Below are positions 1 to 64,000 of a stretch of DNA of 64,000 nucleotides, in pieces. This DNA is from Rhodosorus marinus CCMP1338 (lineage: Eukaryota; Plantae; Rhodophyta), in the NCBI GenBank assembly GCA_029953675.1, contig JAMWBK010000011.1, positions 496,001 through 560,000 of the forward strand, given 5' to 3'. Every line of letters begins with the position of its first letter. Position 1 is the stretch's first letter. A program made the position numbers and the translations under genes. The notes below the pieces were generated by a model that worked only from the letters and a program-made list of their open reading frames with translations, was not told where the DNA came from and made no database searches.

Positions 1-681
1 AACCACGTTCCCAAGCGCTGCCTTCGTCACTGCTTCTGAATCCCTAAGTCAACCTTCCCCCCCACTCAGATCGTCAATCTGAAATCCATTCAATGCCATT
101 CATCCACGGCCATAAAACAAAATTTTAAGGAACGATCCATCATTCGTCGGATTAACGATAATCTAATTATTGATTGGTTACTAGTAATCATGTTAAGAGT
201 ATTAATTGGATAATAAAATGTATGATAGGAGTAGAAGTATTTGATTGGATATTGTCCACTTTAGTTTCGGTGGATTGATCGCCACGTGCGTAGAAATGAG
301 TTTAACAAAGACGTTTGTTCATAATCTACGAACATAAAAGCTGTTGAATTTTGAGTAAAGGAAATAAACAAGATCGAGCATTGCCAAATGAATGTAAAAT
401 AGGCATCAGTGGATCTAAATATTTTTTTGTGCAGTTAGGATATGGTGACCTTCTTAGCAGCCTTTTCGCACACTGAAGTGAAGAGATGTGAACGTCAAAC
501 TCAGTGATCATTCGTCTATTCACCAGTACGCATCTGCAGCATTTCAGCGCTTCACGCTCCAGATTTGAAAGGGTCTATATCCACCACCCCAATCGTTTAT
601 TTCAGCGACCGCCACACGGAGAAGAAGCCTAGACTAAACCGAGAGAGCGGGCTTCTAAAACCAAGGCGGCATTGTAACGCT

Positions 682-1167
682 CTATATCAGTGCTAAGAAC
701 GTTTCCTCTACTCCGGTGGATGTTTTGGCACTAGTTTCAATATAGGTAGCTCCAATATCCTTGGCAAATTTTTCTCCCTGTTGCGTCGATACTGCTCGCT
801 CTGGCAAGTCAATCTTGTTTCCAACTAAGATCATAACTGGTTAAGTTGAGGCGTGCTCGACCACTTGAGGCATCCAAACAATGTTCAGATTTTCAAAACG
901 ATTGGATGTTCGTGACATCGTAGACAAGGATTATTCCGTGAGCATTTCTGTAGAAGGCCTTTGGCAAAGGCCTGTACACCTCGTGACCGTTCAAGTCCCA
1001 CAGCTGCAGCCTTCGTTCAACTCCAACTTTAACCAGGTTCTTACAGGGAAGCTCTGACTTTTTTCGAGAAAGACACCGTCCAAAAACCTCCGTGCCAGCG
1101 GTGTCTTCCCGACGCCGACATCCCCAACAGGAACTATTTTCAAGGCCTTCTGGACCCCATCTGACAT
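682..1167 (-). pseudogene. Rab18-like GTPase pseudogene (tandem paralog of the adjacent Rab18)
   Basis: Manual minus-strand translation: MSDGVQKALKIVPVGDVGVGKT (P-loop), frameshift, LQLWDLNGHEVYRPLPKAFYRNAHGIILVYDVT, frameshift near 895, ENLNIVWMPQVVEHAST*, PVMILVGNKIDLPERAVSTQQGEKFAKDIGATYIETSAKTSTGVEETFLALI*. Two frameshifts and an in-frame stop. DIGAxYIExSAK matches the neighbouring Rab18. Confidence 0.78.
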
Positions 1168-1821
1168 GTTACATTCGGTAACTCAAGTACGACGGAAGAA
1201 ACCCCCAACGATTCAAGGCTCCATTGCCGAATCATTCCACTCTGCCTCCACCAAAACTGATCGAGCGATTCTTGTTCATGATCACCGCGTGCCAGCCGCT
1301 GAAAGATAGGAACCAAGCTAAAGGGAAGCAGAAACCAGTTCACCAAGACAACGATATAGGCGTCCTGTACTTCACAAACCAATGTCCAAGAATTCCTTGG
1401 CGATCAAGAGCGGCCCACCGAATGTGACAGTCCACCTTATTGCAAACTGTCGTGCTGGATTTCCTAGAGCGCTGTCTAGCCAGTCCTTCCGTATACAAGC
1501 CTCCTCCAGGCAGGAAATCTGGCAAGCATCGACAGAGCCGTGCTGTCAAGTTCATATTTGGGCTACGGACTGTTCCTCGGCTTTCATGGAGCTTGAACTT
1601 GATACTCTGATCTGAGATTTGCTTCAAAACTTCGTTCAGTATGTTATAATCCACTGTCTAATAAGTCCTCAGCAGAGAAGAAGTCTCCATCACGTTGCTT
1701 ATTGGCACAGATCTCCACTAGCTCCTGAACAAGTGTGCTTTGAGCGTCATTGAGCTTCGATTTACTTTCTGTTGTGGTACAGACGGCAGCGATGGATGGA
1801 ACTGTAGAATTTTTTTTCAGG

Positions 1822-2427
1822 TTAGCAGTTGCAGAAAGTCGCGGCTTCGTCCCTAGAGTTGAGGTTGGCCACGCTGAAGTTCGCGTTTTGTCTCGTGCAC
1901 AGGGACGGCGTATGAACCATCGCTTCTACGAGATCGAGAAATGTAGCATCCACTCCTATTGACTCCTTGGCACTCGATTCAATGTACAACGCCCCGATAT
2001 CCCTAGCAAGCAGCTGACCTTCCTCCTTCGTCACTCTCCTTGGCTTCAAGTCGATCTTGTTTCCCACCACTACCTTAATAATGTCCTCATAGGTACTATA
2101 TCTCGTCAGCTCGGCAATCCATTCTTCCTTTAGACTCTCAAACGATTCACGCCTCGTCACATCGTAAACGAACAGTACCCCATGCGCGCCCCGATAATAC
2201 GCACTCGTGAGCGTCCTGAACCTCTCCTGACCCGCGGTATCCCACAATGTGAGCTTCACCCTAAACCCACCTACGGTCACCTTCTTCGTTTGGAAGTCGA
2301 CGCCAATCGTCGGTGGTAGGTCCTCAAAAGTATCCTCCGTATACCTCAGCAGCAGCGAGCTCTTCCCAACGCCGCTTTCTCCCACCAGCAAGATCTTGAA
2401 CTGCTCGTCGTACTCCGATGCTGCCAT
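1822..2427 (-). CDS. RAB18: Rab18/RabC small GTPase, intronless, 201 aa
   Basis: GESGVGKS, PTIGVDF, WDTAGQERFRTLTSAYYRGA, GNKID and ESSAK motifs; C-terminal CxC prenylation signal (FCNC); LLLRYTEDTFEDLPPTIG is Rab18-like. Confidence 0.92.
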   Translation of the reverse strand: MAASEYDEQFKILLVGESGVGKSSLLLRYTEDTFEDLPPTIGVDFQTKKVTVGGFRVKLTLWDTAGQERFRTLTSAYYRGAHGVLFVYDVTRRESFESLKEEWIAELTRYSTYEDIIKVVVGNKIDLKPRRVTKEEGQLLARDIGALYIESSAKESIGVDATFLDLVEAMVHTPSLCTRQNANFSVANLNSRDEAATFCNC

Positions 2428-2660
2428 TTTCTTCTCCTTACTCGGTGCCTGTCTTCAGTGCGGTCAACCTGTTCAACTGCCAACCAATGAACCTCATCCA
2501 AAATTCAGAAATAGGAATCAACTGGATGCAATAGATGACCCCAACCCTCCCTCCCAACATGCACAGATGACCTGTCCCATAAGGGCTCCGTCGATCATTG
2601 CCAACCATGGGTTCCTTTCCAATACAACTGATGGGTGCCAGCCTGTCCCACATTCATTTG

Positions 2661-2669
2661 GCTGACACT
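2661..2669 (+). repeat. Candidate target-site duplication GCTGACACT (left copy; right copy 7414-7422)
   Basis: Identical 9-mer directly flanking both apparent ends of the element. Confidence 0.55.
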
Positions 2670-2726
2670 GAATGAATGGTTTAATCGGAGGCTGAAAAAA
2701 AAAAAAACCCCGAGGGGAAAAAAAGA

Positions 2727-5700
2727 CTAAGCGCGGCGAAGTACTCGCGCCTCCAACATCAAAGCGGCATTCATGCGCCACAGCAGGAAACTTAAGCGGG
2801 TAAACAACGATTGAAGACGGTCAGGGCGTTCGCGGAACAACTCCCGAAGCCAGCGAGAACCAACAGAGTCCATGAACCCAAAGCACTCAATGATCAGGGG
2901 TACCAAGCGATGTGCTAGTGCCGAAGCACGAACACCAGGGGAAGACAAAGCCCCCGCGTATTTGATCTCTTTGCGGCGTCTCATGCTGGCGGCGGCAGAT
3001 CCACGGCGCTCCCCGCAGCCGGGAGATAACGACTAGCTTGAGGGTTGGGAACAGCAAGATCAACGTATGTGGTACGGCGGCTGTCGTCACAGGTTATCAC
3101 CAGGTCGGCTACACGGCGTTCATCATTTTGAAAGTCCGCGACGGGTAAAGGTTTCTCACGTTCGATTTCCAGACCGGCTTGCTGGACTATAGGCCGAAGT
3201 TCCCGGTATAACAGGTTCAAGATCCGTGTGTGGCGGCGGGTCCGAGCACCTTTCACCGCCGGGCAACTAGCGAGCAGGTGGGCGCCAAAATCTGCGTTGT
3301 CTTCAGTCTGAGAGCAGAGAGGGCACGACGAACCCATCTCGTACGGCCAAGGGGGCTGCTGTAAGCCGAGGTATAAGCGCAGTGAAGTACGCACTTCGAA
3401 ATCCGACAGTGTGAGTGGCGGAAAGGCTGGTACGGTCATGAGCCACTGAGAGCTAAGAACCCCTCCAAGACTACGTAGGCGGGCGCGAGCGCGAGAAGAT
3501 GAGACCATCTGCGCGAGGAGTCGGCCATATGCAGCACGGTGCAAGTCCCAAGAAAGGATATTTTGCAGCGCATCCGTGCGTGCTTGAGCTCGGCTCCCAG
3601 CGCGCTGGGAATCATCAGGAGGATCAACTGGAACTTCTTCTTCTGCGGCAACCACTGGGTCAATCTCCCCTAGAACAGGTTCAGGCGCAGGACGAATCCC
3701 CGGGGCGGAGCCTCGAGAGCGGTCAAATACAGCTCGCCAGTCAGGAAGACGGGGTTGAACGGTTTCGGGGAGACTAGTACAGGAGTTCAGGGCGGTTTGG
3801 AGCTCCAGAAACAAGTCTTGGGCGCTTTCCGGTACGCTGGGAAGCAAGACACCCCGCGAGAGGCTCGCCATCAAATTGCGGAACTTCGAGATACCCAAGC
3901 TGCTCAAAGTGGGAAGTGCGGTTCCCCAGGCCCCTACTGCGGCTGCAGGTTGGACCACAACACGATTGCAGAGGCCCAGTCCCCCCAATCGCAATGGGAG
4001 GCCTACCTGGGCGCGCACAACATCACAGGTGGGTCGCGGCAGAGCGCTCAGCTCTTCATCGAGAAAATACCCCAGGTCACGGAAACTTTCAGCATCCGCA
4101 CGAGTGGCCAACCACCGGCCCCAATGAGTTGGAAGTGAGCGAAGCCAATAGGTTAACCGCTGACTGCAACAATACCGAAACAGCAACAACGAGCACTGGA
4201 GAAAGCCCGGAGGTAGCCGTCGAAGCTCTGCAACCAGCTGTCTGTGCTTACCGAGGAGCTGCAGCAACTCGCCTTCAACGAAGGACGGCGACCCGTAGGG
4301 GATGCCTAAGTGGACAAAACCATCCGGTCTCCAAATATCCTGGAACGACGCAGGTACCTGCTGCTCTTGTGCAGCTACACCTCCCCAGTAGAACGATTTG
4401 TGATGATTAACCTCCAGGTCAACCCGCGAAGCCAAGGAGCGGAGACGATCATAAGCGAGCGCTAGAGTATCAGGGGGCCCCAGGAGGCACACGTCGTCGT
4501 GGTATGCAACCGTACGAACCTGCGGGAATTCGGAGCGAAGACAAAGCAAGACGAGTTGTAGTCCACAGGCATGTAGGAAAGGGGACAAGGGATCACCCTG
4601 TTGTACCCCTGTGCGCGCCGCAAACGTGTGTGAGGAAGCGCCAAGGGTGTCATAGGTAGCCCCACGACCAAGCGGAGAATAAAGTCTACTAACAAAGGGA
4701 AAGCCTACAGGGAAGACTTCGCGCACCACGTGCATGAGAGCCGGACGAGAGACGCGGTTGAACGCATTGGTAAAATCTACAGAGAGGAGCCCAGAATCTG
4801 GGGAGTACGCCATTTCCGAACGGAGTAAAACAGACAACAACTCACAGCCACCACGATAGCCCACGCCTAACTGCACGTGCCCAAAGAAACGGCGGGATTC
4901 GGGAACCAGGATTTTCACTAACCATCGCGCCGCCAATTTGCGGACCACCTCAACCAGGCCAATAGGGCGAATAGCAGGGCTCGAGGCCGTGTGGCTGGGC
5001 TTCGAAAGCAGACACAACTGCGAACGCCCGACCAAGAACCACGCACACTCACACAGGGGATCACCATTCACAAGCGCTTCGACCACCCACGCCAACGCCT
5101 TCAAACCTTCATCACTTAAGAAACGGAGATATTCCACCCGCAGCCCCGAGGGCCCTGGGGAACGGCCCTTCGGAGCATCATGAACCAACTCACGCACCGC
5201 CTCCAGATTGACCACTAACCGCGCACTGGGATGTGGCGCGGCGCGGTACTCTTCCAACACTGATTCAAACGAGGAGTCCCAAGGGGAGCCTTCCGAGGGA
5301 AAGAGCAAACGGAGCGGTGAAGAAAGATCATCGGAGTATGGAACCACAGGTTGCCGCTGCTGGAGGATCCCGGCTGCCCGCCGCAGATCACCGCCTGCCA
5401 CCGCGTGACGCGCCCGATTCTGTCGAGAAGACCTAAAAGCTGAGGAAGCACTAGGAGAAAAGGAAGAGAGAGAAGCGAAATAAAGACGTTCGAGGTCCTC
5501 AAAGTCGCCGGAAAGGAACATTTGCAGTTTTCGGCGAGGGTGGACCCGGCGAGGATGTGGGTTGAGGGGGACGGTAGAGGATGTGAGCACGAGGCGGGGA
5601 AAAAAGAACAAGAGTTCCCAGCGAAGAGAGCAGTGAGGGTTCGCGGCGACCTGCTGCCAGAGAAAATCCAACACCAATCCTAGGGGCTTATGAAGTCGAC

Positions 5701-5869
5701 GAGGGAGCCGTACGGCCGTGCTCTGACGACAAAGGGGAAGGGAACCGTCCGGGTAGGAGGCGATAAGGTGCGAAAACCACGAGAGAACACGCTCATGCCA
5801 GGCTGAGCGGTCACTGGTAAACAGGGGTAACCGGGACGACACGCACGCGGAGGAGGAAGACTCAGACAT
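2727..5869 (-). CDS. Retrotransposon ORF2 (RT-CCHC-RLE), ~1050 aa with one frameshift near 3010
   Basis: ORF 2981..6148 continues into ORF 2727..2984. The ATG at 5869 overlaps the ORF1 stop (ATGTCTGA). The homologous fragment at ~49.0 kb is in frame across the break and has one more base in the G/C run, which locates the frameshift. Confidence 0.85.
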
Positions 5870-7158
5870 CGGGCCTCCCCTCAGTCGGGAAGGCAGATCG
5901 AATATCCGGAGGAGGTGCCTCGGAGGGAGGCTCAGGAGCCGCACGACGCTTACGTGGAGGGCGCACGAAGGAACTAAAAGACCTGAAGAAAGTAGACACA
6001 GGGTTTTCAGCAGCGGAGTCTTGACTGAGGGTGTCCAGAGCCAGCGGATTGGGAGAGGCCGATGGTGCTTCTGCCATGTCGGTGTCACGAGCCTCGGAGA
6101 CAGGGCGAGGGGAGGAAGGGTGCTCAGGAGTCGGCGGCAGAAGGTCAAACGCAGGGTGGGCTTCCAGCAGGGTGGCCTCAGTGGAGAGGAAGGCCTCTAG
6201 CGCGGTGCGGAGGACCCCGCGAGGAGGAAAACGCGCGAAGAGGCTCGCCTGTATGCGCGAGAGCCGCGCCGCATGAGTGTGTAGCGCGACAACCGAAGCC
6301 TGCGAGGCATCCAGGTTTTGCAAGGCCGACGGTGGAACCCAGCCGGCGTCAAAACGATCGAACTCGACAAACAAAGAGACATGAGGACGAGTCAGTATCA
6401 TGTTGGCCAGAGCAGAGCGCTGGGGCGCGGGGGTGGTTACAAGGGATTGAAGGAACTGGTAAGCCGAGTCAGTAACAAGAAAACAGGCATGAGGGCCCGT
6501 GAAGTCCACATATAGGAATTCAGACGGGGCGACCCCAAGGAGGAAGCCATGGTGTCGCGAAAATCGCGGTAGTGGACGGGCGCGCGGCCCCGACCACGAG
6601 AGGGGGTCTGGGGACGCACGTTCGTCATCCAAACAAAGTGGAACGGAGATAGTTGGCGAGAAGAGTCAATAGGGATGTGTTGTGGCATCATACGCACCAT
6701 TGCCGTCGTGCGTTGTTCAGAAGAGCCCCTGCGTAGGACCTGCGAATAGGTCGCACGTGGGGCACTGGAGGGAGCAGGATTCGGGCCCGACGCGGGCCCA
6801 GGAGGCGTCTGTCCTTGAATAGGGGTAGGCCAGTCGGAATCAGGAATGACCGGAGCGGAGCGCTCGGGTCGGGTGGAGGCAGGCCCCGCTGTACCGTGCG
6901 GATCCGCGGGGACGGGCACCGGGGGTATGGGGCAGGCGCGGAGGCGGAGAAGCGCTCCAAATAGGCGATCAGCAGGGGCAGGCGGTGTTCCTGGGAAGCA
7001 GTCACAAGAAGACTCGTCAGTTTCGAGCAGATCCCATGGGCTAACTCGTCAGCGCAGTCCGTGAGGGTGCCCGCGGTACTAAACCCGCCCACGCGGAGCT
7101 CCACGCGCGCTGAGAGAACGGCTCCGTCCGCCGGAATGGGTGGGGAAACCCCAACCAT
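5862..7158 (-). CDS. Putative retrotransposon ORF1 (gag-like), split over three frames by two frameshifts
   Basis: Overlapping ORFs 6688..7272, 6437..6919 and 5862..6632 join into one Pro-rich protein containing TYSQVLRR. The stop overlaps the ORF2 ATG. No catalytic motif; start at ATG 7158 is tentative. Confidence 0.5.
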
Positions 7159-7413
7159 AACGATTGGAAGGTGTGAAAAACCGATTCCCCCACGAAACCC
7201 CCAAAAAGAGAACTTGTTCCCAACGTTTGCAACCAAAGAAAAACCACCACGACCTCCAAGGGGCGCTAGCAACCCCCAGCACGCACCACACCACTAGAAG
7301 ATGCGGGGGAAAGGCTGCAGAAAGAAGCGCCTCCCACCGAAGAACACAATTGCGACTCAAAACCACCAAAAGCCAGCACCATACACCCTCACGAAACCAA
7401 AAACTGCTTCTTT

Positions 7414-7422
7414 GCTGACACT
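7414..7422 (+). repeat. Candidate target-site duplication GCTGACACT (right copy)
   Basis: Matches 2661-2669; both copies are preceded by TTT(G). Confidence 0.55.
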
Positions 7423-10400
7423 AACGCGTTCGATAAGGTGCGTGCCATCGATGCTTTGATGCGACTGGGATGCCGTGAGAATGTAGTTGCCAGAGTGCTT
7501 GTTTGGAGTTCAGTTTCATCCGTTTTGAACTGCAGTATCTACCGTCCGCCAGGCGACCTTGCGCGGTAACTCAGTGCCTATGTGAGTTTCGGTCTGCATT
7601 GGAATTTTATGGCAACCTTACAATGGCATACTGACCAGAAGGAAGAGGAAAATTAGTTGTGTTCATATTGATGTCGTCGGAATAGCCAGGCAGAGATGCT
7701 CGCGTGTCTATGGCCGTCTGGTTCGTGGAGGTCATGAAGGATAGTCCTTCAACCTGGATTTATTGGGCTTGTCGAAGATATATTGGAGAGAAAGTGAGCA
7801 ACGATTCGAAGGCTTAGAACCTCTCCAGCATCTGTATAGCTTTTCGGCGTGACCATTAGAATGACGAACTTGTCCGAGCTGTGCTATGTATGCGTGAGAA
7901 GCAGTCACGGCTTGATGACTCCTTCTGTTGATGAAGGGGTCTCGCCGAGCGGGGTACGTTGCTCTCCAACCGGGCTCTAGAACAGAGGTTCTTGATCAAT
8001 GTCGACGAATGCTTGCAACTGGCCCCTGCAGTTGCTTTGCCTTAGATGATCACACCGAGTGAGAGGACGATGAACTCGACGCGTGTGGCACAGGAAACGA
8101 GATGTGCGCTAACTTTCAGGGGCATATGGCTCTGGCCAGCCACCGATTGTCACGCTCATGACTACTGGTCAATGTAATTGTGGATTCCGGAGGAGACGCA
8201 AGAAGCTTGAGGGATGCTTGAGTGTTATTTATCACGGGTTCCGAGGTAGAGCGTTGCTGTCATGAACCGTACACCCCAGCTTGAATACTTCTGGATTCTA
8301 TTCGTGGTTCAGGATAGCGGCTAGATGATGGGACATGCATCCATGAATTCTTTCCTTTGGAATGGCACATTTGCACTAACGTCAGAACGTCAGGGGTATG
8401 TCACGTTCATAGGCAAGCAGTTCGTTAGACTTGATCAGCTCTTGGAGATGACCAGATATGGATCTTCGCCGATCTGTCGTAAGGGACAGGGGTCGTATAG
8501 GAGTGCTCGGGAGGATTCATTTAGAATCCCTTACGTCGACTTTAGATTTGCTTGGTGCGCAGTGGCTGGGCAATTCCACACCCGGCCGGGATTGTTTAAA
8601 TGACACCTGGTACAAGCATATCTAAGATCTTCGTGAGTCCTTTGAACGCATCTGTGCAGCGATTTGAGCAGAAAATCAGGTCGACCATGAAGCATTGCAG
8701 CTCTCAACGGATATTTCCTGAATTCAAGTCCGGAATCGATCAGATGCGAATGGAATCTTTGACGCGTACAAACGGAAAAGAATTGAAATCAACAATCGTG
8801 CAGGAAGTATCTACCCTTGGAGATGCTGGGCCTAGCCTTCCAAAGTACTGAACGCCCACCGAGAGAACCTCTTAGCTCACCGCCCCTGAATGGACAATAG
8901 AGCTCCTATAGGGGCCTATCTTGGTTCTCGTCTAGGTTGGATCAGACCAGGACAGCGACCTGCCACACGTCTCAAAACCTCGAAACATCATGAGCTCACT
9001 GACAAAGGAACCTGTTCCCATGATATCCATTGGCGACGAAGGGATGAGCTGGACCTGATGGTTTGCACAGATCCAATAGTCATCAGGACAGGAAAGCGCG
9101 CCAATCGCGCTCGAAAATCCTAACGAAGTCGAATCCCAGGTCTCCTCCGGTTATTCAACGGGCATATACTCTTGCTTATTCAGGCCCGAGCTTCGCTTGG
9201 AGCCAGAAGCTTCCCCCGGGCACGGGGTCGCACCCTACCATGTGGAGCTGTAAACAAGACGAACTGTAAACAAGATGAGCAAGCCAGAGAGCCAGCCCAA
9301 AGAATCAAACTGGATCCACAATCAGACAATTCAAACCTTGCAGATACCCCTCCCTCCGCCATCGAAATGTTTCCTCTTCACAGAATCTTGTCCTGAAGAG
9401 AGAGAGCCCACAGCACTCCAACACATATTTCATCCCTGCCACACAAGCCGATTGGATATCGGGAGACAGCTGGCGCTCCTCAGAAAATTCGAATAATAGT
9501 GGGAATCACAAGCAGATGCCCTCTGCCCTTCTCCAACGAACAATACGTCAGAGACACAAAAAAGGGAGCATAGACCCAATCATCTCCATGGCAAACGCAG
9601 ACATTGGGTCGGAAGCCCATGTCTGACTCCGGGAGGAATCTTCCGATCGACGTTAAGCAGTAACTGTCCCACTTAACTAAGGTCTCTCATTGGATATGAT
9701 CCAAACGGAAGAATCTTGTTCACGAGTTGCAGTTACCCCCTCCTCATTCTGTACCCGCATTTCCAGAACCTCCCAATTAGTTTCATATATTCATTCTATG
9801 TCCCCCTTCGGGTACGCTTTCCCTGACGGGTGCGGTGATTGACTATCGTTTTGTCTCTAAAAACCTTTGTTTTAGAGAGTGTAGATTTTTCCGTTTCTAC
9901 CTTTTTCATTGGATAAAGATATAAATATTTGTCCAATTGTACACGATATTTTTCAACTAGTATTGTCTAGCGTCTGTGATTGGATGATTCAGATACCAGA
10001 GTCGTTTGCGACCTCCAAGTTTTTTAGCACAAAAAAGAAAGTATCGAAGATACCCGTCCCTAAAACTTCCAATATTCCACTCCGTCAAGCCTTAATTGAT
10101 TGGATATGGATAGATACTCATCCAATGGCCGGCCAGGAGATTGCAAATCTGCAGTTTTTACTACTTGAAAACGTAAATGGCTTGGAATCGAAAAAAACCG
10201 AAAAATGCGGAGCCTATCAAAATTTTGGTCAGATTCAAGATTCTGCCCTCTTTCTTTGAATTTTGGAAAAGTTTGAGAGCAATGCAATTTGGTGACAGGT
10301 TGTCGCTCGGCTGTGTTGCAAATCCGACAGAGAACGCGGCTTACGAAAAAAGAGGTGTCGGCTGTCTTGACGGGTGAAAACCACGAATCTTCTTGCCGTA

Positions 10401-10685
10401 AAGAGATTTAAAAGCACTTCCAGCAGACTTTGGTGGTTGGGAAGGGTGCGGGGGGAGAGGAGGGTTGTAGGGGTAGTAAGATGGATTGGTTTGGGAATTA
10501 GCTGCATCCAAATTGTTCAAAAGTTTTTTTTTGGCTTAAGGAGCCCATCATTAGGAGGTAAATAAGTCCTTCGATCGCAGGCGCTCTGGAGAAAAGATTT
10601 CGACGGAGAATCAGGGTTGCAGGTTTGTGAATGAATTGTCAAGATCAGCTTCTGAAAGGGAAGTGTTGCTAGGGTTCAGAGAGTC

Positions 10686-11390
10686 ATGAGTAGTCTTGTA
10701 TGCGCTCCCGTCGAGCTTGAAGCTACGCTTCTAGGGATCAACTGCCGTCCCAGCGAGAAGCGTGAGGGCTGGCAGGGATTCGGGGAATGCGGTTCGGCTG
10801 TGGATGTGATTAGCGAGGTTTTGAGGAGCTTATGCGGTTGTGAGGACTCGGTAAGTTCTAGCTAGGCTGCTGCGCTTCCGTCTTTACGTATGTTATCATG
10901 TTTTGTCTTATTCTCAGTATGCACGCGACATATCTATTTGTCTGATTTTGTATCTCAGGTGGAACTGGGAGATGGAGAGTGGCTCAGGGATTTCACTTCC
11001 GACAGCGAGCCTAGCTTTGGCTTGAATTCGTTTATTTCGTTCCTTGTGAAAAGAGCCGGGTGCCCCTTTTCAGTGCTTGTTGTGGCGCTGATATATCTGG
11101 ACAGGTTGAAGCAGGACGATCCGTCGACAACGTTGTCCATGTTTACAATCCACAGACTGTTCCTAACGGCGCTTTTGCTCGCTTGCAAGTTCCTCGACGA
11201 TCGGGGTCACGGAAATCTGTTTTTCGCTCAGATGGTGAACTGTAGCCTCGAGGAGATGAACCAACTCGAGAGGGCCATGTTGGCGAAGCTCCGCTTCAAG
11301 TTGTTTGTGAGTGACAAGACTTTTGCCACCTACGCAAGCTGTCTTGTTTCTGATTTGTTGCCTGGGTCGGTCATGCCGATGTTTATTTAA
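10686..11390 (+). CDS. PHO80/P(U)-type cyclin, 2 exons (10686-10850, 10959-11390)
   Basis: LVVALIYLDRL, TIHRLFLTALLLACKFLDD, NLFFA and EMNQLERAMLAKLRFKLFV motifs; phase-0 intron GTAAGT...TCTCAG (108 bp) keeps the frame. Confidence 0.85.
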
Positions 11391-11446
11391 GCGTGTACCA
11401 TTGGAAATTACTTGTAGTTCTCCGGTCTAATAATAATGTGTGTAGC

Positions 11447-11755
11447 TTATATAATATTGTGAAATATAAAATGCGGGAAGACGAGCTGTCCTTGCATAAG
11501 CGTATCTGTTAGTATCCATCCCAGAACATCCGCTGTGCTCTCTTTGAATCCCCCAACGATGGAAATAGCTGAACACTCGAAATACCGTCTCGCGACGAGG
11601 CGACCAGCCGATGCCGCAGCTGATACCCATGTCCACCGGGACAACACCCTGAGTTCCTGTAAGGTACACTCCGTTAATGAAGGCGTACAAGAACTGAACC
11701 TTGGAGACCGACACAGGAGAGCAACCGTCACCTGTGACACGGGAAACTCCGTCAT
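11447..11755 (-). pseudogene. Possible degenerate Rho/Rac-like GTPase C-terminal remnant
   Basis: AGRLVARRYFECSAISIVGGFKE resembles the Rho-family G5 region (YxECSA). No P-loop or DTAG found upstream. Confidence 0.28.
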
Positions 11756-11932
11756 GGAATTTCTGGTGACCTGAATCAATGCCAGCACCAAAATCTGACG
11801 GATATTTAGACTCAGGATGAAGGAGAAAGCAGCGGAAGGAGAAATTATGGGCTGAGACAATCCCCACAATCGGGATGCCTACACACATATAAAATAAATC
11901 CAGACATCAAGAATCCAAAAAGGCAAAACCAA

Positions 11933-12004
11933 AGGGCCCACCCGGGATTGAACCGGGGACCTGTCGATCTGCAGTCGACCGCTCTACCACTGAGCTATAG
12001 ACCC
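11933..12004 (-). tRNA. tRNA-Cys (GCA)
   Basis: GGGTCTATAGCTCAGTGGTAGAGCGGTCGACTGCAGATCGACAGGTCCCCGGTTCAATCCCGGGTGGGCCCT: full cloverleaf, anticodon stem GTCGA/TCGAC, GTTCAAT T-loop, 72 nt. Confidence 0.96.
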
Positions 12005-13215
12005 AGTATCCATTTCTAGGGAAACTTTAATGCTAAATATTAAATATAACTGATTCCTAATGTAGATGGCGTGCGATGACCTAGTTACTACTCTCCAAAG
12101 GAACATTGGCTTTCCTGCATTTTCCTTGTCCAGAGAAGATCTTGCAGATTTCGATTTCTTGGTGAGGTTGGATTTCACTGCCGGACTTTTCTCAATGTAT
12201 CATTAGCCAGCCATGGTTTGGCCCTGTAAATCTATCTTTTATTTTGGAAATCCATGTCGAGGATGAATTTTTAGGGTTTGACAGGATCAGCATAAAAGGA
12301 CGCATTTCATCGGAGCTGTTTCGCTGGTTGTTGGGGATGGGTGCTAGCAAGAGATCTCTTCAACATGGAGCCTGGATGCGTGGATTCGGAGTATTTTGTA
12401 GCTCAGGATCTTTTCCTGCGCGGGGTCGGCGTCGAGCAAGTCAGCTGGAGGAGGGCTTGGCTTCCTCTTGGAGATTGTGATATGGATGTTGACTGTCCGT
12501 TCAGAGGAGGGGGCGTCCTTGGGGACAGGAGGTTGGCCACCGTCTCCGTGACTTGAACGGGACAGAGTGTTTTGATGACTTATGCTTTGATCTTGTTGCA
12601 CAGCAGGTGTTTTGAGTTTCCTGTTGCAAAGCTGATCTGTCGAGATGTCCTCCAGCCTCATAAGCGTCTACTGGAAGAGACCATGGTTGCCAAGTTCTCA
12701 TTGATACAGGGGCATTCAAGGACGGCCCCGAAAGGGTTAACCCTTCAACGGACTCAACTCCAGTCTATGAAACTCGTTCTAGAGAGATCCGTCCACGTTG
12801 ACGACGGTAGTGTTCCCACAGTCGCTCATTGAAGCGGATGACTGGAACAACCCATAGAGCTCTCACAGCTTTTGAAAACCGTCAACGTTTGATCAGCATC
12901 AGTAGTGCCAGTTCTGGAACGAGAGGTGACGAGGTCTGAGCTTCAAGATGAGATCTGTCCGTCGTCCGTGCTTTCCATGGTAGAAATTAGAGGCGTACTG
13001 CAAGTAAGGAGAGGCAGGTGGGAAGGACCTCGATACGGCTTGCTCCTCCGGTCCTTGTCACCTTTTCCAGGTCACTAGATGCCGTTCAGTTCTACCATCA
13101 TGAAGTTCCCAGATGCGGTCCTATCATCGATTGGATCCCAACGCTCGCTGTTTCCTCCTCGGTACTTGAACTGAAAGGGCCAACTCTGACTTCGTGAGTT
13201 CTTACTCAATCGCAG

Positions 13216-16200
13216 GACGCTGCAAGCAATCCTTCGGGAAAATCTGCATGACTATCGAACACAAAGGTCTCCGTCTTTCATCCGTGAAGCTGTAGAACGT
13301 CCAGAGGCAGGCTTCACCTGGAGGAACTCAGGACGGTGTGTACTGCTTGAAAACCTGTTGTCAAGCAAGAGCGTGCTACTGGAAAATCCAGTTTCGGGGA
13401 TAGTTGACCAGTCCTTCAGACAGATTAGAGTGATGAGCTCTGACGATCTGCTTGAAGCCTTAAAGAGCTTTTGGCAAACACACGCAGCAACCAGAATGGA
13501 CGTTGACAGCGTTCGTGCTCAGATAGCCTTACGAGAAGCTACGGATGCTGAATGTTTTGAGGCTGAAGCATTTCAAGCCGATCCTATACTGCGACCGGAG
13601 ATGTTTGTGATCGCTTCACGTCGCCCCGGCTGTTCTAGGAAATTTCCTGTTCACCGCTGGATAATGGGACGAGGGAAGCGATCCAAAATAGCCCGAGCTG
13701 CCCTTCCGCCTGTAAGTGGACTGCTGTCTCTGGGCATGATAGTTCGTCCTTGCGTACGGTCCCTTTTGAGTTTTGAATGTCCAAGGCCGCCGGTTTCGAG
13801 GTTGTGGAGCGTCTGGGGCTCATATAGCAGCATCAAGGGCGAGTTCATGGAGAAAATGCTCCAAGCTTTTCCTTTAGCTGAGCGTCTGGAGGTATTGCGG
13901 TGGCTCGGTGGTTATAGAAAGCTCTTTCCAACCCTCGAAACGCTAGGGAAGCGATTATCGGCGGTTACCGATTCCCACGAGAGGTGCGGTCTTGAGTTGG
14001 GGGCAGCGGTGCTTGAGAACAAGAGACATTTGACTGAGCAAGAGATCTTTGAGTTTGAACGACCAAAGGAGTCAATTGAATTTCAGGCAGTAGATCGAAC
14101 GCTTATTTTTCCGCTGAGCCGCAAGCGGTCGAGAGAACCATATTTGTTCGAAAACGACTGTATCGATAAATTAGATACCAAGCGCCAAGCAAGCGAGACT
14201 GTCAAACTCGACATTTCGCTGGATGAATTTCTGGCATTGGATGAAGGGAAGAATGCTGAGATTCAGGCGACTGGCGGCGCATGTATTTCTCAAGTCAGTG
14301 ATGCTCCGATCGACCGGAACTTGAGCAGCGAGCACGAGTTTCCAGCCATTGGCCACCAAGCCCGAAAGTCACCAAAACGCACTACGGATTCAGGGACTTT
14401 GGAGATTTCTGCTTTAAGCAAAGAGCTGTCGACGTTTCTGTTGCAGAGAAAGACGTTGGTCTTGGCTGAGGAGAGCTCCCAGATCTTCCCATCGACGGCG
14501 TTGCTTGTTGACGAAACGGTGAAAGCGTACAACAGTCGTCCGTGCCTGTGGTTGAACTGCAGGTCTCCCTACACGTTTTCAGATCGAGAGCTCGAAGAAG
14601 CTTACAGGTTTCATCAACGATTCCTGCCATTGAAGAAGGTACGCATAGCTGCTTAGGTCGAAATATTCACCTCTGGATGCTGAACGAGACTCTCGGCATG
14701 CTGTCGCTTAGGTGACCATGCTTTCGAACATAGACGTGAGCGCTCAGATCATTATGTCGCACATGGTTTTCTCATCATCACGGCGCGACCTAGCTGCTCT
14801 GGTTGAGCACGAGTTTTCATGCGTCATATTCCAGTCCGGCTGCCTTGGAGGGCTCGACTGGCTTCGCGGAGACGGCTCACTTGCCACATTTCGAGAGTTG
14901 GTCAGAAAGGCGGTGACGGTCGTCTATGTGCTGCACGACCAAAAAGGTACTGCTGAGGAACTTGCGGCTTTCTTGAGTTTGTTAGAGGGATCTCGAAGCG
15001 TGGAATTCTATACGAATCTGTGCGTTTTCAAGGCTCCAAAGGTAATAAAGAGGGAATTGGAAACCTCCCCGAGCGTTCGTTCAGCAATTGATGTGGATAT
15101 TGCACATACTATCTAGACTACGCACTATACGAGACCGGTGACGGGTGCTGGTGGGCGAGCTATAAAACGGTTGGAACGAGAAGCGATCTTCCTGATGGAT
15201 CAGCTCAAGCAGCATCTTCCTCTTCAACTGGAGGGCTGTCCATTGGGTCTATCATCTGTAACGGCCGCGGACCTGGAGCTGGCTGTGAGTCGGGTAAAAT
15301 CGCTCCTCGAGAGATCACCAAAGATGCACTACCTCCTACGCGGCGATTTCAGAAAATTGCTGACGCTGCACGTCCTCCGAAGCATTTACGACTACGTAAG
15401 CGTTGATGGTCTCGCAACCGGTCTTGACTTCATCGGGCGAGCAATGGAGCATTACCGCGACCAAATCGAAGACATTTCCGTTCACCTGAGCAGCTCTGAT
15501 TCAAACACAGGTGCAGGCGCTGACGAATCTGACAGAGATGTGGTTCATAAGGCGATGAAATTCGCAGCTGAGAACACGCCCAAATCTGGTGATGGCAAGA
15601 GGATCATGATCATCACGGAGACCATTGCAGGCTGCTGCCGTATAGAGCAGCTCCTACATGGACTCAGGGATGGACAAGAGCCTCTGTATCTCGTGCAAAA
15701 CGCCAAGAGTTTTCAGAATGACTTCGAATTTGAAGGCTGCTCTGCGGTCATCGAAATCAGCCCCGAATGGAGCGGGTGCTCGGCATTTGCACCGAGATCA
15801 TTCCTGCAATTGCTCACGAGCCTGGGCAAGGTTCTGCACGTTATCATCTCCCCCGAGCAACAGCATGCAGAGGTGATAATGATCTGCAACTCTTAGGATA
15901 TATGTACGAGAGATTCCCGTACTAACTTCTGTAGTCAATCCTGCAGGGTTCAAAGCCGTGCTTCTTCAAACTTGCGGGAGATAGGCATTACGGCCAAATA
16001 TCTGAGCTCATGTCAAGTGTACGTATGGAGAAACTTTCTGGAGAAGAGGTAGACGAGGAGGACCGAAAAGATCTCGTCGTGAGATATGAACAACTAGCGG
16101 GGATGGACAGCGACGATATCTTTATGTTCCTAGTTGACAAAGCTCTGGAGAACGATTCAGCTCCATCTAACAGCCGGCCCTTGACACTACGGGTGCGAGG

Positions 16201-16303
16201 ATACCAGAACGAGGATACGTCAACAATGGAACTCATCGAATCGGCTATAACAAGCCATCCTCTACTTTCAAGGAACCTCTGCATCCGCAAAACCTTACTC
16301 TAG
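13216..16303 (+). CDS. Large multi-exon protein (>950 aa), probable SHOC1/Zip2-like meiotic protein; 5' exons probably extend toward ~12.4 kb
   Basis: ORFs 13358, 14712, 15138 and 16010 join in frame through GT-AG introns 14639-14711, 15042-15116 and 15873-15946 (branch ACTAAC). FRKLLTLHVLRSIYDYVSVDGLATGLDFI resembles the SHOC1 'F...LH.L....D......L..AL.YL' block as I recall it. The coding call is strong; the family call is weak. Confidence 0.5.
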
Positions 16304-17164
16304 GCAAATAGCATGCAAAGTAAATCGTCATGGGCAAGCGGGAGAATTTACAAGACAGGCAAATGGGTTGCGCTCCTGGGAATACAAGGCGGCGGGAGCT
16401 TACCAACCGATCCGGATCCGACACCAGCCCAAGTCCCTCACACAGAAACCGATTACCCCAAAAGCAAATTGTCCTTTGGAAAGCTACTCAGCAACTAGTA
16501 CAACTTGTACTCTGTTATTCGTTCAGCTGCTGCCCATTTGCAGCTGCGTTAAGTACCTCAGCTCAGCTACTTAGCGCAAGTGCAATTGAACGGTATCCTG
16601 TCTTCTGGAAAGTTTGTTCAATCTTCTGAAACCACTAGTTTAATTTTGTCCAGAATTACAATCCATCAAGTGGCTCTGACCTTCATCGAATCGGGGAACC
16701 CCGGAAGTATCTGAATCTTGCAGCTGAAGGCGATGCTTAGAGTACTGTGAAATAGATACCTCCGCAAAAGAAGAACAATTGTCGGTCACTCTGAACCGTG
16801 TCGGCCAGTAGGTGCGACTCTAGCCGAAGCTCGTCCACGAGTCCACGAGAAACTAATTTACTCCTGCATGGAACATCTCGTTCGAAGCACCTGGGACGCT
16901 TGTACACCGTGTACTGTTTTGTCCACCCGCTTTCTCAGTTTGGGTTTTAAGCTGCTGAGCAAGCCCATGACCGCAAGGCCGGTGGGGAGCGATGAGGAAG
17001 GTTGGACGACACTATGCTGTCCTTTTGATAGCGCGTCTGGCGAAGAGGTCACTATTTTGATCGTAACCAGAGCTTCTGGAATGATACATGTATTCAGGAG
17101 TATTGTGTAATAGATGGTGAGGGGTGTGGTGGACGATTTCAGTGTGTGAGGGGGTGAGAGAACA

Positions 17165-18686
17165 ATGGGCGCTGGGCGCGGCGACGGAGGAGCTAGCAAG
17201 CTCGGTAAGCTCAAGCTGATGGATTTTGTGGAACTGCCGGATTGGATGCAGGACAATGAGTATATTACTTCGATGTACAGACCGCCGCTGGCGCGAACTT
17301 GGGATTGTGTAAGAACGGCTTTTCTAAATTGGCACAACGACAGCATCAGTATCTGGTCGCACGCGTTGGGGTTCCTATTCTATCTATCTCTTACTGTCTA
17401 CGTTAGCCTGCATTTGACCAACGTCGGGGGAAGATTTTCAGAGCTCTTCTACACGGCTGGTCTCAAAGTTGATGAGTAAGCAATTTTGTCTGCTCGCTTC
17501 CTGCCCCCAAAACGGTCCCTTCATAAGCGCATTGTATCCACCGATCCCTGCACAGACTGAAAATATGTCTTGTGTGATGCAGGGCTATGGAGAAGTTTCA
17601 TTATGCAGAAGATATCCTCTTTCATAATCTCCGGCTTGCACCTGCAGCTTTCCATGGAGGTCTTCATCTCTACGACCTGTAAGCGCGCAAATAACCCCGT
17701 TTGCTATTCGTTCGATCTGTCTTTTATTATTCGCCCCGAAAAAACCACCAAATTTTGCATAATTCCGTGCCTTTTATTGGACAAAACAGAGAATGTTTTG
17801 CGATAGACTTGTTTTGGATCGTTTAGATCACATATTTTAGGCGTCTGTGTTTTATATGGTGAATATTGGCCTGTTCGATTATTATTGCTCACATGGGAGG
17901 GTTTTATGTCTTTTATTGTGTTTTAGCGCAAAGGAGGTGTTGCATTCTGCTGAGGGAGCGATTTCTAGCGCTATGCCTGAAGTTGGATCGGTTCTACCTG
18001 GTGTTAGCGGTGTGCCGACTGGCGTTCTTAATGAAGCATACCAACGCTTACTATTTGAACATCGTCTTGGCATGTTGCCAATGCTGTTGGGAGCAATGCT
18101 GTGCTGTCTGGGGTCCACAGTTTACCACACGTTCTTCCCGTACGCGAATGGTAAGTGGAATCAGATCCTGTCGAGGGTCGACTACGCCGGTATTGTTCTC
18201 CTTATTGCCGGGCACTCGATGATGGGAACATACTATACGTTCTACTGCCGTCCACGGCTTTCCTACTTCTACAATATCTTTGTCGTGGTCGCCATGGTGC
18301 CAGTTCTGGCGAGCTTCATCCACGCAAAGTTCCAGGATCCAGAGTTCAGAACCGCGAGGACGGTGGTGTTCATCGCATTCGGAGTGGTCTCTGCCTTTCC
18401 AGTGCTCCACTCCGGACTAATTCACCAGTTTTGGAACCATGAGTTTGTCGCAGACACGAAATTCCTCGCTGTCGCGTGCGTCTTCTACCTCGCTGGTGGT
18501 TTCTTCTTCGCCAGCAGATTTCCCGAAAGCAAGGCACCGGGGAAGTTTGACACAGTCTGTAGCAGCCATCAGCTCCTGCACATCTGCGTGCTCATAGGCG
18601 CATTCGTGCACTGGTACGGAAGCTACCTTTCACTAGTCTACCGTATTTACTTCGGATGCTCGCTCTCCCCGCTATCTAAGCACTAA
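17165..18686 (+). CDS. PAQR / adiponectin-receptor (hemolysin III) family membrane protein, 2 exons (17165-17475, 17927-18686)
   Basis: LPDWMQDNEYI, WHNDSISIWSH, STVYHTF, SRVDYAGI, RFPESKAPGKFD and SHQLLH motifs; phase-2 intron of 451 bp joins in frame. Confidence 0.9.
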
Positions 18687-19331
18687 GCAGTATATATAAA
18701 AACGATACTTACAACGCACTCGGAATCATCGCTCCCGTCTAGATCGTGCGACTCAGAACCAAAGCACCCCAATCTACGTCTTCAGGAACCTAAAGGCCGG
18801 CTTCCGAGCTAGCCAACCTCATCGGAATCTACCTCGAGATATGCAAACACAGAGAGGAAGCAACTCGGCCATCGTCGGCGACCCTACGTTTCCACCTCGA
18901 CTGGTTTCGGATGGCGATACAGTCGTTCTCAAGGCCCTCACCGCCGGGTGAAGAGCATCTTAACTGAATCTATGCCGAGATACTAATAAGAAGACGGGAA
19001 AGGGATTTGCCGACGTCGGCAAATGTGCATCGTCCTAACTACTACTACGGGGGGCATCGAAGCAACCAGATCAAGAGCTTTATCAGTTTCTCTCTCACAG
19101 GGATTGGGGGAGTTCACGAACGGTTTGAGGGTTCTTGACGACGTCGAAGCTCGGTGTTTTCGGGGAGAGCAGAAGTAAAGGGCAACCTGGGCGAGTTTTT
19201 CGTCAGGCGCTGTTTGTTGGGGTGCGTTTGTGAAGATGATGGAGAACCGGGCAAGGTGAAGGCTGCTGTAGAGTTTTTGGGGGGCGAGGTGGAGCCGATG
19301 AAGGTGAGCAAGATTTGATATCTGATTCGGT

Positions 19332-21616
19332 TTGATGATGGCGGTCAATTTTGTATCTCCGTGTTATGGTCTGCGGAGTGGGCGTGAGGGTGGTGGTTTA
19401 GTAACATGTGGTCGGGTGAAAGCGACTGTTTTGGCTGTTTACGGAGGTTCGGATTCGAGGTCTGGACCTCGTGGCGGGAGGTTTGATGAGAGCGGGAGGC
19501 AACCTGGAAGGAGCGATGGCAGGAGGAGATCTGGCGGCGGTGATGGGCGGCCGAGGAGGAACAAGGCCAAGGATGAGAGGGGTTTCTTCATGGAGCCGGA
19601 TCAACGTAGCCCACCCCGGCCTTTCGACAGGTTGAAGGTTTGGAGGAACCAGAGGCATGTGCCCTCGGAGGAGGAGACGCGAAGGTTGCTGGGCCAGGTT
19701 GTGCAGACAGGAAAGCCGAACGAAGTGATGAGCGTGATGCGGTATGCCGAGGCATGCGGTGTGGAGCTGGATTCTAGGATGTACCTGGGCCTGCTAAAGT
19801 GCTACGTCAACCGTGGCGATCTGAGGGGGTCTGCCCGCGCTCTGTGGAACATGCGGGAGGCAGACGTTCCGAGAGTGGCAGAGCACTACAACTTTGTGAT
19901 TGCTGCTCTTGCCAAGGCTGGAAATGCTGAGGACATGGCCCGGGTCCGGCGGATGATGGAAAACGACGGCTTCGAACCCGACGCGTACACATTCACTGTG
20001 CTCATCGCTGGCTACGGCAAGGCCAAACTCGTCGAGGAGGCGCAGAAGGAGTTCTATCGGATGAAACAAGTCGGCCTCAGACCAAGCGCGGTCACCTGGG
20101 GAGCGTTGATTACGGCCTACATGCAGAAGCTTGATCTGGAAAAGGTCTTGTCCACCTTTGAGGAAATGGAAGCGGACGGGATTCGGCCCAACCACGCCAT
20201 CTTCAGTGCGCTCATCGAGGCACGAATCAAGGCGGGTGACATGGAAGGTGCACTCGGGGAACTAGATAGAATGCGAGAACGCGGCCTCGAACCTGATGGC
20301 TTCACCTACGCCTCCCTCATGGACGCATTATGTGCCCGTGGATCCCTCCCAGATGCCCTGAGAGTCTTCCAAATCATGCTCGAGAACGGTATCGAACCCA
20401 CAATGAAGAATTATATCCCAATTCTCGGAATGTATGCAAAGGAGGGAAACGTCCAGAAAGCTGAAGCGTTGATGGAGGACGTCCTCCTTAGAGGCATTGA
20501 ACCAGGCCGGGTAAGAAAGAAAAAAAACAAACAAGAAAAACTTTATTAAGGACCTGGCCAACGGACGAATTGGCCAATGTTTCTAGGACGTGGAAACATT
20601 GGCTGTTTGCTTTCCTTGGCCAAGCCCATTGTTTGCAAAATACAGACAACATTGGCGAAGGCCAATGTAACTATTGCCCCTAGAATTTAATTCCTTTTTT
20701 GTTTATTCACAATGGAACATTGGCCAAGGCCAATGTAACATTTGGTTGTCGATCCCTGTCCCGCGAACCTTTTCTTGTTTTCTTTTTTTGTTGCCTCGAG
20801 GGGACATTGATTGCTTTTTGTAACATTGGAAATGAGTGTTTGGCCCGGCAAAGAGAACGTCGTATCTAAGGAACATTCGCCTTTGTTTCTTGTCCCGTGA
20901 ATTTTTTGTGTGTTTTATGTTTCGTCCTGATGGATTCGATTCTGTAGGAGATCTACGAACGTCTGGTGGATACTTATGTAAATGCTGGAGATACTGGAGG
21001 AGCGGTTTCGGTGATTGAGGAGATGCAGAACAAGAGCATAACACCAGATCCTGTCATGTACAAGTCGATCATTGACCAGTACAATCGGGACTTTATCGTG
21101 AAGAATGTTGGTGTTTCTCCCGAGGACGAGATTGATGTGTCGTTTCTCGATGATTCAGCAACGCTGCCTGACCTGACGCCGCCAGAGCCAAAGTTCTTGC
21201 CGCCGTTGATAACGGAGACTACGGGTATAGCGGACTCTGAGGAGATAGTTATGTCGGATATCAAGTGGGCTGATGCGCTCATGTCGACCAATTTTAAGCC
21301 TCGAGGTGTTTTCCCGCCAGAAGCTCCAGCTGAGACTAAGGAGTGGTGGGAGAAGGAGATCGTGCTTGACGAAGAGTCGTTTGCCAAGTTCAAGCAGGAG
21401 GATGACGAGGAGTTTGAGGAAGAAGATAGACTGGCGTTCGCCCTGGAGGACAGGAGCGAAGAACCCGGATTCGTTCGCGGGGACGAGGATGAAGACTACA
21501 GCTTGGAGATCTTCGATGAGGCGGATGACGACGATGAGGATGAAACGTTTGCAGGCGACGACGAACTGGCGGATGTTCTTGACTTTGGTATGGACGACGA
21601 AGATGAAGACGAGGAT

Positions 21617-21657
<41 letters not shown>

Positions 21658-23566
21658 TGATGAGTTTGCTCCGCTTAGAACGCAGCGTAAAGACAGCCGG
21701 TCGGCGGTGAAGGCGGAGGACGATGATGGAGCTTTTTGGGTTGAAGACGACGAGGAAGAGCGGACTGATGGACGGGAACGCGACGTGGACGAAGACAATG
21801 ACGATGACAAGGAGTACGAGGGGTACGTGTCCAAGATTTGGGACGAGGATGACGATCTCGAGGAGGACGAAGCGGATAATGTCGAAGAGGAAGCTGAAAG
21901 CAGGAGTGACTGGCTGAGCAGCATGAGCAGGGAAGTTCTGGACGATGACGATGACGATGACCACGAGGATGAAGAGGATGAGAACGAATTTAGTGTCCTC
22001 AATCAAGGTGTTGAGGAAGACGAAGAATTCGATGACGAGGAGGATGAAGCCAGTGATGAGTTGGAAGATGAATTTGCGGTGCTTCGGGCTCCTCCAGAAG
22101 AAGAATCAGTAGCCAGCGCAGGGGATAGTCTGGGACTGAGCTCGGAAGAGGAATCTGGCGAAGACGAAGACGACGACGAGTTTGTAGCTTTCCAAGAGTT
22201 GGATGATGGTTCGGATGATCAGAGCCGGGACGCCTCGACTGCCACGACCAGTTACGAATTGGACAACCTGCTAGACCTGACGCTCTCTGGCGACGCTGAT
22301 GTGACCGAGGAGGGAGAGGCAATTAGTGGTGATCCCCTACGCGACGACGTCGACGATGACGAGAAAGAACAGGGCCTAGTTGAAGGTGGCACAACGGAAG
22401 ACGTAGACGTCTTGGCGTCGGGGACTGTGTCAACGAGCCAAATTATCGAGAGCTCGAGAAAGCCTGCAGACGATAGTCGAGGCAAGGGCTTTGGAAAGGA
22501 AAGCGTACGTGAGAAACGGACAGACACGACTGCGCATACAGATTTCCTGGAATCCTTCATTCGGCAGGAGCTCAAAGTTGATAGCGACGAGGACGAAGAG
22601 TTTGCCGCAGTTCTAGGCCAAGCACAATCGGGTGAGGATTCAGCACCGACCGCCCCAGATGCGAAGACTGCGCAGGATGGCGACGAGTTGGACCAGTTGG
22701 ACGAAGAGTTTATGAAGGCTCTGGGTTTTGCTAGCTCCGTTCAGGAGGTGCGAGATGGAAATTCATCAATTGTTGAAGCGGAATCGGCCGACGAGGAGTT
22801 GGATGTTGAACTACCACCAGTGAAAGGCGCTACTGATTTTGTCGACAGAGCACCCCAATATTTCGAAGGCTTGGACGGGAGAGTGGTTGACCGAGTGTTG
22901 GATGAGCTCGGTGGTGGCTTGCAGGATGCTGAAAAGGAGATGGATGATACAGCAGGTCAGGAGTTTGACTTGACGGACGAGGACTTGGAGGAATTCTTGA
23001 AACTGAGTCCAGAAGAGCTGGAAAACGCGATCATGGAAGACGCAGGCGTTGATGATCAGAGCTCCGCTCCCAAAAACGCCGACTTTTTGGGAGATGTCAC
23101 GTCTATCCAGGACGACCCGCAGAAGGCCGGAAAGGATGAAGCGTTCCACAAACAGCGGATGTCCAATCGCCTGTCGAAGTCCGAGATAACCAGCCTGGTG
23201 AACAACGACGAGGATTTCAACAAGGACGTTGATGAGAAAATGTCGCTCAAGGATGATGCGGAGCAGAAAATGATTGAAAACTTTGCGGAACAGTTTGGAT
23301 GGGACGATGAAGGATTGGACAACGTCGACGAGTTTATCACCAGAGTCAAGGCCACGCAGAATGTGGTAGCCGACGAAACTGCCGATGGTCTCCCAAACGA
23401 GGACGAAGACGGATTGCTCGAGGACGAGACCGCTTCTCCTGCTGACAATTCGAGCTCACCGTCGCCCTCAGCAGTTGAACCGCAGGCAACAAGTGCAGAC
23501 ACGGATTCGAGTATCGCAGTCGACGCCGAAGCTTTCGACGGCGGAAACGGAGAACACCACAACTGA
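19332..23566 (+). CDS. Pentatricopeptide-repeat protein with organellar-type presequence and a very long Asp/Glu-rich C-terminus, 2 exons (19332-20510, 20948-23566)
   Basis: About 8 tandem 35-aa PPR motifs (e.g. YTFTVLIAGYGKAKLVEEAQKEFYRMKQVGLRP); phase-0 intron GTAAGA...TGTAG (437 bp) joins to the 866-aa acidic ORF, whose first ~35 aa complete one more PPR motif. Confidence 0.88.
21617..21652 (+). repeat. (GAGGAC)6 coding microsatellite encoding (ED)n
   Basis: Six perfect copies seen, flanked by GAGGAT variants. Confidence 0.9.
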
Positions 23567-23657
23567 TATATAGCGAAAATCCTTTGGACATAGAAGATGA
23601 CATAGCGCGAGCGCGAAAATATACAATATCAAACTATAACATGGGAAAAACTTAGTC

Positions 23658-24187
23658 TCACGGATCCGAAAAGTCAATTTGTTCAAGTAGAAGGTCCGCA
23701 AGGACCACAAACTCTGGATCAGCCATGAGCAGCTCCAGAGCTTTCCTTCTGTCCTTGGCCCCATCGACCGTCAAGAGCGCATCTCGAAACCTCTTCTGGG
23801 ACACGAGGCGTTTAATATCCTCGTTTAATCCTGCGGGAGAAGGAGACGTCAGGTATATGGGTACAGCCGTCGTTTTCAGCACATATAGCTCACCAATAGT
23901 TCTCAGCGCATTATCGCTGAGAATAACTCGGTCCTCATCGTCCTCATCCTCCTCAACAGGTCCTTTCGGCCTTGAATTCTCCTTGGGCCGAGCCGGTTCG
24001 CACTGCGTTTGCTTATGAACACGACTACACGCAACTGAACAGCTGCCGATACGAGTAAAAAACACCTCACGTGAGTAGAAAACTTGACAACCGATACCGA
24101 AGAGCAAACTTACAATGGAAGGAAACAAGTCGGGCACTTGTAGTTTGACTCGTTTGTCGAACAGACTTCACAGATTTTCCTCACCAT
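23658..24187 (-). CDS. ZNHIT3: Zinc finger HIT domain protein (ZNHIT3/Hit1-like), 3 exons
   Basis: MVRKICEVCSTNESNYKCPTCFLPF|CSVACSRVHKQTQC after removing intron 24043-24113; a second 63-bp in-frame intron; C-terminal LLMADPEFVVLADLLL fits the family. Confidence 0.8.
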
Positions 24188-25028
24188 TAAGGAAAGCTCA
24201 GCCTATTTCATTCCGAAAAACAGATGCCAGACGAGCATACTACTCTATCCTCCGTCCTCGGATTTGTTCAAGTTGTTCAGGTCGGACCACCGACGGCGCC
24301 TCCTACCGAATCGGATGTACAGCTTGTGCTGGGCTTCTTTTGGTAGAAGGTTCCATTCCGCCAGGCAGACAAAGTAAATCTGATCCACTCGACTTTTGGG
24401 CTTGCAGGACTGCAGGAATACAAAGCTTTCGAGAGATTGAGCTCAGGGAATGCTCATCAAATTGTGCTGAGAAAAAAAAAAATCGCCGACGAAATCTCCT
24501 GCCGGGCCAAACACGGACAAGGAAGCCAATGTTACATTTGTACAAGCGCGGGGCCAATGCACTAGGCCAATGTTAAGTACCTACACTTTAAGAAAAGAAA
24601 AACCATAGAAACTACGGGCCAAAGCAGAAGAACGAATGTTACCACAACCGCATCGAGAAAAGTGGACCTATTTCTGTTGTTTTTGTAAAACAATTGCTTT
24701 GCCTTGAGATACCGGACTGAGTTTCAGAACTGTTTTCCACTGGCCCAAGATGCGGAGCGAATGTTACTTTGGGGTCGATAGGTGACACGGGCAGATTGAA
24801 ATCCTAGGCGAGTTATGAACATTGGCCCTGACTTTTCAGTTTTTTGGAAAGAACTGCTGGCCAAATTTCGGCAAGAGGTAAACGAGCTTTCAGAATAGGG
24901 TTTGAAGGAAAGCAATAGTATTTCTTCTACACTTCGGTCGGCGGAGGCTGTTTGTGGTGTGTGGGTTGGCTCAAGGTTAGGATGAACGACTAGACACCAT
25001 CCAGATAGGAGTGGAGGGTTGTTTTGGA

Positions 25029-25977
25029 ATGGAGCCTGAGGATGAAGCCAGATTGAAAGGAGTAGTTGTAGGTCGAAGTGTTTGGATTGACGATGGCGGG
25101 TGAGTGGCTTGCTTCCCGTCCTTTCGTCGAGTGAGTTTGTCTGACAATTTGCAGGGGTCTGTGTTGTAGCAGAAGCGACATTAGTGTCGTGGACGTGCTG
25201 GGAGTCGGCAAGGGCAACCTTTCCCGGGGAGTTCCTACGTTCGGGACGGACTCACGAGATGAGGATGCGCCCATGCTAGGTAGGTGAAGGGGCAGATGGT
25301 GATCACTAGCTGCGCGTTCTTGGGAGGTATTCTTACTCTCCGTACATGACAAGCACGTTTAGGAAAATTTGAAAGGGGACAACGTGAAGGAGATTCTCTG
25401 TTGGAGCATGTGCAATTATCGCTTTGGGAAGCATACTACTTAGCGGTTAATCGCGAAATGTTAACTCTTTCACGCGGCGATGACCATCTTTCCGCCGACG
25501 CCGCGTGGTCTGAGTTTAAAGAGTAGGTGGCTCGCGCCCTCAAAATCTTCGTGCAAGTCTCCAGAAAACCTGAAAATTGTTCTTAAATGTTGTCCTTGTT
25601 ACTCTGCGAAAAGCGCTGACCCTGATCTTCCTTACAAATACTCGGTATACGCCTGGTTCCGGGAACGAGGGGTGGTTGCTCGATCGGGACTCAAGCTTGG
25701 AGTAGAGTTTGCGCTCTATGAAGAATCCAGCATCGTGCAAGGTCACAGGCACGCGTTCGCGTTGGCCGTCGTTTGCGGACTCCCCTCTCAGCTCATCGCT
25801 GGAGATACCCAGCCAAACTGGAGCAGAATCCACAGCGCGATGCGCGTGGCTCATTCCGTCGAGAAAAAACTCATTTTGGTCCAGGTTTCTGGGAGCAGTT
25901 CTGAAACCTCCACCAGTGCGGAAAGCCTCAACACCTTGGCCATCCACACAATCGTCCTCAGCAAATGCGCAATGTGA
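25029..25977 (+). CDS. SEN2: tRNA-splicing endonuclease subunit Sen2-like, multi-exon
   Basis: Exons give GVGKGNLSRGVP, EHVQLSLWEAYYL and YSVYAWFRERGVVARSGLKLGVEFALY...HA...WSRIHSAMRVAHSVEKKLIL; GTGAGT/GTAGGT donors. Confidence 0.8.
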
Positions 25978-27419
25978 CCGCGGCCATATCAATTAACTGA
26001 AAATAGAAAACTTTATGTAATATCATATCCTCATTGGTGAATATCGATCACAAAGGACAGATGTCATATGACTAGTTAACATCTTGCAACTGCTCTTGAA
26101 CATGATTTGTCCACAGGGGCACATTGGCTCAATAAATTGGAAGACATTTTGAACCCTCCAGCGACTTAACGGCAAGTTCTCCATTGTAAATTACCTAAGC
26201 GTCTCGCAAACTCGAAACCTATTGGTCAACGTTCATATAGGACGGTTGTCGCGTAAAAATTGGATTATACGTTTTCGAAGATATCTAATTGGATAAATGC
26301 GTTATAGTTGGAGGCGTCTTAATCCAATAAAGACGTGCATCGTCAAACGAACTGACAAGATGATCACATCTTCTCTACATGAAGAGCCAGCAGCTTCCGC
26401 ATCCATGAAACGTGAGAAGATGCGGAAGTTCAGTAGCACCGAAAAGATAAACGACTCCGGTGAAACGCAAGTTAGGTGTATTCCGGTCCGAGAATCCATG
26501 CGGCGTTTCAGCAATCCAGTCCCACCTCCAAACCAGATATCCGAACCTCGCTTTTCCGATGATTAACCCGGAAGCTGAGCGCAGTTCCGTGATGGCAAGC
26601 TTCTCAGCATGCCTGTGCACTCTTCGCTTCACTTCCCAATACCTAATCAAAGCTCCTGCTGGAACCCGACTGGAGAACAACACACATCTGCACACAGAAT
26701 CAGACTGGTCTCCACTGTCAGTAGTTGCGCACATCCTAAATCACATTCCACGATACCGTCCCACCCAAACAAGAAACCCGTAGACCCAAAATCCACCATC
26801 GCATTCGGACAACAAGAGCCATGCGTCACCCAAACCTACCCAAACCGTCCCACCCCACAAACCTTCATGTCCCATTAGCAATCTTACCACATCCCCCTCC
26901 CCAATCGTGCTTCCCAGCAAAAATTATAATTCTAGAAACAGCAAATCAGAAACTCTCACAGTTCTCAACCCCATGCACCCCCCCCCAATTCCCTCTAACA
27001 ATCCTAGACTGTCCCAAACTCTCAAAACCCCACCCCCTTCCCATTACTAAATCCACCATCCCAAACTAAAATTAAAGATAAAACTACGCCGTTTTGTCAT
27101 ACGTCACCACAACCACGTCTTTTTTCCCACCGCCGACCTTTTTCTCTTTTTCTTCTGGTTCACTCCTGCTGGACAGGTTTTCCCACATTTCGGGCTTTTC
27201 TCTTCAGGGTTGGTGACAGGAATGGAAAGACTATATACTAAGTATTTGTGTCTTGGCATTCTTTTTGGAAGTTGGGATGGGAAGAGAGAGATGGGAAGAG
27301 ATGGCATGGGAGGGAGAGATATTGCAATTTTTGCTATAGGGAGTGACGAGGAGGGAGATTTGGGAGGATGATTTTGGGAGATAGCTGAGAAGGATAGGGA
27401 GTTTTTTTTGAAGAGCTAG

Positions 27420-29434
27420 ATGTGTGCGTTTGTTATTGGGTCTGGGGTCGGAGTGAGGACTGGTGGGGAGCGGAGGGGGGTGTGTGTGGGGAAGCGGGTG
27501 AGATGGGTTGAGAGGCGGGGGGTGGTGAGGGCTGTAGTTGAGCCTGACCAGAAGGAGACTGTTAAAAAGAAGGGTGTTGAGAAGGAGGCTGATGTTGTTG
27601 AGGAAAAGGGAAATGGTGCTGTTCCTCCGGAGGTGGGTTGTGTTTTTTTGTGAGTTTTGGGATGAGATAAGGTCTCTTACTCTGTTCTCACATCGCTGGG
27701 TTTTTTTTTGTTGTGCATTTTTTTTCATTGGATTTTTTTTAGGTGCCGTTGATAGTTCCGAAAAGGACAACGTTTGCTGGTCTGGTTTATGATCGGCTCC
27801 AGGACACGGGAGCGGATATTGCTCAGCATGTTGGTCGGATGGTGACAAAGCCACAAGTGAAGAAGGACGTCAAACGTCCCAGATTGGTTATCCTTGGCTC
27901 TGGTAAGGGAGGAGGCTAGGCGTCAGAGGATCAGAATTTCTTTGACCGCTGACACACGCGTGGATATTTGAACTGGGTTATCAGGATGGGCATCCCATTC
28001 GTTTGCAAAGGTCGTCGACGCAGTCAAGTATGAGGTAGTCATCGTATCTCCTAGGAACTATTTTCTTTTCACGCCCATGCTCGCTTCTACCGCTGTGGGA
28101 ACCATTGAATTTCGTTCAATTGTAGAACCGATACGGAAAGCAAATGAGTTTATCGACTACTTCGAGGCTAGCTGTCTGGGGATCAACATCGAAGACCAGG
28201 TACAGCATGACTTTGAATGACTGGATTCCCGCCTACGTGCTTCTAATTATGCGCATGAACTCTTATGCAGGTTATTAAATGCGAGAGCGTGCAACAACTT
28301 GAAGGAGAGTCAAACGTATTCGATATTCCTTATGACTACCTGATCCTCGGCGTGGGTGCGTCTACGAATACCTTCGGAATTCCCGGCGTGGAGGAAAACT
28401 GCTACTTTCTCAAGGAGATTGAGCAGGCTCGAGAGCTCAGGAAGGGCGTCATCACACGATTCGAGAGAGCCAACTTGCCCTCGACACCCGAGGAGGAGAG
28501 GAAACGGCTCTTGAGTTTTGTCGTCGTTGGTGGAGGCCCAACCGGTACGTAAAAGTTTAAGATGTCATTCGAAGTGACGGCGGATTACGGTCTAAAGCTG
28601 CTCGCTGGCGTTGTGATCACTTCATCAGGAGTCGAGTACGCGGCGGAACTTCACGACCTGGTTACTGAGGACATGTCCAAAAAGTACTCAAAGCTGATGG
28701 AGTATTTCAGCGTGTCGCTTGTGCAGAGGCAGGATACGATCCTCACTCAGTTCGACGGCGCTCTTCAGCAGCGCGCCATGGACAACTTCAAGCAGAGCGG
28801 CATAAATGTCATCACTGGTGCGAACGTCGTGGAGGTTACGCCGACGGCCATTCTCCTGAAGGACGGGAGGGAACTGCCACAAGGAATGACGCTCTGGGCT
28901 GCTGGAAATGGGACCCAAAGGCTGGTGCAAGACTTGCTCCATTCGATTCCCGAACAGACCGAAGCGAGGGGAAGACTCATCGTCGATGACTGGCTTCGTG
29001 TAAGGGGCGCGGAGAACGTTTTCGCGTTCGGAGACTGCGCAGCGATGGAGACCGGCGCACTCCCTCCAACTGCACAGGTAGCTGGTCAGCAGGGAGCCTA
29101 CCTCGGGCGCCTCTTCAACCGAGACTACTGCCTACAATGCGAACTTCCGTACGCTACTGCAAAGCCGAACTCGAACGTAGAGACGATTGGCATGACCGAC
29201 CTGGCGAAGCCGTTCCAGTTCCTCTCGCTAGGAATCATGGCGTACATCGGGGAAGAGAAGTCGATGATCCAATTCGAGGCCGGTGAGAACAAGGTCAAGC
29301 TCTCCGGCGCCTTGACCTACCTTCTCTGGCAATCCGTGTACGCAACGAAACAGGTCTCATTCAGAAGCAGAGTTCTCGTCCTCTTCGACTGGTTCAAGAC
29401 GAAAGTATTCGGAAGGGACCTCTCCCAGTTCTAG
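27420..29434 (+). CDS. Type II NAD(P)H:quinone dehydrogenase (NDA/NDB-like) with MCAFV presequence, multi-exon
   Basis: PRLVILGS|GW, SPRNYFLFTPML, GTIEFRSIVEPIR, YDYLILGVGA, VVVGGGPTG|VEYAAEL, FAFGDC, LPPTAQVAGQQG and VLFDWFKTKVFGRD motifs. Confidence 0.92.
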
Positions 29435-29554
29435 CTACACCACTATCCAACCTGCTCACTGTTCACATGGTGAGTATGGCTCATAGACTGATTCGGGGGA
29501 ATTGTTGAGCTGTACTCTAACGACGCTTACCAAAAAAGTTTCTCAACTGGGAGA

Positions 29555-30981
29555 TCAAACTTGCCTCTGACGATGCATAAAGCCAGTTCTATTGTTGTTT
29601 TGAAGATTTAGATTAATAAATAAGTCCATAAGTTGTTCTCTGACGGACCGTCCTTTTGAATTTGTGACTCTTCCAAAGCTTTTGATGGTCTTCATCGATG
29701 TCCTGGAATCCAGCCGGACAAGCTTGCTCGCTCCCCATGGGTGCGGAGGTGGTGTACTTTGCTTGTCAGTCTTCATGCTCTCTGAGTCTTGGATGTTTAG
29801 ACAAAGTCTAGGACATCTGCGTTCAGCTATGTAAGCAAGCAGAGAAAGAACGTGCCTAGTTCTCTGACAGAGAGAAGGGGAGGGAAAGTTTAGTTGCGTC
29901 AAGGTAGGCACCTAGTCTCGAGCGAGCTTCTGGATGTGGTAGACCTCTTGTAGTCAGTGAGACAAACGCACTGAAGAGGGAAGAAGAGCAGGGGTGTTGC
30001 TGCTTCAGGGCTACAGAAAGTCCCGAAACGAGCTCCGTGGGTTTAGCAAGCAGATGCACAGAGGAAGGACGTGCCTAGTTCCTTGACCAAGGAGGCAAGG
30101 AAAGTCTTGATACTCCCAGTCTTGAACAAACTGCGGAATGCGGATAGAGTTTCTGTTTTCAGCGAGGCCAACACAGGACGCGTCCAGTTCTGACGGAGGT
30201 GAGAAGTGGATAACTCTGGTTGCTTCAGGGCTGCGTTTTCAGTGACAATCTCCGCCATGAGATAGAGAGCTTTAGGTTCATATAATGAGGGCGGAAACGA
30301 GCGGATCAAATTGGCGAAAGGAGGAAAAAACCTGGCTCTTTCTTGTGGGTGAGTTTGTTCGTCGCTGCGGATCATGACGACAAGACAAGCTTGAGCTGTT
30401 TGGAGAAAGAAATCTGTCAAGCTGCGTTGGTATCGGGCGACGGAGGGCGAGCCTTTTTTAAGTAGCGGATGTGGATGTGACAGGGAGTATTGGCGGTGAG
30501 CAGCTAGGGTGCAGAGCGTACCAGGACTTGGTAAGGGATTTGGAAGCTTTTGTGGAAGAAGACGGGTTTATGAAGGGCTGGTTTCTCAGTCAGTCAAGAG
30601 CTGAGCCAGTTGTGCCGTTGCGTTCCTATGGGACGGGGTGCTTTGAAGAAGGGGTAGCTTGAATTCTGACAATCGGCTGAACCGCTTTGGTCTTTCAGGG
30701 AAGGAGACTTTGTTTGAGGGGGGATAGCTTTCCAGCGGGTTGAGTCCGGCGCGGGGTTTAACTGAAGCTTTGAAGCGGGACAAACTGGGGGCGGACGAGG
30801 GAACTTGCGGGAGGTGGACGGGGGTGGATTTCTTTGGAAAAGAAGGATGGACTAGGATGGGAAGATGACATTTGTCTCTTCGTGAAGGGACCACGAGGTT
30901 GATTTCGTTGATACTCTTGAGGAGAGTAGAACTCGTCGGCCGTCTTACCGAGCTGGAAGCCGACCTCAGGTGTTTTTCCAA
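29555..30981 (-). CDS. Possible hypothetical multi-exon protein, divergent from Mfd
   Basis: Chain of ORFs (30586..30981, 30043..30420, 29555..29911) with helical protein-like stretches and plausible GT/AG sites; no motif recognised and exon structure not resolved. Confidence 0.3.
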
Positions 30982-30998
30982 AGAAGGGGAAGTGTTTT

Positions 30999-33900
30999 AT
31001 GTGGGCGATGGCGTTTCTACCCGGAGGTGCTTGGGGCTTAGAGGGCCGAAGAAGAAGCGGTCTGCAGTATGCGTGTAAGAGGAGGTCTCGGATTGTGAGA
31101 TGGGGTTCAAAATCTGCAGATGATCTGCACGTTGAGAAGGCCATCCCTGCCATCAAGGTCGGCGAGCTGGTGATACATGACAAGTACGGAATCGGGAGGT
31201 TCCTGGGGGTTGATACGTCGACCACAGGTGAGGATTTCGCCGTTTTGGATTACAAGGATGGGGATCTTTTAGTTCCCATGTCACAACTGGACAGACTGTC
31301 GAGAGTATCCAAAGGTAGGTTTTGGAGAACAGGACTGATAGGGGCAGGGCAGCCGTTTTTGGAGTGTTTTAGGGGGAACTGAAGGAACGTGGGTTTTTTT
31401 TTTGCTGGTTTCGTTGTTTTGCTTGAGTTAAGATGATGGAAATCCGCGCATTGACAACCTCATCTCGTCCAACGCTTACTCGGAGAATCCGACGATAAGA
31501 AAACAGCGATCGAGAACGAGGCAGAGAAGCAGGGAAAAGGTTCGGCAGAGAATCTTAGATCTACAAGGTAGGGTTTTGTTATGGCCACTCCCAAGCGAGC
31601 GAACCTTGAAGAACTGCACATCCGGAACAGTGCTTATTCTGTCTTACGGATGCTCCAGAGAAGCATCGTTGACTTGTGCGTCACGGACTAGTCCAAGAGA
31701 ATCGTGCAACTAGTCGCCACTAGTCCAGCACATTGCCTTTCTGCTGCTTTCCAAGTCGTTTGGGATCAGCATTCCGCGTGTTTAAGTGCTTCCAGCTCGG
31801 GAAGGCACTCGCTGGTAGCTCTTCAATGTAGTCGTTCCTGAAACTACATTGAAAAGGAGCATACTCTGAACTTGTTGTTGGCAGTTCTATAACCCAACAA
31901 CAAACGCCTTTCCCGGTGCTTTCCACGTCGTTTGGGATTAGTATTCTACACGTGTACTTGACTCCTGGTCGGAACGCACTCGCTGGTAGCGGTTCGACGT
32001 AATTGTGTCTGAAGGGAGCAAACTCTGAACTTGTCCTTAACAACCTTCCGATTTTGTAGGCTTGTATGCGTCACGGAGCAAACTGCAAAGGCCGCCGATC
32101 GATTTCCACGAGCATGAACTGGAATCCAAATTCAACGAAAGCTTTCCGTTCAAGCTGACGAGCGGTCAGAAGCAGGCTTTAGATGAGGTCCTTGAAAACC
32201 TCTGCGAGGATGATCAACCGATGGACAGACTGTTGTGCGGAGATGTTGGGTTTGGAAAGACTGAGGTTGCGTTTAGAGCAGCGTTTAGGATGCTTTTGCA
32301 CGGCAAGCAGGTTTGGCAGAGCTTTTGTCAAGGCCGTTTGCTTTCTTTGGAGGTTCTTCGTGAGCTGATCGTTTTCTTTATTTCACGCACTGAGCTAGGT
32401 TGCGATTCTTTGTCCCACGACGATTCTCGCAACCCAACACAGTTTGAAGGCGTTGGAGAGATTCAAAGATGTTCCGGAACAGGTACGGATTGGATCTTTG
32501 TCGAGGTTCGTAAGGAGCAAGGAGCGTCTCGCGACCATTGCCGGCCTTTCCGATGGCTCCATTAACTTTGTCATTGGCACCCATGCGCTGCTCTCTGAAA
32601 GCGTCAAATTCAAAAACCTCGGGTTGCTTATAAGTAAGTCACCCGTGTTGAAGGAATCTGACAACCCCCTCGTTCATGCTCTATTCATCTCATTAAGTAC
32701 CTGGTAACACTTCCACAGTCGACGAGGAACACCGCTTTGGGGTCTACCAGAAGGAACAGATCCGAAACCAGAACAAGACAATCGATACTCTATCGCTCTC
32801 GGCGACGCCTATTCCACGCACTCTCCACTTGTCCATGAATGGCCTTCGGGATGTCTCAGTCATAACTACGCCGCCGGAGAACCGCTTGCCGATTATAACA
32901 AAGCTTGGACCGAGAGGAAACGGAACCGTTAGACGAGCCATAGGTTTCGAGCTCGCTCGTGGGGGACAGGTACTTTGGCCGCGACGACTACAGATGACTA
33001 GGAAGGGAGGCTCTGTAGAGGCAGTTTTCTCAACCCTCAAAAACTGTGGCCGTTTCGATTCGCAGGTGTTCTATGTGGTCAGACATATTTCGAAGATCAG
33101 AAACGTTGCGCTTTGGATCAAGGACATGTTTCCAGATAGGAGAGTTATCATTGCTCACGGGGAATGCAAAGACCTTGAGCGACGGATTAACTCGTTCGCT
33201 GAGGGAAAAGCTGACATTTTGGTCTGCACGACCATCATTGAAACTGGGATTGATATGCCACAAGTGAACACGATTGTAAGCTCTCAGTCCCTCTATGACT
33301 GTCTTCCATCTGTCGCTAACACCTCGTTTTCAAACGTACAGGTCATTGATGAGCCTGCGCTGCTTGGACTTGCTCAGCTGCACCAACTCAGGGGGCGTGT
33401 GGGTCGCAGCGAACTGCAGGGATACGCGTGGCTGCTCTATGAAGGCTCAAGAAACACGGTCAACGAAAGGCTTCGGATCCTTGAGCAGTATTCTGGTATA
33501 GTCCTTGGCGCCCCCAAGCGCTGAGTGTTTCCTTGGAGAAGTTGGTGTCGCTCATTGCTTTTTTGTTCAAACGTCTTAGGGCTAGGAGCTGGTTTTGAAG
33601 TAGCTCAGAAGGACCTAGAGCTCCGCGGGATGGGCTCGGTACTAGGCATTGAACAGTCTGGGAAGGCGACGACAATGGAACCCGCTGATTTCGCTCGAAT
33701 GTTGGCAGAAGAGATCTCACTGGCCAAGCAACCCGAACTTCGAGTTCTTCCCCCGCTACCGCAGGTGGCGGCCACTGAAATTTTCCTGCCGGTGGATTCC
33801 CACATTCCGAGAGATTACATAACGGATGACCACTTGCGACTTGAGATCTACTTTCAGCTTGCTAATGCCGAGAATGAGGCTGACCTTCAGGAGCTAGCAG

Positions 33901-34300
33901 AAAGAATCGGAAAACTGTGGGGAACTCCAATGCCTCTGAAGATGGTTCAGTTTATCAACCTGATTGAAATGAAAGTACGGCTCGGCCTCTCAAAATGATC
34001 TTTGAGTGATAAGTCTTACCTTCCCGGTCTCACGATGAAGAATTGATCCTCTGACCCGCGTCCAAATTGTTCCAGATCTATGGAAAATCACTAGGAATAT
34101 CCAAAATTGTTGCCGATAAACCGCACGTCGTGATAGATTGGGACATAGCCGCTCGGACGCTTAAATTTCTGACGTCGTTTATAGTCGATGAAAGGGATAG
34201 GAACAGGTTTTCTTTCGACGGCGAAAACGGGCAGATCATTCTTCGAGGAATGGGGCTCTTTGCTGGGGACGCGCAGGTTGCGAAGTTGAGGTCTTGGTAG
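30999..34300 (+). CDS. mfd: Transcription-repair coupling factor Mfd (plastid-type), multi-exon
   Basis: CarD-like VIHDKYGIGRFLG; PMDRLLCGDVGFGKTEVA; VDEEHRFG; SATPIPRTL; CTTIIETGIDMP; LGLAQLHQLRGRVGRS; DLELRGMGSVLGIEQSG; TRCF-like IPRDYI...RLEIY; MAFL presequence. Confidence 0.93.
31735..32040 (+). repeat. Imperfect tandem duplication (~165-170 bp period) inside the 492-bp Mfd intron (31568-32059)
   Basis: Shared blocks GCTTTCCA.GTCGTTTGGGAT, GCACTCGCTGGTAGC and GGAGCA.ACTCTGAACTTGT each occur twice. Confidence 0.75.
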
Positions 34301-36699
34301 GCGGCTCGAATCTCGTTTTTCTTTTGAGCACCTCATCGCTCATTCCTTACAGGAGGAAGCTTTGGACTCCTTTCCTCTTCAAGTTGGATTGGAAGCTGAT
34401 ACGAATTTTCTTCTGCACGCTTAGGTTGCAAAGTTTCGATAGATGCAATCGGGAGATGCGAGATGCAGAATCCAGACCTGGCTCTAGCCCGTTTCCTGGT
34501 ACAGGGGGTCAATCAAGTTGACGTGTTGGCGGTGCAGAATGGGAGTCAGGACAGCCGGTGAGCTTCTCTGCTGGTTTTCCTTTAGTATGACCAGGTGGCG
34601 TTGAAAGGGATGTAGTGTAATTAAAACGTACTGGACTTATAGAAAGTACAGAACTGAATCCGATAGTCTAAAACTCCTAAACCCAAGGGACACACGAAAT
34701 AGTTCTCGGGAAAATTTCGCACAAAGATCCAGAGCGTGGAGGACCATTCCTCACATCTCTCTACAACCACCTCCTGAATATGAGAATTTCTCCTAAATTC
34801 TTCGTTGTCGCCCAGTCTCGCTTCCAATAGTTTACACCCTCGCCCCACAAAAACAAGAAAGAGTTGAGCAACCAAAAAAACCGGGGGAAACGTAGAGAAC
34901 CTACACTAAACGCCCTCGCCTATTGTAAGCTCCAGTTCGTTCTCATGGAGACAAACGAAGCCTTCAACGCGTCCATCACCAACCTATCCCCGAGAACCAC
35001 GCTCCAAGACGCCAAAAATGAATTGAGTTCACAAAAATCACAAAAATCAGTTTCAGCTATAAATAGATATCAATCAAACGAACCCACCAGAAATTTTCGA
35101 ATTACAGCTACCTTGAAATAAGAAAATAAAGAATATGACGCGTGACTTAACTTCATTGGCTTATATTTTGGGGTTGCCTTGGGGATCTATTTTTGGGCGG
35201 TGCAAGTGGGAATGCTTGAATTGATGCTCAATTTCAACAACACCGAATTGTCCTCGATAGTATCTCATTAGCACTGAACTACACTATTTTAGAATTTTAT
35301 AATGGTTTACTATGATTGTACTATTGTTGGAGTAGGAATGGACTCTCTCTCTCTCCCGTCTCTCTCTTTGGTCGGTCTCAGCGAAGGGTGATTTTAGCTC
35401 GATTCTGGAACTGCGGCTGGTTTGGAGGTTCGTTAGGACCAGGTGAGGGGGTTTGATGCTCAGGCCGACCTGTATGTCCGAGAAGTTGAGGGTTTTTAGG
35501 GTTTTTTGGTTTTCTATCCATCCAGAGTACCAGCATCTTCTTGGCCTAGCAGGGAGGAAGGAGCAAGAACTTGGCTGTGCGGTGCAGTCGAAGTCTTTAA
35601 AAGGAAGCGAATGCGGAACTACTTCGTGTCGTCAAGGGGGACCTGGAGCAGTCGGGCGCCGTAGTTTACCACGTCGAAAACGTCGGTTATGAACTAGATC
35701 TCTCGGTCACGATGCAACCATTTTCTCATCATACGAATCTATCAAGATTTCACGTTTCTTCCGGTTCGCCCTCTCTGGTAACCCAACTGGAGAGAAAACA
35801 AAACCGGGAAGACGATTATCCGATGCACTAAAACTCCTCCACCGCGCAGAAGAACCCTCGCCCGTCTGAATTAATAACCGATTCCCGTTTTAGGAAAAAC
35901 TCGTCAATAAAACAAACCTGAAACAAAGAAAAAACAACAACCAACTCTCTGAATTCCACGTCCAGATTCTGTTCAACACACACTCACACACTCACGAACA
36001 GTTCAACAACTACTTCCCTACCTTCCTCAAAACAGCTCAAAAATGATCGATTTCATCAGTTCTCAGCAGAAACCCGCGTTTTGTTCACGAATTTCGTCAT
36101 TCACTTTCTCTCAGCAAAAAGTAAAATTAAACAATCTTCTTATTCCTTGCCACTGCGGAGAAAGAAAAGGTCCGCTTTCATAATGCGACGTAGAACTACC
36201 AAAAAACAGGCAAAATAATTCCTTTGCCTGCGCTGAGTCAGTAAGGCAACACCTAAAAATAGAGTTCGAAAATGGACAACGAAAGCATAAAGTAAACACA
36301 TTTCAATATACATACTATAATAAAGTAGAACAAAATTCGATGTTTCAAGCCATAAGGACAGGTGTTGAAACATGATCAGCTGTTCGGGTTTCGAAGCTCT
36401 ATTTATAGTTGCATACTTTAAAACTTTTCTGTCTTTTAAGAATATTTCGCGAGTGGGACATTGGAAATAGAAATAAATTTTACGGGTTTCTCGGATGAGG
36501 GTGTAATCGTTCAGGTCCGGAAGAAGTGTAAGGAATTAGAAAGAATTAATTGGCTTAACGGATCTTAGCTGGGTTTAGATTGGTCAATACTTATGTCTCA
36601 AACCAATGACGTTGGATGTAGTTTGAGGAGCTTATGTTGTACAATTCCGTTCACCCGAAGCCAAGGCTTTGATGGACGGATGTGGATGGAGCGACTACA

Positions 36700-36705
36700 T
36701 ATAAG
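36700..36705 (+). promoter_or_regulatory. TATA box (ATATAAGG) upstream of orphan gene A
   Basis: ~80 bp upstream of ATG 36781; the same octamer lies upstream of paralog B; ATTGG boxes further upstream. Confidence 0.5.
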
Positions 36706-36780
36706 GAGGAGCAGAGTAGCGTCGAGAAGAAGAAGTGAAGGGGTTCGGTAGGTCAGGAGTCTGTGCGGGGATTTGATAGC

Positions 36781-37185
36781 ATGGATTACTTGCTCGAGTT
36801 GGATCTGCTGCCGGACCTCCTTAATTCTTTTAGTGCCAAAGTCACGTCTAGCGAGGTGACTAGGATCACTGATCTTGAGATGGTTGATGGTGAGACGCCG
36901 ACTGCTGACGATAAGATTTCACCGCTGAAGAAAGACTTGAACGAAATAGAAGCGCGCGTGGTGAGATCGAAGAAATCGGGTCGGACCTTGAACTTGTTGG
37001 ACATGGACAACGACCTGAATAGACTTAAGGAGATTTCGAGAACCGTAGAGGAGCTTTCGAGATATTATAGCCACAGGAAAGTGTGCCTTGAAGATGAGCG
37101 ACAGGATCTTGAAGAAATGCAGCTGGAGCTAAGATCTCCACAAGAAAGAGACCTGAAACCTGGTTTCGAAGTGCTTCCTTTCTAA
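36781..37185 (+). CDS. Orphan coiled-coil protein A (134 aa), intronless
   Basis: ~50% identity by manual alignment (68/135) to ORF 38748..39155; conserved MDYLL..DLLPDL start and FE[VI]LPF* end. Confidence 0.82.
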   Translation: MDYLLELDLLPDLLNSFSAKVTSSEVTRITDLEMVDGETPTADDKISPLKKDLNEIEARVVRSKKSGRTLNLLDMDNDLNRLKEISRTVEELSRYYSHRKVCLEDERQDLEEMQLELRSPQERDLKPGFEVLPF

Positions 37186-38651
37186 ACGGGGGCTGCGCGG
37201 ATGTGGGTATATTTCCGCAGACAGGGGTGTTCAATTGGTGGCCGAGGAGCCTTTTGTATAACGTACAAAAAAGAATAAATATATTATATTTGACATACAG
37301 CACAATTCCAGAGCCGAACACTTTTGCAAACACTGGCTAGGGATCACAAGCCATGACAATGAACGAGCATCAAGCCGGTATTCAAAATTCTAGCATACCC
37401 ATTGCTCATGGTTGAGCACGAAAGCACAGCACCTTCCACCTTCTGTAAACCAAGGGGTAGAAAACCACGGGATGACGCGCAGTGCTCACTTCAACGTGTC
37501 AAAACCAGTGCCTCAGGAGGGCACTAAAAGGGGACACTGGTAGAAGGCGAGGGTCGCATTTACTTACGGTTCATAAACTGGAGCAAAAAAAAGCCGGATC
37601 GAACCACTTTATTGCAGCCCGGGGACGAAAAATATCAGTCTTAGCGTTAACGTGAAAATAGTCTTGCAAATCAAAAAGCAGTTTTCCTCTTTCTCTCCAT
37701 TTTGTTCGCTTTTGGCAGACTCTCCGCAACGAGTCGACTCAACCAAAAAGTGGACCCCCGTGAAATAAAAAACCAAACAAAAAAAAATCGAGCAAAAACG
37801 CCCTCACACTAACGTCTTGAGACAAGATTCCCTCGTCGTCCACACGAACCTCCCAACGCGCCAAAAAAAAAAAAAAAATGTCCTTGACCTCTCTCAATGT
37901 CCGTAACACCATCAAAAAAACCTCCATATTTCATATCATATTTTCTCCACCTTACCAGAACAAAACGGCAAACCCACAAGCCAAGCCAGCTCAGCCAAAC
38001 AGAACAAAATCCAATGTTCCAAACAAACTTGCTTTTGGCCAGGAAAACCAACCTAACAAAACCCATTTCACGTCTGGATCCATACGAAACGCTTAAAATA
38101 GAGTTCGACTTACATACCTTTGTGGCAGGACTCCTGATTTTTCCTTCATAAAGTTTCCAAACTACTCATTTCCCTTACGCCAATGCAGAAAAAGGGGACT
38201 TTTTCACCGGTTTAGACAACGTTTTTAAGGTTTTTAGTGAAAGCAAATGGACAGCTGTTGGATTATTGTTGGATGTTGATCGCATCAACAATAAAGAAAC
38301 TATTTTTGGAAACTGTAATACTGAAATTTTATTGAGGTGATGAGGGTTTTATTCGCGTTTTCAGTAAGTTAGTATTTATATTATTGTAATAATTGCTCGT
38401 TTAGTTGCGGAGCGAGGGAGAGGGTGTAATCAACCTTCTTGTGTTGTAAGAGAATGTTATAATTGGTCCACTTATAATGATAACGGTAAATGATTGGTAA
38501 GCGACGTGATCCGGCTCTTTTAATTGGTGATCGGAAGTTCTTGTTGAGCTTCAATTTTTTTAATGTTCGGAAAGCGGATCCGGTGTTCCCTGGGTAGCGC
38601 GTTCGGCTTCGGACACTGAATCGATGGAGGAGTCTGCTTGCCAGAGTTGGA

Positions 38652-38657
38652 TATAAG
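38652..38657 (+). promoter_or_regulatory. TATA box (ATATAAGG) upstream of orphan gene B
   Basis: ~95 bp upstream of ATG 38748; several ATTGG boxes at 38.46-38.53 kb. Confidence 0.5.
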
Positions 38658-38747
38658 GCGGGGCCTCGAGAGATGTGGAAGCGTGGGTGCGGGGACCTTA
38701 TGGACTGGTAGAGTCGAAGTTGAGTTTGGAGTCCAAACGCGAGGAGA

Positions 38748-39155
38748 ATGGATTACCTTCTAGACTTCGATTTGCTTCCGGATCTGTTTGCCTCCGTCAG
38801 CGAGAACGACCCACTGAGCGAGGTGACGCGGGCAAGCGCGTGGAAAATGGATGAACTCGAGCAGACGCCCTCGGACGACAGATGCTCTGTATTGAGGGGA
38901 GACTTCAACGAAATCGAAGCTCGCGTAGAGGCGTCGAGAAATGGCGGCAAGGGCATGAGCCTCTCGGAGATGGACAATAATTTAAATCGACTGAAGGTGA
39001 TCTCGCAGCGAGCTGTTGACATTTCAAGACAGCTCGGAAACAGAAAGGCGTGTTTACTCGAAGAAAGAGCAGATTTAAAGGAAACACTCAGTCAACTAAG
39101 ATCGCCAGGTCGGCGTGTGTCGAAGAGCCCGGACTTTGAAATATTACCATTCTGA
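38748..39155 (+). CDS. Orphan coiled-coil protein B (135 aa), intronless paralog of A
   Basis: Reciprocal protein-level conservation with A (NEIEARV, MDN.LNRLK, LRSP). Confidence 0.82.
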   Translation: MDYLLDFDLLPDLFASVSENDPLSEVTRASAWKMDELEQTPSDDRCSVLRGDFNEIEARVEASRNGGKGMSLSEMDNNLNRLKVISQRAVDISRQLGNRKACLLEERADLKETLSQLRSPGRRVSKSPDFEILPF

Positions 39156-41299
39156 AAACGCTGCGCCTCTGGTTAGCACAAGGCGGTGAAACGGCCGTGT
39201 AATTTATATTTGGTGAATCAATAAATAAGATTCAACAGTGGCTTTTTTAATCCTGAAACGCCATCACCAGCCCCTCGGATTCGGTACCGACGAGAAACAC
39301 TGCGCGTCGGGCAAAGCGTCGCCAACAAATGTCTATGCCAGCGTGTTCGCGGCGGGTCCTTACGTCAGTCGAATACTGCGCACAGCATGTAGGTCACACA
39401 CTGAAGAGACAGAGCACATAGTCGTTCCGGTCCGTGGTCGCCGTCGCCTAACGCGTCCCTGTCAGGACCGGTGATGGTCGCTGAAGCATCAGCTCCTGCT
39501 AGAAGGCTTACCTTTCTCCGATGATCTATCCCATACAGGCACTGACGGGCACTACAACGGATGAGTATATTCGCCTACCCGTACATCCCCACATCCAGCC
39601 CTCTCAAATCCTAATTGACACCGGCTCACTTAAAACAGCCACGCCAAACCCTACCCCTAGGAAGGGTAGCCATACAAATGCATCCCAATTCTATTTTCGT
39701 TTTTCTAAATAAATTATTGGTTTGCTTAATTGCCCACGTCATATTTCCAAACTGTACCTATCCCCCTTTCAGTTCTTTAGTCAGAGGACCTCCCACGCCG
39801 GCACTAAATGATTGATCGTCCCTCCGGACACACTGACGTCAGGGCCATTCCGTGCAAAATCAACAGCAATTTTTTTTGTTCCTCGCTCCCTCCGTCGGCT
39901 CGTGCGTAGCTTCTTCCAAAAAGAAGACTACAAGATACCAAAATCAAGTTCCAATTCTGTTATTTAGAACCAATGAATAGACTATTATTCTATTTATCGA
40001 CCAATCCATTCTCTGCAATTCGGTTTATCCACAAATTTATTTCATCAATTCTATGCATATTTATTGCAACAAAAGACGCGCTTTAGGACAGACCGGTGGA
40101 CGAATGGAAGAGCTCGTTAGATTAAATTGATCTATATATAGACTGAATACTATAATTATTTAAACTAACTGTATATATTGACTACATTCAGTCTTCAGCA
40201 AATGCCGCGAATAGATCATGGATCGACTTGTCGGCGACAACTAAAATGAATTACGTCCAATGCACCTCCCATTGGCCTTTTGATGAAAAAAAAAAAAAAA
40301 GAGCACATCGACTCGTCGTAAGCATTTTAGAGTGCCGTTTCCCTTCCTAGCATGAAAGAACTCGTTGTTTTTAGTTTCTCGCTCCTTTTTGATCCTTTTT
40401 TCGAAGCCCTGGAATTTTTTTCATTTGGTTTCCTTCTACGTCATGTTGAATTCCCTAGTTGGTCTTTACCGCTCTTAAACCCCCCCTTCTCTAAAGTAGC
40501 ATAGAACATCAACAGATGCGCCTTTTTTTAGTCGTTTCATAAGAAAAATGTAATCCCGACGACCGTAAGCTTACCCCCCGTCGCATCTTACACCCTTCAA
40601 CCCAGCGTAAACGCAGATCGCATTAATTCGAGCACGCATTGGACCAACTTCTACCTTCAACTATTGAATATAAATAATATTAGCGAGTATATCTACTAAA
40701 TATTAATATCATACATAAATTTGGTGTCCAATCACCATCTGTTACTATTTATTACTTCGTATCTTCCTCGATTATTTAAAAGCAAATAGAAATACGCACG
40801 GTTTGCGGGGTGCGTGGTTTCTTGTCCAACTCGGTGAAAGTTCTTTGTAATCAGCGTCCCTGGGCAGTGCAAAGGAAACTCTCTGTATATTTTGAAAGAA
40901 TTGCGTGTTCAATCAAGCTAAATTTAGATTGCGGATCGATTATCTGTATTTCTGCCAACAAAATGGAAACCTTTTCTAAGCTGGATCTGGAAGAAATCGC
41001 CTAAAAGGTTCCTTTTTTTTTTTTTTTCGGGGAAGCGAGGGGAAAAATTGGATTATGAGTAAATTTGTGAGTGGGTAAGTCGGGAGGTGAAGTATATATA
41101 TAGGTGACGAGCATGGAGAATATTTGGAGGGGCGGACTGGGTACAGATGGAGGCATGGATACAGAAGTGAAGAGAAACTAAACTCGTTCGAAGAAACTGC
41201 AGTGTTCGGATTGTGTAGTCGGGAGGTTTTTTTTTTTGTGTTGTTTGTTTTGGAGTATTCATATGGGAGATTGGGGAGTGTGGGGGTTTTAGAGGAGCA

Positions 41300-42076
41300 A
41301 TGGCGATGATGTACTGGGGTGCAGAGGGAGGGATGGAGTTCGGTTGTGGTTCGATGGGCGGTATGTATGGTAAGGCGGATATGGGTATTGTTGATGGTGT
41401 GTCGGGGCAGGATTTGTTTGCGCAAGGAGAGGGAGCTCTGTCAGAGACCATGTTGGGCCAACAGCAAAGGCAGCGGCGGCAGCCGACACAGATGCAACAG
41501 CTAATGGAGCCGAGGCTGATGGACGCGGAGAAGTTTTTGGAGAATATTAGGTACGAAGAGGAGACTGATATGTCTGGAGTCATCGAGTATACTCCTCAAA
41601 CCGTTGCGAGGGACTTGCCCGCTGGTTACAGCTCCGCGCTGGAGAGTACACCGGAAGCCACTCTGAATGATTCAGTCTACACTAGACAGGAGAACCTCTC
41701 TGCAGCACCGTCACTGGAGAACTTCCCGTCGATGCTGCGCCAGGATGGCTACATTCCGCCTTTGCCGTTGGACCAACCTGCTTTCCACCGCCAGGAGACC
41801 TCCTGGCTTCCCTCTTTGCAGCGGCAGGAGAGCACGCCGTCCGCATCGATTCAAGAGCTCAGGCAAGAATTCTCGGAACTGAAGAAGCGGAGCTGTACAC
41901 GGGCTGGTAAGCAGCGCGTTCGCACCACGCCAGAGATCAAGAAGGATATCCGTCGCGTCGAGGGAATGCGACAGACGATCAGAATGATCCGGCACCAGGC
42001 GATGCTGTCCGACCAAATGCTGGCTAACTCCAAGATGTCAACGAGAGATCACAGAGTGGAGAATATTTTCGGCTGA
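41300..42076 (+). CDS. Hypothetical protein (258 aa), Met/Gln-rich N-terminus and basic coiled-coil C-terminus
   Basis: Single long ORF with ATG; TATATATATA at 41093-41102; repeated RQE/RQD motifs; QELRQEFSELKKR...KKDIRRVEGMRQTIRMIR. Confidence 0.65.
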   Translation: MAMMYWGAEGGMEFGCGSMGGMYGKADMGIVDGVSGQDLFAQGEGALSETMLGQQQRQRRQPTQMQQLMEPRLMDAEKFLENIRYEEETDMSGVIEYTPQTVARDLPAGYSSALESTPEATLNDSVYTRQENLSAAPSLENFPSMLRQDGYIPPLPLDQPAFHRQETSWLPSLQRQESTPSASIQELRQEFSELKKRSCTRAGKQRVRTTPEIKKDIRRVEGMRQTIRMIRHQAMLSDQMLANSKMSTRDHRVENIFG

Positions 42077-42512
42077 TGATGCTCTATAGCTAGCTCACTG
42101 ATTAACCCTAAGACTTACTTCAAAATTTTTATGCAACTGACAACTAAATCTTACTAAAATGCAAAGTTCTCACCCTAAACCAATCATGTGTGCGTTTGAG
42201 TCCTTACACTCTTCAATAGCCGATTATATTACGAAACGCTTCATAGCGCTGTTTCATTGGTTAAAATGTGAAAGTTATCACCAATTATGTAATGAAATGG
42301 TTTGGATCGCGCGCGGAGTTGGCGAATAGACGTGGGTCGTTTTTGAAGTAATTTGGCGGAGGCTGACACCAGCATTTCCCGGCCAGTTTGAATGGGCAGA
42401 GCGGTTGGCGATGTCCCCGGCGAGAGAGACAATGCTTCCTGTTTCTAAGAAGAAAGTGTAACTGTCAGCGGGATGGTGAACGTGACCAGATAAGCACGAG
42501 AGTGTTCCACTG

Positions 42513-42979
42513 TCCCTCTAGTACAGATATTCGTTACTTGAGTTGGAGGAACGTCGGCCGCCTGCTCTGGAGAATGGAGAAAGGCTGTTGGTTGTTGGAA
42601 CATTGGAGAAATAGGTTTGTTGCTTACGGTCACGCAGCAGATCCATGAGGCTTTGCCCACGCCCGAGCGCCTCCTCTGAACGATGAAACGTATGGGCGTC
42701 TATCCGCCACACACCTAAGCGCTACGCGGGGCGGGACCCGGTCCGGGATCAGGCCGGGCGTCCCTCTAGTCGAGATATTCGTTACTTGAGTTGGAGGAAT
42801 GTCGGCCGCCTGCTCTGGAGAATGGAGAAATACGTTTGTTTCTTACGGTCACGCAGCAGATTCATGAGGCTTTGCTCAGGCCCGAGCGCCTCCTCTGAAC
42901 GATGAAACGTATAAGCGTCTATCCGCCACACACCTAAGCGCTACGCGGGGCGGGACGCCGTCCGGGATCAGGCCGGGCG
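42513..42979. repeat. Head-to-tail tandem duplication (248 bp + 219 bp)
   Basis: Both units run from TCCCTCTAGT to GATCAGGCCGGGCG; unit 2 lacks ~29 bp bounded by GGAGAAA microhomology. Confidence 0.9.
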
Positions 42980-43138
42980 GCTTTCAAACATACCAACTCG
43001 GACGTTGGTATTTTCAAAATCCCACGGAAGCGTTTCCCGAGGTCTAAAGAAGGTCTCCGTTTTTCGTCTGTCCAACGGCTCGCGCCCTCTCGAAAGAGAC
43101 AGCCGTTGGGTGTCGCGTCTAACTTAGCACAGGTTTAT

Positions 43139-45227
43139 CTATTTCTGGTAGTCCTTCGGTCCGAGCATGTTCTTGGGCACGACGGCTGCATCAAATTCCT
43201 CGGCAGTTAACAAATCCAAGGCCATGGCCTCCTCCTTCAAGGTGGTTCCATTCTTATGTGCAGTTTTGGCGATCCTCGCCGCATTGTCATATCCAATAAC
43301 CGGGTTCAGTGCTGTCACCAGCATGAGTGACTCGTTCAACAGCTGATCCACTCTCCTAAAACAATGGAAGGTTGTGGGGAAAGCCCAGAAAACTCAGCTG
43401 TTTGCAGTGATTTCCCTCACACAAGTTCAGACGCCATCTCAACTTACTCTTCGTTGACCTTGAGGTCCTCGACACAGTTCCTTCTGAAACTCGTACAAGC
43501 GTCACCCAAGAGCCTTGAGCTGTGTAGAGTGTTTGAAACCATTACCGGCTTGAAGACGTTGAGCTCGAAATGTCCATTGCTTCCACCCACAGAAACCTGG
43601 GAGTAGACGAGGGAGCATCCAATCCTGACCTTAGCAATCGTGCACAATAAATTGCTGGGGAGACGACCTGGCTTCACCCACCGCTACAGTGTTGCCCATA
43701 ACTTGAGCGCAGACCATCGTCATAGCCTCGCATTGGGTTGGATTAACCTTTCCGGGCATGATAGACGATCCCGGTTCGTTTTCGGGGAGCACAAGTTCTC
43801 CAAGTCCGCACCTCGGCCCAGAGCCAAGCAGCCGGATATCGTTGGCGATTTTCATGAGAGAGCAGGCTACGGTATTGAAAGCACCGTTAACCTCAACCAA
43901 AGCATCGTGTGCCGCAAGCGCCTCAAACTTATTGGGCGCAGGAACGAACGGGAGCTTGGTCGTTTTCTCAAGCTCCTCACAGATCCTCTCGCTGAAGCCG
44001 GTGTAGGTGTTCAGACCCGTACCCACCGCGGTCCCTCCGATCGCTAGGTTATAGACTCTCGGAAGCGTTCCTAAAACAGCAGAATTTGCGGTCAAACAGC
44101 TGCAAGTCGGAAGAAGCAAAACAAACCCCGTGCTCACCTTGTACTCTTTCAATGCCGTATCGAAGCTGCTGTACGTACGCGGAAAACTCCTGCCCAACGG
44201 TAAGTGGTACCGCATCTTGACAGTGCGTCCTTCCGATCTTGATGATATCGCTAAACTCCGTGGCCTTCTTATCCAAAGCATCCGCTGCACAGCAAACAAA
44301 AAAGGATGTCAACAATAACGAATGTGAAAATGCTTCAGGGTCAGTTACACGATCGGAATTGAACCGACGACCTTTAGCTTTTCGCACAAAAAAGTGTTTC
44401 TGCCAGTTGACCACTTACTCAGCTCCGTTAGGGATGGGATGAGATGTTCCTGGATCTCGATGGCGGTAGCGATGTGCATAGCTGTTGGAAACGTATCGTT
44501 TGAGGACTGTGACTTGTTCACGTGATCGTTAGGATGAACTGGATTTTTGGATCCCATCTGTCCTCCGAGGATCTCGATCCCTCGGTTTGAAAGGACCTCG
44601 TTGACGTTCATGTTGGTCTACGTGTTTTTGTTTTGAGAACAGGAGCGGCAGTGATGTGAGTAAATGCTGTAATATTGGCAATTCTTCCTTCAGTGCGTAT
44701 TTTTGTGTGTGTGGTTTTCCTTTTACCTGAGTCCCGGAGCCGGTCTGCCAGACGACGAGTGGAAAGTTGTCGTCTAATTTTCCGGCGATCAGTTCATCAG
44801 CGGCCTCAACTATCGCGGCGCTGACCTTGGGATCCAGCCCAAGGCCCTCGTTTACCACCGCAGCCGCTCTCTTGAGGTGCCCAAACGCGCGCACCACGGC
44901 AATCGGCATGCGATCAGTGTCTCGGCATATATCAAAGTTGCCGATTGACCTGTTCGCGCCCAGAGAGCGAATACGCGAGCCTATCGCTGGTTAGGATCAA
45001 AGCTAAGTAGCCTTTAACTAGAGTCCTCAACAACCTCAGGAGAGATTCACATGGCAACAAGCTTACCGTTGTGTCTGTGCTCCCCAGTATCGATCCGACG
45101 GCACCTCGATTTCGCCAAAGGTATCCTTCTCTATTCGTTTCATTGCGACCACAGTACCGTGAATATGCCTAACGCCCCTCCTTGCCGTAGCACGTAGAGA
45201 TAACGCGCCAACAAAACCCAGCACCAT
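43139..45227 (-). CDS. fumC: Class II fumarate hydratase (mitochondrial-type), multi-exon
   Basis: [29 protein letters not shown]|[50 protein letters not shown] and [10 protein letters not shown]. Confidence 0.95.
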
Positions 45228-45990
45228 CACCAAAAGGAATACTAGACGACTTCAACTGAACCGAAACAAACACAAGAGAAAGAAGAAAAGCCTGCAACAG
45301 CTTTGCTACTTGAACATGCAATCGATCACCTTATAATGTTGCCAATTTCGTGCTATGCATGCCCTTAGACCTTGCCCTGCCCTTCTTCTTCCAATCTCTC
45401 CGCCAGCTCCAAAGCAAGCAGACGAGTGACCAGCATAGTCTTTAGATATTTGGTCGGGTATCGCTTTGTTACTCGCCAGCCATTAGGTGAAGACGCCAGG
45501 GTTCTTGACAGGGATGGAGTTCTGCCTTTATTTTGTAGGGAAGTATGGCGTCTTTCACCTAAACGTATCCTACCTGAGTTGTATCAACGCCTTGCCAGTA
45601 GGGCGCTCGAGTTGTTGAACAAAATTTCGTGCCGATCCGAGCTTGGATCAAGATCTGTTTCGTCCTTTCACATCCCGTACTCGAAACTTCCTACAGTACC
45701 ATGCTCAGAGCGGAGCGAATCGAACGACATCGATCTAGCTCCTCGTCCAAGGATTGAAAACAATCCGAGCAATGGCTTCTCCTTCCAGGAACCGTGTTGT
45801 TGTCCACAACAGCTACTAAGTGTACTAAAGGTAAGAAAAGAAACTCCGAGTGGCGTACCTTAAATACCTTATACAAATAGAAACAAAAAGTATCTAGAAG
45901 CCTTTTCCGAAATATACTGTACATGTACACAAAAATATGATATACGAAAATCTTTATATATATTACGTTTAAAATCACTGATATTTAGAT

Positions 45991-46063
45991 GGTCTTATGG
46001 TGTAGTTGGTTAGCACGAGGGACTCTGAATCCCTAGACCCGAGTTCAAGTCTCGGTAGGACCT
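45991..46063 (+). tRNA. tRNA-Gln (CTG)
   Basis: GGTCTTATGGTGTAGTTGGTTAGCACGAGGGACTCTGAATCCCTAGACCCGAGTTCAAGTCTCGGTAGGACCT; anticodon stem AGGGA/TCCCT; TTTTT run just downstream. Confidence 0.96.
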
Positions 46064-46432
46064 CGAGCTCATTTTTGAGTCGAGCTTTCGCTGTTTCTTC
46101 TGTAGGTTCCAAGCGAGCGCTGCTGTACTGACAATATGCATACCCCACGGCAGCGACCGGAGAGAATCAGTGTTTTCCAAGCTGAGAGTGTCAGCACTCC
46201 GATGCGATCGCCTATGGAGTGGTGTTTGCACACAGTTTGGTCACACCAGTCTTCTAGTAGATCAGTGGATAGGCATACGTACACTTTGGTTACTGTGCTT
46301 GTTGGCAAGTGACTTTGAAATCCGATTTCCTTTTTAATAATTTCGAAGCCAAAAAGGGCCATGGTGTCTCGTAACCATTGTTTTGCTTATTCGTCATGTC
46401 CTTCAACACTGGTTTCGGGGGGGGGGAAACAA

Positions 46433-48055
46433 TTAGGATGGTACGTAGTCATGTTCAGTGTCATGCAAGTCAAACTTTTTCAAAATCCTTTGCAAACGAT
46501 CCCGTTCATCTCGAAGTTCTTGTGGCACTCTTTCCCATTTCCAGATATTAGGGTAATTGTCCATCTCGCGATTCTCCTCTCGCACGTCGTACCACCTTTC
46601 CGCGGAATCCCTCATTACCTTTGAGCCTCTGATTAACTGGAAGTGACCCATTGGTCTTGTCTGATAAGAATAGTTATAGTCTCGCGTGTGCTTCTTGGCG
46701 TCCCCAAACAAGTATGGATACAAGCTTTGGCCATGGAGTTTGTATCCATCCAGAAGATGGCTCACGCCCATCAAATCGGCCAGCGTCGGTAAGAGGTCAA
46801 CGGAAGAAGCAAACTCATGCGACCTCCCTTGCTTTGTCATCTTGAGTCCGGGAGCATAAACGAACAATGGCACATGTGGACCCCTCTGCATTATTTCCAC
46901 AGCCTTTCCATAACCTTTCGTACCATTGTCTGTTGCAAAAATGATGACCGTATTATCCAGAACACCCAGCTTTTTGCACTTCTCCACAAGCTGCCAAAGC
47001 GTGTAGTCAAGATACTCGACATGGCGCCTAATTCCGCCGTTATTGATCCCGCTCGTTTTATAGCTTCCAGGCCTCCCCTTCACCACCGGCTTCGCCTTTA
47101 TGTACTTGTTCTTTTTCGAATCCCACCGTATCTTTGGTGTAGGTGGCCACGTATCAACTTTTTCATTCAGAAAGTCGAATGCCTTGTGTCCGAGTCTGGA
47201 GGTTGCATACAAGAAGAAAGGCTTGCCGTCCTCCTTGCACTTTCGCATGAACCTTTTCGTTACTGCCATATCTACGTCCGGGCCGAAGGTCCCCTTGTTG
47301 TATGTTTCCTTCGTCTTCGCCGTATTCGGGTAGTAGACTAGTTCCTCGTCCGCACCCGGAGCATTGAATAGAAGTATGTGTGGCAGCCAGGTAAAACTAC
47401 GATGAGCTCTTGCTCCTGCCGCTGACTTCCCCGTGTCCAAGTTGATCAATCTCTTGCTACCATTCTTGTTCTCTCCCCCCCCTACAATTTGAAAGTCTGA
47501 CAGAGGGCTAGGTGGAACCTCCTGTGGAGCGGGCACGAAAACGCCTTGATCAAACCCAAACTTCTCCAAATTATCAACGTCTTTCATGCCTGCTCTTCCT
47601 CCCCAAAGCGTCCCATACCCAGCAGCTGTTGCCAGCTGCCCAATTCCCAGAGGAGATGTGATCCAAAGAGGAACGATATCACCAATTTCTCCGTTCTCGT
47701 CCACCCACGATCCGTAGTCAAAATTGTGCCACCACTTTGTAATCGATGCGTACCTCCCAGTCATCATCATGGCACGGCTGGAGGCGCAGATCGGCGTAGA
47801 CCAATACCTGTCAAAAAATACACCCTTCTTCGCCATCTTATCCAGCATCGGCGTACGCGCTCGATACTTTTTCGAGCTTGTTGCCTCTTCATCGTCACTA
47901 GACCAAACCCCCGTATCATACGACGGGAACTCCCGAGGGCTCAGATCATCCCCAATTAAAATAATAATATTAGGCTTGCTCCCCTTGGATGCACCATCCA
48001 CGCCAGACAGAACAGCCCAGCACAGCACCACAAACAATCCCAAACCACCCCTCAT
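46433..48055 (-). CDS. Secreted S1-family sulfatase-like protein, copy 1 (intronless)
   Basis: Signal peptide MRGGLGLFVVLCWAVLSGVDG; PNIIILIGDDL; STPICASSRAMMMTGRY; FFLYATSRLGH; NTVIIFATDNG; GPHVPLFVYAPG; SSVDLLPTL. Confidence 0.9.
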   Translation of the reverse strand: MRGGLGLFVVLCWAVLSGVDGASKGSKPNIIILIGDDLSPREFPSYDTGVWSSDDEEATSSKKYRARTPMLDKMAKKGVFFDRYWSTPICASSRAMMMTGRYASITKWWHNFDYGSWVDENGEIGDIVPLWITSPLGIGQLATAAGYGTLWGGRAGMKDVDNLEKFGFDQGVFVPAPQEVPPSPLSDFQIVGGGENKNGSKRLINLDTGKSAAGARAHRSFTWLPHILLFNAPGADEELVYYPNTAKTKETYNKGTFGPDVDMAVTKRFMRKCKEDGKPFFLYATSRLGHKAFDFLNEKVDTWPPTPKIRWDSKKNKYIKAKPVVKGRPGSYKTSGINNGGIRRHVEYLDYTLWQLVEKCKKLGVLDNTVIIFATDNGTKGYGKAVEIMQRGPHVPLFVYAPGLKMTKQGRSHEFASSVDLLPTLADLMGVSHLLDGYKLHGQSLYPYLFGDAKKHTRDYNYSYQTRPMGHFQLIRGSKVMRDSAERWYDVREENREMDNYPNIWKWERVPQELRDERDRLQRILKKFDLHDTEHDYVPS

Positions 48056-48923
48056 CGCTACGCGTTCCACACAACCCCCACCCCCAACCAGGTCAAAACA
48101 AAACAAACACCTTGCCACCACCAACAGACGCTGCTAATAAATTCCCATCTTCCTCTCAACAACACTCCTGGTCAGCCAAATAAAATACTTGGCCCCCCCG
48201 CCCCCATCCTCTCGCCCACCCTCCCCACCCTCCCCACCCATCCCAAGCCAAAGATTGTTTCACCACATCTATATATATAAATCCATGTCCCACATCTGTC
48301 CCAAAACCCCTCCGGCATGTCCCAACACTCCTTTTCATCCTCCGCAGAACTCCATGATCACCCAAAACCCGTCGAAAACGATGCTTTTCACTCACACCAA
48401 AAATCGAAACACTAAATAAGTTTTCAAAAAACAATTTTCTAGTATGGGCACGCACCCTTCTACAATTCAGTCTCAATTGTTTTCCACGTCCCCGTTTCCA
48501 CCACCTGGAGGGACAGTTTTTTGTACTAAAGTTCATATACAAATTTTTTTTATAAGGGCAGGATAAGTGTTGCTCATATTTTCTCCAAAACCAAACGCTG
48601 CCTTTTTTTCTTTTTTTGGGGTAGGCTTCAAAAATGGCCAGGTAATCGAGGGAGAACGATGAAAAATGGGGTGGCGGGGGGGGGGGGTTGGAGAGGAAGA
48701 TTGGGCTTTAGAAATTATTGAAAAAGGATACGTGTATTGATGTATTCGAACTTTTTAAAATGGCAGGAATCGATGGTGGGGACTAAAGTAGAAAAACGAA
48801 TATAAATAGACGGAGGGGATAGATATTGGTATTTCCGCCAAAAATGTAGGGTTTTTGGAAACCTATTAAAAAGTGGCAGGAATCGAGGGGAAGTTGATGG
48901 GGAAGATTGGAGAGTTTGTCATA

Positions 48924-49313
48924 GGCACGGCTGGAGGCACAGATCGCCGTAGACCAATGCTTGTCGAGAATAATCCTCCGGCTAATCGTTATTCGCCAGC
49001 TGCGGGAGCGCCCCGTGGATTTGCCGCTGCCTGTATGATACGTCGCAAAGAGGTGAAACATGCTGGGGGCCATTGTCTTCCCCAGGCACTGATGCTGGGC
49101 TCTAGGTCATCGCCTGGTACCTCTGGTCATTGAGTGCTTTGGGTTCATGGATTCCATTGGTTCTCGTTGGCCTCCGGGAGTTGTTCCGCGATCGCCCTGA
49201 CCACATCTCCTAATTATTTACCGGCCTAAGTTTCCTGCTGTGCCGGATGAACGCTGCCTTGGACCCTTCTTCACTACCAGTTTATCCAGCATCGGCGTAT
49301 GCGCTCGATACTT
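48924..49313 (-). pseudogene. ~100-bp sulfatase remnant (active-site region) split by a retrotransposon fragment
   Basis: 48924-48972 matches GGCACGGCTGGAGGCGCAGATCGGCGTAGACCAAT of copy 1; 49262-49313 matches the immediately adjacent ACCCTTCTTC...TTATCCAGCATCGGCGTA.GCGCTCGATACTT. Confidence 0.85.
48972..49261 (+). mobile_element. Internal RLE-region fragment of the 2.7-7.4 kb retrotransposon family
   Basis: NPPANRYSPAAGAPRGFAAACMIRRKEVKH and CATTGAGTGCTTTGGGTTCATGGA...TAAGTTTCCTGCTGTG align with element 1 at ~2770-3050 (reverse complement). Confidence 0.88.
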
Positions 49314-51938
49314 ATTAGGCGGACTTAAAATGGACTAGAAAATTTTTACTATCAAGGCTTTTGGAGTTGAAGTTTTTTTCTTTTTTTCGAGAGGAGAGAA
49401 AATCTATTTCTGAAACATGAAAAAAGCGTTCGGTTTTGTGGACGTGTGACCGTGTGGGGGGTTAGGCGTCGTCTGTTAGTGGTTGACGTTGAACTTTTCA
49501 TTTGCAGACGCACTATTTCAACACGTTTGTCTGCCATTGAGTGCAGGACTCTTTTTCTTTTGAGAGACTACGCCCGGGCGATAGTCAGAGATCTTCCGGG
49601 GTGGTCTTCTTCTTTTTGCATATTGAAAATTTCGGTCCAGAAAATCCGTGCGTTCTTGGCGATTGTTCAACCCTGGTGAGATTGGAACGAGAAGCATGCT
49701 GGTTGACTTCCGATACCTTATCGCCCTGTCCTGAGTGACAACCCTACGTCATGGGGTTCGTGATGGGGGACGCTGTGCCCACGATGGTGGGGGAAAAAGG
49801 TCCCAAGGCCTGTTTCCGTGACGAAAATACGTTGAAACGTACGTTTCATAATGATACGGGCGAATGTTGCCCATAAGATCGGTGAAGCGTACCTACGACC
49901 CTTCCTCTAACAGGTTCCTACAGGGAAATGAAGAATCACCCGATCCGCCGCCCCTACCCGCGAGCACTGACGAATACACGCAGTTGGTGGCATTCGACCC
50001 CCACACGAGTAAACGTTGCGCACTGAAGCCCACTCGTCCGGGGCAAACGCTTCGTCAATACCCACCAACTATCCTTCTGAACCCTTGGAACTTCCTTTGG
50101 CAAAATCCGACATTTATTTCATCATCTACCATTGTCTTCTTTCTCTACCCCCCACGAGCTAATGATGTTTTACCGGGATCTTCGTCGAGATCCCCCCATC
50201 GAATTTATCGACACCTGTCCTTCCAAGAAACTACTACAATTCATATATTACTAAGAACTACTGATTTACTCTAATCAGGGGTCCGGCTACCACAACACAA
50301 AACCACCACTAGCGTCATGACTCGTACAACGTCGGACGCTGGACCCAGTTTTTTACCCTCCAGAGAGGGATGTTGATTATGTAGAAAGTACATAAAATTT
50401 TAAAGTTCAAGAATTCTTGGCCAATGCTAACATTTATTTGCCTATGAAAAGTGCGTCGTAAAAAGGCCAGCTCTGAGGCGAATAAGTTTTCCAATATTTC
50501 CTACATGGCCCCACCTTTGGCTCATTCCAAACTCAATCATTATTCACTTTTCACCCACGTTGGTGTCTTTTTATCAGCATATTTGCGAATCGCTTCAGGA
50601 AAATTGTAAGTAAGATTCGCCAATGGCGAGCAGTTGGTTCTGGACAATTTTTTTTAAATGTATTTTCTACCGATGCGGGTATGCATAAAACAACGAATTC
50701 CTGGGATCGGTGTTTACGCGAAAACGCGCCCAATTTCATCGTCTTCATTTTTTCTCATCGGTTATTTATCGTATTTATCGGTATTTAACGGTATTTATCG
50801 GTATTTATTCTTAAAATCGTTCCTGACGACCCTAAAAACGAAGAAAATCAAATAGCGATCTGAGAAAAGTATGTATATGTCGGAAGCAGATTAAAATTCC
50901 GATTCGGATAGAAAAACACTAATGCGTACTAAAAGAGTACAAAATTCCCCTCCTTTTTTTTTAACCTTTTCCGGAGTGGGGAGTATTCTAATCTATCCTG
51001 AAGTGTGGAAATCGATGGAAGGCTTACAAAGGGGAACGCGGATGAATCGCTGTGGGTTGACTTAGTATGCTGCTAGTACGCAAAAGATCGATGAGTTGAC
51101 AGTGTGGTACGCAGTGCCGTTTCGTTGCAGATGGGGAGGAGAAAGGACCACAACAGCTTCAGGGTGCTCACCCGACAGCATCCCTGGTACGAGATCAAGC
51201 GAAGATGACCTTTCAAGTGCTCTTCCCTAGCCGTGGGCGAAAATGTGGACGTGTTGAAGGGGCATCGTCTGATCTGCTCGGACTAGTCGAGCGCAGAACC
51301 CACTCCACTTGCCAAAGGGAGATCTGCTTCTACTCCGGAGCAGTCCGCTCGTTCAACGTGGCCTCTTCAAAAAAGGAAAACACGATGGAACAAATGTTGC
51401 CGACGACTTTCCGGCGAGGAAGAAATGAAAGCAAGCTGGAGATGTCGATATGAAGCTTGCGAGAAATCATTTTGCCGTACAGAACTTACCGTTAAGCCTC
51501 GTTGAAAACCCAGAGGTGAGATGGTAGGTTTGACAACTCTTGTTCCTGCTAGTCGGGTCCAGTATTCTGTCAAACAGGAGCTGAGGTTTTCACAATGGTT
51601 TTTCTAGTTTCTTTAAGGTTTCTGTGAATCCCCTCCCTCCGTTTCACCCTTTGCAAAGAGCTGCTCCCGAATCCCGTCAACGGACCCCTTTCCAATCGCC
51701 AATGCTTCCCTAGTGTTGTTAGTGCTCTTCCCCCGGTCCCAACAGAACCAAAATGCGATTCTGAAAATCAGAAACCTCGAAATCAGACTGTAGCTCGTCA
51801 GAAGGGTCCGCTCTGATGATTGGTTTCTCTTTTCCATCGCTGATAAAAGGCCCGCGGCGTATGTGCAGATGCAAGGAGATCCATACGGTTTGGATTTTAA
51901 TCTTGTACTATTGCTTATGAGTATGGGGAGCTTCACTG

Positions 51939-53579
51939 TTACGGCAAGGATGGAACGTAGTCATGTTCAGTGTCGTAGACGTCAAACTCGTCCAAAACCG
52001 CTCTTAAACGCTTCAATTCATCTCGAGATTCTTGCGGCAGTGCTTGCCAGTCGAAAATGCGAGGGTAGTCGTCCATGTCGCGCTTTTCCTCCCGCACATC
52101 GTACCACCGGTTCGCGCCATCCTTCATAACATAGGAGCCTCTGATCAACTGGAAGTGACCCGCAAATCTTGTCATATAAGAAAAGTTGTACGTTCGTGTA
52201 TGCTTCTCGGCGTCCCCAAATAAGTAGGGATACAGGCTTTCACCATGGATTTCATATCCATCAAGAAGGTCACTCACGCCCATCAAATCGGCCACCGTTG
52301 GCAACAGGTCAACGGAAGAAGCAAGCTCGTGCGACCTGCCTTTCTTTGTCATACCTAGCCCAGGCGCGTAGACAAACAGTGGCACATGTGGACCCCTCTG
52401 CTTCCTCTCTACGGCTTTTCCGTAACCTTTTGTTCCGTTGTCTGTGGCGAAGATTATAACCGTATTGTTCAGGATGCCCAGCTCTTTGCATTTCTCTTCA
52501 AACTGCCACAGAGTGTAGTCTAGATACTCGACATGGCGCCTGATTCCGCCCTTATTGGTTCCGCTCGTCGTGTAGTTTCCAGCTTCCCCAGTTATCACCG
52601 ATTCTTGTTTCACATACCTCTGCGTTTTCGGATTCCACCATAGCTTCGGAGTAGGTGGCCACGTATCAACCTTCCCATTCAGAAAGTCGAATGCCTTGTG
52701 TCCAATTCTGGAGGTTGCATACAAGAAGAAAGGCTTATCGTCCTCCGTGCATGTCTCCATGAAGGCCTTGGTTACGTCCATATCCACGTCAGGCCCGAAT
52801 GTGCCCATGTTGTATGCTTCTCTAGTTTCCTCCGTATTGGGATAGTAGACTAGTCTACCATCTTGTTCCTCGTCCCCCTTTGGAGGATTGAACAGAAGTA
52901 CGTGGGGCAGCCAAGTGTAACTGCGATGAGCTCTTGCTCCTGGTTCTACCTTGCCGGTGTCCAAGTTGATCAATTTCTTGTTGCCATTCTCGTCCCTTCC
53001 CCTCCCTACGACTTGAAAATCTGACAGAGGGCTAGGTGGAACCTCTTGTGGAGCGGGCACGAAAACGCCTTGCCCAAACCCAAACTTCTCCAAATTATCA
53101 ACGTCTTTCATACCTGCTCTTCCCCCCCAAAACGTTCCATACCCAGCCGCCGTTGCCAGTTGCCCAATTCCCAGAGGAGATGTGATCCAAAGAGGAACGA
53201 TATCACCGATTTCTCCGTTCTCGTCCACCCACGATCCGTAGTCAAAATTGTGCCACCACTTGGTGATCGTTGCGTATCTTCCAGTCATCATCATTCCACG
53301 GCTGGAGGCGCAGATTGGTGTAGACCAATACCTGTCAAAAAAGACACCCTCCTTCGCCATCTTATCCATCATCGGCGTGCGCGCGCGATACTTGGGGCTG
53401 TCTGTCGTCTCTTCATCGGTACTGGACCAGACCCCGGTATCGTATGGTGGGAACTCCCGGGGGCTGAGATCATCCCCGATCAAAATGATAATATTAGGCT
53501 TGCTGCCAGCCGCTGCACTCTCCACACCGGACAGAACAGCCCAGCACAGCACCATAAACCATCCCAAACCACCCTTCAT
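51939..53579 (-). CDS. Secreted S1-family sulfatase-like protein, copy 2 (intronless)
   Basis: Same motifs as copy 1 (CASSRGMMMTGRY); intact ORF with signal peptide. Confidence 0.9.
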   Translation of the reverse strand: MKGGLGWFMVLCWAVLSGVESAAAGSKPNIIILIGDDLSPREFPPYDTGVWSSTDEETTDSPKYRARTPMMDKMAKEGVFFDRYWSTPICASSRGMMMTGRYATITKWWHNFDYGSWVDENGEIGDIVPLWITSPLGIGQLATAAGYGTFWGGRAGMKDVDNLEKFGFGQGVFVPAPQEVPPSPLSDFQVVGRGRDENGNKKLINLDTGKVEPGARAHRSYTWLPHVLLFNPPKGDEEQDGRLVYYPNTEETREAYNMGTFGPDVDMDVTKAFMETCTEDDKPFFLYATSRIGHKAFDFLNGKVDTWPPTPKLWWNPKTQRYVKQESVITGEAGNYTTSGTNKGGIRRHVEYLDYTLWQFEEKCKELGILNNTVIIFATDNGTKGYGKAVERKQRGPHVPLFVYAPGLGMTKKGRSHELASSVDLLPTVADLMGVSDLLDGYEIHGESLYPYLFGDAEKHTRTYNFSYMTRFAGHFQLIRGSYVMKDGANRWYDVREEKRDMDDYPRIFDWQALPQESRDELKRLRAVLDEFDVYDTEHDYVPSLP

Positions 53580-53861
53580 CGTGCCACACAATTAAGGATG
53601 ATCAGATCCTCAAAATCCACCTCACCAGCCCCCAAAAAAACAAAAGCGGTCCTCAAGCTCCTCACCCCAGCTTCTCTCTCAACCCTCCCCCGCCACACCT
53701 AGTCCCATACGACCTCTATATATACAACGTGCCAACTGATCAGGGCACGACACATTTCTTCCCTCCCCCCAAAAACATTTTTCAAAAACAAACTAAGAAA
53801 CACAGTGCCCGATTTTCCTCCATGTCATAATGATTGATTCTAATTCCCAAGGAATTTGATC

Positions 53862-53917
53862 TCTCTCTGTCTCACTGTCTCTCTCTGTCTCACTGCCTCT
53901 CTCTGTCTCACTGTCTC
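53862..53917. repeat. ~18-bp CT-rich minisatellite (CTCTCTGTCTCACTG.CT)x3
   Basis: Seen directly; the paralogous region at ~62.56 kb has a plain (CT)n instead. Confidence 0.7.
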
Positions 53918-56634
53918 TCCCTGTGCGCCTCGCTATGCAAATATCCAAGTCTCTCCTACAAACCTTTAAAAATATGCAAAAGTCAAAAACAAAGTTCAAC
54001 ATGTGACAGTTAGTTTGCCTCTGTTTTGAAGCGGAAAAATATTGAAAAGTGGATCGATCTCAAGTTCCCCCTTCCAAAAAGCAAAAAAATATATATATAT
54101 ATGAAACAATTTTCCAATAAAAAGGAATCCGAGTCTCTCTAAGTAAAACCCATCAGAAATTTCCAAAAGTCAAAAATAATATTACCCACCAGCAGTTTTC
54201 CTCTCGTCCTCCTCCTCCGGGGGAAGAAGAACATGGAATTCTGTTCGCATCTCAAGATCTCAAAAATATGCACGATTTTCGCATAATTCACACAGGGACT
54301 AAATTTTGCTTTTTGCTCACCCCCTCTCTCATCTCAAAAAGAGTGTTTTTAGGGTATATTTGTTTTATATGTAAAATTGTAAATATCGTTCTTTCATCGT
54401 CCCCCCTGTCAACTGTCTTGAGATGTGATAGGATTTTATGTAAAAAATGTTTACATGGTCAAATTGACATCCGACGCCTTGTCGCGTGTCTTGAATCGTG
54501 ACGTAGGAAGTCGTTTGCAGATCTTCTTGACAAGCGGGAAGCAGAAAAAAATGGAAAAAATTGAAAAGGAACAAAGCCAACATAAAAAAAAACCAAACGA
54601 ACGAAGAAACCTTTTTTTTTGGTGGAAAACATGCAGAAGACAGCTTACTGTCTGGGGATGAAAACTGTCTTTCCTTTTTGTCTCTCACTTTCTATTCTCA
54701 GGAAATGCTTATCACGGTAACCATTTAGACGTCTCGAGCGTTTGCTGATGATTCACAAGTTCAATAGAAAGACGCATGGGAAGCGGGGGGGGGGGAAGTT
54801 AATTGATTGTTAGCTGGGGCCAAGTTGGGCCAAGTAGAAATATTGGAAACATGCGATACCATTTTTTTGGAGGGCAGGGTGGAGGTGGTCGAGGGATTGT
54901 GGAAAGGCTGCGATGAAGGGTCGCATTGTGGGGAGCTTCTGATGATGTGTGTTTTGGGGGCGTACCGAGGAAAGTTTGATGGGGAAGCGCTAGCTTTCCG
55001 GGTCTGGGGTCTGAACTTTGCGGCTTTGTCTCTCTTTTATTAGGTCGTATACCTCACTGGTGAGTTATATAGTCTGTGCAGCCTTTTGGATCAGTGTTTG
55101 GTTCTTGAGTGAAAGTGGGTTCGCGCTTACCAGGGCAAGAGGTGTGCTTACGAAGGGGTCGGGGTATCGTGAATTGGCTTTGTACCGTTGTTTTGATGCG
55201 TTTAGAACCGAAAACAGTAGCGATACAGAACCTGGAGGCTCGTTGTCGCTTCGTTTGAAGCGTTCCTTCTGGAGGCTCGTCGCCTTCAGTTTTTTGATTT
55301 GAGAGTGTCCGAAGTGAAGGTTCATAGTCTTTAGGATTTTTATTCGAGAGAGCCCCAACACTGCTGTTCGCCGCGAACAAGATCTTGGGGATAGAGAGTA
55401 CAAAGAAGTTCTTGAAAGTTTTTCGTCCTTCGAGGGCGGGGTTATTTGAAGAGGACGGATTCGTGCTTGGCCGGTTTCCAAGAATCTCACGTCTTGAACA
55501 ATCGAGTCTTGATGTTTATGAGCTGAGACATGCACACATCAGCCAAAGACGAAAAACTTGTTTCGCGAGGCGCTAATGGATCGCCTGGCAATCCCCCAAC
55601 AGCCCCACAAGCGACGAGCTTCTCAACCGCAATCTCCCCTGAGTGTTTTTTTTATATTTTAAACCTTAGTTGCTCGGGGCAAGTTAATTGGCCCATGTTA
55701 CTGGAAAGTCATTTCCCAAAGATTACTAAGAAACCTCATCTACTTTTTGCAGAGCCAAATACGCGCACGTTTTCCCCCTTATTTTTCACTTTCCATAGAA
55801 ACCAAATGTGGGTATGAGAGATTTGGTCAATGTTACATTTTGCTTCAAAAAAAAAAAAAAAAGGTGACCGAGAAAATGATTTTCTGATATTTTCATCTTT
55901 TCTGTTGGCCAATTGATTTGATATAGTTTTCATACATTACTTTTTGCGGGTCATGTGAAGAAAAATAAATGACCAATGAGTTGTGATGTTGTACTCTGAC
56001 CGATCGCTACCGGAAAAGTCTGCTTTTTCTCTTGCTCCAAACAAAAAGCTTTTAAGTCTTTTGTTTGCATGAATTGTTAAAACGCAAGAAACAGTACTTC
56101 AGGGTTGGTAGCGAGGCTGGGATTAGAGAGATCGACCTAGCGGGGTTTTGGTTTGGGGCGGCGAATCGGGGACTCAAGGCTGCTAGGGATTTTGGACGGT
56201 CCGCTGGTGATAGGCACCGGTAGCGGTGCAGATATGAATAGCCCGTGCAGACTTATCAAGTAATCGGTGTGGACAACTCATGGGGTCATGGGGGTGTAGT
56301 GGGGTTGTTCGATTTCGATCTGTCCGCCAAGCAACCAAATACGGAATGCTCAGAGCAAACCGTATTCGATTCACGTCTTGGTTCCGCGTTCCTATCCTCT
56401 CCCGTAATCCCTGGGTGGCTCTATTCTTCAAAGCTGGCGGACATCTCCGATCTTGTTACTTTCCACCATCGTAGATGACATCCGGTGTAAGAAATATTGT
56501 ACAAAACAAAAGCTTTTGGGAATCGTCGACGGTTCACTCTCCTGATCACGTCCTTTTCAATCAATGACAAGGGACGGAGGCGCCATGCGAATTTCTAAGC
56601 CGTTCGTTTATATTTAACCTTGAGTCTCACCTGC

Positions 56635-56835
56635 CTAAACCTCGGGTTCTGGTACGTAGTCATGTTCAGTGTCACAAACCACAAGCGTATCCAAAACCGC
56701 TGTTAAACGATCCCGATCGGAGATCTTGCGGTACTTCGTCCCAGTTTGTGATTATAGGGCAGTTGGCCAAGTCCCGTTTTTCGTTCGACACGCCGCACCA
56801 TTGCTCCCCGCTATCCTGCACCACAGCCGCACCAG
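56635..56835 (-). pseudogene. C-terminal fragment of a further sulfatase copy
   Basis: VVQDSGEQWCGVSNEKRDLANCPIITNWDEVPQDLR, then after a frameshift CDTEHDYVPEPEV*; aligns with VMRDSAERWYDVREENREMDNYPNIWKWERVPQELR...HDTEHDYVP. Confidence 0.85.
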
Positions 56836-56992
56836 GCTCTAGACTCGAAGAAGACAAACAGCCCGAGGCAAGAGGGCAGTGAAGGGTCAGGTCTACAACG
56901 TGTTGTGGAGAACGTCTGCATCCTCCACGACAAGATCTGGGCTTCCGAATCATTGGTTCGGGTGCCGAGGCAATGGAGAGGCTCAAATCCTA

Positions 56993-57766
56993 TTGAGCCT
57001 CAGGTCGATTTGAAACCGGGCCAACTCCGGACGGTCCAAGAATGCCTCGAATTCGGGTAGCAAGTCCACGTCGGACGAGGGGAACAAAGATGACACCGTC
57101 TGGGCGAGACTTTCTGCATAGGGGAGGACAGGCGCCTGGCCCGCCAGAACTCGCGCCGCTCGACTCAAGTCCCACCGCTACCAATTTCTGTACTCGAGCC
57201 GTCAGGGGCGAGACGGTTCCAGCCCGGGTCCGACGAACGGATGGTTCCAACGACGCCAAGTAGCTTTGCTGCTACACCTCGAATTCCCCTTTCAGGAACA
57301 TGGCAAGCCGATCTCGGACACACCATCTGTGTGACACGCCATCTGTGTGACACGCCATCTGTGTGACACGCATTCTGTGTGACACGCCATCTGTGTGACA
57401 CGCCATCTGTGTACACCATCTGTGTGACACGCCATCTGTGTCCGAGATCGGTTTGCCATGTTCCTGAAAGGGGAATTCGAGGTGTAGCAGCAAAGCTACT
57501 TGGCGTCGTTGGAACCATCCGTTCGTCGGACCCGGGCTGGAACCGTCTCGCCCCTGACGGCTCGAGTACAGAAATTGGTAGCGGTGGGACTTGAGTCGAG
57601 CGGCGCGAGTTCTGGCGGGCCAGGCGCCTGTCCTCCCCTATGCAGAAAGTCTCGCCCAGACGGTGTCATCTTTGTTCCCCTCGTCCGACGTGGACTTGCT
57701 ACCCGAATTCGAGGCATTCTTGGACCGTCCGGAGTTGGCCCGGTTTCAAATCGACCTGAGTCTCAA
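56993..57766. repeat. 330-bp inverted repeat (56993-57322 / 57437-57766) around a tandem-repeat spacer
   Basis: Base-by-base comparison: the arms are reverse complements with only two mismatches (56998/57761 and 57307/57452). Confidence 0.95.
57317..57441 (+). repeat. Eight tandem units of GACACGCCATCTGTGT (16 bp; three variant units)
   Basis: Units parsed directly: 5 perfect, GACACACC..., GACACGCATT... and one 13-bp unit; no spacers. Confidence 0.95.
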
Positions 57767-60530
57767 CGAGTTTGATCTGGAGGATTTGCTTCGTACCTCG
57801 CGTCGTGGACGCTGTCCTGGACCCGCAGGGCTTCGAACCGAATTATTGCAGGCCTTGGGCAAGCCTGGCCGGAGCGCACTGCTCAAGATCCTGAACAAAC
57901 TGTTCCAGGGCACATCGGGTGCGTCTGCCCTATGGGAACATCTCCGAAGGGCACAACTTTGAATGCTCGCGAAGCCTGGCCATCAGCCGGCCCACCCGCG
58001 TCTCCGGCCGATCGGTATGGTCGAGAGCCTACGGAAACTAGGTGGAAGGTGGCTATGCCAGCGAATTCGCCAGCGGGTCACAGCTTTTGTGGCGCCCTTG
58101 CAAGTGGGGGTGGGATTTTCGGGGGGTTGCGAATTGATCACCCTTGGGATCGAGCTGGAGCGTGCCTGTAGGCCCGACTGGGGAGTTTTGGTGGTTGATT
58201 TTCGAAACGCATTCAACAGCGTCTCGCGGACGCATGCGTTGGAGGTGATCCGACGGGTTTCTCCGGAGGCGTGGCCCTGCCTCTCTGGTCTTTACGGAAG
58301 GGGGAGCCTCCCCTACTGCACCAGTGAGGGCACTGTTTTCCAAGCACATACTGGAGTCCAACACTGCCATCCTTGTGGGCCTCTGCTTCATGCGTGTGCC
58401 CTGCAGCTCGTTCTCCTGCGTCTCGCGACTGAGGTGCCGGCTCTTCGTATCTACGCCTATCACGACGACGTGACCTTGCTGGGCGCCCCTGAGACTCTGG
58501 CTCGGGGGTTGACCCAGATCGAAGCGATTGCACGTGGAGTAGGTCTGACGGTGGAACCCGAGAAGTGTCCCTAGGGGGAGCCTCCCCTACTGCACCAGGG
58601 AGTGCACTGTTTTCCAAGCACATACTGGAGTCCAACAAGGCCATCCTTGTGGGCGTCTACTTCCTGCGTGTGCCTTGCAGCTCGTTCTCCTGCGTCTCGC
58701 GACTGAGGTGCCGGCTCTTCGTATCTACGCCTATCACGACGACGTGACCTTGCTGGGCGCCCCTGAAACCCTGGCTCGGGGGTTGACCCAGATCGAAGCG
58801 ATTGCACGTGGAGTGGGTCTGACGGTGGAACCCGAAAAGAGTCGTTTTCTCGCTCCAAGTGAAGTTTCGATGGCCTCTCTGCCATCTAATCTACGAACCA
58901 TTGGCGAACGTGAAGGGTTGGAGCACCACAGCGTCGGTTTCGGGAGCAACAACTTTGTCCAAGCCTCTTGCGAACGAGTCTTGACTCGGCACAAGCAGCT
59001 CACTGACGCCATTGAGCGCCTTCCAGACAGTATGCTGCGATCGGCCCGCTTGCTTTCCCGCTTTTGTGCCAGTCCCCGACTCAACTACTGGTTGCGTAGC
59101 CTACCACCCGACTGGGGTTCGCCGCCAAGGCCGACGAGATGACGCTGAACCACTGGGGTACGCTCTTGGATGAACCCCTCGATCTTGAAGAGGCTCCCGA
59201 CAGGGACTTAATTCGTGCCCAGCTCGCCCTACCGTTGCGCTTGGGGGGATTTGGTGTCGCAGATCGGGGGCTCGTCTTCTCGCCTGCGGCGGTCGCCTCC
59301 TGGGCAACCGCGCTCCGTACCTGGGTGACTTTCCGGATACAAAGTGCCTGCTTTTTTGCTCGAGCACAGACTAGCGAGGACCCAGTGACCCTTTCGCCCC
59401 AGCTTTTGACGATCTATGATGGTCTACAACAGGCGTTCCGGATGTGCAACGCCGTGCCGGACGAGAATCGATCCCGTTTTCGCTCTTGGCGGGAACTGCT
59501 ATGGGGACGAACTGCGGCGATTGAGGACTCACCCATTGACAGAGTTCTTTCCGATGAGGGAGAAGCTAGCCCCGAGTCACCCGTTGCAGATTACCCAGGT
59601 CTGACCCGATTGTGGAGCTCCCGCACTGAAGTGATTCAACATAGCCTCAGCTGGGGCCAACACAGTGCCGCTCACGCAATCTTGCTCAACTCTCCCCTCA
59701 CACCGCCTACCACCGCCGCTCGCCTTCGCGGCATGGGAGGCCATCTCTCGCGCCTGTGGTTAACCACTCTGCCTTCGTCGCCGGGTCACCGCCTCGATGC
59801 CTTCCAGTTCCGCTCCGCCGCACGGATCTACTGAGGTTTGCCACAAGCCCCGTGGCACTCTAATCGGCCGTCTTTCTGTCAGGGATGTGAGAGCCGGATT
59901 GACGCTTGTGGCTACCACTTCTTGGGTTCATGCGGACTGTTGCGGGGTCTCCGCACGAGGCGCCACACTCGTCTCAAGTACACCCTAAGCGAATGTTTAG
60001 CTCGGGTAGGGCATACGGTTGAGGTGGAATCGGAACTACCCAGATCGGTCTCGGACACGGCGCCGCCCTGCTGTATCGCAGATCTTCTTGTATCAGACCC
60101 TGCCGCCCAGCGCTCAGCATATGTTGACGTCGCGATTACATGCCCTGTGGCGAGCGCCCACCTCACGGCTGCCGCCCGCCGCCGAGGGCCAGCCGCTTCG
60201 GCCCTTCGACGAGTGAAGGCACGACGGTATGCTGAGAGCATGGCCAGTCTGCCCTACGCAGAGGGTCGCTCCCACCGGTTCCAGCCTTTCATTGTGGAAA
60301 GCTTTGGTTATGTGGATAAGTCGGGTTTAGAGTGGTTGCGGAAATGTTTCGCGGAGCATCCTACTGAGTACTTGGCGTTTTTACCCGTTTGAGTGCCGTC
60401 CTGTGGCGATATTCTACCAGCATGCTTGCCGAGGCGCGCCATCGGCGCCTGGGTTTGCGCACTTCCCTCCCTAGTTCTTAGTTCCTTTTCACGTCTTGCG
60501 TAGCGCTTCAGGCTATGCTAGTGAAGCCCA
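57437..60530 (+). mobile_element. 5'-truncated, decayed CRE-like non-LTR retrotransposon (second subfamily)
   Basis: Frameshifted or stopped ORFs align with element 1 ORF2: RFAMFLKGEFE, GRCPGPAGLR, LRPIGMVESLRK, VDFRNAFNSVSR, AYHDDV, LPLRLGGFG, CQGC...HFLGSC, RTRRHTRL, IADL...VDVAIT, PFIVESFG, TRLSAVLWR. It ends where sulfatase 3'-flank homology begins (60531). Confidence 0.9.
58300..58839 (+). repeat. Internal ~265-bp tandem duplication of the RT core (58300-58564 / 58574-58839)
   Basis: Both copies start GGGGGAGCCTCCCC and end GAACCCGA.AAG; about a dozen differences; both encode AYHDDV. Confidence 0.9.
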
Positions 60531-60652
60531 GATAAAAGGCCAGCGGCGTGTGTGCAGATGCAAGGAGATCGATACGGTCTGTATTTTAATCTTGTACTAT
60601 TGCTTATAAGTATGAGTAGCTTCGCTGTGAAGGCAACGATGGGTCCTTTCCG

Positions 60653-62287
60653 TCACAGTGGAACGTAGTCATGTTCAGTGTCGTAGACGTCAAACTTGTC
60701 CAAAACCGGTCTTAAACGCTTCCATTCATCTCGAGATTTTTGGGGCAGTGTTTGCCAGTCGAAAATGCGAGGGTAGTCGTCCATGTCGCGCTTTTCCTCC
60801 CGTACATCGTACCAGTGTTTCAAGGCATCCCTCATAATATAGGAGCCTCTGATCATCTGGAAGTGACCCGCAAATCTTGTCATATAAGAAAAGTTGTACG
60901 TTCGTGTATGCTTCTCGGCGTCCCCAAATAAGTAGGGATAAAGGCTTTCACCATGGATTTCATATCCATCAAGAAGGTCACTCACGCCCATCAAATCGGC
61001 CACCGTTGGCAACAGGTCAACGGAAGAAGCGAACTCGCTGGACCTGCCTTTCTTCGTCATACCTAGCCCAGGCGCGTAGACGAACAGTGGCACATGTGGA
61101 CCCCTCTGCTTGATCCCTAGCCCCTTTCCATAACCCTTTGTTCCGTTGTCTGTGGCAAAGATTATAACCGTATTCTTCAGGATGCCCAGTTCTTTGCATT
61201 TCTCTTCAAACTGCCACAGAGTGTAGTCTAGATACTCGACATGGCGCCTGATTCCGCCCTTATTGGTTCCGCTCGTCGTGTAGTTTCCAGCTTCCCCAGT
61301 TATCACCGATTCTTGTTTCACATACCTCTGCGTTTTCGGATTCCACCATAGCTTCGGAGTAGGTGGCCACGTGTCAATCTTCCCATTCAGAAAGTCGAAT
61401 GCCTTGTGTCCAATTCTGGAGGTTGCATACAAGAAGAAAGGCTTATCGTCCTCCGTGCATGTCTCCATGAAGGCCTTGGTTACGTCCATATCCACGTCAG
61501 GCCCGAATGTGCCCTTGTTGTATGCTTCTCTAGTCTCCTCCGTATTGGGATAGTAGACTAGTCTACCATCTTGGTCCTCGTCCCCCTTTGGAGGATTGAA
61601 CAGAAGTACGTGGGGCAGCCAAGTGTAACTACGATGAGCTCTTGCTCCTGGTTCTACCTTGCCGGTGTCCAAGTTGATCAATCTCTTGTTACCATTCTTG
61701 TCCCTTCCCCGCGTTACAACTTGAAAATCTGACAGAGGGCTAGGTGGAACCTCTTGTGGAGCGGGCACGAAAACGCCTTGCCCAAACCCAAACTTTTCCA
61801 AATTGTCAACGTCTTTCATACCTGCTCTTCCCCCCCAAAACGTTCCATACCCAGCCGCCGTTGCCAGTTGCCCAATTCCCAGAGGAGATGTGATCCAAAG
61901 AGGAACGATATCACCGATTTCTCCGTTCTCGTCCACCCACGATCCGTAGTCAAAATTGTGCCACCACTTGGTGATCGATGCGTATCTTCCAGTCATCATC
62001 ATGCCACGACTGGAGGCGCAGATCGGCGTAGACCAGTATTTATCGAAAAAGACACCCTCCTTCGCCATCTTATCCAGCATCGGCGTGCGCGCGCGATACT
62101 TGGGTCTGTCTGTCGTCTCTTCATCGGTACTGGACCAGACCCCGGTATCGTACGGTGGGAACTCCCGGGGGCTGAGATCATCCCCGATCAAAATGATAAT
62201 ATTTGGCCTGCTGCCAGCCGCTGCACTATCCACACCGGACAGAACAGCCCAGCACACCACCACAAACCATACCAAACCAATCTTCAT
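60653..62287 (-). CDS. Secreted S1-family sulfatase-like protein, copy 3 (intronless; closest to copy 2)
   Basis: Intact ORF with signal peptide MKIGLVWFVVVCWAVLSG, CASSRGMMMTGRY and DNG. Confidence 0.9.
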   Translation of the reverse strand: MKIGLVWFVVVCWAVLSGVDSAAAGSRPNIIILIGDDLSPREFPPYDTGVWSSTDEETTDRPKYRARTPMLDKMAKEGVFFDKYWSTPICASSRGMMMTGRYASITKWWHNFDYGSWVDENGEIGDIVPLWITSPLGIGQLATAAGYGTFWGGRAGMKDVDNLEKFGFGQGVFVPAPQEVPPSPLSDFQVVTRGRDKNGNKRLINLDTGKVEPGARAHRSYTWLPHVLLFNPPKGDEDQDGRLVYYPNTEETREAYNKGTFGPDVDMDVTKAFMETCTEDDKPFFLYATSRIGHKAFDFLNGKIDTWPPTPKLWWNPKTQRYVKQESVITGEAGNYTTSGTNKGGIRRHVEYLDYTLWQFEEKCKELGILKNTVIIFATDNGTKGYGKGLGIKQRGPHVPLFVYAPGLGMTKKGRSSEFASSVDLLPTVADLMGVSDLLDGYEIHGESLYPYLFGDAEKHTRTYNFSYMTRFAGHFQMIRGSYIMRDALKHWYDVREEKRDMDDYPRIFDWQTLPQKSRDEWKRLRPVLDKFDVYDTEHDYVPL

Positions 62288-64000
62288 CGTGGCGTTCCAA
62301 ACACACAATCAACGACAATCATATCCTCAAAATCCACCTCACCAGCCCCCAAAAAAACAAAAGTGGTCCTCAAGTTCCTCACCCCACCTTCTCTCCCAAC
62401 CCTCCCCCGCCACACCTAGTCCCCGTATGATCTCTGTATATAGATAACGTATCAACTGATCAGTCACAACACATTTCCCATCAAAAATCAAAACAAAACC
62501 AAAAAGGAAACTGACTTTTCCTCCACGCCAAAATGTCGGATTCCGTAGGAATGGATCTCTCTCTCTCTCTCTACACAAAGATCCAAGTCGTTGCAACAAA
62601 CCCCTCAAAAATATCTAAAAAGCAAATAAGCCAACATTGCTACCGACAGTTACGCCACCGTCGGAGGTAAAAATACCGAAATGTGGATCTTCACAATCTC
62701 ACGAGTCCCCCCAAAAGAATATACAGTAATTCTTAAATACAACGGATCCTTGTCTCTCTAAACAAAACCTCTCAAAAATTTCCAAAAGTCAAGAACTACG
62801 TTGTCCACGAGCGGGTCTCTGTCCCCTCTTTCTCCTCCCCCCCGGGGGGGGGGAGTTAGAATATGGGGGTCCGTTTCCATCTCAAAAACCTAAAACTATG
62901 TAGTGTTTTTCTCACAGTTCACACCGGGACTAAATTTGGTTTGCTCTCTCCCCCCCGCCCAATCCTCGCCCTACCAAAAGAGTCTTTACAACGGTTTTCC
63001 GGTTTTGGATTTGTTTTATATATAAAATTGAAAATGTCGTGTGTGGACATGGTTTGTCAAATGTCTTGAGATATGATAGGGTTGTTGTTTTTATATAAAA
63101 AAGTTCACATGTCCACATGACCATCGTGTCATTTTTTGTGATTCAAGCTGTAGAAAGTGTTGGAAATCCATTGTTTTCTAGGCACTCATACTAGTTTAGG
63201 GATAATGGCTTTGATTAGAACCAAAAACTCCTATATCTAGTACCAACGTAGGGTATATCAAACTAGGGTTGTGCTGAAGAAAGAATTACCGCACTGGTGA
63301 TAACAATTACCAGCAAATAAGCCTGAAACTAAATACCGGGAATACGAGCTGGAATCGAGGATATTTAACAGTAGAAACTCCGATTCGGTAAGAACGGATT
63401 GTTTTACATATATAGAGAAAGCGGTGTTTTGCCGGTAATAAATCGTAATTGAATTCTTTTCTAGTGTAGCGGAATCGTGGGTTTCATCCTAATGAGAAAA
63501 ACGTTTGTTTTGCTACGGAATCGAGGGTTTGACACCTCGGTTTTGCCACCTCAAGTGGGGTTTCTCAATCCATCATCAATCCATCATCAATTACGCGATT
63601 CGGGGCTGGAATTGAGGGTACAAACCCGAGGGGGGTCGAATATCCAAGTACTGGAAGGATTGTGGAGAAACTCAACCAATATCGCAGCAATACCAGGCTG
63701 ATGCTGATACAGGTTTTATCGTTGCCCTTTTAACATTGAATAGTAAAAGAGGACGTAAACCTCGGAAACGACGATCAAAGCCGCCATATTAAATACAATA
63801 GAGTAGCGGATGAGGGACGCATTTCGTCCAGTATCATACGTTTCTCGGATGCTTGATCCCCGCCTGAGGGGAGTGGGCATGTCTCCACGAGATAAACAAC
63901 ATGTTTGCTTGGTCGCGGAGGATCTGTACCAAAAATCGAGCAAGCAGCAAGTGAAAGTTTCTGGAGAGAGAGGAGCTCCAGGAGAAGATCAGAATTCTTT

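Follow-up and report, generated by a model that had tools for sequence, protein, structure and literature searches.

Junctions made by R2 proteins are the closest described counterpart of the locus reported here. When R2 proteins insert transgenes in human cells, one class of 5' junctions is of the "snap-back" type, in which the 3' end of the cDNA primes on the cDNA itself before upstream joining; in the products, antisense transgene sequence is fused to the upstream target (PMC11371274, PMC11204384, PMC11331408). Among L1 insertions, the 5'-truncated ones are enriched for target deletions and rearrangements, and hairpins formed by self-annealing of cDNA have been described (PMC11702581). The latter source also covers fold-back inversions at resected ends, including L1-associated ones, in which a 3' tail anneals within its own strand at a short inverted repeat and the product has an asymmetric spacer and an adjacent deletion; usually these are large, chromosome-scale fold-backs or dicentrics. 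L1 twin priming, too, leaves an inverted segment at the truncated 5' end of a LINE, joined by end-joining or microhomology, but this segment derives from a different stretch of the RNA, closer to its 5' end, and there is no duplication.

Three further processes are similar in part. Reverse transcriptases self-prime the second strand in vitro, as in classical cDNA cloning: the 3' end of the cDNA, folded back on a few base pairs, is elongated with its own strand as template. In palindromes with arm-to-arm gene conversion, for example on the primate Y chromosome, the arms remain far more similar than expected from their age, and the spacer diverges. Finally, telomerase and Penelope-like elements, by reiterative copying, repeat a short unit head to tail at a DNA 3' end.

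Here we analyze a palindrome at the truncated 5' end of a decayed LINE (element A) from the red alga Rhodosorus marinus CCMP1338. It lies in a window of 64,000 nt (contig JAMWBK010000011.1 of assembly GCA_029953675.1, positions 496,001 to 560,000; all coordinates below are those of the window). The locus resembles the R2 snap-back junctions in having a LINE protein with a putative restriction-like endonuclease, in the placement of antisense element sequence between the upstream target and the sense 5' end, and in being 5'-truncated, as those products often are; by analogy, its cDNA 3' end may have primed on itself before the 5' junction was made. It differs from the experimental junctions in being a natural, germline-fixed, old red-algal copy rather than a fresh insertion in human cells, in its 114-nt loop of 16-mers and about 4.3 kb of missing target DNA, and in that its timing has to be judged indirectly. 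The adjacent 330 nt of sense sequence are duplicated, not replaced, by the inverted arm, which excludes twin priming. The asymmetric spacer, the ACACA/TGTGT border and the adjoining deletion fit the class of DNA fold-backs with an inverted duplication and a deletion, but the inverted DNA here is an interstitial patch of 330 bp, and it was rejoined to its own chromosome. In the cDNA-cloning reaction the hairpin becomes the second strand, whereas here the product would have been unfolded and copied, both arms being present on each strand. Compared with Y-type palindromes, the arms are only 330 bp long, and conversion between them is presumed. The head-to-tail repeats recall reiterative copying by telomerase or Penelope-like enzymes, but there is neither an internal template RNA nor a slipping register here, and the endonuclease is of the restriction-like type, not GIY-YIG.

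Results

Inverted arms and truncation point

Base-by-base pairing of 56993-57322 with 57437-57766 (base i against base 114759-i) yields two arms of 330 nt each with 328 of 330 positions paired, in agreement with an earlier note on this DNA, which had given 330-bp arms with two mismatches. The mismatches are at 56998/57761 and 57307/57452, and at both of them the left arm has the base of the relatives described below. The left arm (56993-57322, minus strand) is the reverse complement of element positions 57437-57766, so that the adjoining sense segment is duplicated. The right arm (57437-57766, plus strand) comprises the first 330 nt of the truncated element in sense orientation, including five nucleotides, TGTGT, in common with the last unit of a 16-nt array. 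Automatic repeat finding scored the arms at 345 nt and 97%, since the quasi-palindromic ends of the array contribute partial matches. Between the arms is a spacer of 114 nt (57323-57436), the unpaired core of the array; all array units have the same orientation, and the center of the palindrome is therefore asymmetric. At the border of arm and array, ACACA (57318-57322) is complementary to TGTGT (57437-57441), which gives a pivot of 5 nt. No Rfam family was found in or near the palindrome.

The position of the truncation was determined from three relatives, all of them short contigs from other samples with about 77% nucleotide identity: L001, a JGI transcript that encodes the protein P0002, and L002 and L003, both from Logan assemblies. 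A protein-profile scan of JGI metagenome contigs produced no relative of the element. Homology to the relatives stops at 57441/57442, which is the right edge of the array and corresponds to residue 99 of P0002. Upstream of the equivalent of 57442, L001 and L003 encode ...Arg-Arg-Trp-Arg-(Ile/Val)... and have no significant similarity to the array. Because the relatives continue there with unrelated coding sequence, the truncation point is exactly at the array edge, where the earlier note had placed it. The structure is thus a genuine inverted duplication, or fold-back, by which the 330 nt at the start of a 5'-truncated LINE of the R2 superfamily are doubled. The earlier reading of it as fold-back copying of 330 nt agrees with the duplication of the adjacent sense sequence and, by analogy, with the R2 snap-back precedent.

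Identity and decay of the retroelement

Element A (57442-60530, plus strand) is a decayed, 5'-truncated non-LTR retrotransposon with a predicted reverse transcriptase (RT) and a C-terminal CCHC / restriction-like endonuclease region, as indicated by a Pfam domain, the alignment with R2 and the relatives. Its interrupted reading frame extends from 57442 to about 60390, with RVT_1 at 57963-58574 (Pfam, 1.1e-9), and the amino acid identity to proteins P0001 and P0002 is 75-77%. In the PDB, the C-terminus has two matches only, both of them R2 proteins at the position of the restriction-like endonuclease, with weak E-values (0.65-0.71). The columns CxxC..H, R..RH (RRH), ADL and VDV are conserved across element A, the protein P0003 and a nearly intact relative within the window (element B; 2823 to about 6900, minus strand), which has 38% amino acid identity to element A. 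For the intact 1055-aa ORF of element B (2981-6148, minus strand), the best PDB matches are R2 proteins (1.5e-12), followed by L1 ORF2p (about 1e-8), and a second aligned stretch corresponds to residues 949-983 of an R2 protein. Pfam identified RVT_1 alone in this ORF and in P0003, with no N-terminal apurinic-like endonuclease.

Because of RVT_1, the R2-like C-terminal motifs, the R2 proteins among the matches of element B and the lack of any other Pfam domain, we assign element A, on its predicted protein, to the R2 superfamily of non-LTR retrotransposons (restriction-like endonuclease type). Elements A and B and a fragment at approximately 49.0-49.3 kb differ in their 3' flanks, and their surroundings, intergenic or pseudogene, are unrelated; all three are therefore R2-like in protein but without the site specificity of R2 for 28S rDNA, and are not R2 proper. 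No direct terminal repeats (LTRs) were found flanking element A. A Penelope-like element with an inverted 5' partial copy was considered and rejected, given no GIY-YIG match, a C-terminus of the CCHC and restriction-like type, and R2 proteins as the closest structural relatives.

This copy of the element is dead. Its plus-strand lesions comprise an in-frame TAG at 57485-57487, where L001 has TTG; a frameshifting 2-nt deletion after 57587 (57587-57588) relative to L001 and L003; an in-frame TGA at 57960-57962; a frame-shifting 274-bp tandem duplication in the RT core (58299-58846); a frameshifting 7-nt deletion after 59115 (59115-59116) relative to L002; and an in-frame stop at 59832-59834, just upstream of the endonuclease domain. 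The first two lesions are present in both arms, with mirror positions at 57272-57274 (CTA) and 57171/57172. They had been reported as common to the arms before, and the frameshift is now resolved as the 2-nt deletion. The 274-bp segment has a 3-nt filler, CCT, at the junction of its two copies and is single in L002. Between the copies (58299-58569 and 58573-58843), 13 of 271 positions (4.8%) are different, and each copy has derived changes relative to L002. The 3' end of the element is intact: its tail can be aligned with the 3' tail of L001 to about 60518, and the conserved 3'-terminal 20-mer GTAGCGCTTCAGGCTATGCT (60500-60519, plus strand) has 100% identity to nt 1-20 of transcript L001.

The 16-nt array

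The array (57317-57441, plus strand) is a minisatellite with the consensus GACACGCCATCTGTGT and about eight units (TRF: period 16, 8.0 copies). Five units are exact, one has a single substitution (57317), one has two changes (57365) and one is only 13 nt long (57413-57425), which amounts to 3 of 112 nt differing from the consensus plus one 3-nt deletion. The eight copies of the earlier description are thus found if variants are counted, but not as exact copies. The last unit with the following C (57426-57442) does read GACAC-GCCATCT-GTGTC, as described. Folded as DNA, however, this mini-hairpin is weak (-2.8 kcal/mol on the plus strand and -2.3 kcal/mol on the minus strand), and the folding of the whole array is no stronger than that of shuffled sequences (z of -0.5 and +1.3). 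To speak of hairpin units is an overstatement; the key feature is the inverted repeat of 4-5 nt within each unit.

Allowing up to three mismatches, the 16-mer has seven matches inside the array and one elsewhere in the 64 kb, with 0.49 expected by chance. The earlier note had named other copies as a place to look for the array, but it was found neither in L001-L003 nor in 8.3 kb beyond the window, and an exact 27-mer of it had no match in JGI metagenome contigs. A 117-aa ORF spanning the array gave no match in an exact-protein look-up.

Two possible sources of the unit were considered and rejected. By eye, TGTACACCA of the array resembles TGCACACCA of L001 (Cys-Thr-Pro) in the same frame, which would make the 16-mer native sequence, but formal alignment tests do not support this. 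In semi-global alignments of the 45 nt upstream of the boundary, the window resembles neither L001 (p = 0.83) nor L003 (p = 0.96), whereas L001 and L003 resemble each other (p = 0.003); local alignments of the window with the relatives give p = 0.13 and 0.41. As far as these alignments go, the 16-mer is not demonstrably native to the element. The inner end of the inverted arm, GGCAAGCCGATCTCG, matches GACACGCCATCTGTGT at 10-11 of 16 positions in approximate phase; however, an equal score is reached by 5.9% of random windows of 20 nt, and the similarity is not significant. This leaves, as candidate origins, synthesis at the junction as filler or from an extra template, or else expansion by ordinary slippage in the center of the palindrome; growth of the spacer would, as we infer, also stabilize the palindrome.

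Flanks and missing target DNA

At least six sulfatase genes, repeated in tandem with a spacing of 4.7-5.5 kb, form the array in which element A is situated. To the left of the element, a decayed sulfatase remnant ("unit 3"; 56650-56833, minus strand) retains the last 63 or so codons (TBLASTN with copy 4: aa 488-526 and 531-550; 69% nucleotide identity to the copies at 46439, 51951 and 60659), and 56834-56992 has no detectable homology. To its right, 60531-60658 represents the region downstream of sulfatase copy 4: homology to unit 2 resumes at about 60531, and the approximately 55 nt that precede the equivalent point in units 2 and 3 are missing at the right flank of the element. Excision of 56993-60530 leaves unit 3 with only about 471 bp of a 4.7-5.5-kb unit; therefore about 4.3 kb of target DNA is missing. 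This loss, unmentioned in the earlier note, adjoins the left, inverted arm.

No target-site duplication was found at element A. A large target-site duplication was rejected, the left sulfatase fragment being merely 75-82% identical to copy 4. A 3' transduction was considered as the cause of flank homology that starts at the element end, but unit 2 lacks an element at the equivalent position, and we abandoned this explanation.

Discussion

Formation of the palindrome

We consider that a minus-strand DNA 3' end snapped back via ACAC/GTGT microhomology during target-primed reverse transcription and was then joined to the resected upstream end, the arms having been homogenised since or the RNA template having been defective already; we give this reading a probability of about 0.5. 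Target-primed reverse transcription would have begun at the right junction, near 60530, and the minus-strand cDNA would have grown leftwards as far as the position of 57442. At this stage the 16-nt repeats, some 114 nt in all, would have been added as filler or from an extra template, unless they are due to later expansion. The 3'-terminal ...TGTGT may then have annealed to the ACACA of the cDNA's own ...CTCGGACACA, with the array looped out, and have been extended by 330 nt on the cDNA template. Joining of the snapped-back 3' end to the upstream chromosome end, short of about 4.3 kb of the neighboring sulfatase unit, would have followed, and top-strand synthesis would have fixed the palindrome. 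The 274-bp duplication with its filler may be a template switch in the same run of reverse transcription.

Several observations are in line with such an insertion-time snap-back. The minus strand, read in the direction of synthesis, passes from the complements of the element and then of the array into a sense-oriented copy of the element's initial 330 nt, as expected from self-annealing of a 3' end ...TGTGT followed by self-templated extension. The inverted arm copies precisely the adjacent sense sequence and has the 5-nt pivot at its border, and homology to all three relatives ends exactly where the array ends. The element has an RT and a predicted R2-like endonuclease, with its relative element B matching R2 proteins best, and it retains the 3' end that target-primed reverse transcription requires. 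The 274-bp duplication and CCT filler, absent from L002, are a second aberration of RT type in the same copy. The enzymology is known, and a free cDNA 3' end is obligatory in every LINE insertion. Against this reading stands the atypical size of the target deletion, as 5' junctions of R2 are mostly within 100 bp of the nick (PMC11371274).

The anatomy, the point of truncation, the lesions common to the arms, the loss of target DNA and the class of the element are seen directly; timing, the synthesising enzyme and the origin of the array we infer, and the indirect clocks disagree: divergence is 0.6% between the arms, 4.8% between the internal duplicates and about 2.7% in the array. The arms are about eight times more alike than the 274-bp duplicates, a marked difference that had been pointed out before, and if both were of the same age and diverged freely, two or fewer differences in 330 against 13 in 271 would have a probability of about 1e-5. 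Both arms moreover carry the two inactivating lesions. Given near-identical arms with common lesions, insertion-time snap-back additionally needs arm-to-arm conversion or a defective RNA template. The caveat that the palindrome arose later, came from a defective template or was homogenised is therefore correct. The array, in turn, is more diverged than the arms (3/112 versus 2/660, Fisher p = 0.024), and its 3/112 is similar to the approximately 2.4% per copy of the 274-bp duplication, which is consistent with a single event after which the arms alone were homogenised.

The same clocks can be read in favor of a later fold-back at the DNA level, which we regard as the main alternative, tentative and rather unlikely. 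A break or collapsed fork would have struck in or next to the already decayed element, and a resected minus-strand 3' tail would have folded at ACAC/GTGT of a pre-existing array. As for what followed, it is again possible, but not probable, that a host polymerase extended the tail by 330 nt and a distant upstream end was joined to it, so that one event deleted both the 5' part of the element and about 4.3 kb of the sulfatase unit. A later event explains the common TAG and 2-nt deletion and the high identity of the arms without extra assumptions; the greater divergence of the array fits an array older than the palindrome; and a kilobase-scale deletion is found directly beside the inverted arm. 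Self-annealing of resected 3' ends is, besides, an established class of rearrangement (PMC11702581). The anatomy alone does not separate a fold-back at a DNA break from a snap-back at insertion. The later event, however, needs the 16-mer array already in place, whereas three relatives have no array there, and it requires a rare rearrangement to strike this very element, as opposed to the free cDNA 3' end that any LINE insertion provides. Interstitial inverted templated insertions of 330 nt are also unusual for end-joining polymerases, which counts against it.

Two independent head-to-head insertions of the same family, with subsequent deletion of most of the left copy, come to mind because in the window several LINEs of this clade are inserted, some in one orientation and some in the other. 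We reject them on anatomy, as next to impossible: the truncation point and the lesions are identical between the arms, so that both copies would need truncation at the same nucleotide and the same private TAG and 2-nt deletion at 99.4% identity, and the left arm is without the 3' end that target-primed insertion must keep. An artefact of sequencing or assembly, namely a fold-back chimeric nanopore read or arms falsely equalised by short-read polishing, is very improbable. Nanopore reads do include palindromic chimeras, and small differences between the arms could be blurred during Pilon polishing by short reads with multiple mappings. The assembly, however, was made from native, unamplified ONT reads with NextDenovo and three rounds of Pilon polishing with 100-bp Illumina pairs (PMC10250338), and amplification chimerism, an alternative raised in the earlier note, is unlikely because the DNA was native. 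The structure is moreover interior to a contig of 1.44 Mb and coherently flanked on either side, its center is not a plain point of inversion but an asymmetric 114-nt array of direct repeats, and the arms have kept two differences, with the base of the relatives in the left arm at both, which looks like real mutation. A look-up of the neighboring sulfatase had matches in GCA_029953675.1 alone.

Origin of the array

The earlier note had suggested that the array was produced by telomerase-like slippage on the mini-hairpin. We find no support for such slippage. In a related reading, which we consider improbable, the RT of the element would have made the array de novo by reiterative copying at the cDNA end: it would leave the RNA and reiterate a self-complementary unit at the cDNA 3' end, and the unit would then supply the microhomology for the snap-back. 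The array does lie just where cDNA templated by RNA gives way to the snap-back product, it was seen nowhere else in the window, the relatives, the 8.3-kb surroundings or the JGI metagenome contigs, and R2-type enzymes are capable of non-templated nucleotide addition and template jumping (PMC11331408, PMC11371274). However, nothing on the native RNA 16 nt further downstream can form Watson-Crick pairs with the GTGTC at the cDNA end, and so there is no register for slipping by 16 nt. Reasoning from the sequence, we expect self-priming of the mini-hairpin to lead straight to the inverted arm rather than to direct repeats; the hairpin is moreover weak, and the array as a whole unstructured; and the unit variants, including the 13-nt unit, are like those of ordinary minisatellites. 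The alternatives are minisatellite expansion by replication slippage or copying from another template. If de novo synthesis did take place, the array would represent a repeat-adding activity of a LINE reverse transcriptase in vivo at a 5' junction.

Significance of the locus

The locus looks like a new natural case in a known class of LINE 5'-junction aberrations, not like a new kind of structure. Natural fixed snap-back junctions are hardly described in the literature that we found, while engineered cases in human cells are known; should it be one, it would add a distant lineage, a red alga. It suggests self-priming of cDNA as a general failure mode in the second half of LINE integration, and such a failure may be accompanied by kilobase loss of target DNA. 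There is no sign that the palindrome, a single decayed locus, has a function. It is a compact system in which the persistence of a short palindrome, with spacer growth and arm conversion, can be studied, and a transcript across the whole region, should there be one, could fold its arms into a hairpin RNA of 330 bp.

Differences between the palindrome arms

The two palindrome arms (left, inverted, 56993-57322; right, sense, 57437-57766) were compared with relatives of element A, the decayed R2-like LINE to which the right arm belongs. At both positions where the arms differ (56998/57761 and 57307/57452) the left arm retains the base of the relatives and the right arm is derived; therefore, at least two substitutions have occurred since the palindrome formed, both of them in the right arm. 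Outside the arm ends, in the same register, 56966-56973 and 57786-57793 are complementary at seven of eight positions, and near the left junction there is a TCAAA/TTTGA match that is 1 nt out of register (56981-56992 versus 57767-57778). The outer patch and this match could be due to chance, or could be left over from a once longer arm or from microhomology at the junction.

Rearrangements within the element A family

The reverse-transcriptase core of element A contains a 274-bp tandem duplication (58299-58846). Its junction carries CCT as a 3-nt filler and shows no microhomology. The duplication is missing from the relative L002, a Logan assembly, and each copy carries derived substitutions.

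The JGI transcript L001, another relative, begins with the 3'-terminal 20-mer of the element (L001 1-20), which is 100% identical to the window, the remaining element being about 77% identical. The same element tail is found at the 3' end of L001 (L001 1114-1186; window 60446-60519), and inside the transcript the reverse-transcriptase motif ...DFRNA runs straight into the 3' tail. L001 thus looks like an internally deleted copy, and its layout resembles a head-to-tail arrangement or a template jump. The 3' end of the family appears to be strongly conserved.

A second LINE family and the sulfatase array

A related, nearly intact LINE of the same clade, with 38% amino acid identity to the element A family, occupies 2823-~6900 (minus strand). 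Its 1055-aa ORF (2981-6148, minus) encodes a reverse transcriptase and a putative R2-like endonuclease, additional ORFs lie upstream (5862-6632), and the element could still be active. It is adjoined by an intronless gene for a Rab-type small GTPase of 201 aa (1822-2427, minus).

At least six sulfatase genes, all intronless, make up the tandem array in which element A sits (46439-48073, 51951-53591, the decayed unit at 56650-56833, 60656-62308, and L004 beyond the window). The nearest relatives of these sulfatases outside Rhodosorus are bacterial, at 40-43% identity (Bacteroidota, Planctomycetota and Verrucomicrobiota), which suggests that the genes form a family that originated in bacteria and has expanded.

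At 48924-49260, a 5'-truncated 3' fragment of the second LINE family (about 48990-49260, plus) directly adjoins the remnant of a sulfatase N-terminal region (48924-49088, minus; aa 40-102, 32%). This is a second site with a LINE fragment against a broken sulfatase copy.

The window also contains two tRNA genes (11933-12004, minus, and 45991-46063, plus; Rfam, 66 bits each) and tandem repeats whose period is roughly 219-248 bp (42512-42979, 89-94% identity).
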